NCBI GenBank assembly: GCA_965205425.1
Contig: CBDBGZ010000004.1
Coordinates: forward strand, 1 to 64,000
DNA: 64,000 nt
Reading direction: 5' to 3'
Origin: Nitrosopumilus sp.
Lineage (GTDB): Archaea > Thermoproteota > Nitrososphaeria > Nitrososphaerales > Nitrosopumilaceae
In this document: piece after piece, positions 1 to 64,000 of the stretch
How the letters are laid out: every line of letters starts with the position of its first letter
Numbering within the stretch: position 1 is the stretch's first letter
Notes under the pieces: model-generated
Database searches by the model: none
Told to the model about the DNA's origin: nothing
Seen by the model: the letters and a program-made list of their open reading frames with translations, nothing else
Position numbers and translations under genes: made by a program

Positions 1-944
1 ACTGCCTCCACCAGAACCCAGCGTAACATGCTACTTCCTCTTCTTGTTATGGACCCATGGCGTATGGTGTCAGCTGAGTTTCTCACCGATGGTACAATTC
101 CTGCATATGAACACAGTTTGTGAGAATCTGAAAATCTTTCGATATTGTCAATTTCAGAGGATATGGTTAATGCAGTAAATCTTCCAACACCAGGTATTGA
201 TTCTAAGAGTTGTGCGTTAGAATCATGTTTTAGAGCATCCTTGATTCTCATGTCTGACTCTGCGATTCTATCATTGATTGATATTATCATCTTGAGATAT
301 CCATCTATTCGATAGTCATCTAATCCCAACAGTTTGTGCACATATGAATCAGAAAATGCAGTTCCTGGTATCTTGATTGCATTTTGTAAGGTTATACTGT
401 GAATCAAATTTTTCATCCTTGTCCTGTTGCGGACTAGTTTGGTTCTATATCTCACCAGTTGTCTTGTTTGCACGGTATCTTTTTCTGGTACATGACAAGA
501 TGAGATGTATCCTCCTCTTAGCAAATCTGCCAAGATGTGAGCATCAATCTTGTCAGTTTTTTTCTTTGATGCTGCAATTGCTTTTGTGTGATATGGGTTT
601 GATAGTATTACATCAAATCCTAGTTCGTCTCGCAGAAACCTAAACACGCCATACCAGACAGATGATGATTCCATTACACATTTTGAGTTTTTTGGGATTG
701 CAGAAAATGCTTTTTTGATATCCCCTCTGGTGTTTGTAATTTTTTCATTGAATAATGTATGTCCTTTATCATCCATTGTTTCGACCTGTAAGAATTCTTT
801 GTGCAAATCAATTCCGACATAGGTCATGGGTTTTGTCTTTCTAGTCCTAATGATTTTCTTTGGTTTTTTCTTGGAGGTGTATCTTTTAGAAACTATAGAA
901 TCAGCAGTACCATCTAAATTTCGTTGTTTATTCACATATGGTTA
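1..944 (-). mobile_element. IS110-family element A (runs off window start); transposase ORF open from 827 (ATG) or 935 (GTG) to position 1
   Basis: Manual translation: MTYVGIDLHK..MESSSVW..KTDKIDA (DEDD RuvC-like), SIPGVG, YAGIVPSVRNSA; no stop. Its end CACATATGGTTA (933-944) is also present at 23649-23660. Confidence 0.92.
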
Positions 945-1144
945 CAAATAAAGTAATCATAAGATATTTTCCTGCATACACTCCAGACCTCAATCCAATT
1001 GAGGTACAGTGGAGAGAAGAAAAAAATGGCAATGCCAACACATTCTTTGCAAATGGAACGGAGATGAGAAAACACATGCAGAAGAGACTAGATAATGGAG
1101 ACGTTCGAGTTGTGAAATTATTCAAATATTTAATGCCTTAACTA
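945..1144 (+). mobile_element. IS630-family element A, 3' fragment (interrupted by IS110-A)
   Basis: Near-identical to the 3' end of the element at 10171-11316 (YTPDLNPIEVQW; end ATGCCTTAACTA followed by TA). Confidence 0.9.
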
Positions 1145-1741
1145 TAAAACTGCATTTGGGTTTTCAATTAGTTCTGAAGGAAGTACAAAAGTGATTTGCT
1201 CATTTCCACTAGTTCCAGAAATTCTAAAAGTTAGACTTTTGTCATCAGGATTAACATGAACAGCTTTTTGCAAATTTGTATCAAGAATATATTTTACCTC
1301 AAATCCTAAACCATCTTCACTATATCCTGAACCAATATTATCAATTGATTGAACACTTCCAGAATCTTTTACAACATGGACAACTCCATTCATCCAAGGG
1401 TGAAGGCTACAGTAATAGTAAAAATCGCCAAGGTCATCAAATTGTCTAGTATAAGATTCACCCGCAGTGAAAAATTCACTATCAAATACTCCGTCTACTT
1501 CAAATTCACCAGTTTCAAAACTGTCTGCTGAAACTGATGTAATAGTGTGAAATGCAGTATCAGCATTATGCCAAGTGATAGAATCGCCAGGCACTATAGT
1601 AATTATTCCAGTAGTAATTCCTGTGGATACTTCAGACCAGAAAAAGAGAGCACCAGGATCAGATGCACCAGTAGGAATTTTGATTTCATAAGTTTCAGCA
1701 AATGCCAATCCTCCAAAACTAGCAATTAAAGCAACTATCAC
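1142..1741 (-). pseudogene. Cupredoxin/plastocyanin-like blue copper protein, interrupted at the 5' end by IS1595 and at the 3' end by IS630
   Basis: Type-1 Cu ligands HTIT...YYCSLHPWM, signal peptide remnant; first codons lie beyond the IS1595 at about 2670-2684; the ORF stops in the IS630 end. Confidence 0.85.
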
Positions 1742-1760
1742 AGGTAATGCAAAAAAGAAT

Positions 1761-2669
1761 GGTGATTATCAATTATTTACCCCCAACATATAATCAAGCA
1801 ATAATGAGAAAGTATCCACCATCTCTGTTGTTGTATCTCCATTCCATCTCTTTGATGTACAACAAGAATTTACCTGGACTGACACCATGATGCTTTGCCA
1901 TGTTCTCTTTTGCAAAACTCCAAAACCCTTCGATTCCATTTATGTACACATCGCCTTTGCCAAACATCTTGCTGTGGTCTATTGAGAGATGCTTGTAGCC
2001 ATTGAAAATTAACGAATTGTATCCTCTCCACTTGTCCGTATACACAATGCTTCCTTTCTTTACTTTCTTGATAGTACTTGTAAGAAGTGTCTTGGCCTTT
2101 ACGTTCTTTACAATCTCAACATGAACTTTTCCATTTCTCTCTAAAATTCTAAATACAATAGTTTTGTTTTTAGATCCTCTGCCACGATTTCCCTTTCTTT
2201 TTCCTCCAAAATAGTACCTCGTCAGCCTCAATCTGACCCTTTAGAACATCATCTGTTTTGGATTGTTCTTCAAGTATTGAGAATCTCATGATGTCAAAAG
2301 AATGCAGTGCGGTAGTATAACTAACACCAACTTCTTTTGCTGCACGTCTTGCACTAATCCCAATATCAAATAGTTTGATTAGAACCAACCATTTTGGATA
2401 ATCAATATTGATGATGCCAAACTGTGTATCTGAGAATGGTTTGTAATCTATCTTGCCAGTCTTTACATCTCAACTTTCCTCTTGATATAATGTAGTAATT
2501 CTCAGAGTTACATGATGAACAATGAATTGTGTTTTTCTTTTTGAATTGATTGCAGAGAAATTCCAATGCAGTTGATTTGTTGTGAATTATTTTAGATAAC
2601 TCAATTATGTTGATTGTTTTTTCCAATAATTACTCAAAAATAGTTGGTGGTAATAGGTTTACAATCACC
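1761..2669 (-). mobile_element. IS1595-family element, copy 1, frameshifted transposase
   Basis: GGTGATT terminal IRs; AAAAGAAT repeated at 1753-1760 and 2670-2677; motifs EADE/YFGG, YTDKWRGY, INGIEGFW, YIKEMEWRYN split over 3 ORFs. Confidence 0.93.
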
Positions 2670-2764
2670 AAAAGAATATCTCATGTTGAGGTAAAACAAC
2701 ATCCAGTATTTCAACTGATCATGATCGACAAAACATACAAAAACCAGATACTCGTTAGTTTAAT

Positions 2765-4366
2765 GTGCAGACGAAGTTTATTTTTGTCACAGGTGGTGTG
2801 ATGTCTGGCCTTGGAAAAGGCGTAACTACTTCCTCGATTGCAAAATTATTACAATTAGCAGATCAAAAAGTATCATGTATCAAAATAGATCCATATCTCA
2901 ACTATGATGCAGGAACTATGAATCCAGTAGCACATGGCGAAGTATTCGTAACAGATGACGGGGGAGAATGTGATATGGATATTGGAAACTATGAAAGATT
3001 TCTAAATCAAAATATTCCTAAAAGTCACAACATTACAACAGCCCAAGTATATTCATCAGTAATTGAAGCTGAAAGAAAGGGAGAGTATCTAGGAGCATGT
3101 GTTCAGATCATTCCTCACATTACAGATGAAATTAAAAATAAAATTACAAAAATTGCCGAAGATGAAAAATTAGATTTTTTGATAGTAGAATGTGGCGGAA
3201 CTGTAGGAGATATTGAATCATTACCATTTCTGGAAGCCCTAAGACAAATGAGAGTAGAAGAAGGACCAGAAAGTGTAATTTTTGTCCACGTCACATTAGC
3301 ACCATCATTAGATGTAGTAGGTGAACAAAAAACAAAACCAACACAACATAGTGTTCAAGAATTACGAAGAATAGGAATTCAACCTGACTTTTTAGCTGTC
3401 AGATGTACTTTGCCATTAGAAGAGAAAACAAAAAAGAAAATTGCAATGTTTACAAATGTAACAACAAAAGATGTGTTATCATGTCATGATGCTAAATCAA
3501 TTTTTGAAGTTCCACAGATGCTATATGATCAAGGAATTCTAGATGCAATATTTAGAAAGTTTGGCAAAGTAGGAATGGTAAATGCATCTTCTAATTGGGA
3601 TAAATGGAATGAAATTGCTCAAAATATGGTTAATCATGAAAATGATAAAATCAAAATTGCAATGGTTGGAAAATATGTTACACTAACAGATAGCTATGTA
3701 AGCGTAAATCACGCCCTAAAACATGCTAGTGCAAAAATTGGAAAGTCAGTAGACATTGATTGGATAGATTCTGAATCAATTACGGATTATAGTATTTTAT
3801 CAAACTATAACGGAGTTTTGGTACCAGGGGGATTTGGAACTAGAGGTTCAGAAGGAATTATTCAAACAGCAAATTATGCTAGAGAGAAAAATATACCATA
3901 TCTTGGAATATGTTTTGGATTTCAATTAGCAGCAATTGCATTTGGAAGAAATGTTATGCATTTAGAAGATGCAAATTCTACAGAGATTAAAGAAGATACT
4001 AAAAATCCGATTGTAGATTTACTTCCAGAACAAAAAGATATTTCAGATATGGGAGGATCACTCAGACTTGGAGCTAATGATGTCATAATAAAGGAAAATA
4101 CTAATGCACAAAAAATCTACAATATGTCAACTATCAGTAAACGACATAGACATAGATATGAAATCAATAAAGATTACATTCCAGAATTTGAAAAAAATGG
4201 ACTAATATTTTCAGCTTATAGTGACGAAGGAAAAAGAATGGAAATGCTTGAAATTCCATCTCATAAATTCTACCTAGGAGTTCAATTCCATCCAGAATTC
4301 AACAGTAGACCAGGTTTTCCCGAAGAATCTTTTTCAGCTTTTCTCAATGCAGCCTCTAAAAAATAA
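2765..4366 (+). CDS. pyrG: CTP synthase
   Basis: [37 protein letters not shown]. Confidence 0.98.
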
Positions 4367-4444
4367 TTTTAATATAAAAAAATTCCAAAAATGAGAATTT
4401 ATGAAATTATGTAAATAGCTTACAAAAAGATCAAATGCAATCAT

Positions 4445-5517
4445 ATGGCAGAGTGTAAGGAATGTGGTAGTGTATACGAAGCTGGGGTCAGAGAATTTTG
4501 CTCTGAAAAATGTTTTAAAAAAAATTGGTGATTGTAAACCTATTACCACCAACTATTTTTGAGTAATTATTGGAAAAAACAATCAACATAATTGAGTTAT
4601 CTAAAATAATTCACAACAAATCAACTGCATTGGAATTTCTCTGCAATCAATTCAAAAAGAAAAACACAATTCATTGTTCATCATGTAACTCTGAGAATTA
4701 CTACATTATATCAAGAGGAAAGTTGAGATGTAAAGACTGGCAAGATAGATTACAAACCATTCTCAGATACACAGTTTGGCATCATCAATATTGATTATCC
4801 AAAATGGTTGGTTCTAATCAAACTATTTGATATTGGGATTAGTGCAAGACGTGCAGCAAAAGAAGTTGGTGTTAGTTATACTACCGCACTGCATTCTTTT
4901 GACATCATGAGATTCTCAATACTTGAAGAACAATCCAAAACAGATGATGTTCTAAAGGGTCAGATTGAGGCTGACGAGGTACTATTTTGGAGGAAAAAGA
5001 AAGGGAAATCGTGGCAGAGGATCTAAAAACAAAACTATTGTATTTAGAATTTTAGAGAGAAATGGAAAAGTTCATGTTGAGATTGTAAAGAACGTAAAGG
5101 CCAAGACACTTCTTACAAGTACTATCAAGAAAGTAAAGAAAGGAAGCATTGTGTATACGGACAAGTGGAGAGGATACAATTCGTTAATTTTCAATGGCTA
5201 CAAGCATCTCTCAATAGACCACAGCAAGATGTTTGGCAAAGGCGATGTGTACATAAATGGAATCGAAGGGTTTTGGAGTTTTGCAAAAGAGAACATGGCA
5301 AAGCATCATGGTGTCAGTCCAGGTAAATTCTTGTTGTACATCAAAGAGATGGAATGGAGATACAACAACAGAGATGGTGGATACTTTCTCATTATTGCTT
5401 GATTATATGTTGGGGGTAAATAATTGATAATCACCAAAAAATATTCAAAAACGAATTAACGATGCTACTGAAAAAGAAAGTTCACATCCCAATAAATTTT
5501 CCAAATCAGATGCTTGA
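4445..5517 (+). pseudogene. Small zinc-binding protein (MAECKECG...FCSEKCFKKNIQKR...) split by IS1595 copy 2
   Basis: Removing 4527-5435 and one target repeat restores a single frame ending at TGA 5515-5517; CxxC...CSxxC. Confidence 0.75.
4527..5435 (+). mobile_element. IS1595-family element, copy 2 (inverted; same ORF translations as copy 1)
   Basis: Same IRs and same three ORF fragments; A-rich imperfect target repeat. Confidence 0.93.
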
Positions 5518-5521
5518 AAAG

Positions 5522-6535
5522 CTATTCAATTTTTGAAATTTCATAAATTTTCTGCCTAGCATCCCGGATTGAAACCTTCTTTTTGACATATCCTTTTTTC
5601 AAAAGATGACTTAGTGCTAAACGTACAGTTCTGTCTGGAAGTAATGTCTTATTGGCTAGATCTTTCTGAGTTAATGCACCTTCATATTCCAATGTCTTCA
5701 AAAGTAACTTGGAACTTGGAGGCATACTAAGTAGTTCTTCAGCAAGATGTACTTTTTTAGCAAGAGCAGAAATTGCAGTTGAATCTTTTTTGAGTCGAAT
5801 AATTTTTGCAGGAGGGAAAAATTGAGTACACTCAACAGTTTTGGTTACTTTGTATCTGTCCAACCCATCTAAAACCACTTCACAATGTAATCTTGCAGAG
5901 ATATCATCAATTTCAATAGAACTATCATTTGATACAATGATAGGTCTACGAGTTACATCAAGTGAATTTACAGAAATTATTTCAAATACGGCTGAATCTT
6001 GAAACAATACTGGGCCACCAGCGGACATGGAATAGGCAGATGAACCAATTGGAGTAGATACAATTATTCCATCACTATTATCGTGCCACACCTCATCACC
6101 ATTTACTCGGAGAGTATGCTCCATTAGCATTGCACTTTTAGAGGAAAAAACTGCAACGTCATTTAATACAGGATAAACATTTTTGCCATCAATTTTTACT
6201 CCAAGTCTTGGAACTTCTTCCACAGTATAATTTTGTTTTTTTAACATGTTGACATATGTAGAAAATTCTCTAAGTTCAATTTGAGCTAAAAAACCACTTG
6301 CTTCACCTTCACTAATACCCAATACAGGTAAAGTTGAATCAAAAGTTCTATGAAAATAGTTTCTAACACCCTTATCTCCACCTAAAACAATAATGCAATC
6401 TGCTTGCTTACTCTTTGATTTTGTAATTGGAAATGATTTGATTTCAGAGTCATCTAGGATTTTTTTAATATTCTTTGCAGCAGATTCTGTACTTCCAGAA
6501 CCGTAAATACCTATTTGCATAGAAGAAACAGTCAA
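5522..6535 (-). CDS. nadK: NAD kinase with C-terminal winged HTH
   Basis: VLGGDKG, LND, DGIIVSTPIGSSAYSMSAGG; C-terminal LTQKDLA..LPDRTVRLAL. Confidence 0.85.
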   Translation of the reverse strand: MTVSSMQIGIYGSGSTESAAKNIKKILDDSEIKSFPITKSKSKQADCIIVLGGDKGVRNYFHRTFDSTLPVLGISEGEASGFLAQIELREFSTYVNMLKKQNYTVEEVPRLGVKIDGKNVYPVLNDVAVFSSKSAMLMEHTLRVNGDEVWHDNSDGIIVSTPIGSSAYSMSAGGPVLFQDSAVFEIISVNSLDVTRRPIIVSNDSSIEIDDISARLHCEVVLDGLDRYKVTKTVECTQFFPPAKIIRLKKDSTAISALAKKVHLAEELLSMPPSSKLLLKTLEYEGALTQKDLANKTLLPDRTVRLALSHLLKKGYVKKKVSIRDARQKIYEISKIE

Positions 6536-6628
6536 TTCGGTTCAATAAAAGAATATTCGATGTTTTATACGTATATTATTTGGATCTAGTAACAATATTC
6601 AAAAAAATTTTCAATAAAACTGGAAAAA

Positions 6629-7249
6629 TTACTCACCATAAACTGTTTGAAGAACAGTACTATTCATAATTACTTCTTGTGTAAATTGTACATTAACAGT
6701 TACTTTATTGTGAAAGTCAATATTCACATTGTCAAATAATGATTTGTATCTATCAACTACACGTCCATTTGAAGTCAAATCAGAACCAGATTTAATCAAT
6801 AATCCATCTTCAATTAAAGAATTAATTTTTCTATATCCAGATGTTTTTGGAATATCTAACTTTTCTAAAATTTCAGATATAGTCCAAGGTTCGCCAATGG
6901 AAGCATTAAGGATTTTTGACATCTCATCATCACTAAATGCTTTCAAAATTGATTGACTAATTGATGAATCAGATATCGTAAATCTTTTTTCGGCTTTATC
7001 TTTTTTAGATTTAACACTGCAAATTCCATCGAGGAATTTCTTCTCAAGACCTTCAGCTCCTGCACCAAAAAATTCTCTTAAAACAGAATCAAATTTTGTG
7101 AATTCTTTAATGGACTGAGTAATAGAAATACCATATTTTTCAAATAATCGATTTTGAATACTATGATAGGTTGTATCACCAAGATTAGTACGAATCATCT
7201 TTTCAATAGATAATGCAAAAAAGGTGTCCATCTCAGTCATCATGTTCAC
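6629..7249 (-). CDS. Winged-HTH transcriptional regulator (thaumarchaeal type)
   Basis: TISEILEKLDIPKTSGYRKINSLIEDGLL. Confidence 0.8.
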   Translation of the reverse strand: MNMMTEMDTFFALSIEKMIRTNLGDTTYHSIQNRLFEKYGISITQSIKEFTKFDSVLREFFGAGAEGLEKKFLDGICSVKSKKDKAEKRFTISDSSISQSILKAFSDDEMSKILNASIGEPWTISEILEKLDIPKTSGYRKINSLIEDGLLIKSGSDLTSNGRVVDRYKSLFDNVNIDFHNKVTVNVQFTQEVIMNSTVLQTVYGE

Positions 7250-7300
7250 CTAGTATTACTTTCATATTAATTTTCAATGTATTGAAGGTAAATTTAGGAG

Positions 7301-7906
7301 TCAACTACGCACAACTTCAGATAACTTACGAATATGACTAGTGTCATTTTGAACGGCCAAATCAAGAGCTTTTTGCATTTCATCTTGATAGGATTCTAGA
7401 TTTTTTTCAGTGTTTACAACAATACATTCAGAAATAATTGGCAATTTTTTGAAATTTCTATATTGCTCATAAGTTACAGTACAAGAGTAAACATCCAGAT
7501 CATCCTCAAATCTATATTGAATTTCGAAAGGAGAAGGTAATCCAGATTCATCCAAGAAAACATCTGTGAGAACTTGTTTTATTTCATGAGCATCAAAGGG
7601 CTTTTGAATTACTGGCACATTTAACAAAGAGAGGAGATTACGATTATCAACGTTTAACTCTCCTGTAATTACGACTATTTTGGCATTAGGGAAAACGTCT
7701 TTGGTAGTCTCAACCACATAAACTCCATCAAAGTGTGGCATTTGTAAATCTGTAAAAACCAAATCAGGTTTGACTTGTTCATATAGTTTTAACGCATTTT
7801 TGCCGCTGTTATCAGTAGCAAGAATATCTACATTCAGGACGTTTAGTAAATCGGAAAAGACATCAACAATATCTTGATCATCATCAATAATCATGCAACT
7901 AACCAT
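7301..7906 (-). CDS. Response regulator receiver (CheY-like) with C-terminal extension
   Basis: IIDDD, PDLVFTDLQMPHFDG, VITG, QKPF. Confidence 0.9.
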   Translation of the reverse strand: MVSCMIIDDDQDIVDVFSDLLNVLNVDILATDNSGKNALKLYEQVKPDLVFTDLQMPHFDGVYVVETTKDVFPNAKIVVITGELNVDNRNLLSLLNVPVIQKPFDAHEIKQVLTDVFLDESGLPSPFEIQYRFEDDLDVYSCTVTYEQYRNFKKLPIISECIVVNTEKNLESYQDEMQKALDLAVQNDTSHIRKLSEVVRS

Positions 7907-7984
7907 GATGACATCTCCTAAATTTTATCTTCATATTATATTCTGATATGTTATTCATACTTTTTATTATTATCTTATCGTATT

Positions 7985-8004
7985 AATTCCCGTTTTTGGG
8001 AATT
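7985..8004. promoter_or_regulatory. Candidate operator AATTCCC-N6-GGGAATT upstream of the RR-wHTH pair
   Basis: Perfect 7-bp inverted repeat about 80 bp upstream of the 7906 start. Confidence 0.45.
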
Positions 8005-8136
8005 TTATGACCATCAGGGTAAATAATTCATGCTCAAAATTAGCCATTTATTCAAATTGCTTGTTCCATTCTTTGGCCCATTTATTTACAAAATATGTAA
8101 TTGTAGGAAGGTAAATTGCCGAAAAAATTAGAATTA

Positions 8137-8211
8137 GGTGATTATCAATTATTCACCACCAAGACATAATCTAACAATAATGAGAAAGTATCCACCATCT
8201 CTGTTGTTGTA
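8137..8211 (-). mobile_element. IS1595 right-end fragment (diverged)
   Basis: GGTGATTATCAATTATT IR plus the last transposase codons, cut at a TA by the MITE. Confidence 0.85.
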
Positions 8212-8342
8212 TAGCGAAAAGATAAAGTTCGTGAACTAAAAATCATCAAAAAACTAGAGATTAGATGATTTTACCTAAGGTAAATACGAATAAACAATCT
8301 GAAACACCTTGAAAATAGTTCATGAACATATGCTTCTCGCTA
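8212..8342 (+). mobile_element. 131-bp IS630-derived MITE, copy 1
   Basis: IRs TAGCGAAAAG/TAGCGAGAAG, TA on both sides, no transposase; repeated at 22891, 54234, 63703. Confidence 0.9.
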
Positions 8343-8848
8343 TACAAAAAGAGTACAGTTACGCAGGAATTTCCTAAAAGTTGTTGTTTGTGCTGACATG
8401 AATACACAGCTTGTTTGCTGTGTCATGACACACCACAACATGCAACATGATAATCCTGATTTTCTGCCATTGTTGTACAAAACCAACAATATTGTTCCAG
8501 TTGATATTGTGTTAGGTGACATGGGTTTTGATGATGAGAATAACCATGTTGGTGCAGAACAGATCAACACAGCTGCAATGATTCCAACTCGATATAGAAC
8601 AGTTCCAATTTACAGAACCAGCGGAATTCACAGAAAGGAGATGAAGAGGAACTTTCCTGTACAATTGTACCATCAGAGAAACAAATCTGAAACAATCTTT
8701 TTTGTGATCAAACAGATAATGTCAGGAGATGTCACATCAAGAAATGTTACAACTCAGGACAATGAGATGTTGTACAGGTTAATTGCATACAATGCTTACA
8801 GGATTAGAAAATTAGATTTTGTTATTTTATTATGGTTTCTACAAGGCC
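8343..8848 (+). mobile_element. IS5-family element A, 3' half
   Basis: Near-identical to about 17320-17825; ends in TTTCTACAAGGCC. Confidence 0.9.
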
Positions 8849-8966
8849 AAGACAAATATGTGTACGATTATTTCTAGAATGTACAACTCTATTTGAAGAT
8901 TTTTACTCTGCTCAAAACTGAGATGAATGTTAACATTTCATCAATGGGACTTTTGTAGTATTGTTA

Positions 8967-9299
8967 TTATTTTCTAAATAATCTGCCAAAAAACGATTTC
9001 CTCTTTTTAGGTGGAATGATTTCAGAGTCTCTTTCTGGTTTGGATAGTGCCTTATCTACAATCTCATCTAGTGTATCATCCGATATTATTTTCTTAGTCT
9101 TTTTCTTGCCTGACAGTGTCTCTAATTTTTTCTCAAAGGTTTCATACTTTTGTATCAGGTATCGCTCATCGGTGTTGTATAGTGGTTTGTTTTTCTCTAT
9201 ACACTCCAGGATGAATTCCAGCCTGCCTTTATCACCAATTCCTGCATTGAGCAGGTCAGTTGCCATGATATGATAATCAGTATTTGGTTTCAATTTCAT
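8967..9299 (-). CDS. Hypothetical protein
   Basis: 110-aa ORF, plausible composition (GIGDKGRLEFI..KPLYNTD..YL). Confidence 0.7.
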   Translation of the reverse strand: MKLKPNTDYHIMATDLLNAGIGDKGRLEFILECIEKNKPLYNTDERYLIQKYETFEKKLETLSGKKKTKKIISDDTLDEIVDKALSKPERDSEIIPPKKRKSFFGRLFRK

Positions 9300-9557
9300 T
9301 TCTAATCCATTTGCAGTTTATATTTTTAATCCTCAATAATCTTACAATCAATGTTTCATGGGATAATTCTTGACTAAAATTACATTCATAGAAGGCAAAG
9401 CCAAAAAATATGTGATTCCACTGGGAGCATAACAGAGTTTAACATGACATATTTTTCTTGTTGATCTTAACGTTTGTCCTATCTTTTCCGGAAAAGAAGT
9501 ATCCATGAAATGATAATACTGTATAAATATTGGTAATTTCGATAGTGGCACAATAAC

Positions 9558-12070
9558 ATGAATAACATAAAATATACGCTACCGTTTTTGATGCTAATTT
9601 TGTTTGTTCCAGTAGGAATGAGTGATACTTTTGCTCAAAGTGAGCCAGGTGAGGATTCTACAGATGAGATAAGGCCAGTTGGAACTGTAGAGGAATCTGC
9701 TGATATTAAATTACAAGAGATAGAAGAAAAACAACAGACTTTAAAAAACAAGCATCATGCAATAAATGAGGAATTCAACAGTACCAATTCAACCACAAAA
9801 ATAAAAGAATTAAAATCTGATTATATCCAGACTATCAAAGAACTAAACACTTTATCTTATGTTGAACCTGAAAGGGATTATGTTGCAGAATGGAGAATCA
9901 TTGATTCTCATATACTTGAACTTGAGGAAAAACAATTGAAGAGTTTTTCAGAACCGAGACAAATAGATATTGATGACCTTTACCATGAGGTAGATTTACT
10001 TGAACAAGAAAACATATTTTCTATGAAAGTAGAACCAGAACTCAAAAAGAAAGCATTTGATTTAGAAAGACAATACTATGATAAATACATCAATGATACA
10101 TCATCAAGTTATGTGGGTAAAAATTCTGTAAATACGATGTATTTTGATTTTGCTCAAAAACAGCTTGTTATAGTTAAGGCATTAAATATTTGAATATTTT
10201 AACAACTCTAACATCACCATTATCTAGTCTCTTCTGCATGTGTTTTCTCATCTCAGTTCCATTTGCAAAGAATGTGTTGGCATTGCCATTTTTTTCTTCT
10301 CTCCACTGTACCTCAATTGGATTGAGTTCTGGAGTGTATGCAGGAAAATATCTGATGATTACTTTATTTTTTGGTGCTTTGAGAAATTCTTTTACTCTGA
10401 GACTTTTGTGGTATGATGCATTATCTGCAAACAATAACAATTTCTTACCAAATTGTTTTTGCAGTGATTCTAAAAAATCAAGAAATGCGTCTGTGTTTGA
10501 TTTATCATAGAATCTGCAAAAAAACACACCATCATCCCCCAATGCGCCAAATGATTGAAACTTTTCTCGAGTATAGTTGATTTTGGTTTGTGTATTTTTT
10601 CCTTTTAGATACCAGCCTTTTTTGATATTTGGAGCTATCTTGTTTGTTGACTCATCCAGACATAGTGTGGTGTATCCCAATTTGGAATATTTTTTGATAC
10701 TCCTTTTTGCGTTTTTTTAAAACGGGTTTGTTCCTCTTTTGAGGCTGATTTGTGATGAGTCTGTCTTGGTTTTTTTGATGAGAATCCGATACGGTGTAGT
10801 AATTCACGCATTCCTCTTGCAGAGTATAGGATATTGTATTTTTTATTCACATGTGTAATTACCATTCTTGTACTCCACATGAATTGGTTAAATCCAAACT
10901 TTTCTGGACCTGAAATTAGATCATTCCTTAATGACACTAGCTGTTTTTTATCTAAGAAACATCTAGAGCCAGAATATTTCTTGCGGTGTGATGCAGATAT
11001 TCCTTCTCGGTTCATTTGGTTTAACCAATTACTAAGAGTTGATGGTATGATATCAAGACTGATGCATATTTGAGAATATGTCATGTCTTGTTTGCGTAGA
11101 ATTGCAGCCTTTAGTCTTATCTTTGCTTTTGCATTTTTTTCATTCTTGCATGTTTTTCTTAAAAAATTAATGCTTGTACCTTTCATGAATTGATTCCCAG
11201 AGGAAACCTTGGATTGTCTTGTACTCTTTGACATGGTTTCATGAATTGATTCTACGATCTAGATCTTTTGGGTTAAAATACTTGACAGTTTATTCAGAAT
11301 TTATATGCCTAAACTATATGCTGATTGAAGATACTGATGATCTAAGTCATGTCTTTAATAACACAGGTGTAGAAATAGCCCAAAACTTTTTGGAATCTAA
11401 AGACGATGTTTCTTTCAGAGTAGAGTTTAAAATACCAAAACAAATATCATGCAATGTTACCGATCATCAAGCTAACTGTTCTCCTCTGATTGGGGGTGTG
11501 GCATTGACTACTGATGATGCTACACATCTTGAGGGAACATTAGGATACAAGGCAACTGACAGTAATGGTAATGTAGGTTTTATTACAGCAGATCATATAG
11601 TAAACTCCGATGGTAATACTGTTATTCATCCTCTAGAAGGCTCAAGCATTGGTACTGTTATTGAATACAGTGGTGCTGCTCCTCTTATTGATGGTGATTA
11701 TGCATTTGTTCAGACTACTGCTTCAATCAATGATGACATCTATCGTACATCATCTACAACATATGATGTAACCGGATATAGTACTACCCCTATAGAAAAT
11801 CTTGAAGGAACGTTTCTGTATGCCGTAGGTGCAACTTCTGGTAGAGTTAGCGGTTCTGTTATTGGATATGGTGGTATAACAGGATATGTTAGTACTTCTA
11901 TTCCTGTATCTGGTGGTGATAGTGGTGGCCCCGTATTTAGTGCTAATACAGCTGCACGTAATACTTACCAAGCTACAGTCTTTGGACATTTAGTTCAAGA
12001 TCATAGTGGTGCATGGTACATACCAGTGACAAAAATCAATAATCTGTATGGAATTACCCCTGTAAGTTAA
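9558..12070 (+). pseudogene. Secreted S1 (trypsin/alpha-lytic-like) serine protease with long pro-region, split by IS630
   Basis: Signal peptide; GTLG, ITADH, DYAFV, GATSG, GDSGGP; removing 10171-11318 joins QKQLV|MLIED in frame (454 aa). Confidence 0.88.
10171..11316 (-). mobile_element. IS630-family element A, complete; OrfA 10635-11234 and OrfB 10174-10680 joined by a -1 frameshift
   Basis: IRs TAGTT(A/T)AGGCAT, TA duplication, TTTAAAAAAA slippery site, LDE/DNASYH/PELNPIE. Confidence 0.94.
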
Positions 12071-12091
12071 TAACTTACATTTTTTATTATT

Positions 12092-13772
12092 ATGATAAAA
12101 ATAATTTTATCTGTTTTTTTAATATGTTCGTTAACATTGATTAGTGGTAATATAGTCTCAGTATATGCAAATCAAGATGATATTCAAAATGGAGAATTGA
12201 TTGTTACAGAAGAATTTAAAAAAAGTGAAATACCAAAACCAATACTTACTTACAAGATTCCTTATTCTATATCTAATGGAACAATTGTGGATGCTTTGGC
12301 AAAACCCAATTGTTCTTTCCAGAAATTATTTCGTGTCACTTTCATGAGTAATTCCTCCATAGAATGCTTGGGTCTATGAGTATTTCGTTTGTTATCATCT
12401 TGGAGTGATACGCATCAGATGGTGTCTCCATGTTATCCAAGTCTAGTGCGCCATGAACTCTAATGTGATTGTACCAATGCATAAACTGCTCCACTGACTC
12501 AAAGTATTCTATTTTACACTCAAAGATATCCCAGAACTTTTCTAGCTTACCATTTGTTTGTGGATGTCTCACTCTTGTACGAGAGTGCTTTACGTGATGT
12601 CTCATTAGTTGCTGCTCAAAGTCTACTGGCTTGTTATGATCAAGAGTATTGACATTTGATGTGAACTGTTTTCCATTATCAGATAGTACAGATGCTGGTC
12701 TACCGTGATTCTTTATTGCATCAGATAGTACTTCAGAAGAATTCACAGATGTTGCCTCATCATACACTCCGAAACCCGTGATAAATCGTGAGGCATCATC
12801 TTCAAATGCAATTAGTTGTTTTCCTGCCCAGCGTGAATCATGTATTGTGTGCCAGTCAGTATGCCACAGTGAATTTGAATATTCACGTTCATACCTGATC
12901 CACTTTCTTCTCATCTTTTTCCGTGGTTGCTCAACTGATAATCCTTCATCTAGCATAATCTTGTGGATGCGATTGTGGTTTATCTTGGTATTGTACAATT
13001 TTGATATGATTTTCTCAAGGTATAGTGCGTTTGTATGAAATTTTTCTTGAACTTGTTTGACTAGCTCTATCTCGTGTACAGTGACTGGCTTTTTTGGACG
13101 CCCTGGTCTTTTGAGTGTGGGAATCTTTTTGGTTTTTTTGTACTGAGAGTAGACTTGTTGTACTCTTCTAGGCGTTATCTTGAGGATTACTGAAATATCT
13201 AAATTCTTGACTTTTTCATTTTTAGATTGTATAATCCACCTGATCTTATTCTCATCTAACTTTACCATAGGTATGCCACGATACCCACGCATACGATAGT
13301 ATGGGAATGATGCTCTCCTAGTTAAGGGGTGAAATAATTTCCGGAAAAGATATTGGCAAAACCCAATGATGGAATATATATAATCGTGAATGGAACAAAT
13401 GCTTTACTTGAAATTGATATTCCAAAGAACTACCCTGTTACAAATATTCCACTTGAGTCAGGAGGTGGATTTTATGTATTTGTTAATGATGATGAAATTA
13501 TATCTGATTGGAAACTTGGGAATTGCTTCTATCATTTTTCAATCCCTGTACCTATCAATGATTTAACTGAAGTAAAAATACTATTTTCATCACGCCCTTC
13601 GTTTGATCTTTATTATGCATTAGATGTTTCTAGTAAATGTTTGCCTTTGACTATTGAAAGTTATGAAATAAAGTATGAAATATGGACTAATCTACGAGGA
13701 GAATCTGTGCTCATTTTTTCTACCTCTGTTGAAAAACTACTAAAACGTGGATATATTTACAACTCATCCTAA
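12092..13772 (+). pseudogene. Secreted protein (resembles thaumarchaeal PEFG-CTERM-associated beta domain) split by IS481
   Basis: Signal peptide; removing the IS and one 15-bp repeat joins DALAKPN|DGIYII in frame. Confidence 0.8.
12311..13352 (-). mobile_element. IS481-family element A with intact transposase (12342-13292)
   Basis: rve motifs WHTDW, DDASR, SDNGKQF, HPQTNGKLEKF; IRs TGTTCTTTCCAGAAATTATTTC / TATCTTTTCCGGAAATTATTTC; 15-bp TSD TTGGCAAAACCCAAT. Confidence 0.93.
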
Positions 13773-13794
13773 AACAGATCATTTTGTAAACTAT

Positions 13795-14783
13795 TCATGA
13801 TAATACAGATCTAACAATAACATCTATCAAATCATTTGCTTTATTTGTATGGTTTAGTTTTCCGTTTGTTGGATGCTCTACCAAATTATATGTGAGATAG
13901 TCCTTGTCTGTGTCTACTGCGTTTAGAGGTATGGTGTACGGTCTCTTTGTGTTTGTGTTAACTATGATATTTTCAGGAGTTGGAATCTGGTTTCTTGTAG
14001 CTATGTTGTTGCAGTCAAGGGACAGTACGGTTCCTGCAATAAATGAGTTGTTTCCACATTTCTTACCGATATATCCCTCAGCAGTACTTGTGACATAAAG
14101 AGCATCAATTGTGTTCAAAGTGCTCACAGTTGCACTAGATGGCAAATTCAACCATGAATCGTTTTGTCTTATCTTCATGTCAGTAAACTTGCTCATTGGA
14201 ATTGAGGAATACTCATCGGTAGCCGAAATTGTTCCCTCTATTCCGTAATCGGCATAGTATGTATTTTCAGGATTCATGCTGATTTGTGCTGTTGGAAATT
14301 GACTGGAATAGTCAGGTGTTGTTACAAAGACCTGAATTGAGCTTTTTGGCTGCAATGCTGATCTCTTGATTTCGATATTAATGTCATCACCAGGGTCTAC
14401 TCTTCCGTTTGGTACTAGGTATTCTTGGTATTTTGGTTTCCCTTCTATCAAATTATTAAACGCATAATATGTGCTTAACTTTGTAACGCAGCCAACGTTT
14501 TCAACATGGCCTTTTGTAACGCCGCTTTCTATCCATTCACCTGTTGTTGTAATTAGCCAACCTGTTGAAACTGCAATGTTGACACATTGATTTCTATCAA
14601 CGTACAAATCCGGAGAATCCAATGTGTATCTGATGCCATCAACAGGTGAGGATCTGCTTGATTGAGATAATGCATAGCAGTGGGGGGATCATCGCATCCC
14701 AGTATTCCAAAGGCATCCTGACCAAGTGATGTCACACCCAATGCAAAAATAATTGCAGATAAAATTAGTAATCTGATCATCAT
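13795..14783 (-). pseudogene. Secreted protein frameshifted at a G6/C6 tract; possible neprosin-like domain plus truncated Ig/cadherin-like repeat
   Basis: Signal-peptide ORF 14553-14783 and ORF 13795-14622 join across 14682-14687; C-terminal LNAVDTDKDYLTY..PTNGKL. Confidence 0.65.
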
Positions 14784-15814
14784 TTCATTATGCTGTTAAA
14801 GACGGGAATCAGTTCATCCAGTGTGTGGTAATTTGAATGGACATTTACCATGGTATTTTCATCAGGGTGAAATGTAAGTACAACTTGATAATGATTGTAA
14901 AGATTTCCTCCTTCAAATGCCAACACTGTTTTCTCATCACGAGTCAGATCACGATAACCGCCATAGTTGCCAGGTTGAGATTCTTTAATCTCTTTAAGAT
15001 ACTCAATACCATCTTCTATGTCATTGAATGGTAAGGTACTGTGTTCTATATTGACTGTAAATCCTTGCGACACTTTCAAGTCATGACTGTTTATGCCAGG
15101 ATTCAAAACAAATGATGTTGGAACAAACTGGTAAATTGTTTCATGACTCTCATAGTCTCTTCCATTTACCTCAAAAGCGAGATAGTTAGTATCTGCGTAT
15201 AGTAATTTTTGACCCTCTGGAATGTGTGTTGGCATCCAGTCTTCTAGATATAATCCAACTTTGTGATTTAGAGAATATTTCTCGTGTGGAGTTGTTTGTA
15301 TCTCTGATGCTCCGGCAGGTCCTGGAACTATCAAACCTGTGGTACTGTTTATGATTTTATCATACATTGGCCATGGTGCAGGTGCTCGTTGTAGTATGGA
15401 TCGTTTTATCTCTCGTTTATCATCTGCAAACTCTGTATCAGATGTGACACTTAGTGTGATGGTTGTAGATTCTATTGGAGTATCGATAGTGTCTTTTTCT
15501 GATGGAATCATTTCTGGCATGAATTCTGTCTGTATGATGTTCCAGAGCTTTTTCTCTGCAGTTGATGGTGAGACACAGGCCATTTTACCATTATCCCTAA
15601 TTATCAATATTTTGTCTTCATTACACTGTATATCCTCAGGTAATACTCCTGATTCTAGCTGTTTTTTGGGTGAGAGATATTCGGCATGTGCAGGGATTGC
15701 AACACTTGTAATCAAGACAACTGCAAATATTATACCTGCAAGGATAATGCCTGACTTCATTAAATTTTTGGCATTATTGTACCTTAAAAACGTCATTACA
15801 GAATGGTTCTGCAA
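14780..15814 (-). CDS. Secreted protein with N-terminal SPxxQ..C..CV module (likely start 15760)
   Basis: Signal peptide MKSGII..AHA; SPKKQLESGV..IQC..ACVSPSTAEK. Confidence 0.8.
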   Translation of the reverse strand: MQNHSVMTFLRYNNAKNLMKSGIILAGIIFAVVLITSVAIPAHAEYLSPKKQLESGVLPEDIQCNEDKILIIRDNGKMACVSPSTAEKKLWNIIQTEFMPEMIPSEKDTIDTPIESTTITLSVTSDTEFADDKREIKRSILQRAPAPWPMYDKIINSTTGLIVPGPAGASEIQTTPHEKYSLNHKVGLYLEDWMPTHIPEGQKLLYADTNYLAFEVNGRDYESHETIYQFVPTSFVLNPGINSHDLKVSQGFTVNIEHSTLPFNDIEDGIEYLKEIKESQPGNYGGYRDLTRDEKTVLAFEGGNLYNHYQVVLTFHPDENTMVNVHSNYHTLDELIPVFNSIMK

Positions 15815-15821
15815 TGTATGG

Positions 15822-16202
15822 CTAGTTTCTGTCTTTTGTCCTTGACTTTATGATTATGGTACCAGCTCTGCAATCAACGTCTAGTTCGTCATTTTTTTGC
15901 AGGTGCAATTCCCTTACAATGTGTACTGGGATGGTAATCCTTGTGGAATGGTATCTTTGATTCTTGTACACTTTGGTTAACCTCTGTCTGATTTTGACTG
16001 GAGTGGAATCTTTTAATTCCTTTTTGTAGAGTCGTATCGTACCAGTTTTTTCTGATGCCGTAGCGTGCAATACCATGCCGTCTTGTACATGCATATCCTC
16101 TGCTGTTCTGTAGGGGATTACAACATTATACGAGTCATGTCTTTGTATGCCATAGCTTTCCTTTTTTGTTTTACAGAATACCTGGAGTTTTGGCATCATC
16201 AT
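15822..16202 (-). CDS. Tandem AbrB/SpoVT-like DNA-binding protein
   Basis: Two repeats: VVIP..AEDMHV.DG and RITIPVHIVRELHLQKNDELDV. Confidence 0.7.
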   Translation of the reverse strand: MMMPKLQVFCKTKKESYGIQRHDSYNVVIPYRTAEDMHVQDGMVLHATASEKTGTIRLYKKELKDSTPVKIRQRLTKVYKNQRYHSTRITIPVHIVRELHLQKNDELDVDCRAGTIIIKSRTKDRN

Positions 16203-16855
16203 ATCATGGGAAAAATTGAATTTAAAGGGCAGAAATCATCATCGTCCTTCTTTGGCTGTAACTTTTACCAAACATTTGGTACAAGTTATTTTTTTAGAGT
16301 CATTTGCCACTGGCATCAAATAACCATGACAATACAATGTAAAATCTGTTTGAGGGTATTGGATATTTCCCTAATCTAGCCAGTGACATTACCAATATAG
16401 TTCCATGTGATATATGTGGGTTTTAGATGGTGATTTGAAATGATGTAAAGATTGAGAGAATTATTCATTGTATATTGTTAATTTCTCTCTTCAGAAGAGG
16501 CGACTGTTACTATAGGTCTGGGCCACTCTCTTCACAAAGATGATTCATTATTTGGAATATCCCATAAATAACATTTAGGATCTACTGGGAATACAATCTT
16601 TGGCTATAATTTCCAGCTGTAATTTCCAGCTAACGCCACAACAACAAATGATTGCCCAATTGCAGGATACCCCTATGATTGGTTTTCACCAAATACATTA
16701 TGAGTCGTATTCATCAGAACATAGCCTGTATGTCTTGCATAAACACATCAAAGATTCATCTTTGAATGGGGGATGAGATACTTTATTTGAATTGTTTATT
16801 TTTCCCCAACCACAATTCACAGTATTGTACGTATCGTACAGTACTGTATAGAATC

Positions 16856-17825
16856 GGCCTTGTAGAAACCATCTGATTTTAACCCAATTGTGATACATTT
16901 TAGCTAATTTAGATCCATTAGGATTGTATTTGCAGATTACAGTATGGTCTCATCATACGTCAAAATGTGCAAAACACTACTCAATATAATCACCAGATGC
17001 AGAATTCTAGGTTCTTACATCCAAAATCAAATCATATCTATTCTGTTTGGACACATCTCATACTCTTGGCAATACGACAGTACGAATCAAAGAGTTATAG
17101 AAGATTTACAGAATTTTTAGAAGAATGTGTAGGAATTCAGGAATATCTTGGTTTGTCTACCATTCCACATTACACCACACTACAAAAGGCAGCTGCAAGA
17201 CTGGAAGGAAATCTGTTACATAAAATGTTGCAGGAATTCATTTTGTACAAAAAAGTCAGACTGGTTCTAGCTGGAATTGATGGTAGCGGATTCAGTTACA
17301 GTACAGCATCATACTATTATACAAAAAGAGTACAGTTACGCAGAAATTTCCTAAAAGTTGTTGTTTGTGCTGACATGAATACACAGCTTGTTTGCTGTGT
17401 CATGACACACCACAACATGCAACATGATAATCCTGATTTTCTGCCATTGTTGTACAAAACCAACAATATTGTTCCAGTTGATATTGTGTTAGGTGACATG
17501 GGTTTTGATGATGAGAATAACCATGTTGGTGCAGAACAGATCAACACAGCTGCAATGATTCCAACTCGATATAGAACAGTTCCAATTTACAGAACCAGCG
17601 GAATTCACAGAAAGGAGATGAAGAGGAACTTTCCTGTACAATTGTACCATCAGAGAAACAAATCTGAAACAATCTTTTTTGTGATCAAACAGATAATGTC
17701 AGGAGATGTCACATCAAGAAATGTTACAACTCAGGACAATGAGATGTTGTACAGGTTAATTGCATACAATGCTTACAGGATTAGAAAATTAGATTTTGTT
17801 ATTTTATTATGATTTCTACAAGGCC
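16856..17825 (+). mobile_element. IS5-family element A, full length; transposase probably starts at ATG 16944 with a 1-nt frameshift near 17005
   Basis: IRs GGCCTTGTAGAAA; IDGSG, GDMGFD, YHQRNKSETIF..IK. Confidence 0.9.
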
Positions 17826-17919
17826 GTTATTTTGTTATACTTTGTATTTGTTTTATCCTCTGAAAAGGCTTTAGTGACTACATATGTGACATCCAATATA
17901 CAGATAGAAATCCTATCAT

Positions 17920-18492
17920 TTAAAAATTAAGTGAATTCCTAACCTTAAATGGCATTTTACATTCTTTTAGAGGAATCTCTTTTCTAGACCCGTCTATTTT
18001 TGCATAAAATTTACCCTCATACGTACAAACACAGTCACAAATTTCTAATGATTCATCCCATATTTTGAAATATTCTCGTAACTCTCGATTTTCATACTTG
18101 CCAATATCGATTCTTTTTTTGGATAAAAACTTGAATGCCAATAACACATTTCTTTTTTTGTAAATATCAAATGTTTTAATCCATTCCAAACATCGTTCTA
18201 TTTGATCAGATGGGACTGGTAATGAGGTACTTGTTCCAGATTTTGCCTCAATTGTGAATATTGCACTGTTATCTGTATTTACAGCAAGAACATCCGGTAA
18301 CGCAATACTAGGTGAACCTAATCTAAATGCCTTCCAATTATCTGCACTGTTAAATCGTTTTACAATGGTATCTTCCCATTGATATCCGCGCTGTCTACGT
18401 GTCCTTACAGCTTTTTGATTATTGGTAATTAATTTTTTGTCTTTTTTTTGTTCTGTAACTGTAAATGAAGTAAATTTTCTTCTCATGGGCAT
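17920..18492 (-). CDS. Holliday junction resolvase-like (Hjc family) nuclease
   Basis: RGYQWE, LPDVLA, IEAKS. Confidence 0.75.
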   Translation of the reverse strand: MPMRRKFTSFTVTEQKKDKKLITNNQKAVRTRRQRGYQWEDTIVKRFNSADNWKAFRLGSPSIALPDVLAVNTDNSAIFTIEAKSGTSTSLPVPSDQIERCLEWIKTFDIYKKRNVLLAFKFLSKKRIDIGKYENRELREYFKIWDESLEICDCVCTYEGKFYAKIDGSRKEIPLKECKMPFKVRNSLNF

Positions 18493-18609
18493 ATTATTCG
18501 TCTATTACATATAGTAAAGTAGGGTATTATACAATAACTTAAAAAATATTATGTAAAAGTCATATTCAACTCAACCTTTTAAAATCGAAAAAAATACCAA
18601 AATCTAGAT

Positions 18610-18813
18610 TTGTCTGATTCTGAAATAATTATGGAGAAATTATTGGAGCAAAGAGATTTTTATCTAAATACATTGAAGCATTTAGATTTTGAATTGGTTA
18701 TGGAGCCTACTGAGAAAGAAATTAAAAATATAGAAAAATTACAATCAGTCACAATTGATCAAATTAAAAAGATTGAACAGGAAATTGCATTTTTGACATC
18801 TAAAAAATCATAA
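18610..18813 (+). CDS. Hypothetical coiled-coil protein
   Basis: 67-aa ORF in a gene-sized gap. Confidence 0.65.
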   Translation: MSDSEIIMEKLLEQRDFYLNTLKHLDFELVMEPTEKEIKNIEKLQSVTIDQIKKIEQEIAFLTSKKS

Positions 18814-18857
18814 TAAAATACAATGAGTTTATCAAACCCCATAATTGTACAGAAATT

Positions 18858-19685
18858 ATGCTTGATGAACTTGTAAAGAACTTAGTTCATGTAAAGCAAA
18901 GTTTTGCCAAAAGTTACTCTGGGAATGCACACATACAAGAGGTAATCCCATCAAAAGTCTCAGAAAAATTCCCTTTAGATGTACAACATTTGAAATGCAT
19001 GCATAATTTTGCACTAAAAAATCCAATTTATTTTAATTATTTTGAAGAAGAGATAGATGGTATTTTGTGTACTGTGTATGAAGGCGATATTAACGAATAT
19101 TGGCTAAATAGTATCAAACATGGTTCAAGCTGTCAACCATTTTATCCAACCTGGGTGATGTCTGCATTTTTGATGGCAAATATTGCAAAAAAATTAGGGT
19201 ATTTAGAATTAGTTGACATAGGTTCTGGTGATGGACGAATTGCATTTTGTGGAAATGTCGTTGGTATGAACTCTCACAGTATTGAAATTGATGATGTTTT
19301 AGTTGATTTACAAAAAATAATTAGTTCTGATACTGATCAAAATTTTAAACCATTATGTCATGATGCTTTGGAGTTTGATTATTCTACATTAAATCTAAAA
19401 AAACCAATATTTTTTATCGGCGGTTTAGCTCAAATGGGTGGAGATGTTTTAGCTACTAGTATTATTGATAGAATTAACTCTATTGAGAATTTAAGAAATG
19501 ATACAGGAATTGTATTTGCAGGAACTAATACTAAACGTCATCTATCTGGAAATTTAGAAAATGGAGGATGGAGTACCTTAATTGAAAAACATGAACTAAA
19601 AGTTATAGATACAGTTTCACTACCAACGATTTGGACTTTTGATCAAAATGTTGAAACACCTTACATCTTTACAGAATTCAAGTAA
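18858..19685 (+). CDS. SAM-dependent methyltransferase-fold protein
   Basis: FYPT, VDIGSGDGRI, SIEID. Confidence 0.75.
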   Translation: MLDELVKNLVHVKQSFAKSYSGNAHIQEVIPSKVSEKFPLDVQHLKCMHNFALKNPIYFNYFEEEIDGILCTVYEGDINEYWLNSIKHGSSCQPFYPTWVMSAFLMANIAKKLGYLELVDIGSGDGRIAFCGNVVGMNSHSIEIDDVLVDLQKIISSDTDQNFKPLCHDALEFDYSTLNLKKPIFFIGGLAQMGGDVLATSIIDRINSIENLRNDTGIVFAGTNTKRHLSGNLENGGWSTLIEKHELKVIDTVSLPTIWTFDQNVETPYIFTEFK

Positions 19686-19986
19686 CTTGAAAAAAACAAT
19701 CTCCATCAACTATTCCACAGTTTGAGATTTTTACTTTTCTTCCAATTTCTGGCATTTCTAAGATGTTGGCCATTATTCTGATAGTGTTTTCAAACTCAAC
19801 TATGCCGAAATATTGATCATTTTGTCTTGAAAATTCAATAATTTTACCCTCAAAATCCCCTTCTCTTAGATGCACATTTCCAAAACAATGATTGCATGTA
19901 TCAGATGGAGGCCATACAATCTTCTTGCATTCATTACATTCAGGAATACAAAATTTACCTTTAGTTAATTCAAATTCAAAATTCAT
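19678..19986 (-). CDS. DUF35 Zn-ribbon/OB-fold protein (thiolase partner)
   Basis: CNEC..WPP..CNHC; adjacent to thiolase. Confidence 0.85.
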   Translation of the reverse strand: MNFEFELTKGKFCIPECNECKKIVWPPSDTCNHCFGNVHLREGDFEGKIIEFSRQNDQYFGIVEFENTIRIMANILEMPEIGRKVKISNCGIVDGDCFFQVT

Positions 19987-21101
19987 TTTTCTAATACCAA
20001 TACTGTTGAAGATGTTGCAGCAGCTGACATGTTGTGAATTAATCCTATTTGTGGATTTTCGGTTTGTCTATTTCCTGCATTTGATTGAAGTTGTTGAGTG
20101 ATTTCAATAGTTTGTGCAATTCCTGTAGCACCTAAAGGATGTCCAGTTCCGATTAATCCTCCCCTGGGATTTATTTTGAAATTATCTGTCTCGTGTAATT
20201 CTTTAACCATGTTTGTTCCTTTCCCATTTTCTGACAATCCAAGAGATTCTAATGCCATGGGTTCACAAACAGAAAATGCGTCATGGATTTCTGCAACATC
20301 AATATTTTCAATAGTTTTATTTGCCATTTTTAAGGCAGTTTTACCTGCAAGTTTTGTAGATTCCATAGAACTAAGTGAAATATTTTTTGTGAATCCTGCA
20401 GAAATCGTTTTTTGTCCAATTCCTGTAATCCATACTGGATTTTTAGATAATTCTTTAACTTTGTCTTCTGAACCCAGAATTATAGATGCACTACCAATAC
20501 AAGGTCTTGAACAATCTAGTAATCTAAGATCCGCTGTTAATTTTTTGGAATTAACTACATCTTCAATAGAATATGTTTTATTTGACAATGAATTTGGATT
20601 CTCTTTTGCTTGTTTGTGATTTTTAACAGATACTACAGCTAACTGTTCATCAGAAATTGAATATTTTCGTTTGTATGATTTTGCAAATATGGATGCCCAA
20701 AATATTGGATGTTTATATTCTCCCCTAGAACTATCCCACTCTAAAATTTGACCTGGACTATCGTATCTTTCGGCACCTGAAATCAGTACCATATCTGCCA
20801 ACCCTGATGCGATGTAGGAATATGCTGAAACTATTGAATTTGTGCCTGAATTGCACAGACTTTCTATTGTATGAGAGACATTTGGTTGAATTCCTGACAT
20901 TTCCGATAAAACAGGGGAGAGATATTTTGAATTGTTATTTGTTGATACTAAAACTGCATCGATGTCTTTCCTATCAATTTCAGGGTTGGTCTTGAAAAGT
21001 TCTTTTGTAGAGTCTAGTAAAACGGTTTCAATTTTTTGATCATCTTTAGAAAACGGGGTAATTCCATATCCAATTATTCCTACCTTCTGCATATTATTCA
21101 C
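19983..21101 (-). CDS. Thiolase family protein
   Basis: ESLCNSG, EIHDAF, GHPLGATG. Confidence 0.9.
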   Translation of the reverse strand: MNNMQKVGIIGYGITPFSKDDQKIETVLLDSTKELFKTNPEIDRKDIDAVLVSTNNNSKYLSPVLSEMSGIQPNVSHTIESLCNSGTNSIVSAYSYIASGLADMVLISGAERYDSPGQILEWDSSRGEYKHPIFWASIFAKSYKRKYSISDEQLAVVSVKNHKQAKENPNSLSNKTYSIEDVVNSKKLTADLRLLDCSRPCIGSASIILGSEDKVKELSKNPVWITGIGQKTISAGFTKNISLSSMESTKLAGKTALKMANKTIENIDVAEIHDAFSVCEPMALESLGLSENGKGTNMVKELHETDNFKINPRGGLIGTGHPLGATGIAQTIEITQQLQSNAGNRQTENPQIGLIHNMSAAATSSTVLVLEK

Positions 21102-22059
21102 CCAAAAATGTTTTCTTAAATAATTGAAAAGAATCTAATGTTTTTCCAATAGGGTTAAATTGTAAAATAGGTTGATCTATTCCAATCTTTATAAAATTTT
21201 CAAGTTGTTGTTTACATTGTTCAGACGTACCACATATAGCCAGTGATTGTAACATTGAATCTGTAACTAATTCATGATTTGATTTGAATCCTGATTTTTT
21301 AAATTCTTCAAAAATATTTTCTGTTTCAGGGGAATATCCATTTTTTGCCAAAAATTCACGATATATTTCACCTACTGAAACATAGAATGCAATTGTTTTT
21401 TTAGCTCTTTGAATTGCTTCTTCTGAATTTTCTGAAACACATGTTATTAATTGACATGAAACATCAATTTTTTTCTTTGATTGCATTTTGGATATAGTTT
21501 CTTTCATTTCTTTTAGGGGTCTAAGATAGAAAATAACTCCATCTCCAACATTCCAAGCTAAATCTACCATTTTTTTATTTATTGCTGCAACATAAATTGG
21601 AATTTGATTTCTTTGTGGTTTTATTAATAATGTAAAATTATTTAGTTTGAAAATTTCTCCATCATAATTGATTTGTTTTTCTGATAATGCAAGACGAATT
21701 ATTTCCACACATTCCTTCATTCTCTGAACTGGTTTTTCAAATTTAGTGCCATGAAATGATTCAACAATTGGAATGCTACTGGTACCCAATCCCAAAATTA
21801 ATCGTCCATTAGATAATGTATCTACTGTTGCAGCTCCCATTGCAATTGTTGATGGGCTTCTAGAATAGATGTTGATAATAGACGAGCCTATTTTTTGAGC
21901 ACTAGTTTTTGCAGATACTACCCCCAACATTGAAAAGTTCTCCATTCCCCATGTTTCAGGCACCCAAATGGTGTCCGTTTTTGTCTTTGAGATGATTTCT
22001 GAGCACTGTAACACTTCATCTATTGAAAGTAATGATCCTAAACTACATGCTATACGCAT
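21094..22059 (-). CDS. LLM-class (luciferase-like, probably F420-dependent) oxidoreductase
   Basis: WVPE, RSP..IAMGAATVDTLSNGRLILGLG. Confidence 0.88.
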   Translation of the reverse strand: MRIACSLGSLLSIDEVLQCSEIISKTKTDTIWVPETWGMENFSMLGVVSAKTSAQKIGSSIINIYSRSPSTIAMGAATVDTLSNGRLILGLGTSSIPIVESFHGTKFEKPVQRMKECVEIIRLALSEKQINYDGEIFKLNNFTLLIKPQRNQIPIYVAAINKKMVDLAWNVGDGVIFYLRPLKEMKETISKMQSKKKIDVSCQLITCVSENSEEAIQRAKKTIAFYVSVGEIYREFLAKNGYSPETENIFEEFKKSGFKSNHELVTDSMLQSLAICGTSEQCKQQLENFIKIGIDQPILQFNPIGKTLDSFQLFKKTFLGE

Positions 22060-22155
22060 GAATTTAGTATGACTTTTGGATATTCTAGTGTATCTGTATT
22101 AGTCACAGTTTAGATGTTTTCTGTATTTTAATTTAGTTGATTTTGTGCCTAGATT

Positions 22156-22726
22156 TTATCGTTTTTTTAGATATTTTGACAGAATTTCATCGGCCATATC
22201 TGTCACATCAATCTCTTTTTTACCAGCTAAACTGCGCAATTTCCTTGCATTTCCTTTATTCAACTGTATTGTAACTTTTTGTTGGAGTAATCCTGCTCTG
22301 GCTCTTTTTAGTAATTTTAGATGTGATGACTTTGGAGATCTACTTAAAGCCTTGAGGTATTCCTTTCGTAGTTTCTGATCTAGCGGAATAATTTTCTCTG
22401 CAATGGATACAGCCTTTGGTACATTTGATACAATTTGATATAATCTAGTACAATCATCACGAGACAACTCTTTTGGAACAAATGTTCTTAGTTTGTCTGG
22501 AACTGCTGCAAATCCCAGATATTTTTTCAAGGTCTGAGATGAAATCCCTAATGACTTTGCAGATTTACTTTTGCCTATAGATTCACTCAAGAACACACAT
22601 GCTGCCGTCATATCTTTTGTGTTCATTTTATTTCTATGTAGATTCTCTACAACTGATGCTGCTTTTGCATCCTCTAAATCATATTTGGTACTATTTGTTA
22701 ACAGTAATACGGGTATCTTTTTTGCA
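22156..22726 (-). pseudogene. ParB-like paralog, 5'-truncated by an IS481-B end
   Basis: Near-identical to 49181-49751. Confidence 0.85.
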
Positions 22727-22890
22727 TGTTGTATCCCAAAATCAGTTCGTCCCTTATTTGACATCGTATTCTTCTCCTGTCTGCTCATCAATAACTCTTG
22801 TTCCTTTCTCTGGCATCTTTCTTGCATATGCCTTTGCAGGGGTCTCAAGATTATCCCAGTCAAGTGACATGTGTGGCTTTATGCTTTGTA
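22727..22890 (-). mobile_element. IS481-family element B, right-end fragment
   Basis: TGT terminus; reads IKPHMSLDWDNLETPAKAY, similar to the IS481-A C-terminus. Confidence 0.75.
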
Positions 22891-23021
22891 TAGCGAGAAG
22901 CATATGTTCATGAACTATTTTCAAGGTGTTTCAGATTGTTTATTCGTATTTACCTTAGGTAAAATCATCTAATCTCTAGTTTTTTGATGATTTTTAGTTC
23001 ACGAACTTTATCTTTTCGCTA
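22891..23021 (-). mobile_element. 131-bp MITE, copy 2
   Basis: Reverse complement of 8212-8342, TA-flanked. Confidence 0.9.
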
Positions 23022-23660
23022 TAGGTACGAATCTATTCTATAACTCTCCAATTTTCCAAGTGCACGTATGTGTTCTGAGGAAAATGGTGTTGCTTTGATA
23101 TGGATTCCCTCCTGTAGTGTAATACCATGTATGGAATTCTTCATCTTTACAATGATGCGCACAATCTTGTGTCGATGTCTTACAAGCTGTCTGTATTGCA
23201 CAATTGTGTGATCTGGCACAAATGATTCTGCAATGTATCCTCCTCGTAGCAAATTTGCAAGATGGTACGCATCAATTTTATCAGTCTTTTTGAGTGATGA
23301 TGCTATTATCTTTGTGTTGTATGGATTAGATAGTATAACATCAAGATGTAATTTGTCTGTCATGTGTCTATAAAGGCCATACCAGACAGATGATGACTCT
23401 AAAACATATTTTGCGTTCTTTGGAATTTTGGATGTAATTTTGCTAATAGCAGAAAAATCACTGGAAATCTTTTTGTTAAATAACAATTTGCCAATCTCAT
23501 CTACTGCTGCCACCTGTACAGAGTTCTTGTGAACATCCAATCCTACAAACATCAAATATTTTTTTTCAGGAAGGGTAGTGTGTTTGTTTGCATTTCTTAC
23601 TTTCTTGATACGAATGCAAGTACCATCTAATTTCCTAGCTGATTTTGGCACATATGGTTA
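23022..23660 (-). mobile_element. IS110-family element B, 5' half only
   Basis: VGLDVHK, LESSSVW, KTDKIDA; cut by the MITE. Confidence 0.88.
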
Positions 23661-23689
23661 TAGTTATTCAGAAATTATGAAAAATGTCC

Positions 23690-23842
23690 ATGGCAGAGAA
23701 AGTAAGTGAATTAAGATATCAAGAATTACTCAAAGAAAAAAAAGAATTAGAAATGAATAGACCACATGAGATTGATGCTATGCGAAGATGGAAGCATTCA
23801 ATGGGCAAAATTTTACAAGAATTAGAGCTTTACAACAAATAA
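23690..23842 (+). CDS. Small hypothetical protein (50 aa)
   Basis: MAEKVSELRYQELL...ELELYNK, fills the gap. Confidence 0.6.
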   Translation: MAEKVSELRYQELLKEKKELEMNRPHEIDAMRRWKHSMGKILQELELYNK

Positions 23843-23888
23843 GCATCAGTAACCCTTAGATCTAAATTCAAATGTACTACATTATTAA

Positions 23889-24398
23889 TTGAAAAGTATA
23901 TTGAAACCCTCAGATGTTTTTAGAAAGAGGAATCTTTCAAAAGTCAATTTTGAATATGAGGAATTGATTGGACGGGATTTTTCAGATTCCAATATGAAAG
24001 GAGTTAATCTAAAGAATAGAGATATCCATAATGCAGATTTGAGTTGTACGGATCTGAGTGGAGCAGATTTAAGTGGTGCAATTTTGTTCAACGTAAAAAT
24101 GAGGGGTGCAGATATGCAAGATGCAGATTTATCAAATGCAAAACTATGGGATGCGGATTTGTATGGAGCAGATATACAAGGTGCAGATATTCGAGGTGCA
24201 GATTTATTTTATGCAGATTTACGAAGTGTTGATTTGAGTGAAGCAAATCTAAGCGGAGTAAATATCAGACATACAAATTTTGAAGGAGCAATCTTAAAGA
24301 ATACAAATTTTTCTGATGCTAATTATGATTCACATACATTAGATACAATGTCTGAAGAAGGAAAAATAGAATTAAAAAAACAAGGCAAATCATGGTAA
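23889..24398 (+). CDS. Pentapeptide repeat protein
   Basis: Tandem A(D/N)Lxx repeats. Confidence 0.92.
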   Translation: MKSILKPSDVFRKRNLSKVNFEYEELIGRDFSDSNMKGVNLKNRDIHNADLSCTDLSGADLSGAILFNVKMRGADMQDADLSNAKLWDADLYGADIQGADIRGADLFYADLRSVDLSEANLSGVNIRHTNFEGAILKNTNFSDANYDSHTLDTMSEEGKIELKKQGKSW

Positions 24399-24431
24399 AA
24401 AAATGATTTTGTAAAAATAAAAAGAAAGGAA

Positions 24432-25127
24432 TTATTCCTCTATGTTTGAATCAGTGGCTAAAGCATCTACAATTGGAATTACAGATTCAACAGTGATTGG
24501 GCCATGTTGAAATAGCGTAATTCTCAAACCGTTTTCCATATTTTGAACTTTAGCAGTAGAGAAATCAAGTACAAAAGTACCAGGGGAATCAGCTACTGGG
24601 GCATAATGTCCTCTTAGAATAATTCTAAAAGTATCACCACCATCTAAAGTGCCTGTACCATGTAATCTAATTTTTCCATTTACTGCTTTGCCTTTCAATT
24701 CTAATGGAATATCAAGTCTATCACCAACAGAAATGTCTGCAGTTGATTTTACTTTCCAAACTCCATTATTTTGATGAACTGCCTTACCATCAAGTGCTAT
24801 ACTTGAAGGAAATGCTTGACCAGCAACAATTGCCCAGCCACTAGTTTTGCCATCAAATTTTACTTCGGCTTGTCTATCTGGAGATGCTACTGCTACATCT
24901 GAAAATAAATCAGTAGTTACTGATGAAACGCTAGTAGGGATAAAACCATTGTTTGCATCTTCTGCAAATACACTAGTTGCTCCTATTGAACCAAAAACAA
25001 GTACTGCTAGCACGGGAAGTGCAAATAGCAAAGAATGTTTTTTGCTGTTTTGTTTCATAGTGTGGGAAAATGAAAAATTGTACTTAAGGGACAAGCAGAA
25101 GTTATCAGTAGTAATTCTCTGTGTCAC
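24432..25127 (-). CDS. Secreted hypothetical protein (likely start at MKQNSKK)
   Basis: Signal peptide ending SVFA; beta-rich. Confidence 0.75.
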   Translation of the reverse strand: MTQRITTDNFCLSLKYNFSFSHTMKQNSKKHSLLFALPVLAVLVFGSIGATSVFAEDANNGFIPTSVSSVTTDLFSDVAVASPDRQAEVKFDGKTSGWAIVAGQAFPSSIALDGKAVHQNNGVWKVKSTADISVGDRLDIPLELKGKAVNGKIRLHGTGTLDGGDTFRIILRGHYAPVADSPGTFVLDFSTAKVQNMENGLRITLFQHGPITVESVIPIVDALATDSNIEE

Positions 25128-25170
25128 GAAATGAAGTGACAGTTTATTTCAAAACGAGCCTAAAATAAAA

Positions 25171-25512
25171 TCAAGATTGTTTTGATTTTCCTCGTAGTGC
25201 GATAACTGAACGTAAAATTAGACCAGAGATGCCCAAATTTGATGTAAGGAATTCACTTGCCCTCAAAAGGGATTTTTCTCCACGGAATCCTTCATCATAC
25301 ATCATTTCTACAGATCCTTCATCAGTCTCAACAAAAGATGTGATTAGAGAAAAAGTACCTAATTTTTCATCAGTTTGTTCTAAATAAAGTCGTAATTCTA
25401 CTTTAGAAATTTTGAATTCATCTTGAATGAAATTTCCAGATGAAAATAAGATCTCAACTTTGTCAGGAGTTCTATCTACGCGTTTAGGATCATGTAAATC
25501 TACAATATTCAT
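25171..25512 (-). CDS. Hypothetical protein
   Basis: 113-aa ORF. Confidence 0.7.
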   Translation of the reverse strand: MNIVDLHDPKRVDRTPDKVEILFSSGNFIQDEFKISKVELRLYLEQTDEKLGTFSLITSFVETDEGSVEMMYDEGFRGEKSLLRASEFLTSNLGISGLILRSVIALRGKSKQS

Positions 25513-25582
25513 TCTGTATTATTTGGAATTATTCCTAAATAAGTAATAATATCAGTACCGATTCTCAGGTAAAAGAGAATAA

Positions 25583-26887
25583 TTAATCTCGCGTTATTTT
25601 ATCAAACACACAAGTAGCTGTAAGATCACCTGTAACATTAACCATAGTTCTAATCATGTCCAAAATTCTATCTACAGAAATTAATAATAAAATTCCAACT
25701 GGAGGAATACCAACCGTTATGAGTATTGTAGATAAGACAATTACACCAGCTCCAGGTACTGCAGGAGTTCCAATAGAAGCCAAAAGTGAAGTTATGATTA
25801 TTACTAATATGGATATCATACTCAATTCAATTGAAAAGAGCTGTGCCAAAAAGAAGACAGCTATTACCTGATACAAAGCAGTGCCATCCATATTCACAGT
25901 AGTTCCAAGTGGAATTACAAATTTTGAAACTTTTGTATCTACCTTAAGATCTTCTTCTGCAGTCTTTAATGTAACCGGCATTGTTGCCATTGAACTGGCT
26001 GTTGAAAAAGCCAAAGTTTGAGGATTACGGAATTTTAAAAATGTGGAAGATATCGGTCTTTTTGCTACAAACTTTAAGATCAATGAGTATACTAGCAACA
26101 TGATTCCAAGACCCAGAACTACTGTTCCCATGTATACTCCCAATCCAGCCATTGTTTCTATTCCAACTTTGGCAACCATACCTACTATCAAACCAAAAAC
26201 TGCAAACGGTACAATCTTCATGGAAGTAAGTAGAATGTATAATGTAATTTTTTGAATTGATTCTAATACCTCTAGTAAAGGTTTGACTGATTCTTTTGGA
26301 AGAACCGCCATTGACAGACCAACAATGAGTGCCATTATCAAAATACTGAACATCTGTCCTTCAAGATAAGAAGCAATTGGATTTCTTGGAATAATATCTG
26401 ATACTGCATTTGGAATATCATCTAATGTGAAGGCATCTGTAACTTTCAAATCATCTTCAGAAAGGTCATGGGTTTCTTGGAGTACAGTAAGGTCTAAAAT
26501 ACTTCCTGGAGCTATAATTGATGCCAGAGATACGGCTACAAGTATTGCAATTGTTGTAGTAATTACAAAATAAATTCCAATACCAAGTCCCAGAGTTTTA
26601 AGTTTATCTTGTCCTCCTAAATTAGTAATAGCTACTACAATTGATGTAAAAATTAACGGAACAATAATCATCATAATTATACTCAAAAATATGTTGGCTG
26701 GGATTTTGAGATACGATGATAAAGAATCTAAAGCATCATCATTTAGGTCAACACCACCATCATCTCCTAAAATCAATCCTACTCCTAGCCCTACAATTAA
26801 AGAAATTACAACTTGTAGCCACAAATTTTTAAAAATATAATTTTTAAACGTCATTTGATACATTCTTTGATTTCCAGCATCTATCAA
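25583..26887 (-). CDS. Dicarboxylate/amino acid:cation symporter (GltP/DAACS family)
   Basis: AFSTASS, PLGTTVNMDG, DRILDMIRTMVNVTGD. Confidence 0.95.
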   Translation of the reverse strand: MIDAGNQRMYQMTFKNYIFKNLWLQVVISLIVGLGVGLILGDDGGVDLNDDALDSLSSYLKIPANIFLSIIMMIIVPLIFTSIVVAITNLGGQDKLKTLGLGIGIYFVITTTIAILVAVSLASIIAPGSILDLTVLQETHDLSEDDLKVTDAFTLDDIPNAVSDIIPRNPIASYLEGQMFSILIMALIVGLSMAVLPKESVKPLLEVLESIQKITLYILLTSMKIVPFAVFGLIVGMVAKVGIETMAGLGVYMGTVVLGLGIMLLVYSLILKFVAKRPISSTFLKFRNPQTLAFSTASSMATMPVTLKTAEEDLKVDTKVSKFVIPLGTTVNMDGTALYQVIAVFFLAQLFSIELSMISILVIIITSLLASIGTPAVPGAGVIVLSTILITVGIPPVGILLLISVDRILDMIRTMVNVTGDLTATCVFDKITRD

Positions 26888-26932
26888 AAAGGATTCGATA
26901 GTATTATTTACTAAAAAATTAGTTTTTCAAAC

Positions 26933-28012
26933 ATGGATCCACATGAATTTCATGGTAAAGATATTCCCCACATAAAATTAGACCCAAAAATGACTATAGG
27001 AGATTTAGTTAATGTATTTGCAAATTCAGGATTCAACGGAAGACAACTTGGAGATGCAGCAAAACTTTATGCAAAAATGATTGAAGAAGATGCAACAATT
27101 TGTCTTACAGTTGCAGGTGCAATGACCCCAGTAGGGTTTGGAGGCATAATTAAAACACTCATAGAAAAAGGATTTGTGGATTGGATTGTAACAACAGGTG
27201 CCAACGTATATCACGAAGATCATTTTGCATGGGGATTACCAGTCAAACAAGGAAGTTTCAATGTAGATGATATGAAATTGTATGAAAATGAAATTGTTAG
27301 AATCAGAGATGTTTATATTAAATTTCACGAGACATTAGAAGCACAAGATGAATTAGTTCAAAAAATATTTGGGGAAGATTTTCCAGACAAGCCATTTACA
27401 ACTGCAGAATTTTGCAACCTAATGGGAAAATTAAGTAAAGAAAAATCAAAGCATCCTGAAAAAAGTTTCATTACAACTGCATATGATTATGATGTTCCAG
27501 TATACATTTCAACTATGAAAGATTCATCACTTGCACTAAATTTAGTAGTTCATAGATTACAAGATAAGACTTACAATTTGGACTTTGTACGTGAGATTAT
27601 AGAACAAGCCGCAATTCTATACGGTTCAAAAAAATCAGGGATTTTGGAATTAGGTGGAGGTGTTCCAAAAAACACAGCACAACAAACAGGTCCACTATTA
27701 GATCAGATATTGAAACGAGAGGATGGAGGACAAGATTACATTATCCAAATTACAGATGCACGTCCAGATACGGGAGGGTTATCAGGGGCAACATTACAAG
27801 AAGGTAAGAGTTGGGGTAAAGTTCAAGATGCCCATAATGGAATGGTTACAGTTTATGCAGATGCGACAATAGCATTTCCAATTCTTGCATTATACGTTCT
27901 AAGTAATCAAAAAACAAGAAAACCAAAAAGACTGTATAAAAAACTAAATGAATTATACACAAATCTTAGTGAAGATTATTTTAAGAACCCAGATAACAAA
28001 AAGAAAAACTAA
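26933..28012 (+). CDS. Deoxyhypusine synthase family protein
   Basis: TTGAN, LGGGVPKN, DTGGLSGATLQEGKSWGK. Confidence 0.92.
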   Translation: MDPHEFHGKDIPHIKLDPKMTIGDLVNVFANSGFNGRQLGDAAKLYAKMIEEDATICLTVAGAMTPVGFGGIIKTLIEKGFVDWIVTTGANVYHEDHFAWGLPVKQGSFNVDDMKLYENEIVRIRDVYIKFHETLEAQDELVQKIFGEDFPDKPFTTAEFCNLMGKLSKEKSKHPEKSFITTAYDYDVPVYISTMKDSSLALNLVVHRLQDKTYNLDFVREIIEQAAILYGSKKSGILELGGGVPKNTAQQTGPLLDQILKREDGGQDYIIQITDARPDTGGLSGATLQEGKSWGKVQDAHNGMVTVYADATIAFPILALYVLSNQKTRKPKRLYKKLNELYTNLSEDYFKNPDNKKKN

Positions 28013-28221
28013 AACTTGTCAAATCGTGCACGTTCAAGATCACGATCATCTTTAGATTCCTTCTTGTATTCTTTGTAATGTTCCTTACAAAGAACTGTTT
28101 TTTTACCAGTTGAATTTACTCGCAAACCAGCATTTTCAACTTTGGCAGTATTAAGAGAACGTGCACCATCTTGATCACAGCCTTCAAAATTACATTTTGC
28201 GCCTTTGGATACTATTCCCAT
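28009..28221 (-). CDS. Small zinc-binding hypothetical protein
   Basis: CNFEGC...LCKEH. Confidence 0.75.
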   Translation of the reverse strand: MGIVSKGAKCNFEGCDQDGARSLNTAKVENAGLRVNSTGKKTVLCKEHYKEYKKESKDDRDLERARFDKF

Positions 28222-28345
28222 ATAGAATAGTAATCAAGATGTTATTTATATTTGAGAATATTTTTGAGACTTTTCAATTATTTTCTAAATGATATTAAAA
28301 AAGATAGATTCATCGTTTATAAGAGGAATATTTTTTTCTTATCTT

Positions 28346-28654
28346 ATGGGTGGAGGAAAGAAACCAACAACTACAAACAAAGACAAATCAGCAGGTTCCA
28401 AAGATACCAAGAAAAAGAAAGACAAAGGCGAAGGTGGACCAAAGAAAGCTGAAATTGTTGTTAAGGTAAATGAAGCTCAAGCTTTGAAAATTATTCAAAA
28501 TTCCAAAGTTGTTACAGTTCAAGATCTTGCAAGACAAACAGGAGTAAAAATCTCTGCAGCAAATGCATTTCTTAAAGAATCTACCACTAAAGGAATTGTG
28601 AAAAAAGTTGGCGGCTATTCAGGCCATCATTTGTATCAATCAATTTCTTCATAG
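28346..28654 (+). CDS. rps25e: 30S ribosomal protein eS25-like
   Basis: Basic MGGGKK N-terminus plus wHTH VT..DLA...VKISAA. Confidence 0.75.
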   Translation: MGGGKKPTTTNKDKSAGSKDTKKKKDKGEGGPKKAEIVVKVNEAQALKIIQNSKVVTVQDLARQTGVKISAANAFLKESTTKGIVKKVGGYSGHHLYQSISS

Positions 28655-29022
28655 ATAGAAAACACATCACCAGATTTAACATCCTTTAATGCATCAACAT
28701 TATCAGTTAATTTTCCTATGGGAGTCATTGCTTTTGCAAAAATTGCATCATTTAGAAAAAAACATAGACTTCCAGATGAGGGCAAATATGCAACATCGTC
28801 TTTTTTAAATTCAGTTCTAGATCTTTCAATTCCAGAATTAACACTTGTTTCAAAATACAAAATACTTTTTCCAAGCAAATGAGCATGTCCTTCCAAAGGC
28901 AAAGATCTCATTATAGTTCCGACAGTCCTTGGAGAAAGATGTCGTTTAAGATCACATGAAATTTTTGCCTTACCTCGAATTTCTAAAATTAGTTGTTTTC
29001 TGGAGACTGAAGAGGTACTCAA
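28636..29022 (-). CDS. Cyclophilin-like fold protein
   Basis: SPRTV..I..SLP, DVAYLP...LCFF, MTPIGK; TTG start at 29022. Confidence 0.75.
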   Translation of the reverse strand: MSTSSVSRKQLILEIRGKAKISCDLKRHLSPRTVGTIMRSLPLEGHAHLLGKSILYFETSVNSGIERSRTEFKKDDVAYLPSSGSLCFFLNDAIFAKAMTPIGKLTDNVDALKDVKSGDVFSIYEEID

Positions 29023-29035
29023 TTCGTACTGTAAA

Positions 29036-29569
29036 ATGGTTAGATTATATAACGTTTTAAGGAAATTTTTGTACTTGGCCAATGTTAAAGAACCTGAATT
29101 AATTGAAGCACCTCCAGCTGAAGAAGAACTAGAAGCAGAGGTCGAAGAAAACGCAGGATTGAACAAGGCATTAGATACGTATCGAAAACTAATTGATAGA
29201 AAAGATCTTGTGGAACCACTAACTGAAAAAGAACAAGATAATCTTGAAAAAAGAATCAAAGAAATTGAAAATAGAGAAGTAGTTGAAAAAATCGAAGAAC
29301 ATGATCCAGTAGAAATTCCATGTGAAAAAAATAAAATTACAATTGGTCCCCCTACCTTGACAAGATTCGAAAAAGCAAGAATAATGGGAGCAAGAGCATT
29401 ACAATTATCATTAGGCGCACCACCATTCATTCCAATTCCAAAAACGGCAAGAATCTCATTAGATATTTCAATGGAAGAACTAGATGAAAGAGTAATTCCG
29501 ATTACAATTAGAAGAGTACTACCAAACGGGGATTATCAAAACATACCAATTGATTACTTTGAAAAGTGA
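29036..29569 (+). CDS. rpoK: RNA polymerase subunit K (Rpo6) with N-terminal extension
   Basis: LTRFEKARIMGARALQLSLGAP..IPITIRRVLPNG. Confidence 0.93.
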   Translation: MVRLYNVLRKFLYLANVKEPELIEAPPAEEELEAEVEENAGLNKALDTYRKLIDRKDLVEPLTEKEQDNLEKRIKEIENREVVEKIEEHDPVEIPCEKNKITIGPPTLTRFEKARIMGARALQLSLGAPPFIPIPKTARISLDISMEELDERVIPITIRRVLPNGDYQNIPIDYFEK

Positions 29570-29620
29570 ATCAATGGTCGATAAAACTTAAAAGAACATA
29601 AAATTTCTAAATATTGAATA

Positions 29621-29932
29621 ATGCTCATGGAAGAATCATCTGAACTGAGTGGTCAAGAGCAGACCGAAAAGTCTGAAGCCACAATACAAATTGGAAACTA
29701 TCCTGTTATGGAATCTGCTCTCGAGGTATTGACAATTTTAGGAAACAAAAAGAAAATTATTTTAAAATCAAAGGGCAACTCAATTCCAAATGCAGTTGCA
29801 GTAGCCAATATAATTACGGAGAAAATGCTCAAAGGTAATTTAAAAGTTCAGAAAATTAATTTAGATACGGTAGATGCAGCAGGAATTGGGGATATGACAT
29901 CTACAATTGAAATTATTTTAATTAAAATTTAG
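29621..29932 (+). CDS. Alba-like nucleic-acid-binding protein
   Basis: IQIG, LKSKGNSIPNAVAVA, STIEIIL. Confidence 0.8.
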   Translation: MLMEESSELSGQEQTEKSEATIQIGNYPVMESALEVLTILGNKKKIILKSKGNSIPNAVAVANIITEKMLKGNLKVQKINLDTVDAAGIGDMTSTIEIILIKI

Positions 29933-30345
29933 TAAACACTACCAGGGCCTTTGAGAAGCATATTTTCACATTCTTTACATACTTGTTCATCAATATTAGA
30001 TTCTAAATTGTGATGTATCTCACAAATTAACAAACTTGATTTGATATAATTACAAAGTCCTATGAATTTGGAAAGACTGGATGGGGTGTATGCCATATCA
30101 GAAGAAAGACTATCACTTAATTCATCAATCATTGTTGCAACTTGTTTTTCTGCTAAAAGTTTTGCAATCAAAGAAGGATCACCACGAGTTCCACGAATAT
30201 AATTACTAATTGCAGCTTGTGTTACTCCAAGCATTTTAGAAATTTCATCTTCTCGAATATTGTGATCTTCTGCAAGCTTTTTGGCAAGAATAGCTCGTAA
30301 TGCAGGAATCAATGTTTTAGATTCTATTTCAGCAGGAAGCAGCAT
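29929..30345 (-). CDS. HTH transcriptional regulator
   Basis: IPALRA..EISKMLGVTQAAISNY..GTRG. Confidence 0.85.
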   Translation of the reverse strand: MLLPAEIESKTLIPALRAILAKKLAEDHNIREDEISKMLGVTQAAISNYIRGTRGDPSLIAKLLAEKQVATMIDELSDSLSSDMAYTPSSLSKFIGLCNYIKSSLLICEIHHNLESNIDEQVCKECENMLLKGPGSVY

Positions 30346-30444
30346 TACCCCTCAAGAATTTGATAAAGGATTTAAAGTTTGCAATAAGACCAAAGATATC
30401 TCAAGAGTCTTGTTAGGCATAGCTATTTTAATTTCAAAATTATA

Positions 30445-31398
30445 TTGAGGTCGTTGGAAAAATTTTCTCAAAATCTTTACAATACTTTAGAAGAATCATG
30501 TGGAGAATGTAATTCAAATTTAATTTCATTATCGGGAGGACTAGATAGTTCCATAATAGCATATTTTCTGAAACAAAGAAAACTAAATACAGTTGCAGTG
30601 ATTGCATCAGATTTTGTATCGACTGATTTGACTTATTGTCAAATGGTTTCAAAAGAGATGAAATTACCATTAACAATTTACAATGTTAAAACGGAAATAA
30701 TTCTTGAAGCAATAGAAGAAACAATAAAAATATTAAAAAATTTTAACGATATTGAAATCCGTAACAATGTTGTCATGTATTTGGCAATAAAATGGGCAAA
30801 AGATAAAGGCGAAAAATCAATCATTACAGGAGATGGGGCTGATGAATTATTTGCAGGATATAATTTCCTTATAAACAAATCAGAAGGAGAGTTAGAAAAA
30901 GAGATTAAACGAATATGCTCAGTTATGCATTTTCCAACACAAAAGATTGGCGATGCATTAGGGATTACTATAGAATCCCCATTTTTAAATGAAAAAGTGA
31001 TAAAACTTGCAAATGAAATCCCAGAAAATTTCAAAATCAAAGAAGAAGATGGCAAAAGATATGGAAAATGGATTTTACGTAAAACATTTGAAAAAAATAT
31101 TCCACGACAAATTACATGGAGAAATAAATCTCCAATGCAAGAAGGATCTGGGACTACAGGATTAACTAATTTGTTTGATTCAATTATAGGCGAAGAACAA
31201 TTTGTCGAGAAAAAATTAACTGTTGAAAAAATGGATAATGTTGTGATTAGAAGTAGAGAATCAATGTACTATTACGAAATTTTTAAAAAATTGCATGGAT
31301 CTCCGATTGATTCTAAATCAGATGAGACATGCCCATATTGTAAACATCATGTTGGAAAATCTAAATTTTGTAGAATGTGCGGAGCATTTCCAATCTAA
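30445..31398 (+). CDS. Asparagine synthase C-terminal-domain protein with C-terminal Zn ribbon
   Basis: LSGGLDSS, TGDGADELFAGY, CPYC..CRMC. Confidence 0.85.
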   Translation: MRSLEKFSQNLYNTLEESCGECNSNLISLSGGLDSSIIAYFLKQRKLNTVAVIASDFVSTDLTYCQMVSKEMKLPLTIYNVKTEIILEAIEETIKILKNFNDIEIRNNVVMYLAIKWAKDKGEKSIITGDGADELFAGYNFLINKSEGELEKEIKRICSVMHFPTQKIGDALGITIESPFLNEKVIKLANEIPENFKIKEEDGKRYGKWILRKTFEKNIPRQITWRNKSPMQEGSGTTGLTNLFDSIIGEEQFVEKKLTVEKMDNVVIRSRESMYYYEIFKKLHGSPIDSKSDETCPYCKHHVGKSKFCRMCGAFPI

Positions 31399-31407
31399 AT
31401 ATTATTT

Positions 31408-31426
31408 GGTGATTGTAAACCTATTA
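31408..31426 (+). mobile_element. IS1595 left-end stub
   Basis: GGTGATTGTAAACCTATTA identical to 4527-4545. Confidence 0.75.
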
Positions 31427-32513
31427 TAGCGAAAAGATAAAGTTCGTGAACTAAATTATTCCAAAACAAAAAACTTTTTGATCACTATGTATGGTAAAAT
31501 TTGATGAACAAGTTAGAATCACTTGAAAGCAGCATACAAAAAAGAAAACTCCAAGGTTGCAGCAAGGATGCTTGCAGTGTTGATGATTCTAAAGGATGGA
31601 AAGGACATACAGTGCACTGCAAAGACATTACACCACTGCACAAGCTGGGTGAGAAAATGGACGAGTCGTTTTGAGATAGATGGCCTCTACGACCACCCAA
31701 GAAGTGGCAGGCCAAGAACAATCTCCCAGACTCGAATGGATGCTTATCATGTCAAAAGCAATGCTAACTTTGTTTACCCCCATAATGTTGCAACAAAGTA
31801 TCTTTTATTCCACTGGAGTAAAATTTCACATAACCCACATCAGAAAGATAATGCACCAATACGGCATGTCTGCAAAAACTGCACAAAAATATCACATCAA
31901 CCATGCAAGTATATCTGCTGTGAGAAGCTGGCAACAACGCATCAAAAAGAGAATTTCACGCCTAAAAAAGAAAGGATTTGTAATTGCAATGGCTGATGAA
32001 GCATTCTTTGTAAGGGATACAAAAACAGGAAAAAAGTACTGGTCACCAGTTGCCAAGAGAATATTTCTTCCATATACAGGACGACATGAGAGTCTGGCAG
32101 TGTATGGTACAATTACAGAAAATGGTAATCAACTATTCAGAGTTTATGACAAATTCAACGCTGTAACATTTGTAGAGTACCTAAAGGAATTGCATCAGAA
32201 ATGTGGCAAGATTGCAATCATTTTAGATAGAGCATCAGTTCACAAATCAAAGAAGGTAAAGGAATACCTTGCAAACAATAGAGATGTCAAACTAATCTGG
32301 TTGCCAAAGGGATCACCATACTTGAAGAACATGATAGAGCAGTGCTGGAAGATAAGCAAGTATGCATTGTTGGTTTCAGAGTATTATGCAATGTTTACGA
32401 TGATGAATGATGCAGTGTCAAAATATTTCAGAGTGACAAAATTCAAGCTTGATGTTGCAAATTATATCTTTAGAAATCCTGCAAAGATGTTTGCGAACTT
32501 TTGATCGTCGCTA
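31427..32513 (+). mobile_element. IS630-family element B, frameshifted; putative parent family of the MITE
   Basis: IRs TAGCGA..AAAGTTCG, TA flanks; RSGRP, MADE, LDRASVH, IEQCW. Confidence 0.9.
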
Positions 32514-32595
32514 TATGTGAGTTCGTCATGAAAATTTTCCCTTCGGTCTATTTTTTTGAGCAAATTCGATCCTGTATTTTTTAATATGTACAGAT

Positions 32596-32895
32596 CTAAC
32601 GATGAATCTCATAATATTCTACTGGATGAGTAAATTGCCTATTGTGATCTACTTCTCTCCAAAACTTCTCTTCATTAATATCCCGTCCCTCGTCAACCCA
32701 AACATTTAGAATTTTTTGCATAAACATTTGCGTACTATGATCAATTTGGGGTCTACTGCCTGTTTCCTTTTCTATCTTATCTCGCTCGTCTTTGAATTTT
32801 TTTAATAATTCTTTGAGTTGTTTGCCATTCATTTGGGCTGCTTTTTCTCTTTTAGCAGACTGGATATCTTTTCTAAAATTTGACAAAAAACCCAT
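32596..32895 (-). CDS. Hypothetical protein
   Basis: 99-aa ORF. Confidence 0.7.
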   Translation of the reverse strand: MGFLSNFRKDIQSAKREKAAQMNGKQLKELLKKFKDERDKIEKETGSRPQIDHSTQMFMQKILNVWVDEGRDINEEKFWREVDHNRQFTHPVEYYEIHR

Positions 32896-33049
32896 GAATC
32901 CATAATCCGATTCTATGATTAAAGCGTTACAAATACAATGATGAATGCAACTGTAACTATGACAATTGATATTTTCATAAACGCGGACATGATTTTAGTA
33001 ATTTCATCAAGATTATATTCGTTTTAAAACTATAATTTTGGCAGGTTAC

Positions 33050-34460
33050 GTAACTGTCTAGAGTTTTGAAGTAAAATCTCCAAGATATTCTAAAGAATAA
33101 TCATGAAAGTTTAATCCTCGTAATCTGCATGTCTCCTTTATACTCATCAGTATCTTATGAGAATCGGCACCATGAATGGTTCTATGACCGTTTGTAATTT
33201 TACGAATTATCACATTTGGTCTGATTGCCCTCTCTGCTGTGTTATTGTGTGAATCAGTTCCAGTAATTAGGAATGTAAAAAGCATTTTTCTCTCACGTTT
33301 CAATCTTTTTACAAACCTGATACAGTTTTTCTCTGTGTATTTTTTTGATATGATGTGATTAATTCTCCTTTCAAGATTCTTTTTTGCATGGATTCTTTCT
33401 GATTCTGATTTTATTTTTGCCACACCATGAGAGTCATAAATTATTTTCTTGAGATTCTTGGCAAATGGTGCAAATTCTGGTCCGGGATTCTTGTGATTAA
33501 TGGTATCATTAACCTCTCTGAGATAATGGATGTGACATTTCTGGTGAGTTGTTCCAACATGGTTCCATGCAGGGTACGAATCACTTGTAATGTTGCCATT
33601 ATACTCCTTGAGAATTCTCTTGGGAACATCCATTGAACGTGATTTGTCAATCTCGTAAATTACAGTCCATTTACTCACAAATGCCCACAACCAGTGGTTC
33701 TGGCCATCTATCCTCCAACTTGTCTCATCACCATGTATGTTTAGATCTTCTTTTAACTCTACAATCATTGTATCATATCTGCTCCCAAATGCTTTTGATA
33801 CTATTGATACTGCATGATTAATTGCAGATTCTGTAATGTGCAGTGAGAAGAGCATCTGCAAAAGATGAGATATTTTACCATACGATAATCCGATAGTTTT
33901 TAGTGATGTGATTAGCACCATGAGCCTAATTCCAAACCTTTCATTTGACAGTACAGTGTGAATGTTACCCGAGATTTGTTTTTTGCAGTTTGTGCAGTAT
34001 CGTCTAACTATCGTATATTTTGTCACAACTGCTTTTGCAGGAATGATGTCTTCTACTATTCTGGTGTATGAATCAGTTGGTTCTGAGAGTGATTTGCCAC
34101 ATGTGTTGCACTCTTTTTGGTCAACTGTAATGGCATCATCAATGTGTGCCCGTCTGCTTCTGCTTTTTCTAGGATGTCTTGATGTTTTCTTCTTTTTTGC
34201 AGTTTCAGTCTGGTTTGGTTTTGCTTTGATATTTCTTGCAACAAGTGTAGACACTGTTTGTTTTAGTTCTGCAATTTCTCTGTGTAGTGATTCAATATCT
34301 TTGCGTAACTGACGGTTTTCTTGCTCCAACGAGTGACATCTGTTACGATAATATTCCAGCTCATCATATACTGACAATTGTATATTGTAATTTGTCACTG
34401 ATCAGAAAAGATATAGATAAAAAATATTAAAGAAAGTACTTCAAAACTCTAGACAGTTAC
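33050..34460 (-). mobile_element. IS66-like element A (single transposase ORF 33058-34398), intact
   Basis: 24-bp perfect IR GTAACTGTCTAGAGTTTTGAAGTA; 8-bp TSD CAGGTTAC; HGDETSW, QKCHIH, NNTAERAIR. Confidence 0.95.
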
Positions 34461-34574
34461 CAGGTTACCTGTTTTATCCAAATTTGATTTACAAACTTTG
34501 CAATACAGTCTAATCTCTTTTGATGGAAATTCTGTTCCGCAATTCTTACATGTATAAAATTTCTCTTCATCCAT
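34449..34574 (-). CDS. 41-aa zinc-ribbon microprotein; last 3 codons supplied by the IS66 end
   Basis: MDEEKFYTCKNCG..YCKVC..GNL then VTV* (pre-insertion PKL*). Confidence 0.65.
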   Translation of the reverse strand: MDEEKFYTCKNCGTEFPSKEIRLYCKVCKSNLDKTGNLVTV

Positions 34575-34641
34575 AATTTCTTAATACAAATAATGAACTT
34601 AAGCTTATTGGAATAAGTTAGAAATTCAAAAATCTCTGTGA

Positions 34642-34953
34642 CTACCTTGCAGGTCTTTTGTATCCTTGTTCAATTTTACTATTTGATGCAGAAGATTTTT
34701 CAAATTTTCTGTTTAATGATTTGTTTTTATTTTTTTCACTATCTGTGTCTTCTTCAATTTTAAAGATTTTTTCTACTTTTTCTTCTGTTTTTTTATTTTT
34801 CTTATTGGGAATTATGTTTATAGCTGAAATTTTCTTTTTTGTTTTCTTTTTAGGCTTATCTTGATCAATAGGATCTTTTTGTGTCCATTTAATATTTTTA
34901 ACATCGGATGAGGATGATTGTTCTTTGTTGTAATCCCCTAGTGATTTTACCAT
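34642..34953 (-). CDS. Lys-rich hypothetical protein
   Basis: 103-aa ORF. Confidence 0.6.
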   Translation of the reverse strand: MVKSLGDYNKEQSSSSDVKNIKWTQKDPIDQDKPKKKTKKKISAINIIPNKKNKKTEEKVEKIFKIEEDTDSEKNKNKSLNRKFEKSSASNSKIEQGYKRPAR

Positions 34954-35002
34954 TACTAATTACTCTAAATAATCAACATAATAGTATTGATGTATTTCTA
35001 AA

Positions 35003-35191
35003 CTATTTTCTATTTTTATTCACTTGATCTTTTATTGACTGTATGCAGTCATGACAAATAATTGATTTATCTGTCATTTGTCGAATTTGTTCATGATTTT
35101 GAAATTCTGAATCATATGTTGCTGCAATCACTATTTTGTTATTCCATACTTCGAAATCTTCCTTCTTTTTTGAACATACTAAACAATTCAT
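35003..35191 (-). CDS. Small CxxC-CxxC protein
   Basis: CLVC...CHDC. Confidence 0.7.
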   Translation of the reverse strand: MNCLVCSKKKEDFEVWNNKIVIAATYDSEFQNHEQIRQMTDKSIICHDCIQSIKDQVNKNRK

Positions 35192-35221
35192 GATTTTTCT
35201 AAATTTTATATCAACTTAAGC

Positions 35222-36325
35222 ATGTTTATGGTTCAAACTAATCTAAATAAATGGGTCAAACAGATGTATTTCATGAAGAAAATCTTTGTTAATGGATATG
35301 GTTCCATTGGCAGTAGAATTGTTTCTTTTTTAAAAGATGATCCAGAAATTGAGGTAATTGGAATTGGTAAATATTCACCTGATAAAAAAGTAGAAGAAGC
35401 AATTTCCAAGGGTCTTGATGTTTATGTTCCTAAATCAAAACTAGATGTTTTTTCTAATTATAAAATTTCAGATTCTATCGAATCTGCATTAGATTCTTGT
35501 GATTTAGTAATTGATGCTGCCCCTGGTGGACACGGATATAAAAATAAAAAAAATCTCTATGAACCAAAGAATATCCCTGCAATTTATCAAGGAGGTGAAT
35601 CTCCAATTGGTCCAGAAGCTGTTTCTGATTTGTTATTTAATTCCAGAGCTAACTATGATCAAGCATTAGGAAAAGACCATGTTATGCAGGGAAGTTGTAA
35701 TGTAACTGGAATGGGCAGAATCTTAGAACCACTACGTGACAAATTTGGTGATCAACTAGTTCGATTTGATGTTACACTAGTAAGACGATGGGCAGACATT
35801 GAACAAACTGAAAAAAAACTTTCAGATACCATAGAGATGACTGAAAAACCACATCATGGAGACGATGTCAAACTATACTTTGGAAAAGATGCCCCCCTAT
35901 ACGTTCGTGCAATTAAAGTCCCTACTAGACAAATGCACTTACACATAATGGATATTCGATTCAAGAATCTTGCTCCAAAACCATCTGAACTTCATGATAT
36001 ATTCAAAAATGAATTTGGTGTAGCAACATTATGGACTGCAAAAGGAACTAAAGATGTAAGGGATTATGCACAAAACATGGGCTTTAATTTTACTGATACT
36101 AATATGATTCACATACATGCTAACATGACTACCTCTATTGGAGATACAGTACAGATGATGTATTCTGATGATCAAACTGGCATTGTAATCCCTGAAAATC
36201 ACATATTGATGCAAGCAATGTTGTTTGAAAAATCCTATCAAGAAGCATTTACACATACTGAATCAATATTTCATATGGCTGAAAAGAAACAAGAATTACA
36301 AGAACACTTTTCTAAAAATAACTAG
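35222..36325 (+). CDS. gap: Archaeal type II glyceraldehyde-3-phosphate dehydrogenase (likely start at MKKIFV)
   Basis: NGYGSIG, YQGGE, SCN, RRWAD, HHGDD. Confidence 0.9.
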   Translation: MFMVQTNLNKWVKQMYFMKKIFVNGYGSIGSRIVSFLKDDPEIEVIGIGKYSPDKKVEEAISKGLDVYVPKSKLDVFSNYKISDSIESALDSCDLVIDAAPGGHGYKNKKNLYEPKNIPAIYQGGESPIGPEAVSDLLFNSRANYDQALGKDHVMQGSCNVTGMGRILEPLRDKFGDQLVRFDVTLVRRWADIEQTEKKLSDTIEMTEKPHHGDDVKLYFGKDAPLYVRAIKVPTRQMHLHIMDIRFKNLAPKPSELHDIFKNEFGVATLWTAKGTKDVRDYAQNMGFNFTDTNMIHIHANMTTSIGDTVQMMYSDDQTGIVIPENHILMQAMLFEKSYQEAFTHTESIFHMAEKKQELQEHFSKNN

Positions 36326-37575
36326 CTTCTAATTTTTTCAATTCTGATTTTTTTAGGAACATTTTTTGAAACTTTTTCTACAATAATTCGTAGTTCATCA
36401 ACTTCAACTTTGTCTCCTTCTTGTGGAATATCTTGTAATCTTTCATGTAATAGCCCATTAAGTGATGCATAGTCATCCCCTTCTGGAACTTTTGTTTTAA
36501 AAATTTCATTGATTCTATCAATTTCGATGTCTCCATTAGTGATTATGGTGTCTTGATCAATTCTTTCATACCCTGCTTGTCTTGTCAAATCTGTTTCATC
36601 TTCAATCTCTCCAACTATTTCTTCAAGAAGATCCTCCAAAGTCACAAGACCTTCTACTCCACCATGTTCATCAACTACAATTGCCATGTGTGTTTTTCGT
36701 CCTTTCATTTCCTTCAATAATGCACTAACCATTTTTTCTTGTGAGACAAAAACAGGTTTCCTTGCAATTTTTTCAAGACTAGTCATTTTATTATCATTTT
36801 CTAATTCTTTGAGAACATCTCGTACATGAATAAATCCAACAATATCATCACTTGTATTTCCATAAATTGGGATTCTTGAATGTCCACTCTGATTGATTTG
36901 TGGTAATGCTTCAAAAAGCAACATTTTTGAATTTAATGAAAACATCTTTGTTCTTGGAGTCATTACTGAACGAATTACTGTATCGTCAAACTTTAGAGCT
37001 CCATGTACTAATTCCATTTCTTCTTTTTCTAGAGCTTTCTCTTCTAGTCCTTGATCAATCACTCCTTTGATTTCTTCTTCTGTAATTGGAGGTGGTGTAT
37101 GACTACTTCCGGTTAATTTTACCACACCTCTAGTAATAATTTCAAAGAATTTCACTATTGGATAAAATACATAACTAAATGCCAGTAATACTGGGGCGTA
37201 TCTTAATGCAATTTTAGTTGAATTTGCATTACAGTATGTTTTTGGAGTAATTTCACCAAATACTAGAATCAAAAATGTCATGATTCCAACTGCAATTCCT
37301 AATCCATCATCGCCAAATAATCTAATTGCTAAACTTGTTGCAAGTGCAGATGCGCCAACATTTACCAAATTATTTCCAAGATTTACACTTGACATCATCC
37401 AACTTGGATTCATTTTTAATTTGTGAAGTGCTTTAGAACCTTTTTTACCTTCATTAAATAATTGAACTACCTTTGATTTTCTTACTCCTACAAGGGCCAC
37501 TTCTAATCCACTGAAGAATCCTGACAATCCTATCAGTACAGCTAACGCTGAAATCTCAACCCATAAATCTACCAT
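36322..37575 (-). CDS. CNNM/DUF21-CBS-CorC (hemolysin-family) membrane protein
   Basis: FFSGLE, FGEITPK, VMTPR, HSRIP, VDEHGG. Confidence 0.93.
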   Translation of the reverse strand: MVDLWVEISALAVLIGLSGFFSGLEVALVGVRKSKVVQLFNEGKKGSKALHKLKMNPSWMMSSVNLGNNLVNVGASALATSLAIRLFGDDGLGIAVGIMTFLILVFGEITPKTYCNANSTKIALRYAPVLLAFSYVFYPIVKFFEIITRGVVKLTGSSHTPPPITEEEIKGVIDQGLEEKALEKEEMELVHGALKFDDTVIRSVMTPRTKMFSLNSKMLLFEALPQINQSGHSRIPIYGNTSDDIVGFIHVRDVLKELENDNKMTSLEKIARKPVFVSQEKMVSALLKEMKGRKTHMAIVVDEHGGVEGLVTLEDLLEEIVGEIEDETDLTRQAGYERIDQDTIITNGDIEIDRINEIFKTKVPEGDDYASLNGLLHERLQDIPQEGDKVEVDELRIIVEKVSKNVPKKIRIEKIRS

Positions 37576-37725
37576 GATATTCTCCTAAAAAATTTCTTAG
37601 AACAATTAGAACAATTATAACAATTACTCATTTAGTTTTTTTGCACCATCTTTTGGTTGTACTTGTTTTGTAAAACTGGAATTTAAGGCTTGAGATGTTA
37701 AAAATAGCATGCGCCTAAAACAAGG

Positions 37726-39063
37726 CTAATTTTTGGGAGGTTTTGCAAACTTGTTTTCAGGATTTCGGTGATAGTCAACTGGTATCATTGCATCCTTTTG
37801 TCTTCCTGTAAGAATACATACTACCACATCATCTTTTTTGATTATTCCTTCACTAACCAATTTTTTAATTCCTACTACTGATGCACCAGATGCCATTTCA
37901 CAATCAAATCCATTAAGACCTACTACGGACATACCATCTAACATTTCAGAATCAGTTACTGTAGTGGCAACTCCGTTTGTAAATTCTAATGCACGTAAAC
38001 CTTTCAAAATATTTGCAGGTCTACCTATTTGAATTGCAGTTGCTTTAGTTTTTGGCCTTAATCCTTTTTCATCTAAATGATCATAATACCTTTGAATAAG
38101 GCCAGTGTTAGGTTTTCCTTTATTCCATCTGAGTTCTTCCTCTTCAAATTTACCATTATACAAATCTGATAAGGTACTGGCACCTTCAGAATTAATTACT
38201 GCGATTCTTGGAATTTTTTTAATCCAACCCCATTCATACAATTCCATCAAAGCTTTACCACAACTTGATGTATTTCCTAAAGCTCCTCCCGGATAAACAA
38301 TCCAATCTGGAACTTCCCAATTTAGATATTCTATGGCTCTAAAAGGAATTGTTTTTTGTCCTTCAATTCTAAATGGGTTAACAGAGTTTACAGTATATCC
38401 ATCATGATTTTGTGCATCATCTAGAGATTGTTTTAATGCATCATCAAAATTCCCGTCAACTTCCACAATCTGTGCTCCAAATTGATATGCTTGACTGAGT
38501 TTTCCAGGAGCTATTTGACCTGCAGGAATATACACATCACAATTCATTCCTTCATTTGCTGCAAACATTCCAGCTGATGCTGATGTATTTCCAGTAGATG
38601 CACAAACAATTTTTTTTGCACCGACCATTTTTGCATGTGTTACAGCAGTTGCCATACCGTTATCTTTGAAAGACCCACTAGGATTGTAGCCTTCAGGTTG
38701 TAACCATAAATTATCACTTGAAATCCCAACAAATTCAGCAGCTTTGGACATTTGGTATGGTTTTGATTGTCTACCTTCTGCCCCATCAAGAGATACAAGA
38801 TATTTTGAACATTCATCTACATCTTCAGTATCTATTTGACAAAAATTTAATAAATCTCTAAATCTCCAAACTCCACTTTCGTTGAAAATACTTCCTTCAG
38901 AATTTCTTCTTTTGTAAAAAACTTCTTTGAGTGATGTTGAAGGTTTATTTTTATATTTTACATCTAACATGTGTCCCTTATCACATTGAACATTGGTATG
39001 TTCAATTGGATATTCTAATCCACATTGAGGATCAATACACTTGAGATAGGCATCGCCTTGCAT
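37726..39063 (-). CDS. thrC: Threonine synthase
   Basis: NPSGSFKD, ASTGNT, NSVNPFRIEGQKT. Confidence 0.93.
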   Translation of the reverse strand: MQGDAYLKCIDPQCGLEYPIEHTNVQCDKGHMLDVKYKNKPSTSLKEVFYKRRNSEGSIFNESGVWRFRDLLNFCQIDTEDVDECSKYLVSLDGAEGRQSKPYQMSKAAEFVGISSDNLWLQPEGYNPSGSFKDNGMATAVTHAKMVGAKKIVCASTGNTSASAGMFAANEGMNCDVYIPAGQIAPGKLSQAYQFGAQIVEVDGNFDDALKQSLDDAQNHDGYTVNSVNPFRIEGQKTIPFRAIEYLNWEVPDWIVYPGGALGNTSSCGKALMELYEWGWIKKIPRIAVINSEGASTLSDLYNGKFEEEELRWNKGKPNTGLIQRYYDHLDEKGLRPKTKATAIQIGRPANILKGLRALEFTNGVATTVTDSEMLDGMSVVGLNGFDCEMASGASVVGIKKLVSEGIIKKDDVVVCILTGRQKDAMIPVDYHRNPENKFAKPPKN

Positions 39064-39168
39064 CGTAATTACAAATAATTGCTGATAATTTAAAGGAAAT
39101 CCTGTAAAAATTGTTTGAGTTAAGCTATTTTTGCTAAACTTTAGATTAGATGTATCTTAATTGTATTT

Positions 39169-39543
39169 ATGGTATCATATAATGATCATCTAAAGAGAAT
39201 TTTATCTCAAATTCTTGATTCATACAATCACCTCAAAGAGATGCAAGTTAAACCGGGAGATCTTGAAAAAATTAAGAAAGAAATGTTGAAAATCAATGGA
39301 TTCATCAAGGTGTCTACAAACAACATAGATGAATATACCATTAGTGTTTCTGATTTTAAAAAATTAAAATCTAAATTCAATCATTATTTGAAAAACTACT
39401 TTTTTGAAAAAGAGATAGATACTATGGCTCCATTGTACTCAGATGATCTAGACCGAGTGAAAAATATGAGATTTAAGATAATCGAAGCATTAGAAGATAG
39501 AAAAATGATTAACAGTGTAGAGGATTTAATAGATAAACTATGA
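39169..39543 (+). CDS. Hypothetical protein
   Basis: 124-aa ORF. Confidence 0.7.
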   Translation: MVSYNDHLKRILSQILDSYNHLKEMQVKPGDLEKIKKEMLKINGFIKVSTNNIDEYTISVSDFKKLKSKFNHYLKNYFFEKEIDTMAPLYSDDLDRVKNMRFKIIEALEDRKMINSVEDLIDKL

Positions 39544-39641
39544 CTGAAGTAAAAAAATGCATACTATGTGGTTGTCGTGATCATAAAATTTTAGGATGTA
39601 ATAGGCATATGTCTAAAAAATGTAGTTGTTATAACAAGTAA
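39540..39641 (+). CDS. 33-aa Cys-rich microprotein
   Basis: MTEVKKCILCGCRDHKILGCNRHMSKKCSCYNK; ATGA overlap with the upstream stop. Confidence 0.55.
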   Translation: MTEVKKCILCGCRDHKILGCNRHMSKKCSCYNK

Positions 39642-39658
39642 AATAAATTTTAAAATAA

Positions 39659-39775
39659 TTATTTTCTTTTTGGCCCAGATCTTTCATGGAAGTTTAGACA
39701 ACACTTGCATTCTTTTTGCAAACATTCGGATTCACTATGATGACCACAAATACCACATTCACAGCTATTTGACAT
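39659..39775 (-). CDS. 38-aa Cys/His-rich microprotein
   Basis: MSNSCECGICGHHSESECLQKECKCCLNFHERSGPKRK. Confidence 0.6.
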   Translation of the reverse strand: MSNSCECGICGHHSESECLQKECKCCLNFHERSGPKRK

Positions 39776-39846
39776 GATATTGAATATTCGATTTAAGCAT
39801 ATAATTTATCCACCAATTTTTTATGAGTTGAGGGTCAAAAATGAGA

Positions 39847-40158
39847 TTATTTTTTAGATTTTGACTTTTTTGCAGGTTTTCCTTCTAATTCTTTTTTGAT
39901 TTCTTCTGCTTTGTTATCTACAGCTTTGATGATTTCTTGAATAATTCCATCCAAGTCACTATCTTCTGCATCAGGTTCCACAGTGCTGGCTATTTCATTG
40001 ATTGTAGATGATATTTCTGTACTGACATCTTCAAAACTTTCAGGATCTTCATATGCTGCATTGTAAAGTTCTTTTAGAGAATTGACATGACCAATTACTT
40101 GTTCCGTAATCACTATTTTGTAATCTGTTCCATTTACATCAAATTCCTTTGAACTCAT
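39847..40158 (-). CDS. Acidic hypothetical protein
   Basis: 103-aa ORF. Confidence 0.75.
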   Translation of the reverse strand: MSSKEFDVNGTDYKIVITEQVIGHVNSLKELYNAAYEDPESFEDVSTEISSTINEIASTVEPDAEDSDLDGIIQEIIKAVDNKAEEIKKELEGKPAKKSKSKK

Positions 40159-40229
40159 AATGCTTTTTCAATTTCTTTTGTTTATAATGCTTTCATGTAA
40201 AAATTAATTATGTTACATGTAATTTATGA

Positions 40230-40688
40230 TCAAAATACTATGTAATCTAATGCAGAAGCATCACTGATCAATCTAGTGTGCTTTGAACCTACAACATATC
40301 CATTTTTGATATCTTCTGCTGGAATCCATCTGTTTGTAGAAGAATAATGTCTTTTTTCAGCTAATTCTCTTTCTATAGCTTCAATGTCAAATTCAGCTTC
40401 TTCTACCTGCTGAGTTGTAAGATGTTTGATGGTAACCATAATTTTTGTTACTTTAACTCGATCACCAAATTTCCATTTTAAAACTGGATTTTCATCTGAA
40501 ACTTCCAATACCTTGATTTTCATCTGTTTTTTCCCAAATGCATCATGACTGATCAAAACCCGTTCATCAGTAAATTCTTCAAAACTAATTCTTGAATTAA
40601 CTTCTGCATCTGAAACAGTTTCTAGCAATGATTCTGTACTTTTGTCGATTGCTTCAGTATTATCTTTAGACATACTATTACTTGACAT
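40230..40688 (-). CDS. Hypothetical protein
   Basis: 152-aa ORF. Confidence 0.75.
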   Translation of the reverse strand: MSSNSMSKDNTEAIDKSTESLLETVSDAEVNSRISFEEFTDERVLISHDAFGKKQMKIKVLEVSDENPVLKWKFGDRVKVTKIMVTIKHLTTQQVEEAEFDIEAIERELAEKRHYSSTNRWIPAEDIKNGYVVGSKHTRLISDASALDYIVF

Positions 40689-40818
40689 CTTATCCTTAAA
40701 AACGATTTGAAGAGTTAGATGGATTAGGCACTAGCTCTTTGTTTTGTTTTAAATGGCATTTTTACGCCAATGATTTAAGAATTGTTTTTAAAAATTTAGT
40801 TGATTTCGTGCCTAGATT

Positions 40819-41093
40819 TTATCGTTTTTTTAGATATTTTGACAGAATTTCATCAGCCATTTCATCTACATCTATCTCTTTTTTACCAGCTAAACTGCGC
40901 AATTTCCTTGTATTTCCTTTATTCAACTGTATTGTAACTTTTTGTTGTAATAATCCTGCTCTGGCTCTTTTTAGTAGTTTAAGATGTGATGACTTTGGAG
41001 AACGTGTTAAACATTTGAGATATTCTTTTCTTAATTTTTGATCCAGTGGAATAATTTTCTCTGCAATGGATACAGCCTTTGGTACATTTGATA
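40819..41093 (-). pseudogene. ParB-like paralog, 3' fragment
   Basis: Matches the C-termini of the 22156 and 49751 copies; cut at a TA by IS630-B. Confidence 0.85.
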
Positions 41094-41192
41094 TAGCGAC
41101 GATCAAAAGTTCGCAAACATCTTTGCAGGATTTCTAAAGATATAATTTGCAACATCAAGCTTGAATTTTGTCACTCTGAAATATTTTGACAC
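41094..41192 (-). mobile_element. IS630-B right-end fragment
   Basis: Reverse complement of about 32415-32513. Confidence 0.88.
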
Positions 41193-41293
41193 GTGTGTGT
41201 TTAGGTTGTGCCTAGATATATCGAATAGTTTAGATCAGGGAAGAATTTTGCAACAATAATGGGCGATTTTCATGATTGCAAACAATGCGATAA
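41193..41293 (+). mobile_element. IS66-like element B left-end fragment
   Basis: Reverse complement of about 48059-48159. Confidence 0.88.
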
Positions 41294-41297
41294 CTAT

Positions 41298-42442
41298 ATG
41301 AGACTTGGGCATAATTATTTACAAAAATAACTCTCAGTCATTTCCTAACAGCAAAGCATTCTCTTTACAGTTCTTGGATTTTCTGCTCCAATTATACAGT
41401 TGTAATATACTACAAGTTGATACACCAACACACAAACCAATACAAATGATTTCACGTTGTCAAATCCTTTCACATGTACAGTTCTAATGTTGAACGTATC
41501 TTTGAATATTTCAAATAAAGGTTCAATTGAGACTTTTCTTTGTGAGTACAACTCTTGACCTTGTACAGAATTATAAAAATCTGCAAGTTTGATTCGCTCT
41601 GGCGGTGTTGATGGATATATTTTGATAGGACAAATCAATCTCAAATGTCTCTCATCACTAAACTGATATAATGATTTATCATCATATGGCACATCACATA
41701 AAATATTTTCAACCAGTCCTGCAAGTGGTTTGACTAACGTTTCATACATTTTACCATCAGAAACATTTGCAGTTGAGACATCAGCAGACAATGGAACTAT
41801 CAGTTTTCCAGTACTGCAACTCATGTGCAGTTTGTATCCAAATATCCAACCCTTTGATTTTGAAAAACCCCATTTTGCATCAGTATCAATTCCTGGGATT
41901 GGTAGACGATTGTTCTTTATGTCTGATTTGTGCCATACTGGACCATCTGCTTTTAGCATTGAACTATCCCCTGATGCTGAAACATTTTCCACCAATTCCT
42001 CTGAGATGAATTTGTTGCCCATGGTACTAATCATGTCACTAATTGGTAGAAATTGAAATCGTCTGTCAATAGTTCTTCTGTCTGGAATTTGAGTTAATTT
42101 GCAAACCTTGAGCAGTTTGTCATTGGAAGGTTTGATTGAAAGGAAATAATGTAATGTATTGTTACTAGGAATTCTCATCCACAACTTTATGATGAACAAT
42201 TGCACCATCTGGATGGTTGGATACACGTATGGTCTACCCGATCTGAATACTTCCTCATACAAAGACAACATTCCCACCAAATGTAACACGCCAATAAGAA
42301 ATGATTCCGATAGAATCTTGCCAGGGATTTTCATTTGTTTTGACATTCCAATGAACGAAACATGATAAGATCCTTAGCTTTTTCTATTTGAATAATTTGA
42401 GAATTGACTCAAAAATTAGAATTAGTTATGCCCATGTCTCAT
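41298..42442 (-). mobile_element. IS982/IS4-superfamily-like DDE element, transposase 41345-42346
   Basis: IRs ATGAGAC(T/A)TGGGCATAA; GDSS, DAKWG, GYKLH, YSQRKVSIE..FK; family assignment uncertain. Confidence 0.85.
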
Positions 42443-42755
42443 TTACTTCATATCCATGATCGCGTAAAAATTTTGTTGCAGAAATTATTCCAGTTCTTCT
42501 ATTACCATCCTCAAAAGGTTGTTCCCAAGCAATTTTACACATTAAATGAACTGCTTTTTCAATCAAATCTTCTATTTTATTTCCTGAATTTCCAACACTA
42601 TCTACATGTGGAATTACAGTGTCAATGGTACGTGTTGTGCCAATCCACACCTGTTTGCCAGTTAATCTCCTGTGTCTTTCTAGATTTAATAAAACAAGCT
42701 GGAACCAAAGTAAACTTTGTAAATAATTTGGGAAAGAGAATAGAAAAAGTGTCAA
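42426..42755 (-). pseudogene. Fic/Doc-family fragment truncated by the IS
   Basis: KAVHLM..QPFEDGNRRTG..FLRDHG. Confidence 0.75.
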
Positions 42756-42904
42756 TAGTTAATGAGGGTGATTGTATTAAAGTGACACCTATGGGATGGA
42801 TTGACAAGAAAATTTGGCGTGAAATCAATGATATTCTAAGATTACATCAGTTTAGTTGGTTATCTAATGGAAAGGATATTTGTTGGTTGACGATGATTTC
42901 ATAA
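42728..42904 (+). CDS. Small hypothetical protein
   Basis: TTG-start 58 aa, ..GWIDKKIWREINDIL..W. Confidence 0.55.
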   Translation: MGKRIEKVSIVNEGDCIKVTPMGWIDKKIWREINDILRLHQFSWLSNGKDICWLTMIS

Positions 42905-43005
42905 ATCAACACGATATTTGATGATTATCAAAAGAATCAAACTCAAAAATATCTCACAATAACCAAAACTATTATTAGTAAATTTAATTTAAAATTTTCA
43001 AGAAC

Positions 43006-43809
43006 ATGAAAAATCTAACGACAACAACAAAGACAATCTTATTTGCTTCTTTGATTGCAGCTCTAATTCTCCCATTTAGTGCAATGGACTTAGCTTTTGC
43101 AGATGTTTCTCCTGAAATAAAGGAGAAGGCAAAGAAAGGTCATGATACTTGGAAAGAACTCAAAGCAGAAGAAAAGAAAGTAACAAAAGATAGTAAAAAG
43201 ATAGACAAACTAGAAAAGAAATTTCAGAAATATGTCAAAGAACTTAACAAACATGGAATAGCAACACAGGAACAATGGGATGAAAACCCACAATATTGGA
43301 GAAACATGAACATGCCTTCAATACATGAACCAATTGTGGAAAATGATACACACAATACAATATTGGATGCTGATTTATTTTTCAATGTTGATAATAGTGA
43401 GATAGAACTCATGAGTCATGGTTGTGGTTGTGCTGGACAAGCTTTGAATGTAATTGCAGGTTTTGATTACTTATTGTGGGGATTTTGGCCAACTAGTGCA
43501 TATTCTGATGATGGTTGGAAAAAACTAACCTACAATGGAGATGTTGACACAACTGAAGTAGTTGATGACGAAATTCATTCAGAGATGACACCACATATTA
43601 CTGCTAATATAGATAGAGCAGGAATAGTCAACTATGGATACAATTATGAGGCAAGAGCATGGGGAAACCTTTTGGATTCCAATAATAGTTACAATTTGCA
43701 ATCCATCGCAGTTGCACCAAGTTCTTTATCCATAACTGAAGATGAATTAACAAACACTCCAGCTAGTACAACTATCAAATATACAGTCACTATTAGCAAT
43801 ATGAGTTAA
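43006..43809 (+). CDS. Secreted protein (paralog of 45605-46357)
   Basis: KTILFASLIAA signal peptide; ELNxxGxxTxEQxDxNxxYW; CGC; followed by a T-run. Confidence 0.85.
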   Translation: MKNLTTTTKTILFASLIAALILPFSAMDLAFADVSPEIKEKAKKGHDTWKELKAEEKKVTKDSKKIDKLEKKFQKYVKELNKHGIATQEQWDENPQYWRNMNMPSIHEPIVENDTHNTILDADLFFNVDNSEIELMSHGCGCAGQALNVIAGFDYLLWGFWPTSAYSDDGWKKLTYNGDVDTTEVVDDEIHSEMTPHITANIDRAGIVNYGYNYEARAWGNLLDSNNSYNLQSIAVAPSSLSITEDELTNTPASTTIKYTVTISNMS

Positions 43810-43841
43810 CATACTATTTCTTTTTTTATAAAATAACGATC

Positions 43842-44345
43842 ATGTTTGATTACCATAAACCTCCCCAAGTATCTACCAATAAAGAAATATATGAAAAAGG
43901 AAAAACAGTAGGACTTTTTGACATTGATATTTTGTCTGAGCAAGGTGGTGGAAAAATTTGTACTTTTTGGAGAGGGTTTAGAAAATCAGATTTTGAAAAA
44001 TTCTCAAATCATCCAATTTTGGAAACTCTGAAAAAAATTTATTCCATATTAGAACCAAACCAAATCATAACAAAACCTAGATTCCGAGAATTTTTTGAAG
44101 ACAGTCCAGATTATTCATTAATTCACAAAATTCAATCAAAGAAACAACATCCCAAAGATACAAAATTTATGGCATATTTACAGCTAAAAATTATTCTTCA
44201 ACCTTATGACTTTGAAAAAGGAGAGTTATTTTTTGAATATAAGAACTATGACTTTCCTAATGGTATACAAAAAGCTCAAATGGATAAAGTATTGTATAGT
44301 CTTCTTATCAACTTATATTCAGCCTTGAAATATAAAGAGAAGTAA
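43842..44345 (+). CDS. Cytoplasmic hypothetical protein
   Basis: 167-aa ORF. Confidence 0.7.
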   Translation: MFDYHKPPQVSTNKEIYEKGKTVGLFDIDILSEQGGGKICTFWRGFRKSDFEKFSNHPILETLKKIYSILEPNQIITKPRFREFFEDSPDYSLIHKIQSKKQHPKDTKFMAYLQLKIILQPYDFEKGELFFEYKNYDFPNGIQKAQMDKVLYSLLINLYSALKYKEK

Positions 44346-44665
44346 CATACACAGTACAAGATTCATTTCACTTACATCAAGATTAGAATGGGATTCAGCA
44401 CCCGCCTATCTTTACACTAATTCAAAAATTGGGAAATTTATCAAAACAACCGCTAACTTTCCAGTGTATGACAACAGGAACTGGTAAGTTTACGATAGAT
44501 AATTCCTCTTGGAAAGTATCGGTAGATAGGTGTTAAGTTGGATTAACTATTCATTGACTGTAAATTCAAAAATACTCTTTGCAATCGTTTTTCATTTGAT
44601 TCTCTGGAATGCTTACTCATTGAAATACAAAATCAATTTTGCAGAAAAAGAGGAAACTGATCAGT

Positions 44666-45571
44666 TTACTTTTTGGCCAGTTTTGATACAAATGATTTGT
44701 CATTACGATGCCGGATATAGAATCCGCGTTTTTTAAGAATATTTTTAATTTTATCCATATTTTGTTGATCATCATTATCCTCAGAATTTTGATATACTGA
44801 CAGCAACATATCTTCAGTCAGATCAGCATATGCGCCATCATCATGGCCGTCGTCTGCCATTTGCTTATCATCAGAAACAATAACTGTATCAGGCATGGTT
44901 TCAAATTCCTCAGGTTTTACATCACCTGATTCATTTGAGGGTGGACCAACAGTGTGTTTCATCTCATCAGTACCAGTACCAGTGGCAGCAGTACCGGGTG
45001 AGAATTCTGCATCTCGTATCACATCACCATCATTATTATCATTAGGGAATTTACTTTGGGAATATCCTTTGAACATCCACATTTTAACGGTCTTTTTGTC
45101 ATCAGGATCATTAGGATTTGATGGATTTTGAATGGTTTGTTCTTCACATAAAAGATCATTTTTATTTTCAAATTTATGCAACTCCTCAATAATCTTTTTT
45201 TCATCATGCCTCCAAACACTATCTACGACATACTGCTCAGATACCTTGCCTCCTGCATTCATCAGTGTAGAAAATATCTCAGTTTGCAGTACGTTAAACT
45301 GTCTAATACGATCAGAGTCTACGCCAATTGATGTCATAATATCGGCATTCATAACAGTTACAGAATAATCTTCTGTATCAATATTTTTATTTGAAAATGC
45401 ATTTACAATCTTTTCCTTGTCACGATTTGAAAAAACAAAAAACCAAACAAAGAACCCTCGATCCTTACTCTTCTCATAGTTTGTGATGACTTGGCCCATG
45501 TGTTTGCCTGGCGCAGTCTCAACTTCAAGTGCAATGACTTTTTCGGACCAATTATTTGGATTATACGCCAC
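44666..45571 (-). pseudogene. Probable C-terminal remnant of a mobile-element protein (ExE-type nuclease-like motif, acidic tail)
   Basis: Starts abruptly at VAY..VIALEVET..NYEK; only 33 bp to the divergent gene. Confidence 0.5.
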
Positions 45572-45604
45572 ATCTTTATTAGCTACGCCTAAATTGATAT
45601 TCTA

Positions 45605-46357
45605 ATGACAAGAACAAAATATCTAATACCTCTGCTAGCAATGGTACTTCTAATTCCTGGAGTACAAACCTTTGCACAACCTGACATAATACCAGAAGAT
45701 GACACTATAGGACCAGTTGGTACAATAGATGTAGCAGTACAACAACCATCAGATGAGATTTTAGCACTGTTAGAATTATCTGAAACTGAAACAGACATAC
45801 AAGAACAAGAAAGGATCAAAGACGAACTAAATGCTTTAGGTGTTCCGACCACTGAACAATTAGATTCTAATTTTGAGTATTGGACATTAAAGTCATCATA
45901 TACAAAATTAGCTGAAGATCCTTTTGTTGAAAAAACAAATCAAGAAATAACTTTAGCAACCTATCAATCAGTACAATGTCCTGGTTGTAATCCTGAACCA
46001 GATAAAGTTGCATATTTTCCTGGTTATTGGTATGATTGTGGTTTGGCATATCAATGCTCAGCATCTGTTTCATCATGGGTTTTAGTTGAAGAACTACAAT
46101 CTAGATCAATTACATTCCATAATACGTCTCCTGAATCTAATCCATCAGTTCGTGGTTGGTATTATGTTCAAGGACCACAAGATTCTACTCTTGTTGATTG
46201 GGATGACATCTACATAGTCAACCCTACAGGATTTGATGAACGTCACTATTATGTTGAAGATGTAAATCCTTCAAAATTGAAATTGATGCCTGTTATTAAT
46301 AACGTACAGCAATCTCATCAAGTTGGATTTGTGTTTACGGTTCATTCCATTGACTGA
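45605..46357 (+). CDS. Secreted protein (paralog of 43006-43809; leader resembles the 9558 protease)
   Basis: Signal peptide ending TFAQ, PVGT, ELNALGVPTTEQLDSNFEYW, CPGC. Confidence 0.85.
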   Translation: MTRTKYLIPLLAMVLLIPGVQTFAQPDIIPEDDTIGPVGTIDVAVQQPSDEILALLELSETETDIQEQERIKDELNALGVPTTEQLDSNFEYWTLKSSYTKLAEDPFVEKTNQEITLATYQSVQCPGCNPEPDKVAYFPGYWYDCGLAYQCSASVSSWVLVEELQSRSITFHNTSPESNPSVRGWYYVQGPQDSTLVDWDDIYIVNPTGFDERHYYVEDVNPSKLKLMPVINNVQQSHQVGFVFTVHSID

Positions 46358-46563
46358 CTTCAAATCTTCAACTCCTCTTTTTTCTTTTCATAATATAATA
46401 TTGAAAAAAGGTACATCTATCACTAGAAAAACTATATCAGATAAACTATCCATTGAAGAATTTGAATGTGATTACATACAAAAAGAATAAAATAAAAACA
46501 GTAGCCTAGTTGGCTAACGACCTCAGAACCTGTTATATGATAATTTTATAAATTAATTAATGT

Positions 46564-46648
46564 TGGGGACTGGGAGGGACTCGAACCCACGATCAACGGG
46601 TTCTGAGGCCGTCGTTTTACCGACTAAACTACTTTGTTTCCCAACCCC
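46564..46648 (-). ncRNA. Non-canonical tRNA-like gene (loop CTCAGAA, central triplet CAG)
   Basis: D arm GTTT-AGTCGGTA-AAAC, anticodon arm ACGG/CCGT, variable TGATC, T arm GTGGG-TTCGAGT-CCCTC; atypical acceptor stem with a 9-nt insert. Confidence 0.7.
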
Positions 46649-46669
46649 AAATAACCATCAACACTCTTT

Positions 46670-46819
46670 GATGCTTTGAAATCATTTCTGATTCTATTGG
46701 ATTGCAATCATTTTATTGTACAGACAAACTTTCATTTTCAATTCATGAATCATGTTTTCTCTCTTGTGCGATGTCACATGCTCTCCAAATATTCTTTTGA
46801 ATACAGAGAATACTCCCTC
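46670..46819 (-). mobile_element. IS5-family element B, 3' fragment
   Basis: Reads EGVFSVFKRIFGEHVTSHKRENMIHELKMKVCLYN; left boundary approximate. Confidence 0.7.
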
Positions 46820-48159
46820 GTATATGTTTAGATCCCAACTCACACATACTTTACAATCTCGTACAAAAGATTACAATTCCTCATATTCCATGTCATGATG
46901 CAACTCATCAGATTTCCAAACATTCTCATACCCTTCTCATTCCTAACACATCCTCGAATCTTTCTGTGAATGACGGATTCTCTCAACGCGTGTTCTGCTG
47001 CATTGTTTGTAGGTTCTATGTTTTCATACAGCAAAAATGTAAACAGATCGTATTTTGTATTATACAATTTGTTTAGGAATTTCTCCAGTTCCTTTTCATT
47101 GCAATGCTCAGAAACAATTCTTTCAAAGAGATTCACTGCAGCATCATGTGCTGTATCACTTGGTTGTATGCCTTTGATATCGTAAAATAATCTCTGCAAG
47201 GAATAATACAGTGATTTTGAATTGTCTGTTTCTAGTTTTTCTGATGTGTGTCTTGCTTCACGCAGTATGTGTGCCCAACACTTCTGTCTGATACCAAACA
47301 TATGGTATGGCATCCATCCATCACAGACTGCAACTCCTGCAAATGATGGGAAATGTTTTTGCAATACATTTGCACCCCTGCTTTTCTCAACTGTGATGCA
47401 ACAAGAGTTCTGATTTACCCCAGTCCATACCCATCCAGTTTTTCCATGTATGGAACATTTTGTCTCATCAAAATGAGCAGATTTTGAGTCGCAAATGTCC
47501 TGTCTGATTTGTTCTACCATAGGCTCCAGTGCAGATGATACATTGCACAAGCAGTTGTTGATGGTTCCTGCAGATATTTTCAAATTGTAAAAGGCTTGAA
47601 GCATCTTTGCAATGTTTCTTAGTGTAACTCTTGCAGACCACAAAGATAGAATAATTCCTGTAATGTGAAATCCAAGACATCCTTTCTTTGGAATGGGGCA
47701 ATCAGTAACTGTTGTATTTCCACAATTGTTGCAAAAGTAAGAAGGAATAACATGTTTTGTTATGGTAACTGGTTGCGGTTTTGGGATTTCTGCAATGATT
47801 CGAGTTTGTTGTGTAGTTTGAGTTATTTTTTTACTGCCACAGTTTGAGCATTTCTTTGAATCATGATGAATTGTTTTTGTGGGTTTGAAGCTGTGAGTTT
47901 TACCATCATGTCCTGGCTTTTGTCCTGGTTTGTTTGGATGAGTTGATTTTCGTTCTTTCTTTTGTTTTTTCCAGTGGAGAGAATCAGATGATGGTGGAGA
48001 ATTTGGGTTCTCATAGTAGGATAATTTCTTCTTTAGCTCTGTAATCTCTTTTTGTAATTTATCGCATTGTTTGCAATCATGAAAATCGCCCATTATTGTT
48101 GCAAAATTCTTCCCTGATCTAAACTATTCGATATATCTAGGCACGACCTAAACACACAC
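46820..48159 (-). mobile_element. IS66-like element B (transposase 46840-48093)
   Basis: IRs GT(A/G)T(A/G)TGTTTAG(A/G)TC; NSPPSSD, HFDET, QKCWAHILR, PTNNAAE; no TSD. Confidence 0.9.
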
Positions 48160-48195
48160 GTCCTGAGTTGTAACATTTCTTGATGTGACATCTCC
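48160..48195 (-). mobile_element. IS5-A internal scrap
   Basis: Reverse complement of GGAGATGTCACATCAAGAAATGTTACAACTCAGGAC (about 17702-17737). Confidence 0.8.
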
Positions 48196-48275
48196 GGACG
48201 TGGTGTATTTTGGTGATCTGATCATCTAAATACACCAGAACCATGATTGGTAATAGATGGAAAAGTGATCATATA

Positions 48276-48333
48276 TAGCGAAAAGATAAAGTTCGTGAAC
48301 TAAATAATTCCAAAACAAAAAACTTTTTGATCA
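48276..48333 (+). mobile_element. IS630-B left-end fragment
   Basis: Matches 31427-31484. Confidence 0.85.
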
Positions 48334-48566
48334 GTCTACACTGTTCAATCTTAGTGGTTCTGGTAAATTATAGTGATCTGTGTTACAAAACATGAAATAT
48401 GGATCTTCTCCAAATTCGATTTTAGAGAACTTGGTTATTTCTATATGAATAATTTACTCCAAATCATTCTCAGTAAACCCTGCTGTTAAATTTTGGTGAT
48501 CTCAGCCTAATTTTAGAATTTTCAGAATTATTTTTCAAATATTTTGGACATAAGATTCCAAATTTT

Positions 48567-48836
48567 ATGTGGATGGGAGTAAGTATAGAAAATCAAGATT
48601 TTGTTTTAAGAATTAATGATTTGCGCAAAGTAAAATGTCATACACGATTCATAAGTTTTGAGCCATTAATTGGATATGTAGGAAAAGTAAATCTGAAAGG
48701 AATTGATTGGGCAATAATTGGAGGTGAGAGTGGACACCATTACCGATCAGTAGAAAAAGAATGGATTCTAGAAATTATTGAACAGTGTAAAAAGCAAAAG
48801 GTGGCCGTATTTTTCAAACAATGGGGTGCTAATTAA
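48567..48836 (+). pseudogene. DUF5131 (phage Gp37/Gp68) family C-terminal remnant
   Basis: WMGVSIE, RFISFEPLIG, IDWAIIGGESG, FFKQWG. Confidence 0.85.
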
Positions 48837-48941
48837 TTATCAATCCACAGTATACACACTTGAAAATTATGTGTTATTTTTTTGATCATTTGTCAATTAT
48901 TGACCACTTTACATTTTATCAAAAATAAAAAAGTCTGATAC

Positions 48942-49751
48942 ATTACGGCTAAAAAATATAATTCACCAATAACTTATCGATTAAAGGAAATTCCTGTAAA
49001 ACAGATTAAAGTATGGAAAGATGCACAGGCAAGAAAACTAGACCGCGAGGGAATTGCAGAACTTGCAAAGTCTATCAGAAATGATGGGTTACAAAATCCG
49101 CCGATGGTCCAGAAAAATGGTAAGAACTCTTATCTGTTAATGTCAGGCCAGAGAAGGCTTGCAGCTTTGAAAAGACTAGGTGCAAAAAAGATACCCGTAT
49201 TACTGTTAACAAATAGTACCAAATATGATTTAGAGGATGCAAAGGCAGCATCAGTTGTTGAGAATTTACACAGAAATCAAATGAACACTAAGGATATGAC
49301 TGCAGCTTGTGTATTTTTAACAGAATCTGTAGGAAAATCAAAGGCTGCAAAATCATTAGGGATTTCATCTCAGACCTTGAAAAAATACCTTGGATTTGCA
49401 GCAGTTCCAGAGAAACTAAAACGATTTGTTCCAAAAGAGTTGTCTTGTGATGATTGTACTAGATTATATCAAATTGTATCAAATGTACCAAAGGCCGTAT
49501 CCATTGCAGAGAAAATTATTCCGCTAGATCAGAAACTACGAAAGGAATACCTCAAGGCTTTAAGTAGATCTCCAAAGTCATCACATCTAAAATTACTAAA
49601 AAGAGCCAGAGCAGGATTACTCCAACAAAGAGTCACAATTGAATTAACTAAAGGAAATGCAAGGAAATTACGTAGTTTAGCTGGTAAAAAAGAGATTGAT
49701 GTAGATGAAATGGCTGATGAAATATTATCTAGTTATCTGAAAAGAAGATAA
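48942..49751 (+). CDS. ParB/Srx CTPase-domain protein with HTH and C-terminal RHH-like domain; probable non-canonical ATT start
   Basis: Frame open from 48939: ELAKSI..GLQNP, SGQRRLAA, ENLHR. Confidence 0.85.
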   Translation: MTAKKYNSPITYRLKEIPVKQIKVWKDAQARKLDREGIAELAKSIRNDGLQNPPMVQKNGKNSYLLMSGQRRLAALKRLGAKKIPVLLLTNSTKYDLEDAKAASVVENLHRNQMNTKDMTAACVFLTESVGKSKAAKSLGISSQTLKKYLGFAAVPEKLKRFVPKELSCDDCTRLYQIVSNVPKAVSIAEKIIPLDQKLRKEYLKALSRSPKSSHLKLLKRARAGLLQQRVTIELTKGNARKLRSLAGKKEIDVDEMADEILSSYLKRR

Positions 49752-49876
49752 ATCCTAGTCATGAAAATAGGATTTTCATAAATCAATACATGTAACTTTC
49801 ATGCCTAATGGAGAATTAACCAAAGTATTACGGTTAAGGTGTTTTTCTAGATGATTTTAAGAAGCATGTTTTAAAA

Positions 49877-50404
49877 TTATAATTTCACAAGTGTTTTTTC
49901 AGATTTATTTTGTGTTATCCAAAGATCAGGATCAGTTTTTTCTCCTTTTTGTTTTATGAACCCTTCAGTGTTTACAGTTATCTGCTCTAATACTTTCTTT
50001 GCAATCTCCATGTCTTTTTTTGAAATCTTGGATAGTCCCATGTTTCTTATTTCCACAATGCAATCAATTATTGGATCTACTATGTCTTTGGATTTTTTAG
50101 TCATAAAGATCAGATTGTTTCTACGGTCTTTTGGATCAGATTGTCTTGTGATGTATTTTTCTTTCTCCATTCTATCTATTATTGGTACAAGTGTTGGAGC
50201 TTCAACAAATGCCATGTTTGCAATATGTTTCTGAGTGATGCCTTCTTTCATAGATAATATAACAATAATTTTCCATTGTGCGCCAACAAGACCAAAACGT
50301 TCGTGTAGCTCAATATCTGCAGCTTTTTCCCACGCCTTAGCAGATGTTTTTAGCATTAATCCTATACTTTCTTGTAGATCCAGTGTTTTTATTTCAGATT
50401 CCAC
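49877..50404 (-). CDS. MarR-family regulator
   Basis: QWKII, ITQK.IA, IDRME, DPKDRR. Confidence 0.92.
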   Translation of the reverse strand: MESEIKTLDLQESIGLMLKTSAKAWEKAADIELHERFGLVGAQWKIIVILSMKEGITQKHIANMAFVEAPTLVPIIDRMEKEKYITRQSDPKDRRNNLIFMTKKSKDIVDPIIDCIVEIRNMGLSKISKKDMEIAKKVLEQITVNTEGFIKQKGEKTDPDLWITQNKSEKTLVKL

Positions 50405-50475
50405 TCCTGTTTCAAATTCATATTAGTTAATTAGTCTTCTATCGATTAATATAATAACCATTCAATAAACAATGG

Positions 50476-50487
50476 TTAGGATCCTAA
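50476..50487. promoter_or_regulatory. Candidate MarR operator TTAGGATCCTAA
   Basis: Perfect 12-bp palindrome in the divergent intergenic region. Confidence 0.5.
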
Positions 50488-50517
50488 TCTTTATTATCTA
50501 TGAATATTTGAAAAAAT

Positions 50518-51855
50518 ATGGGCATGGGATCTAGGCATAAAAATTCAATGATTCAAAATAAATCAGACACATTATTTAGAAATAATTTAAAAATATTGTA
50601 TTTTGCTGCAATATGCGTAATTTCCATTTCATTAATTCAAAATACATATGCCCAAACAACACCGGAAGAAGGTTCGTTATCAGGAGATTTACAGAACAAT
50701 CCTGTAGCTCAGGACATTTTAGATAAAATTGAAAAAAGTAAAAGAATGATTAAAAACTTACAAGAAAAGGATTTTGAAGCATCAGAAAGACAAAAAGAAC
50801 TAGAAGAGAAAAGAATGGATGCATTGGAACATTTGAATGCAGATTTGAAAAAATGGGAAGATTTGTGGGGTTATTATACATTTGATAAAATGCTCGAACG
50901 CGCATTGGAGAACAGTCCTGCAAAATTAACTGATACGATTTATGATCATCCTCTAAAGTTTACGGCATCTAAAATTAATGCAGGTCGTGCTGCTTTATCT
51001 AAAGTAATTGAAAATGATGGAAGTGCTGAAGAAGCAAGGGATGCTTTTGTCAATGCTGCTCAAATTACAAAAGTTGAAATGATATCAGCTAATGCATTAT
51101 ACAATGTTCTAACCGGAAATGCATACTATAACCAACAAATTCTCTTTGATGCAGACGGACAGTTCAATCTCAATTTATCTGGAGAGCAATTACATAAGTA
51201 CTACCTTGATTATAGAACCAACCCCGGTTATCTACTAGCAAATCCAAAAGATACGTCTTCATGGAATGAGTTGAGTGAAACTAATCCTGACACAAAATGT
51301 AGAGATGAGTATGTTTTGATATATCGAGATCATGCAGAAGATTATGTTTGTGTAACAGAGTATACTGCTGAAATGTGGCAAAGACATGGAATGGGAAGTC
51401 CTGTTGATAAAGAAATACAAATTATTCCAGAAGGATTAACACAAATTCAAATGAATCATGATAGAATTGTCGAAAAGGCATTTGGAATCAATCTAAAAAT
51501 TCAAAAAATCCATGATACTTATGATGATCAAATAGACAAAATGGATAGAAAACATGACCTTTTGTTTGTAGAATTAGAAGAGAAACAGAAAGAGGAAGAA
51601 AAAATCGTCTTAAACAAACTCAATAATGATGAAATATCTGTAGATAATTTTAGCACGCAAATTACAGATATTCGTGAAAAATATCATGCTGTTGAAAAAA
51701 ACATGATTAAAGAAAAATTCCAGATATTAGAGATTATGGAAAAATCTCTAAAAAATAACCTCGACATCTTGATATCAAAATATGAACATGATTCTGAAGT
51801 TAAGATTAATTGGAATTCTGAACAAGATACGTTTAGTGTAATAGGGAGAGTATGA
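50518..51855 (+). CDS. Secreted coiled-coil protein (paralog of the next gene)
   Basis: Signal peptide; SGDLxNxPxAQDILxKIE shared with the next gene. Confidence 0.85.
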   Translation: MGMGSRHKNSMIQNKSDTLFRNNLKILYFAAICVISISLIQNTYAQTTPEEGSLSGDLQNNPVAQDILDKIEKSKRMIKNLQEKDFEASERQKELEEKRMDALEHLNADLKKWEDLWGYYTFDKMLERALENSPAKLTDTIYDHPLKFTASKINAGRAALSKVIENDGSAEEARDAFVNAAQITKVEMISANALYNVLTGNAYYNQQILFDADGQFNLNLSGEQLHKYYLDYRTNPGYLLANPKDTSSWNELSETNPDTKCRDEYVLIYRDHAEDYVCVTEYTAEMWQRHGMGSPVDKEIQIIPEGLTQIQMNHDRIVEKAFGINLKIQKIHDTYDDQIDKMDRKHDLLFVELEEKQKEEEKIVLNKLNNDEISVDNFSTQITDIREKYHAVEKNMIKEKFQILEIMEKSLKNNLDILISKYEHDSEVKINWNSEQDTFSVIGRV

Positions 51856-53834
51856 TATTGACCAATGTACGTAAATTCACTCGATCGTTGATGAGTAGTT
51901 TGGCAATCCCAGGAATTGGGATTATTTTTGTACTTTTTTTTTCAATCAATCCTGTTTTTGCACAGATTCCTTTGAATCTTGAAGAGTCTAATGAATTTTC
52001 AGGTGATTTATTAAATGATCCAATTGCCCAAGACATTCTAAAGAAAATAGAACAAACAAGAAAGATGATAGAAGAATTAAAACAAAAAGAGTATGAAGAA
52101 AATCAAGCAAAAGAAAATCTAGAAAAAATGCGCAACATGTCAATAGAAAGTCTAAATAAAAAACTCATAGAATGGGAAAGAGTATGGGAAAAATATTCCT
52201 CCAAAAATTCTTTTGAGAGTTTTGTAAATAAAAAATCATCTTACGTTCAAGGTGTGTTTTGGGATCAATTTCAATTCCAAGAACAAAGAGCTAATGCAGG
52301 AAGAGTTGCAATGAACACGATATTAACAAACGGAGGAACCAATGAGAATGCAAAAAATGCATATCATAATGCTGCATCAATACAAAGAATTGAGATAGTC
52401 GAGATGAATGCACAGTTTAACGTAAAACACAATCTTGCAGATTATACAGAACAACAAGTGTTCAATTCCACAGGAAAAATACATCAATCCCCTGTGACTC
52501 AGAAAAAACTTGCATCTTTTTATTCAGACTATAAAGAGCATCCAAGCTATATCTTGGCAAATTATGATGATGATGGTCTCTCTGAAATAGGTTCAGACAC
52601 ATCATGTAAGGAGGGATTTGTTCTAGTCTCTCGCGTAGTATCTGGGACTCAATCATGTGTTGAAGAAAATCTTGCAGAAAAATGGACAGATGACAGAGTC
52701 CCTGGAATGATTATTTCTGGGAATCCCCCACAACCCATCCCAATTAAAACAAATCCAGGTACACAATGTAAGGAAGGATATCTAGTCATTTATCATATTT
52801 CCACATTAGAATATCAATGTGTTTTAGAATCTGTTGCAAAAGAGATGATAAATGCCAAAACTGCAGAAATTCATACACTTGTAGAATACATTTTGGACAA
52901 AGATGATCAAAAAATAATTGTTGATGAAACATATGAAATAAATCAAAGAATTTTCAAATTACAAACAGAATATGATCTCAAAAGAAATACATTAGAATTA
53001 AAATATAACAACATACTTGAAAATGAAAAGTTAGTTGCAAAACAGAAAATGCAGAACATAGTCAAAGAATATAAAATCAATAAGAGCATTACAAAAGAAG
53101 AGGTATCACAATTAATTTCAGAAATAAGGTGGATATCTAATCAAAACAAAGAAGAAATTAACAAAGAACAATCAAATGCAATACATGATCTTGAACTAGA
53201 ATTAAAAAAAGATATTTTGATAATAGTCAAAGGTTATGAAAATAATTCTAAAATAAATGTTAATTGGGATTCTTTGAACAAGCAATTTATTGAATCTCAT
53301 GAGACAGTTGAAGAAAAGGAAATAGAACCTGTAAAAATATTCCAGTTAAATGAAAATTATCGTAATAAAATATATCTAGATAATTTTGGGTTGGTCAATT
53401 CGTTTGGTCATGCAGTTAATGAGATCAAATCTGAACAAGTTTTACAAATTGCTGCAGATATTACAAACATCGATTCTAATCGACAAGATTTCATTTACAT
53501 GGTTGAAATAAAAGATTATTCAAACACGATAGTTCAACCTGCAAAATGGATGAGAGGTATGTTAAATTCTAATCAAACTCTCAATGTAGGTTTATCATGG
53601 ATTCCAAAAGAAACTGGCAAGTACACTGCAATTATTTCTACAGGCACTGAAACCAATTCTATTTTACAAATGGTAGATATTGAAATTGATGTAAATCCTG
53701 AAGGAAACATCTCGGACGATAATTATTGTAAAAATGGATATGAATTACTTTTCAAATATATTGATAATTCACCCATATGCGCAAATCCAAATACAGCTTC
53801 AAAACTAATTAACATAGGATTAGCATTTGCTTAA
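51852..53834 (+). CDS. Secreted coiled-coil protein with 3 two-Cys modules and a C-terminal Ig-like domain
   Basis: CKEG..CV repeats; LSWIPKETGKYT. Confidence 0.85.
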   Translation: MILTNVRKFTRSLMSSLAIPGIGIIFVLFFSINPVFAQIPLNLEESNEFSGDLLNDPIAQDILKKIEQTRKMIEELKQKEYEENQAKENLEKMRNMSIESLNKKLIEWERVWEKYSSKNSFESFVNKKSSYVQGVFWDQFQFQEQRANAGRVAMNTILTNGGTNENAKNAYHNAASIQRIEIVEMNAQFNVKHNLADYTEQQVFNSTGKIHQSPVTQKKLASFYSDYKEHPSYILANYDDDGLSEIGSDTSCKEGFVLVSRVVSGTQSCVEENLAEKWTDDRVPGMIISGNPPQPIPIKTNPGTQCKEGYLVIYHISTLEYQCVLESVAKEMINAKTAEIHTLVEYILDKDDQKIIVDETYEINQRIFKLQTEYDLKRNTLELKYNNILENEKLVAKQKMQNIVKEYKINKSITKEEVSQLISEIRWISNQNKEEINKEQSNAIHDLELELKKDILIIVKGYENNSKINVNWDSLNKQFIESHETVEEKEIEPVKIFQLNENYRNKIYLDNFGLVNSFGHAVNEIKSEQVLQIAADITNIDSNRQDFIYMVEIKDYSNTIVQPAKWMRGMLNSNQTLNVGLSWIPKETGKYTAIISTGTETNSILQMVDIEIDVNPEGNISDDNYCKNGYELLFKYIDNSPICANPNTASKLINIGLAFA

Positions 53835-53981
53835 ATCTGTATTTGATGCAAAATAACGTTGTATTATCTTACAACATTTCATAATTCTAGACTCATGGCA
53901 CTTGCAATTATAACAAATCATATCTGTCTTTATCATGAGATGAAATAGAACACTTATTGATTATAGGATCTAGTTAAAAAA

Positions 53982-54822
53982 ATGGAAAAATCAACTCCTG
54001 ATGAAATTCGAGAACGTTTTGATAATGATGTTGAACGGTTCTCTAATCTAGAAACAGGACAAAAAGCAACAATTGATGCATCTTTACAAATGGATTTGAT
54101 TGCGTCGTCTGCACCTTATGTTAATCAAGATGCCAGAAAAATTTTAGACATAGGATGTGGTGCTGGGAATTATACTATCAAAGTATTACAAAAAATATCT
54201 GATCTTGATTGTACACTAATAGACTTGAGCCTATAGCGAAAAGATAAAGTTCGTGAACTAAAAATCATCAAAAAACTAGAGATTAGATGATTTTACCTAA
54301 GGTAAATACGAATAAACAATCTGAAACACCTTGAAAATAGTTCATGAACATATGCTTCTCGCTATACCAATGCTCAAACAAGCTGAAGATCGAATCAAGA
54401 ATTTAACTCATGGACAAGTAAAAACAATTCAAGGAGACATAAGAGAAATGGACATTGGAAAAGAAAAATACAATATTGTAATAGCTGCTGCTGTTCTTCA
54501 TCATCTTAGAGAATATGATGAATGGAAAAATGTCTTCAAAAAAATTTATGATTCATTGATGACAGGCGGTTCTTTTTGGATATCGGATCTTATTTCTCAA
54601 GAAGATCACCGTATCCAAAAAATGAGTATGGATAGATATGGAAGTTATTTGACAAAAGATGGAGGAAAATCTTACAAGAACGATGTGTTTGAGTATATTG
54701 AAAAAGAAGACACTCCCAGATCAATGACATTCCAGGTAGATCTTTTGAGATATGTGGGGTTTAACAAAATGGAGATACTGCATAAAAATTCAGTCTTTGG
54801 CTCTTTTGGAGCCATAAAATAA
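53982..54822 (+). pseudogene. Class I SAM methyltransferase (CmoA-like) split by a MITE
   Basis: LDIGCGAG; removing the MITE plus TA restores IDLSL|PMLKQA. Confidence 0.9.
54234..54364 (+). mobile_element. 131-bp MITE, copy 3
   Basis: Same as copy 1; clean TA duplication. Confidence 0.93.
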
Positions 54823-54906
54823 CATATTGTTACAATCTACTCATAAAGAGTATTGTAGTTTTAGTTTAATACCATACTCAATGCATTCAAAAATTTATTA
54901 ATTTTT

Positions 54907-55815
54907 GGTGATTATCAATTATTTACCCCCAACATATAATCAAGCAATAATGAGAAAGTATCTTCCATCTCTGTTGTTACATCTCCATTCCATCTCTTTG
55001 ATGTACAACAAGAATTTATCTGGACTTACACCATGATGCTTTGCCATGTTCTCTTTTGCAAAACTCCAAAATCCTTCTATTCCATTTATGTACACATCAT
55101 CTTTTCCAAACATCTTGCTGTGGTCTATTGAGAGATGCTTGTAGCCATTGAAAACTAGCGAATTGTATCCTCTCCACTTGTCCGTATACACAATGCTTCC
55201 TTTCTTTACTTTCTTGATAGTACTTGTAAGAAGTGTCTTGGCCTTTACGTTCTTTACAATCTCAACATGAACTTTTCCATTTCTCTCTAAAATTCCAAAT
55301 ACAATAGTTTTGTTTTTAGATCCTCTGCCACGATTTCCCTTTCTTTTTCCTCCAAAATAGTACCTCGTCAGCCTCAATCTGACCCTTTAGAACATCATCT
55401 GTTTTGGATTGTTCTTCAAGTATTGAGAATCTCATGATGTCAAAAGAATACAGTGCGGTAGGATAACTAACACCAACTTCTTTTGCTGCACGTCTTGCAC
55501 TAATCCCAAGATCAAATAGTTTGATTAGAACCAACCATTTTGGATAATCAATATTGATGATGCCAAACTGTGTATCTGAGAATGGTTTGTAGTTTGTCTT
55601 ACATTTACTGCATCTCAAATTCCCTCTGCTCATCAGATAATATTTTGGAGAATCACACTTGGGACAACATACAGAACTTGTGCTGTTGAATCTTTTACAC
55701 AGAAATTTTAATGATGTTGATTTATCTGAAACTATTTTGAATAGCTCAATGATATTGATAGTTTTTTCCAATAATTACATAAAATTAGTTTGGGGGTAAT
55801 AGGTTTACAATCACC
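54907..55815 (-). mobile_element. IS1595-family element, copy 3 (divergent 5' part)
   Basis: Same IRs; different Zn-finger region; no matching TSD. Confidence 0.92.
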
Positions 55816-55841
55816 CAAATTTATTATATTTTAAAAAATAT

Positions 55842-56492
55842 TTAGATGAAGATGTCTGTTTTCTTTTCGACAATTTGTTGTTTGAGTGTATCTGGTACAT
55901 CTGGAATTGATGATTTGGTTTGTCCAGCAATCACACTGTGAGCTTCTTCTAGAATTGCTAATGTGTCTGCATTTGTTTCAGTAGGCATACTCATACTATC
56001 TCCTATGCCAACTGATGATCCTGACATTACATCTCCAAGTATTTGTGATAAATCTTGCATGGATGCATTTGCTTCAGGCATTATTCCACTAAGTGATGGA
56101 CTTAGACCTTTAATGATTGCCATACATGGACTAAGTGTTACGACTACATCTCCTAATTCTGAAACTGTATCTAATCGAAGTTTGACTTGTTCCATGGATA
56201 ATTTTGCTCCACTAACCATGTTTTTCATTTTTCTAACTTGAGTTAATTCTCCTGCATATGCTTGAGCATAACCCGTTTTGTTATTTCTTTGTGCATTAAC
56301 AATTTTTTCAAATATCACATCATGTTTTTTCTGTAATTTTTCATTTATTCCATCTAATTTTGAAATTTGAAATTGTAATTTTTTTTGTGCAAAATCAATC
56401 TTATTTTTTAATGGTTCATCAGGCTTTACTTTTCCCATTACTTTTTGAGAAATTGTTTCTCCTTCATTTTTGTTCCAAGAGTTACTGATCAT
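55842..56492 (-). CDS. cdvB: CdvB/ESCRT-III (Snf7) paralog
   Basis: AQAYAGEL.QVRKM, EQVKLRLDTVSELGDVV.TLSP, ILEEA. Confidence 0.85.
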   Translation of the reverse strand: MISNSWNKNEGETISQKVMGKVKPDEPLKNKIDFAQKKLQFQISKLDGINEKLQKKHDVIFEKIVNAQRNNKTGYAQAYAGELTQVRKMKNMVSGAKLSMEQVKLRLDTVSELGDVVVTLSPCMAIIKGLSPSLSGIMPEANASMQDLSQILGDVMSGSSVGIGDSMSMPTETNADTLAILEEAHSVIAGQTKSSIPDVPDTLKQQIVEKKTDIFI

Positions 56493-56585
56493 GCCTTAAA
56501 TTCCTAAATATGCTTGACTTCTTAGTTTTAAACAGATTTGTCACTCTTGGTGGTGTCACTAGAGTTACACTAACTAGCAGTTACA

Positions 56586-57698
56586 CTATCCGAAGGTAAA
56601 CGTGAATATTTGAAAACCTTCACCTCTAATCTTAATTTCAATCGAATGAGATGAACTTTCATCACTGCTAATGATGTTGTATAATCCAGCTTCTGTGACT
56701 TTGAGAATATTCCCGTTAACAATGTCTGTACCTGCATATCTTGCAGGTAATGGCTTGTCATCTAGAAATATTTCTAGTTCTGCATTATTCTCAGTTACTA
56801 TGTTTACTTCTTTTGCATTATACAATAGTTTGATGGTCCCTGTTTCTGAGATTAACTCCATACTGTCTTCATAATTTTTCCATTCTCCTATTGGATAGAA
56901 TTTGTGCAAATCAATCTTATTTGGTTCTAAATATGAAATGGTCTTACCTGGTTGAAATCCTTCATCACTACCTAATTGATTTCTATTTTGTGCAAATTTG
57001 TAACCAAAATACAATTCAGGTGTTCTAAACAATGAGTGTTGAAACTCTTCAATGTCTACAAGTGATGATGCTGAAGCCATTTGAATTCCTAATGCTAAAG
57101 CTCGTTCTTCTAATAATTTCTGAATAACTTTTTCTGTTTCTTGATATCCGCCTTCCCCAATATGATCATATCTGATAAAACCTTCATGGTCTGCAATGTA
57201 TTTTCTTGGCCAATACCTATTTTCAAAAGCTTGCCATGTTTCCATGTCGTTATCTAGCACTACCGGATAACTAATCCCGTGTTTTTCTATTGCCATCTTT
57301 ACATTTTCAGGATCTTTTTCAAATTCAAATTCCGGTGCATGAACTCCAATAATTAATAATCCTTGTTCTGAATATTTGTCATCCCATGCAGTAATGTATG
57401 GTAATGTTCGAATACAATTGATACAACTGTATGTCCAAATATCATAAAGAACTACTTTGTCTTTGATCTGATCACTTAATTCCTCCGGTGTGGTGTTTAG
57501 ATAATTGGCAATTCCTACTAATCCCGGTGCTTTTTTAAATCCAGATTTATCGATTTTTGAAAGTGAATCTGATTCAGTAAACGTTGTAGATGATTGCACT
57601 TCTTGATCAAGTGTTGAAAACACCATTCCCATTATGCCTAAACCTGCAGCAATTATGATGCCTAAAATTAGTCCTGTTTTAATCTCTGAGTTCATCAT
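56586..57698 (-). CDS. Membrane-anchored redoxin (DipZ-like C-terminal part)
   Basis: WTYSCINC, VHAPEF, TPELYFG. Confidence 0.9.
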   Translation of the reverse strand: MMNSEIKTGLILGIIIAAGLGIMGMVFSTLDQEVQSSTTFTESDSLSKIDKSGFKKAPGLVGIANYLNTTPEELSDQIKDKVVLYDIWTYSCINCIRTLPYITAWDDKYSEQGLLIIGVHAPEFEFEKDPENVKMAIEKHGISYPVVLDNDMETWQAFENRYWPRKYIADHEGFIRYDHIGEGGYQETEKVIQKLLEERALALGIQMASASSLVDIEEFQHSLFRTPELYFGYKFAQNRNQLGSDEGFQPGKTISYLEPNKIDLHKFYPIGEWKNYEDSMELISETGTIKLLYNAKEVNIVTENNAELEIFLDDKPLPARYAGTDIVNGNILKVTEAGLYNIISSDESSSHSIEIKIRGEGFQIFTFTFG

Positions 57699-57699
57699 G

Positions 57700-58431
57700 T
57701 CACCCTAGCAGTACCAACTCGTTAAGAAGTGGAAAATTTGCAATGTATGCAAGTTGATTTGTAAATACTAAAATTCCCAACACAATGATGAATCCACCTA
57801 AAATCACATTATAGTATTTGAGATGTTTTGTCATTGAGTGTATTATTTTTGTAGCTCTTGAGAAGAATACCCCCATGAGAATAAATGGAATTCCCAAACC
57901 AAATGAATAAACAAGTAACAAAGTAAATGAAAGTGACGGAGTTGTTGCAGCTAGTGTAAGTATCGTACCGAGTATAGGGCCAACACATGGTGTCCATCCT
58001 GCTGCAAAAGATAAACCAAATACAAATGACATTGGATAACTTGACTTTGAATTTTTAGGGAAAAATTTCTTTTCAACATTTAATTGACGAATTTTTGTTG
58101 ATAGTAACAGAAAAGTCCCAAATGAAATAATGATAATCCCACCTATTACATTTAGAGTTTCAGTAAATTCTCCTGCAGTACTAGAAAGAACACTATTGAT
58201 CAAAACTCCTAACGTGGAGAATACAACTGAGAATCCTAATACAAAAAATACTGTATTAAGTACAATGTTTACTCGATTAACCGAAAGAACAGTTCCATTT
58301 TTAGAACCTAATTCTGTTACTGTAGTTCCAGAAATGTATGCAAGAAATGCAGGAATCATTGGTAAAATACATGGTGCAACAAATGAACCTAGACCTGCAA
58401 CTAATGCTACTAAAATAGTTGGATCTGCCAT
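57700..58431 (-). CDS. ccdA: Cytochrome c biogenesis CcdA/DsbD family protein
   Basis: SFVAPCILPM, GWTPCVGPIL. Confidence 0.92.
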   Translation of the reverse strand: MADPTILVALVAGLGSFVAPCILPMIPAFLAYISGTTVTELGSKNGTVLSVNRVNIVLNTVFFVLGFSVVFSTLGVLINSVLSSTAGEFTETLNVIGGIIIISFGTFLLLSTKIRQLNVEKKFFPKNSKSSYPMSFVFGLSFAAGWTPCVGPILGTILTLAATTPSLSFTLLLVYSFGLGIPFILMGVFFSRATKIIHSMTKHLKYYNVILGGFIIVLGILVFTNQLAYIANFPLLNELVLLG

Positions 58432-58528
58432 GTCCTAAATTTGTAATTTTTCCTTTAAAGGCTTCTTCCAATTCTTTCCCCTATCTTAATTTCAATCCCT
58501 TTTTAACTGGGATGGGCATATTTTCATT

Positions 58529-58633
58529 ATGAATAAGCGATTTATCATTGTTGGAATTGCTTTAGGAATTGTAGTTACGCTTGCTGTAATAATTGGCTCA
58601 CCTGCACTTGGTGGCTTTGATGCTATGCGTTAA
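58529..58633 (+). CDS. 34-aa single-TM microprotein
   Basis: MNKRFIIVGIALGIVVTLAVIIGSPALGGFDAMR. Confidence 0.55.
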   Translation: MNKRFIIVGIALGIVVTLAVIIGSPALGGFDAMR

Positions 58634-59772
58634 TTGTAGAATTTTCTATATGCTTTCTCAAAAATATGAAGTGTTTTTTCAATTTCACTTTCAGATAGCC
58701 ATGCAGTAACAGAAATTCGTAGTCTTGCCTGATTTTTAGGAACAGTTGGGTATCTAATTGGCTGTGCAAATATTCCATTTTTAAATAAAAATTCTCCAAA
58801 TTCCATCGCCGTTTTTTCATTACCAATTATAATTGGGATGATTTGCGTGGTGGAATTTATTTCAAAACCTAATTGTTTTAATCCTTTTGTTAACTGTTTA
58901 GTATTTTTCTCTAGTTTCTTCTTTTGTTTTTCTCTATTTGATTGAAATCTTTTGAATGAATATTCTACCAAAAAAGAAGGTAAAGCTGAAGTATAGATGA
59001 AAGATTTTGATTTATTTATACACAAATCTATTACATTATTTTGAGATGAAACATATCCTCCAAATGATCCTAGCCCTTTACTTAAACTACTGATATACAA
59101 ATCAATTTTTTTTGCTACTTTAAGATAATTTGGAGTCCCTTTACCATCATTTCCTAAAACAAAATCCCCATGTGCATCATCAATTATCGTAATAGCTTTT
59201 GATTTTTCTGAAATCTCTGTAATTTGTTTTAATTGAGATAAATCCCCATCCATACTAAAAACTCCTTCTGTAATCACAAACTTGTTTTTTCCTTTTTGTT
59301 TTATTTTTTTATTCAAATCATCCATATCATTATGTTTATAAATTGAAATTTTGGCATCTGTTAATTTACATGATTCTATGATGCTTGCATGGTTTAATTC
59401 ATCACTTAGAATTAAATCTCCTTTCTTTGCAATTGCTGAAATTGCTCCCAGATTAGCCATGTATCCTGTTGGATAAATTAAACTGCTTTGTTGTGATTTG
59501 TGTTTTGCAAGTGTTTCTTCTAATTTTTTATATGATTCATCATTACCTGATACTAGTCTTGAACTTGATTGTAATTGTTTGATGGACATTTTTGTAGTAG
59601 GAATGCCCAAGTAATCATTTGAACACAAGTTGAGAAGTTTTTTTCTATTTATTGTGACTGTTGAACCGTTAGAAACACCATATCGTAATCTTCTATAGAG
59701 GTTATTTTTTTGTAGATTTTTTAATTCTAAATCGATAAAATTTAGTTTATGCTTGGAGGCCAATTCTTTCAA
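58630..59772 (-). CDS. bioF: 8-amino-7-oxononanoate synthase
   Basis: SNDYLG, GYMAN, NHAS, FSMDGD, DDAHG, LSKG. Confidence 0.93.
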   Translation of the reverse strand: MKELASKHKLNFIDLELKNLQKNNLYRRLRYGVSNGSTVTINRKKLLNLCSNDYLGIPTTKMSIKQLQSSSRLVSGNDESYKKLEETLAKHKSQQSSLIYPTGYMANLGAISAIAKKGDLILSDELNHASIIESCKLTDAKISIYKHNDMDDLNKKIKQKGKNKFVITEGVFSMDGDLSQLKQITEISEKSKAITIIDDAHGDFVLGNDGKGTPNYLKVAKKIDLYISSLSKGLGSFGGYVSSQNNVIDLCINKSKSFIYTSALPSFLVEYSFKRFQSNREKQKKKLEKNTKQLTKGLKQLGFEINSTTQIIPIIIGNEKTAMEFGEFLFKNGIFAQPIRYPTVPKNQARLRISVTAWLSESEIEKTLHIFEKAYRKFYN

Positions 59773-60724
59773 TCATTTTGCGGTCTTTTTCAGCATCATT
59801 TCCATCCATGGTGAGATACCCTGCAGTAATAATTCCATTTGCTCCACTTTGCAGTAATTCCTCTCCTGAATCATTAAGATTAGTTTCACGCCCTCCTGAA
59901 ATTTTGATAACTGATTCAGGTAACAAGAATCTGATCACAGAAAACATTCTGACAATTTCAGAATTTGGTAAATCTGCTTGTAATTCTAATGGTGTTCCTG
60001 GCACTGGAACTAAAATGTTAATCGTTACCTCTTCGGGGTATAATCTAGCTAACTCTAGGGTTAACTCTAATCTTTGTTTTCGTGTTTCTCCTAACCCGAT
60101 AATTCCACCAGTACATAATTCTAATCCTGCATCTCTTGCAATACCTAATGTTTTTAATCTATCTTCATATGTGTGAGTAGTACATATTTCTGAGAATTTT
60201 GATTTTGCAGTTTCTAGATTGTGATTATATCTTTTTACTTTTAGTTCCTTTAATTTTTTTGCTTGTTCTATTGTTAGAAATCCTAAACTGCATTCAACAC
60301 TAATTCCAACTTTGTTATTTATTTCTGTAATAATTTGACATACTTTTTGAAAATCAGTAGTAGAAGGTTCTCTCCAAGCTGCAACAAGACAATATGACTC
60401 TGCCCCTTCTTCTTTTGCTTTTTGTGCTTTACTTACTACTTCTTCTGGTGTTGGTAATTGATATGATTCTATTCCTGTATCAAAAAATGCAGATTGCCCA
60501 CAAAATGTACAGTCTTCACTGCATGCATTTTTTTTAATATTGTTTAATTGTTCAACATCAACTTTATCTCCATTAAAATCTCTAGTAATTTCATTTGCGC
60601 ATCTTGCTAAATCTTTAAGATTCTCATCTGGAATCTCTAGTAATTTTTTTGCATCATCTACTGATATGTGATTTCCAGAAAATACCTTTTCTTGGCATTC
60701 TTTAATGAAATCTAGGATATTCAT
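59747..60724 (-). CDS. bioB: Biotin synthase
   Basis: CSEDCTFC, YNHNLET. Confidence 0.96.
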   Translation of the reverse strand: MNILDFIKECQEKVFSGNHISVDDAKKLLEIPDENLKDLARCANEITRDFNGDKVDVEQLNNIKKNACSEDCTFCGQSAFFDTGIESYQLPTPEEVVSKAQKAKEEGAESYCLVAAWREPSTTDFQKVCQIITEINNKVGISVECSLGFLTIEQAKKLKELKVKRYNHNLETAKSKFSEICTTHTYEDRLKTLGIARDAGLELCTGGIIGLGETRKQRLELTLELARLYPEEVTINILVPVPGTPLELQADLPNSEIVRMFSVIRFLLPESVIKISGGRETNLNDSGEELLQSGANGIITAGYLTMDGNDAEKDRKMIERIGLQA

Positions 60725-60796
60725 AATTTTGATAATGATTATTCCATTTATAACAATAATGGAATAGTTAACCTTGTACCCTTAGAGTGTTAACAG

Positions 60797-62113
60797 TCAA
60801 ACTACCTTTGATTTTGCAGATTTGATAGTGGAAATAGTTCTTTTTATGAGTAAATTTAGCTCTGATTCAGATATGGCCAAAGGAGGCACGAGCATTACTA
60901 TGTTTCCTAGTGTTCGAAGATAGATTCCGTTCTTTTTTCCTTCCTCGAAAAATATTTTGTTAATGGATTTTTTTGGAGAGATGGGCCTCTTTTTTGATTT
61001 ATCTATAACTAATTCAATTCCCATAAGCATACCTTTGTGCCGGATATCCCCTACAATGTCTATTTCTGAAATCTCATCATAGAATTTTTCAAAAACTTTA
61101 GATGTTTTTCCAATTTTTTTAATCAAATTATTTTTCTTATACATTTTTAGATTTTCATTTGCAACTGCTGCGGAAATTGGGTTTCCCGTGTATGTGTGTC
61201 CATGAAAGAGATGTCTCCAATCACTAAATTCTCCCAAGAATGAATCATAAATTTTCTTATTTGTTAACGTTGCAGCCATGGTGAGATATCCTCCAGTTAA
61301 CATTTTTCCATATGCTACAATGTCTGGAATACTTTTTTGTTCTTCATACTGTGTCATTGATCCTAGTCTTCCAAAACCTGTTGCTATTTCATCTAGAACC
61401 AATAACACATCATATTTTTTACATAGTTGACTAATCTTTTTTTGAAATCCTTTGGGATAAATTATGACGCCTCCTGCAACTTGTGCCCCACTTTCCATCA
61501 CAAATGCTGCAATATTGTCTTTTTTAGAAAATCTTTTTTCAATTTTATCTAAACAATAATTTTGATAGTCTGTTAAAGTAAATCCTTTTGGCATTCTGTA
61601 TTTATTTGGAACTGGAAATTGTATTGTTGAAAATAATTGTTTTTTAAATTTACCAAAGAATTCTGGAACATACCCTACAGACATTGCACCAAATGTATCT
61701 CCATGATACCCGTTTTCTATTGTAGCAATTTCTGTTTTCTTTTTATTTCCAATATTTTTCCAATATTGTAATGCTATTTTGATTGCAATTTCCATTGCAG
61801 ATGAGCCATTATCTGAATAAAACACTTTTTGCATTTTTGGTGAAATTCTAACAAGATTATCTGCAAGTTTTTCTACCGGCTCTGTTGTTAAATTGAACTG
61901 TGATGAATGTTGTAATTTTTTGCTTTGATTTTGAATGATTTTAACTAGTTGTGGATTTGAATGACCCCATACATTACACCACATTGAGGCAACTCCATCT
62001 ATCATTTTGTGGCCTTTTGAATCAACTAGCCATACTCCTTTGGCGCTCGTAATTTGCGTAAATCTATCCCATTCTTTCATCTGAGTGTTTGGGTGCCAAA
62101 CAGAACTTTTCAA
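60797..62113 (-). CDS. bioA: DAPA aminotransferase
   Basis: WHP.TQ, YHGDT, DEIATGFGR, KMLTGGY, HGHTY. Confidence 0.95.
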   Translation of the reverse strand: MKSSVWHPNTQMKEWDRFTQITSAKGVWLVDSKGHKMIDGVASMWCNVWGHSNPQLVKIIQNQSKKLQHSSQFNLTTEPVEKLADNLVRISPKMQKVFYSDNGSSAMEIAIKIALQYWKNIGNKKKTEIATIENGYHGDTFGAMSVGYVPEFFGKFKKQLFSTIQFPVPNKYRMPKGFTLTDYQNYCLDKIEKRFSKKDNIAAFVMESGAQVAGGVIIYPKGFQKKISQLCKKYDVLLVLDEIATGFGRLGSMTQYEEQKSIPDIVAYGKMLTGGYLTMAATLTNKKIYDSFLGEFSDWRHLFHGHTYTGNPISAAVANENLKMYKKNNLIKKIGKTSKVFEKFYDEISEIDIVGDIRHKGMLMGIELVIDKSKKRPISPKKSINKIFFEEGKKNGIYLRTLGNIVMLVPPLAISESELNLLIKRTISTIKSAKSKVV

Positions 62114-62162
62114 CTAATTTTGTAGGTTCTCAGATCTTAATAATTAACCGATGAATTAATCA

Positions 62163-62870
62163 ATGAATAATTCTGAATCTAATTTGTTGAACTCTGTTTT
62201 CATTACTGGTACCGATACTGATGTGGGGAAAACATACATCACGGCAGGTCTTGGTGTGTCTTTACAAAAGATGGGGATAGATGTTGGTGTTATGAAGCCA
62301 TTTGCGGCAGGTTCTGCCCAGAAAAAAGGCTACAAATCAGAAGACATTGAGATCTTATCACGTGCGGCAAAAGTGTGTGATTCTGAAAATTTAGTTAATC
62401 CTCAATTCTTCCCTATTCCTGCATCCCCATACACTGCATGGAAGAAACTAAAAACAAAACCAAAAATTTCTACAATTTTATCTAGTTTTAAAAAATTATC
62501 AAAACTACATGACATGATACTAGTAGAAGGAATGGGTGGCATTATGACTCCTATTCTCAAAGACTATTACATCACAAATTTAATTAAAGAAATGAAAATC
62601 CCAACTGTAATTGTTACTAGAAGTAAAGTTGGAACTGTAAATCATACTATAATGACAGTAAAAATGTGTGAGAAATATAAAATTCCAATCAAAGGAATCA
62701 TAATTAATAATTTTGATAAAGGCTACCAAGTCAAAGATTTGACTCGAGACTTGGAAAATTTAACCGGCGTACATGTTTTGGGTTCAATCCCATTCATTAA
62801 AGATATGAGTGATGTATCTTTAACTAGAATTTTTAAAAAAAATATTGATTTAAAATTATTTTTAAAATAA
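62163..62870 (+). CDS. bioD: Dethiobiotin synthase
   Basis: TGTDTDVGKT, VEGMGG. Confidence 0.95.
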   Translation: MNNSESNLLNSVFITGTDTDVGKTYITAGLGVSLQKMGIDVGVMKPFAAGSAQKKGYKSEDIEILSRAAKVCDSENLVNPQFFPIPASPYTAWKKLKTKPKISTILSSFKKLSKLHDMILVEGMGGIMTPILKDYYITNLIKEMKIPTVIVTRSKVGTVNHTIMTVKMCEKYKIPIKGIIINNFDKGYQVKDLTRDLENLTGVHVLGSIPFIKDMSDVSLTRIFKKNIDLKLFLK

Positions 62871-63093
62871 AAGACAATTATGGTGCTGTGATTATATCAA
62901 AACATTGCTAAATATTACAACTGATAGAACAAAGCCCCATATTCCAACATGAATATTTTTTGTATTCTTGATTTGAATATCTTTTACACTCATGATAAAG
63001 TATGAGTATATGTATATCATAATGAATAGTATGTGATTTTCTATAATAACATAGTTAAACAGTATGATTTAGTCGTAATCTTGGGGCTTGTAC

Positions 63094-63642
63094 CTATATT
63101 CGTAAAATCTTGAATTTATTTGAACCCCCAACATTGCTAAATTTTGCAATCTCAAAAATAATCTTTGAAAAAGTATTGTTATTTTTTGATAATATGAAGG
63201 ACTTCTTCTCTATTGGTATTTTTTCAGATAATACTATCCAGATGTTCTCTTTTTCTGATTGAACATTTTCCATTTGCTCAACTTTTTTATTGATTTCTGA
63301 TATGTTTGATGATTTTGGAATGCATATCAACAATGTTTTTTTTGGATCTTTTTCTAATGTTTTAATGTCTGGAATTACAATATCTAATTCGTTTCCATTG
63401 TATTCTATTTTTCTTTGACTAGTTATCAGTGCATTTGTTAGTAAATAGTGTAATATTCCTGTAGCTAAAATTCCTACTGATTCATTTTTTTCTCCCATTG
63501 TCAAAATTTTTTCATAACAATTGTCTATTATTTCTTCAATAATTTGATCAAATTTCTTCTCAGTAATTAATTTTGGAATCGTTTCTGAATTTTTAATATA
63601 TTTGAACAAGTTTTCTTTTATTGGATTTATCTCATCTTCCAT
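63094..63642 (-). CDS. Hypothetical protein
   Basis: 182-aa ORF. Confidence 0.7.
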   Translation of the reverse strand: MEDEINPIKENLFKYIKNSETIPKLITEKKFDQIIEEIIDNCYEKILTMGEKNESVGILATGILHYLLTNALITSQRKIEYNGNELDIVIPDIKTLEKDPKKTLLICIPKSSNISEINKKVEQMENVQSEKENIWIVLSEKIPIEKKSFILSKNNNTFSKIIFEIAKFSNVGGSNKFKILRI

Positions 63643-63702
63643 AATTCATGAAATAAAGTATGTCTTTTAAGTTAAATTATTTTTAGATTGTTTTAAAAAC
63701 TA

Positions 63703-63833
63703 TAGCGAAAAGATAAAGTTCGTGAACTAAATAATTTCAAAAAACTAGGAATCAGTTGATCTTGCCTATAGGTAAATACGAATAAACAAATTGAAACACC
63801 TAAAAATAACTCACGAACTTATGCTTCTCGCTA
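63703..63833 (+). mobile_element. 131-bp MITE, copy 4 (diverged subfamily)
   Basis: Same IRs and length, TA flanks, internal substitutions. Confidence 0.88.
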
Positions 63834-63853
63834 TAGATTGTATTTTTCTAATC

Positions 63854-64000
63854 ATGGTTATTCGTGGAGATTTAATTGAAGTAATTAATGATAATGATAT
63901 TTCTGAGATAAAAACTGAAGAAATTGATAATGTGGATGTCATTCCATGGAAATTTAATGGTGATGAGCCTATCCCAATAGAAATTTTTTCACTATATTCT
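63854..64000 (+). CDS. Partial ORF running off the window
   Basis: MVIRGDLIEV... open to the end. Confidence 0.5.
   Translation, partial: MVIRGDLIEVINDNDISEIKTEEIDNVDVIPWKFNGDEPIPIEIFSLYS

Follow-up and report, generated by a model that had tools for sequence, protein, structure and literature searches.

Antisense RNAs that act in type I toxin-antitoxin systems and in plasmid copy control are short, carry a single-stranded seed and a terminator hairpin, and diversify in specificity by co-variation, traits that recur in the partner RNA described here; their targets are mRNAs or replication primers, not the anticodon arm of a tRNA. Toxin-antitoxin systems in which both partners are RNAs are classed as type VIII, and the accessible portion of the TADB 3.0 paper lists CreTA and SdsR-RyeA as the only validated kinds (PMC10767807). 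For thaumarchaea, a survey of mobile elements treats tRNAs as integration targets, and the word antisense is absent from those sections of its text available to us (PMC6563490). Here, we describe a locus in a window of 64,000 nucleotides, the whole stretch of Nitrosopumilus sp. DNA that was analyzed (contig CBDBGZ010000004.1, positions 1 to 64,000), in which the remnant of a tRNA stands beside an inverted complement of its own anticodon arm. The feature is real, and is a member of an undescribed family of tRNA/anti-tRNA gene pairs. We propose that each intact pair is probably an RNA-only toxin-antitoxin pair, in which a missense tRNA toxin would be silenced by an anti-tRNA RNA.

A broken tRNA and its predicted antisense RNA

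Rfam recognizes a partial tRNA at 46573-46632 on the minus strand (43.8 bits, model 7-64) and matches no family other than tRNA in the window; ARAGORN calls no tRNA gene at the locus. The truncated tRNA, which we take as the broken toxin half of the predicted module, occupies 46566..46629 (minus strand) and retains positions 10-73, comprising the D, anticodon and T arms and the 3' acceptor strand with U70. It is 83% identical to an intact module in genome G036, and has C at position 73 where intact relatives have A73. Its anticodon arm (46596..46612, minus strand) carries the anticodon CAG (Leu) at 46605-46603 and a C31-C39 mismatch, a common trait of the tRNA family.

The 5' acceptor strand and promoter of this tRNA have been replaced by the end of a 1,011-bp IS5/IS4-type element (46630..46819, minus strand), itself interrupted by an IS66 element (46820..48159, minus strand; transposase ORF at 46840-48093). 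Eight other near-identical ends of the 1,011-bp element occur in the genome, five intact copies have 8-bp target duplications, and the transposase of the intact copies is DDE_Tnp_1. We rejected an 'insert' at 46630-46819 as part of the tRNA, given that this segment is an IS end with near-identical copies elsewhere in the genome. Because the IS end occupies these positions, the window tRNA has no native promoter and no native 5' acceptor strand, and with it no native G3. Neither the missing 5' strand nor an IS end with a matching target duplication was found in the assembly. Contigs of four sequencing runs over 45600-48900, which speak to presence only, contain the IS junction; a joint that would make the tRNA whole again is absent from them.

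By chance, the IS end at 46641-46650 pairs with the orphaned 3' acceptor strand at 46563-46573 (minus strand). The resulting stem has 7 bp, among them a G-U at the 3-70 register, and an additional loop of 9 nt, and C73 lengthens the pairing (fold z -5.05); since the IS end is identical in all copies, this acceptor stem was not shaped at the window locus. A chimeric RNA might arise through transposase read-through. The module lies within a decayed island, whose features at 40819-41106, 48567-48836 and 49104-49751 include a DUF5131 fragment, of a kind that also occurs close to the module of G036, and a ParB-like gene end present in duplicate.

Past the tRNA's 3' end, 46517-46534 is complementary to 46595-46612 at 16 of 18 positions, and in a minus-strand transcript the two arms, as read from the sequence, would pair at 17 of 18 including one G-U, as an earlier note on this DNA had observed. 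The complementarity extends beyond the anticodon arm into the D arm, and the 17-nt anticodon arm finds 15 Watson-Crick matches at the locus, more than in any of 5,000 random 160-nt genome windows (maximum 14). Read-through RNA of the locus folds at -49.6 kcal/mol (z -6.4, 0/200 shuffles). The earlier note had the copy mirror an insert as well as the D and anticodon arms; both arms stand, while the AAACA match to the insert is a coincidence, since AAACA is the complement of a U-run and the insert, being an IS end, lies outside the tRNA. The note had also assigned the copy to the strand opposite the tRNA, whereas the copy's predicted RNA is read from the minus strand, as is the tRNA. Neither the alanine identity of the tRNA family nor the truncation by the IS formed part of that account.

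We predict a gene for an antisense RNA of ~40 nt at 46494-46533, all of whose parts lie on the minus strand. Its 5' seed (46517..46533) is the complement of tRNA positions 27-43, including the anticodon, and is followed by a 3' hairpin (46502..46516), the sole terminator-like site in 46300-46900, whose loop and 3' strand are also complementary to the D arm, and then by a U-run (46494..46498) that would serve as an archaeal terminator. Alignment A3 places a TATA-like box, the predicted promoter, at 46553..46560, in register with the box ahead of 45 of 47 partner RNAs; TTTTATAAA, previously pointed out in the spacer, is indeed present at 46544-46552 and offers an alternative TATA-like box. Since the IS removed the tRNA's 5' strand and promoter, we read the window copy as most likely an orphan antidote beside a dead toxin. 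At L192, L159, L221 and L346, too, the tRNA is damaged or replaced while the partner stays, and this frequent loss of the tRNA first, with the partner spared, fits a toxin-antidote reading.

A family of pairs in archaea, and modules of similar layout in bacteria and viruses

Genome G036 contains two close homologues of the locus, inverted copy included. Each is a complete tRNA bearing G3·U70 and A73; the anticodon is CAG in one and GAA in the other, and the loop that each copy matches is that of its own tRNA. The window's genome has 59 ARAGORN tRNAs and among them seven extra short-arm tRNAs with G3·U70 and A73, whose anticodons are GUC, GAA or AAG. Although ARAGORN is blind to antisense, all seven prove to have a cognate complement, located upstream on the opposite strand in three cases, and in three divergent modules that are 93% identical, substitutions in the anticodon arm are accompanied by matching ones in the partner. 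All eight antisense RNAs of this genome pair best with their own neighbor among 60 tRNAs; the window's antisense RNA reaches -44.2 with its own tRNA vs -38.6 with tRNA-Ser(UGA). This genome (G000) also has five other surplus tRNAs, whose variable arms are long and whose anticodons are GAA, CCU or ACC (L033, C8:120792; L029, C9:254931; L035, C9:901280; L034, C9:356124; L036, C9:1042184), for which no antisense partner was found.

G3·U70 is a conserved determinant of alanine identity, and archaeal leucylation involves the long variable arm, according to the available part of one source (PMC9976931). The family tRNAs lack a long variable arm, with an architecture of 7-bp acceptor, 5-bp T stem and 4-5 nt variable loop, and in alignment A3 all 16 intact relatives carry the alanine identity set of G3·U70 and A73, G3·U70 being kept in 16/16 although four of seven acceptor pairs co-vary. 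The alanine anticodon NGC does not occur in the G3·U70 family: the anticodons of 50 tRNAs are GAA (20), GUC (12), AAG (10), CAG (4), GAG (2), AUC (1) and GAU (1), which are Phe, Asp, Leu or Ile anticodons. An anticodon-blind search of five carrier genomes returned the narrow Phe/Leu/Asp set with one extra AAG and one irregular CUC. These are two further alanine-body tRNAs (G531:C2:2568258-2568314 and G128:C1:234288-234342), one with AAG and the other with an irregular 8-nt loop around CUC.

Covariance-model searches and tRNA-only pattern searches together yielded at least 50 distinct G3·U70 tRNAs with non-alanine anticodons, a lower bound, in 19 genomes of ammonia-oxidizing Nitrosopumilaceae from four genera. 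Nine rows below the acceptor threshold and 12 with another 3-70 pair were left out; of these excluded rows, L418, L421, L185 and L428 do have partners. With 12 of 17 Watson-Crick matches as the minimum, a partner is present at 46 of the 50 vs 1 of 93 true tRNA-Ala loci, and at 20 of 23 in the antisense-blind subset from tRNA-only pattern searches, counts that overstate independence because the patterns required U70-A73, most required A37, and the loci are related. The true tRNA-Ala genes that served as controls were most of what an order-level pattern search returned. Three of the 50 are without a partner: L411 and L431 are visibly damaged, and L448 has an intact acceptor and no partner that we could find.

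Pairing is specific within this set. Cognate partners average 14.0 matches of 17, against 7.4 for non-cognate combinations and 9.1 for non-cognate ones with the same anticodon, and the cognate partner is best or tied in 46 of 48 cases. Complementarity peaks at positions 29-40 (42 to 48 of 48), and the duplexes average -43 kcal/mol. Across the 17 tandem modules, a 13-bp tRNA-partner helix is 87.7% paired with 12 of its positions changed on both sides, figures that are not to be read as probabilities because the loci are related and the helix was chosen from the same alignment; whole-structure values of this alignment are reached by 0/500 shuffles, and slid controls collapse. The check on homologous loci that the earlier note had suggested thus finds the complement retained, with 12/13 helix positions changed on both sides, and on this comparison its idea of an RNA toxin/antitoxin-like pair gains credence as a predicted function.

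The family is patchily distributed, in at least 19 of about 348 family genomes, with up to eight different pairs per genome. A scan of genome contigs gave four modules among 20 matches, all in Nitrosopumilus sp., and a metagenome search with a loose pattern gave one true module among the matches listed. In the 131 genomes of family f15, matches were 3' att-type fragments or tRNA-Val, and a phylum scan of 261 genomes, with a pattern that admitted neither A34 nor U36, gave no module outside family f1, which we take to be Nitrosopumilaceae.

The partner appears to be a separate trans-acting RNA, as it has its own TATA-like box, 3' hairpin and U-run and lies on the opposite strand in 30 of 47 cases. 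Among 47 pairs, 30 are divergent and 17 tandem, and two more (L185 and L421) are convergent. The TATA-like box starts 23-30 nt ahead of the seed in 45/47 partners, a U-run of at least five U follows in 44/47, and the hairpin reaches -4 kcal/mol or lower in 42/44. As a control, TATA box and U-run occur together at 25 of 93 downstream positions, where the background is high in AT-rich genomes, and at 0 of 91 divergent positions. In the partner's hairpin, five of six base pairs co-vary, and the 5' strand of this hairpin does not derive from the tRNA.

All 13 loci with mapped flanks lie among insertion sequences and island genes, and no protein common to all modules was found among their flanking genes. 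Small ORFs labeled from their sequence as AbrB-like, ribbon-helix-helix-like or zinc-finger-like stand beside some modules; Pfam names no AbrB-like neighbor above its cut-off, and Atlas matches at 0.85 are leads only. A related AbrB-like ORF of 53-69 aa is divergent from four tandem modules (L028:4120-4329 and L029:3689-3850, and upstream of the tRNAs in L156 and L183), and in at least three of the four the promoter region shared with this ORF contains direct repeats; its product is possibly a repressor of the tRNA. Near 1499 in L422, the upstream partner runs straight into the anticodon arm of the tRNA and both promoters are lost, the outcome expected of a deletion between a divergent module's two direct repeats. 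Loci L159, L346 and L221 are mosaics of a tRNA, its own partner and a second orphan partner of other specificity, pointing to module swapping.

Five bacterial-type modules share this layout, on four viral contigs and in one Chloroflexota genome. In L866, L872 and L863 (viral contigs) and in L897 (Chloroflexota, one of 291 genomes searched), a G3·U70 tRNA with GUC, AUC or GAG stands ahead of TTGACA, which is separated by 17-18 nt from a -10-like box; a cognate seed and a hairpin come next. Sigma-70-type promoter boxes are clear in four of the five modules, and L589 has a divergent partner with 15/17 matches and no clear promoter boxes. The cognate duplex is best for 4/5, two modules adjoin phage major head genes, and in three virus records the module tRNA is the sole tRNA. 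A promoter-anchored, partner-blind scan found a partner at 3/3 non-alanine tRNAs with a stem of at least four pairs (3/5 including weak stems) and at 0/13 true tRNA-Ala. Counting against generality, a partner is present at only 3 of 27 G3·U70 non-alanine tRNAs on viral contigs; some of the viral scans cover the matches listed. An initial viral pattern scan returned tmRNA ends and ordinary tRNAs only, and BLAST of L594 against phages and plasmids gave no match.

Proposed function and competing explanations

In the toxin-antitoxin mechanism we favor, G3·U70 and A73 would cause the tRNA to be loaded with alanine, which it would insert at Leu codons, its relatives doing so at Phe, Asp or Ile codons. 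Both RNAs would be transcribed, the antisense RNA being short-lived; its single-stranded seed would invade the anticodon loop, which an open 31-39 pair often widens, and the duplex would zip on through the D arm and so keep the tRNA from decoding or from maturing. Were the module lost or its transcription shut off, the stable tRNA would be free to corrupt the proteome, and the outcome would be upkeep of mobile islands or prophages, or abortive infection. As far as sequence can tell, the predicted toxins have beside them a gene for a cognate, co-varying RNA complement, as a specific antitoxin would be. Taking the archaeal, bacterial and phage modules together, we consider it an evenly balanced question whether they form a cross-domain class of protein-free selfish or defense modules, each with a code-breaking tRNA toxin that would place alanine at Phe, Leu, Asp or Ile codons and a dedicated anti-tRNA antidote. 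In such a class, joint evolution of anticodon arm and seed would generate new specificities, and many pairs could share a genome without interfering.

The consulted portion of a yeast study reports that 52 of 57 tRNA-Ala anticodon variants mistranslate, with CAG among the most growth-reducing, GAA intermediate and A/U-rich anticodons mild, so the anticodons favored in the family are not the most toxic set (PMC10543346). Against the proposed mechanism, CUG is rare in this genome (3.8 per 1,000 codons). Against decoding, the 31-39 pair is open in 31/50 family tRNAs and C33 occurs in 9/50, both being found in 0/93 tRNA-Ala, and these traits may weaken or abolish decoding.

Such attenuated decoding would also suit a regulated mistranslation switch serving host or element, in which the antisense RNA tunes an alanylated weak decoder to diversify the proteome under stress, and no addiction is involved. 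Small predicted DNA-binding genes divergent beside some copies could be read in the same way, and yeast tolerates low-level G3·U70 mistranslation, as stated in the available part of the work (PMC5389508). We nonetheless consider a switch unlikely: patchy presence, up to eight pairs per genome, IS-rich sites, fast turnover of specificity and tRNA-first decay all favor selfish modules.

Somewhat more doubtful still is the idea that the tRNA-shaped RNA does not decode at all and acts as a sponge for alanyl-tRNA synthetase or elongation factor, or as a control RNA of the mobile element, its loop a mere address. Apart from one irregular CUC, the triplets in the five carrier genomes do not leave a narrow Phe/Leu/Asp set, in contrast to the free variation of stem bases; the 17-nt arm is kept, U8 and the D-loop GG are present in 48/50, and the bacterial modules draw on the same Asp/Leu set. 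These constraints outweigh, in our judgment, the open 31-39 pair in 31/50, the lack of a conserved protein partner, and the inactivity in translation of some allo-tRNAs near toxin-antitoxin loci noted in the main text of their description (PMC5389517).

The earlier note's cis-antisense switch, taken as a purely cis mechanism, is not supported by the comparison, and we think it improbable that the pairing acts only as a folding lock, with a read-through precursor that self-folds and keeps the tRNA inactive until cleavage. Read-through RNAs of tandem modules do reach fold energies between -40 and -66 kcal/mol, compared with -16 to -35 for the isolated tRNA, and a U-run ahead of the partner is missing from 12 of the 17; but the 30 of 47 partners encoded upstream on the other strand are unable to fold in cis, and tandem partners have promoter-like boxes of their own, of sigma-70 type in bacterial copies. 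Folding in cis may be an added layer in tandem copies.

Least probable by far is a neutral scar of an inverted duplication or integration event, the other origin offered earlier: tRNA genes are common integration targets in these archaea (accessible text of PMC6563490) and L382 has an inverted copy beside a true tRNA-Ala, but the family comparison of loci, anticodon-arm and partner statistics speaks against it: the offset is constant, at 46-51 for most pairs, 48 distinct arms show co-variation, the conserved hairpin has no source in the tRNA, and ordinary tRNAs almost never have such a copy. At L382 (near 1502; G193, family f15), the D and anticodon arms of a true tRNA-Ala(GGC) recur after the gene, inverted and free of mismatches over 24 nt (16/17 by our measure), and G193 holds several 3' att-type fragments of the same tRNA. 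We also rejected an att remnant, that is, a direct near-identical repeat of a tRNA's 3' part: the copies seen here span the D arm and the anticodon arm, stand inverted or divergent and carry conserved structure beyond these arms, and true 3' att fragments in family f15 look different.

Comparison with known systems

We found no description of a tRNA/anti-tRNA pair in a search of mostly open-access literature, and the supplements of Mukai et al. could bear on novelty. If the proposed function is correct, these modules contain within about 150 bases a toxin that attacks the genetic code with host enzymes only, antidote included. They explain why Nitrosopumilaceae genomes yield a class of extra 'Phe/Asp/Leu' tRNA calls, suggest one way for identity-mismatched tRNAs to survive outside the laboratory, a matter relevant to the onset of codon reassignment, and supply dozens of natural tRNA/anti-tRNA pairs whose specificity is directly testable.

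Among known tRNAs, the closest are the allo-tRNAs (Mukai et al. 2017), which are likewise extra tRNAs with a mismatch between identity and anticodon, proposed as missense suppressors and located near mobile or toxin-antitoxin loci, as described in the consulted parts of two papers (PMC5389517, PMC7609411). In allo-tRNAs, which are bacterial, the acceptor branch is 8/4 or 9/3 and the variable arm is long (PMC5389517, main text), whereas the G3·U70 family has the canonical 7/5 branch and a short variable loop; the words 'antisense' and 'complementary' are absent from that main text. Engineered yeast tRNA-Ala variants and G3:U70 missense suppressors share with our family a G3·U70 body under a non-alanine anticodon, and they mistranslate and slow growth. 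They are, on the accessible text of both sources, laboratory constructs or selected mutants without a natural antidote RNA (PMC10543346, PMC5389508).

The predicted addiction logic is that of type VIII systems: in SdsR-RyeA and CreTA, going by the descriptions available to us in part, both partners are RNAs that lie side by side on the same or opposite strands. In SdsR-RyeA the partner overlaps its target, whereas here it is a separate, diverged copy. CreTA depends on a CRISPR repeat and Cas, a dependence absent from the tRNA/anti-tRNA pair; we found no repeat-like unit in the partner, only tRNA as an Rfam match in the window, and no cas gene among 13 proteins scanned. The predicted toxin here also differs from those of both systems, as so far described in the text consulted, in being a complete tRNA whose predicted mode of action is miscoding at the ribosome. 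If toxicity is shown, tRNA/anti-tRNA pairs would rank as a new class next to the two type VIII systems known so far.

Follow-up and report, generated by a model that had tools for sequence, protein, structure and literature searches.

In type I toxin-antitoxin (TA) systems, the antitoxin is a short antisense RNA with a target-binding stretch at its 5' end and a terminator hairpin at its 3' end, and the genes occur in tandem, divergent, and convergent layouts. In type VIII systems, for which TADB 3.0 gives creTA and SdsR-RyeA as validated loci, both partners are RNA and are encoded within 200 bp of each other on the same or opposite strands (PMC10767807); the SdsR and RyeA genes are described as overlapping, CreT as sequestering a host tRNA, and CreA as acting through Cascade. 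Bacterial allo-tRNAs combine Ser or Ala identity, some of them with G3:U70, with non-cognate anticodons that include GUC and those of Leu (PMC5389517, PMC7609411); they have 8/4 or 9/3 acceptor branches, were found near TA genes and transposons, and are reported to be toxic in E. coli (PMC5389517). The tRNA-ProX of Streptomyces and Kitasatospora are natural dual-identity tRNAs that carry Pro, lie beside a dedicated ProRSx, miscode, and impair growth, with toxicity reported in E. coli (PMC10404621). In yeasts of the CUG-Ala clade, a tRNA-Ala(CAG) is the device of a true reassignment of the genetic code (PMC11415595).

The candidate module described here, found in Nitrosopumilaceae, consists of a gene for a tRNA of alanine identity with a foreign anticodon and a gene for a predicted small RNA complementary to its anticodon arm. 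As in the type VIII loci, both predicted partners are RNA and are encoded close together, but the two genes do not overlap, the module needs no CRISPR-Cas, a tRNA would be what is sequestered rather than the target of the toxin, and the proposed toxin is a charged miscoding tRNA, unlike that of either validated locus. Whereas type I antitoxins target the mRNA of the toxin, this small RNA would target a tRNA anticodon arm. The tRNAs are archaeal (with bacterial-looking loci besides) and short armed, and each has a private antisense RNA; membership among the allo-tRNAs was rejected, as the 12-bp branch is divided in the canonical 7/5 manner in 33/33 aligned members. The partner is an RNA and not a synthetase as for tRNA-ProX, and although an Ala body and a CAG anticodon are shared with the yeast tRNA, there is no reassignment in the present genome, in which several anticodons coexist. 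Full-text literature searches, judged by titles and the beginnings of abstracts, returned no report of a tRNA paired with an anticodon-directed antisense RNA. The word “antisense” is absent from the main text of PMC5389517 and PMC7609411, and it does not occur either in the main text of any other paper about unusual or miscoding tRNAs in which it was looked for; similar neighbors might be displayed in the locus figures or supplements of PMC5389517. A module made of a tRNA and an antisense RNA is apparently undescribed.

We came to this module through positions 46564 to 46648 of the window (the whole 64,000-nt stretch of DNA that was analyzed, G000:C4:1-64000), where an initial annotation had described a noncanonical tRNA-like RNA on the minus strand. 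The minus-strand letters at 46648-46564 read exactly as it had written them. Judged by gene content and GC, the host resembles a Nitrosopumilus-type ammonia-oxidizing archaeon. The features of the region, all on the minus strand, are as follows.

46820-48159 (-), IS66-family element that abuts and truncates the IS5 copy (Pfam)
48093-46840 (-), IS66 transposase (Pfam)
46630-46819 (-), right-hand 190 bp (positions 822-1011) of an IS5-family element (repeat copies; Pfam on a full copy)
46622-46629 (-), presumed 8-bp target duplication beside the IS end, its partner at the left IS end being absent from the assembly
46566-46629 (-), remnant of an alanine-identity tRNA gene, bases 10-73 (homologue comparison, Rfam)
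46629-46614 (-), D arm of the remnant
46612-46596 (-), anticodon arm of the remnant, with C31:C39 unpaired
46605-46603 (-), anticodon CAG of the remnant
46590-46574 (-), T arm of the remnant
46573-46567 (-), 3' acceptor strand of the remnant, with U70 present
46545-46560 (-), A/T-rich TATA-like stretch, a putative archaeal promoter (consensus match only)
46494-46532 (-), predicted antisense small RNA of about 39 nt, intact, its ends inferred
46530-46516 (-), 15-nt complement of the anticodon arm (13 Watson-Crick pairs and 2 G.U)
46516-46502 (-), hairpin of the small RNA, a diverged D-arm complement, picked by a terminator scan
46498-46494 (-), U-run of the small RNA

The check by tRNA-model scoring that the initial annotation had proposed came out both ways: Rfam matched the body, over model positions 7-64 only (46632-46573, 43.8 bits), and ARAGORN called no tRNA gene at 46648-46564. 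The claim that the feature is tRNA derived and yet not an ordinary tRNA-Leu(CAG) was borne out. The CAG loop is real, and so is the C31:C39 mismatch, which is a family trait, as 31:39 is open in 19/33 aligned family members. The variable loop is only 5 nt long and the long arm is absent, as had been noted, which rules out archaeal Leu identity, for which a long variable arm and A73 are required (PMC9976931); the canonical Leu-CAG gene is present elsewhere in the same genome (G000; C7:61137-61221). By contrast, the body is not Met-like, as had been proposed, but Ala-like: its identity is 0.75, 0.74, and 0.64 to the three Ala tRNAs of the genome, as against 0.57, 0.53, and 0.45 to the three CAT tRNAs, and 0.37 to Leu-CAG. 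A Met or Ile2 (CAT) origin was rejected for the family as a whole, in which the closest canonical body is that of an Ala tRNA in 26/34 intact members and never that of a CAT tRNA. The first tRNA letter is base 10 (46629), and bases 1-9 and the promoter are missing. Compared with the intact CAG homologue in G142, the window copy can no longer form pair 50:64 of the T stem and has C73 in place of A73, so that, with bases 1-9 gone as well, it does not have the complete alanine identity set. These further losses indicate a decaying pseudogene, and we consider it highly probable that this tRNA is dead.

The 5' part of the feature is insertion sequence DNA. Positions 46648-46632, which had been read as the 5' strand of an extended, bulged 8-bp acceptor and a 9-nt insert before U8, form, together with TA at 46631-46630, the terminus of a repeated element whose last two bases (TA) occupy the place of U8-A9 by chance. 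Full copies of this element, which we take to be of the IS5 family, are 1011 bp long with terminal inverted repeats and match DDE_Tnp_1 and DDE_Tnp_1_5 in Pfam; six are uninterrupted in G000, 5/6 of them flanked by 8-bp target duplications. The remnant in the window holds the end of the transposase frame and the right terminal inverted repeat. An IS5-family end is thus involved, as the initial annotation had supposed, but it ends inside the gene, at base 10, and not about 20 nt upstream.

The proposal that the 85-nt chimera of IS end and tRNA body is a functional tRNA mimic draws on the facts that it folds well (z = -3.7) and that the IS end is one base off the lost 5' acceptor strand. The pairing of this end with the 3' acceptor strand (-16.6 kcal/mol) was equaled by 0/5000 random genomic 17-mers. 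About as good a pairing (-14.6 and -14.5 versus -14.7) is obtained, however, with the 3' ends of 2/43 unrelated tRNAs in the genome, and the pairing was therefore taken as a coincidence between an IS end rich in G and a tRNA end rich in C. Against the proposal, the 49-mer ending at 46632 and followed by TA occurs at 9 places in G000, 8 of them without a tRNA body behind. The homologues compared are ordinary tRNAs, all without the insert, which the initial annotation had itself named as evidence against its reading. No bulge-helix-bulge around the insert was seen by eye or in the predicted fold, and with pair 50:64 and A73 also lost, we find a functional chimera scarcely credible. The reading of the insert as an archaeal tRNA intron is moot given its IS origin.

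The two flanks of the IS66 element are mismatched, which would fit a later deletion or rearrangement in which the left part of the IS5 copy, the tRNA 5' end, and the promoter were lost. Neither the left IS5 junction nor the missing 5' end was found in the G000 assembly, and there was no IS-free allele among the joints and loose ends listed for contigs from public runs. Contigs from two of these runs (X1 and X2) span the tRNA-IS junction without differing letters, which argues against an assembly error at the joint; either run may be the source of the window itself. Inverted paralogous gene pieces lie nearby (window 40804-41293 and 48059-49766; 85% over 290 nt), as does a second IS66 left end that is interrupted by another IS of the DDE type (41292-42448), and we regard both as signs of local rearrangement. 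A Fic/DOC fragment (42426-42755) and a DUF5131 fragment (48567-48836), identified with Pfam, flank the region, as in a decaying defense or mobile island. At another site (G000:C4:165242-166366, L146), a shortened copy of the same IS5 element is followed by two tandem modules (AAG and GAA) with near-identical bodies and switched partners, after which comes an IS66 left end.

A DNA search of 151 genus genomes returned two homologues, one with CAG and the other with GAA, both in G142 and both with an ordinary 7-bp acceptor, G3.U70, and A73. The intact CAG homologue is a normal cloverleaf with alanine identity, an Ala-like body, and a Leu anticodon. G000 itself gave 60 Rfam tRNA matches, which make up a near-complete canonical set (including intact Leu-CAG, Phe-GAA, and Asp-GTC) and a series of extras: 8 Ala-type genes with GAA, GTC, AAG, or CAG anticodons, the window copy counted, 3 long-arm Ser-type GAA genes, and one other oddity. 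Through model and pattern searches, we extended the Ala-type family to 50 genes in Nitrosopumilaceae, from at least 13/151 genus genomes and at least 6 genomes of four other family genera. The two models used (R1 and R2, 33 candidates scored per genome) give high scores to canonical Ala tRNAs as well, and membership was therefore decided from the anticodon. Strict patterns with a 5-nt loop matched at least 3/401 Thermoproteota genomes, all of the window's family, and those with a 4-nt loop at least 10/401, counting family genomes only; both patterns miss known members, so that these counts are lower bounds. An exact 16-nt pattern matched 111 stretches of genome contigs, and nearly all of the 80 listed came from unrelated organisms.

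The anticodons of the 50 members (GAA 19, AAG 11, GTC 9, GAG 5, CAG 3, GAT 2, and ATC 1) fall only in the Phe, Leu, Asp, and Ile boxes, and none is an alanine (NGC) anticodon. Alanine identity is nonetheless written into the acceptor stem: G1-C72 and G2-C71 are present in 33/33 aligned members, G3.U70, the main AlaRS determinant (PMC9976931), in 32/33, and A73 in 34/35 members of the first set of 35. According to the cited accounts, AlaRS does not read the anticodon (PMC11415595), Asp identity requires G73, and the core Phe identity set is the anticodon plus A73 (PMC9976931). The GAA members carry this core Phe set, so that PheRS may compete for charging them; the archaeal G20 element is present in 0/14. 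In the alignment of the 33 members, which was fitted to a tRNA model and so leans toward structure, 96% of cells pair and 15/21 pairs show changes on both sides, indicating that the cloverleaf is conserved by compensatory change. A37 is found in 35/35 first-set members, C33 in 10/35, and G32 in 8/35; C33, G32, and the open 31:39 pair may weaken decoding. The genes lie at IS-rich, nonsyntenic sites among transposases, for the most part, and variable genes, and no recurring synthetase neighbor was found when ORFs within 1.6 kb of 35 tRNA genes (33 Ala-type and 2 Ser-type) were clustered and read by eye. A small protein (53-69 aa, related between loci) is encoded divergently upstream of the tandem-type modules L143, L145, L154, and L188 and is a possible regulator.

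Downstream of the window remnant, by 30 to 35 nt, lies an RNA unit complementary to the anticodon arm, which the initial annotation had missed together with the alanine identity set and the tRNA family. On the antisense strand, a TATA-like box is followed by a sequence complementary to tRNA bases 29-40, by a hairpin that goes back to the D-arm complement, and by a U-run, and the unit resembles tRNA bases 5-40 along its length. The box lies about 27 to 31 nt upstream in most members, presumably the spacing of an archaeal TATA box; in the window its exact register is less clear than in the homologues. Across the family, the predicted small RNA is 40-48 nt long and encoded about 35 nt from the tRNA gene. 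When all 60 tRNAs of G000 were aligned to their own flanks, 7 Ala-type genes came out on top, two of them first via a tandem neighbor. The unit is present at 8/8 Ala-type extra loci of G000, and a genome-wide search with a profile of its 3' part hit these 8 places and no others.

In the family as a whole, a partner unit lies beside 48/50 members, which are related, so that counts here are not of independent events. In the first set, 32/35 members have 11-17 contiguous Watson-Crick pairs across the anticodon no more than 120 nt away, and in the second set 14/15 have 11-12 of 12 pairs. By comparison, the maximum was 8 contiguous pairs in 43 other G000 tRNAs and 9 pairs, within 200 nt, in 33 canonical Ala tRNAs of relatives (three of these, from G218, G219, and G232, can be set aside without affecting the claim), and no antisense unit lay beside any of these canonical tRNAs. 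The partner match is interrupted in L162 and L195. Two members have no partner: L189, where an IS abuts tRNA base 1 and replaces the promoter, and L239 (G182), whose tRNA looks intact and which has no convincing partner within 400 nt. Among the 33 members with at least 9 pairs (L189 and L195 left out), pairing holds at bases 29-40 in at least 32/33 cases and collapses at 26 and 42, showing that conservation is centered on the anticodon. Where close paralogues differ in anticodon, the partner carries the matching change, as is seen in G000, G142, G220, G162, and G164. In cofolding of 32 small RNAs (one duplicate and two weak cases left out), the cognate tRNA was the best predicted binder for 30; one exception was won by another CAG member, and in the other, L151, the cognate ranked 7th. 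Canonical G000 tRNAs with the same anticodons bind the small RNAs at 0 to -5.6 kcal/mol in these predictions, and CreT-like sequestration of a host tRNA was rejected for that weakness. The specificity of the putative antitoxin is thus a computed one, from cofolding and co-variation. The 32 clear first-set cases comprise 19 divergent, 12 tandem-downstream, and 1 convergent layout, with L328 as a second convergent case, and the order of box, complement, hairpin, and U-run holds in all three. In none of these arrangements can the unit be a leader of the tRNA, which favors a separate antisense RNA. Spare units without a tRNA of their own occur at L155 and L183. We consider it very probable that the partner is a real antisense RNA against its tRNA.

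Pattern scans of metagenomes (55 stretches) and viral contigs (4 stretches) gave 64 matches to 49 distinct tRNAs. A complement of 10-18 bp lies within 200 nt of 19 of them; among the remaining 30 are poorly parsed genes as well as ordinary Lys and Val tRNAs that have G3.U70. Of the 19, L281 belongs to the archaeal type. Many of the rest look bacterial in that sigma-70-type promoters and intrinsic terminators surround the complement (L259, L265, and L280), and among such loci there is a fourth, tandem-upstream layout. A terminator lies between complement and tRNA in L259, a second promoter-like site precedes the tRNA in L265, and the pair in L312 stands in a record classed as a provirus. As judged from these sequence features, the module layout apparently extends to bacteria and to a provirus. 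When two of the bacterial-looking modules were used to search plasmids, the matches were confined to fragments of tRNA. Five bacterial-looking Ala-type tRNAs (L274, L285, and L292-L294) have a UGA anticodon, C at 37, and an upstream complement that covers the 3' side of the anticodon arm and not the 5' side. Two Val(CAC)-type tRNAs with G3.U70 (L254 and L258) have a direct downstream copy of the anticodon arm and may be convergent modules or integration scars. In a high-GC GUC group (L252, L269, L280, L282, L287, and L297), an additional conserved hairpin separates the tRNA from the small-RNA promoter.

The genomes contain other odd tRNAs. Three long-arm Ser-type tRNAs of G000 with G73 have the Phe (GAA) anticodon (C9:254932-255019, C9:901281-901367, and C8:120793-120882; L145, L148, and L149). 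None of them has an adjacent complement in G000, and a genome-wide search for distant complements of their arms returned essentially self-matches only; one of the genes lies 430 nt from an Ala-type GUC module. A long-arm tRNA of G144 with G73 and an Ile (GAT) anticodon (L186, minus strand, 623-711), about 800 nt from an Ala-type GAA module, is a second possible Ser-type miscoder. Two further long-arm tRNA-like genes of G000 are odd (C9:1042184-1042266, L150, and C9:356125-356209), one with an apparent ACC loop and one found only by the Ser-type profile. The genes for tRNA-Thr-TGT, Glu-CTC, Ser-TGA, Tyr, and Leu-CAA occur twice in G000 with differing flanks, which possibly reflects a strain mixture (CheckM-type contamination, 5.2%) or element integration.

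The reading that we consider best, and toward which we lean slightly, is that these loci are RNA-RNA TA modules in which a mistranslating tRNA of alanine identity is the toxin. The toxin would be a tRNA-Ala derivative that keeps G1-C72, G2-C71, G3.U70, and A73 under an anticodon for Phe, Leu, Asp, or Ile; by the identity rules, AlaRS of the host would charge it with Ala, which would then be inserted at foreign codons proteome-wide. The antitoxin would be the separately transcribed 40-48-nt RNA, whose complementarity to tRNA bases 29-40 and co-variation with them are seen and whose pairing in the cell we infer. The open 31:39 pair would help this pairing, and the duplex could extend into the D arm; the antitoxin would hide the anticodon and probably block maturation or use of the tRNA. 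If, by analogy with other TA systems, the short RNA decays faster than the tRNA, locus loss or a shut-off of transcription would free the miscoding tRNA and arrest growth. That the unopposed toxin RNA would do so is suggested by analogy with the toxicity of allo-tRNAs and tRNA-ProX, and expression, charging, decoding, and toxicity of the module are all predictions from sequence. The presumed order of events in the window is insertion of an IS5 element at base 10, loss of the 5' end and promoter through an IS66 event, and the onset of decay in the tRNA, with the small-RNA gene left intact; the locus thus reads as a dead, transposon-broken copy of such a two-gene RNA module. Of the options that the initial annotation had offered, a pseudo-tRNA and a CUG-reading oddity both proved apt. 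Several observations speak against the TA reading: L239 looks intact and yet has no convincing partner, the partners of L162 and L195 are imperfect, and the three Ser-type GAA tRNAs, which have no adjacent complement, indicate that a putative miscoder can exist without a partner. CUG is rare in G000 (3.9 per 1000 codons), which would make the CAG version a mild toxin.

All of the structural evidence for a TA module applies equally to switchable adaptive mistranslation, in which the small RNA would regulate low-dose Ala miscoding under stress to the benefit of the host, with no addiction or killing. C33 and the open 31:39 pair could tune the dose, and miscoding by tRNA-ProX is reported to have raised carbenicillin tolerance in E. 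coli (PMC10404621). However, the distribution is patchy (at least 13/151 genus genomes), a genome may contain as many as 8 copies, whose partners are private and, by prediction, do not cross-react, the sites are IS rich and nonsyntenic, and IS elements have knocked out the tRNA or its promoter in the window and in L189. As these features fit selfish modules better than a conserved host circuit, we regard adaptive mistranslation as a minority possibility. Alternatively, the tRNA might not decode at all but act as a decoy or sponge, with anticodon nucleases, synthetases, or the small RNA itself as its target; the small RNA would then be the active or toxic partner, like CreT. The anticodon arms are irregular, and some bacterial-looking members have C at 37, in keeping with such a role, but A37 is invariant in the first set, the anticodons of the 50 archaeal members are confined to four boxes, the predicted binding of the small RNAs to host tRNAs with the same anticodon is weak, and the small RNA of the window is intact without an intact tRNA. 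A decoy, furthermore, should copy the host anticodon arm, from which the arms of the family differ, and a pure nuclease decoy would not need the G3.U70 that is kept. We consider this explanation improbable.

It is very improbable, in our estimate, that the module is a neutral by-product in which the partner is a partial tRNA duplicate (an integration scar or conversion tract) and the tRNAs are silent junk. The unit does resemble the tRNA along its length, and the surroundings are rich in mobile DNA, but pairing is near perfect across bases 29-40 and breaks off on either side, changes that G.U pairing tolerates persist, compensatory changes are seen in the cloverleaf, and the unit has a hairpin, U-run, and promoter-like box of its own in three orientations at a spacing of about 35 nt. 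A change of the genetic code, with CUG (or UUC or GAC) reassigned to Ala, has its precedent in the yeasts cited above; it is largely refuted here and retains almost no likelihood. The canonical Leu-CAG, Phe-GAA, and Asp-GTC genes are intact, and when 70 G000 proteins were compared with their relatives, CTG stood opposite Leu in 75% of 87 columns and opposite Ala in 0%, TTC stood opposite Phe in 78% of 156 columns and opposite Ala in 0%, and GAC stood opposite Asp in 70% of 151 columns and opposite Ala in 0.7%.

Taken together, the feature as first described is an IS artifact on a pseudogene, one that led to a tRNA and antisense-RNA module of about 200 bp of which the window holds only a broken example. 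Whether the family represents an all-RNA class of addiction or abortive-defense modules in ammonia-oxidizing archaea, and apparently in bacteria and a provirus, with a tRNA as toxin, an anti-anticodon RNA as antitoxin, and specificities that change in pairs within about 200 bp, we regard as evenly balanced. If the TA reading is true, these loci would constitute a TA mechanism that has no protein of its own and uses mistranslation as the poison. They would also provide natural examples of an antisense RNA directed at the anticodon arm of a tRNA and of miscoding tRNAs in archaea; we found none of these in print. The TA reading would also explain how genomes tolerate seemingly lethal chimeras of identity and anticodon, to which annotation pipelines give the names of ordinary tRNAs for Phe, Leu, or Asp, and such modules would form a silenced reservoir from which codon reassignments could start.
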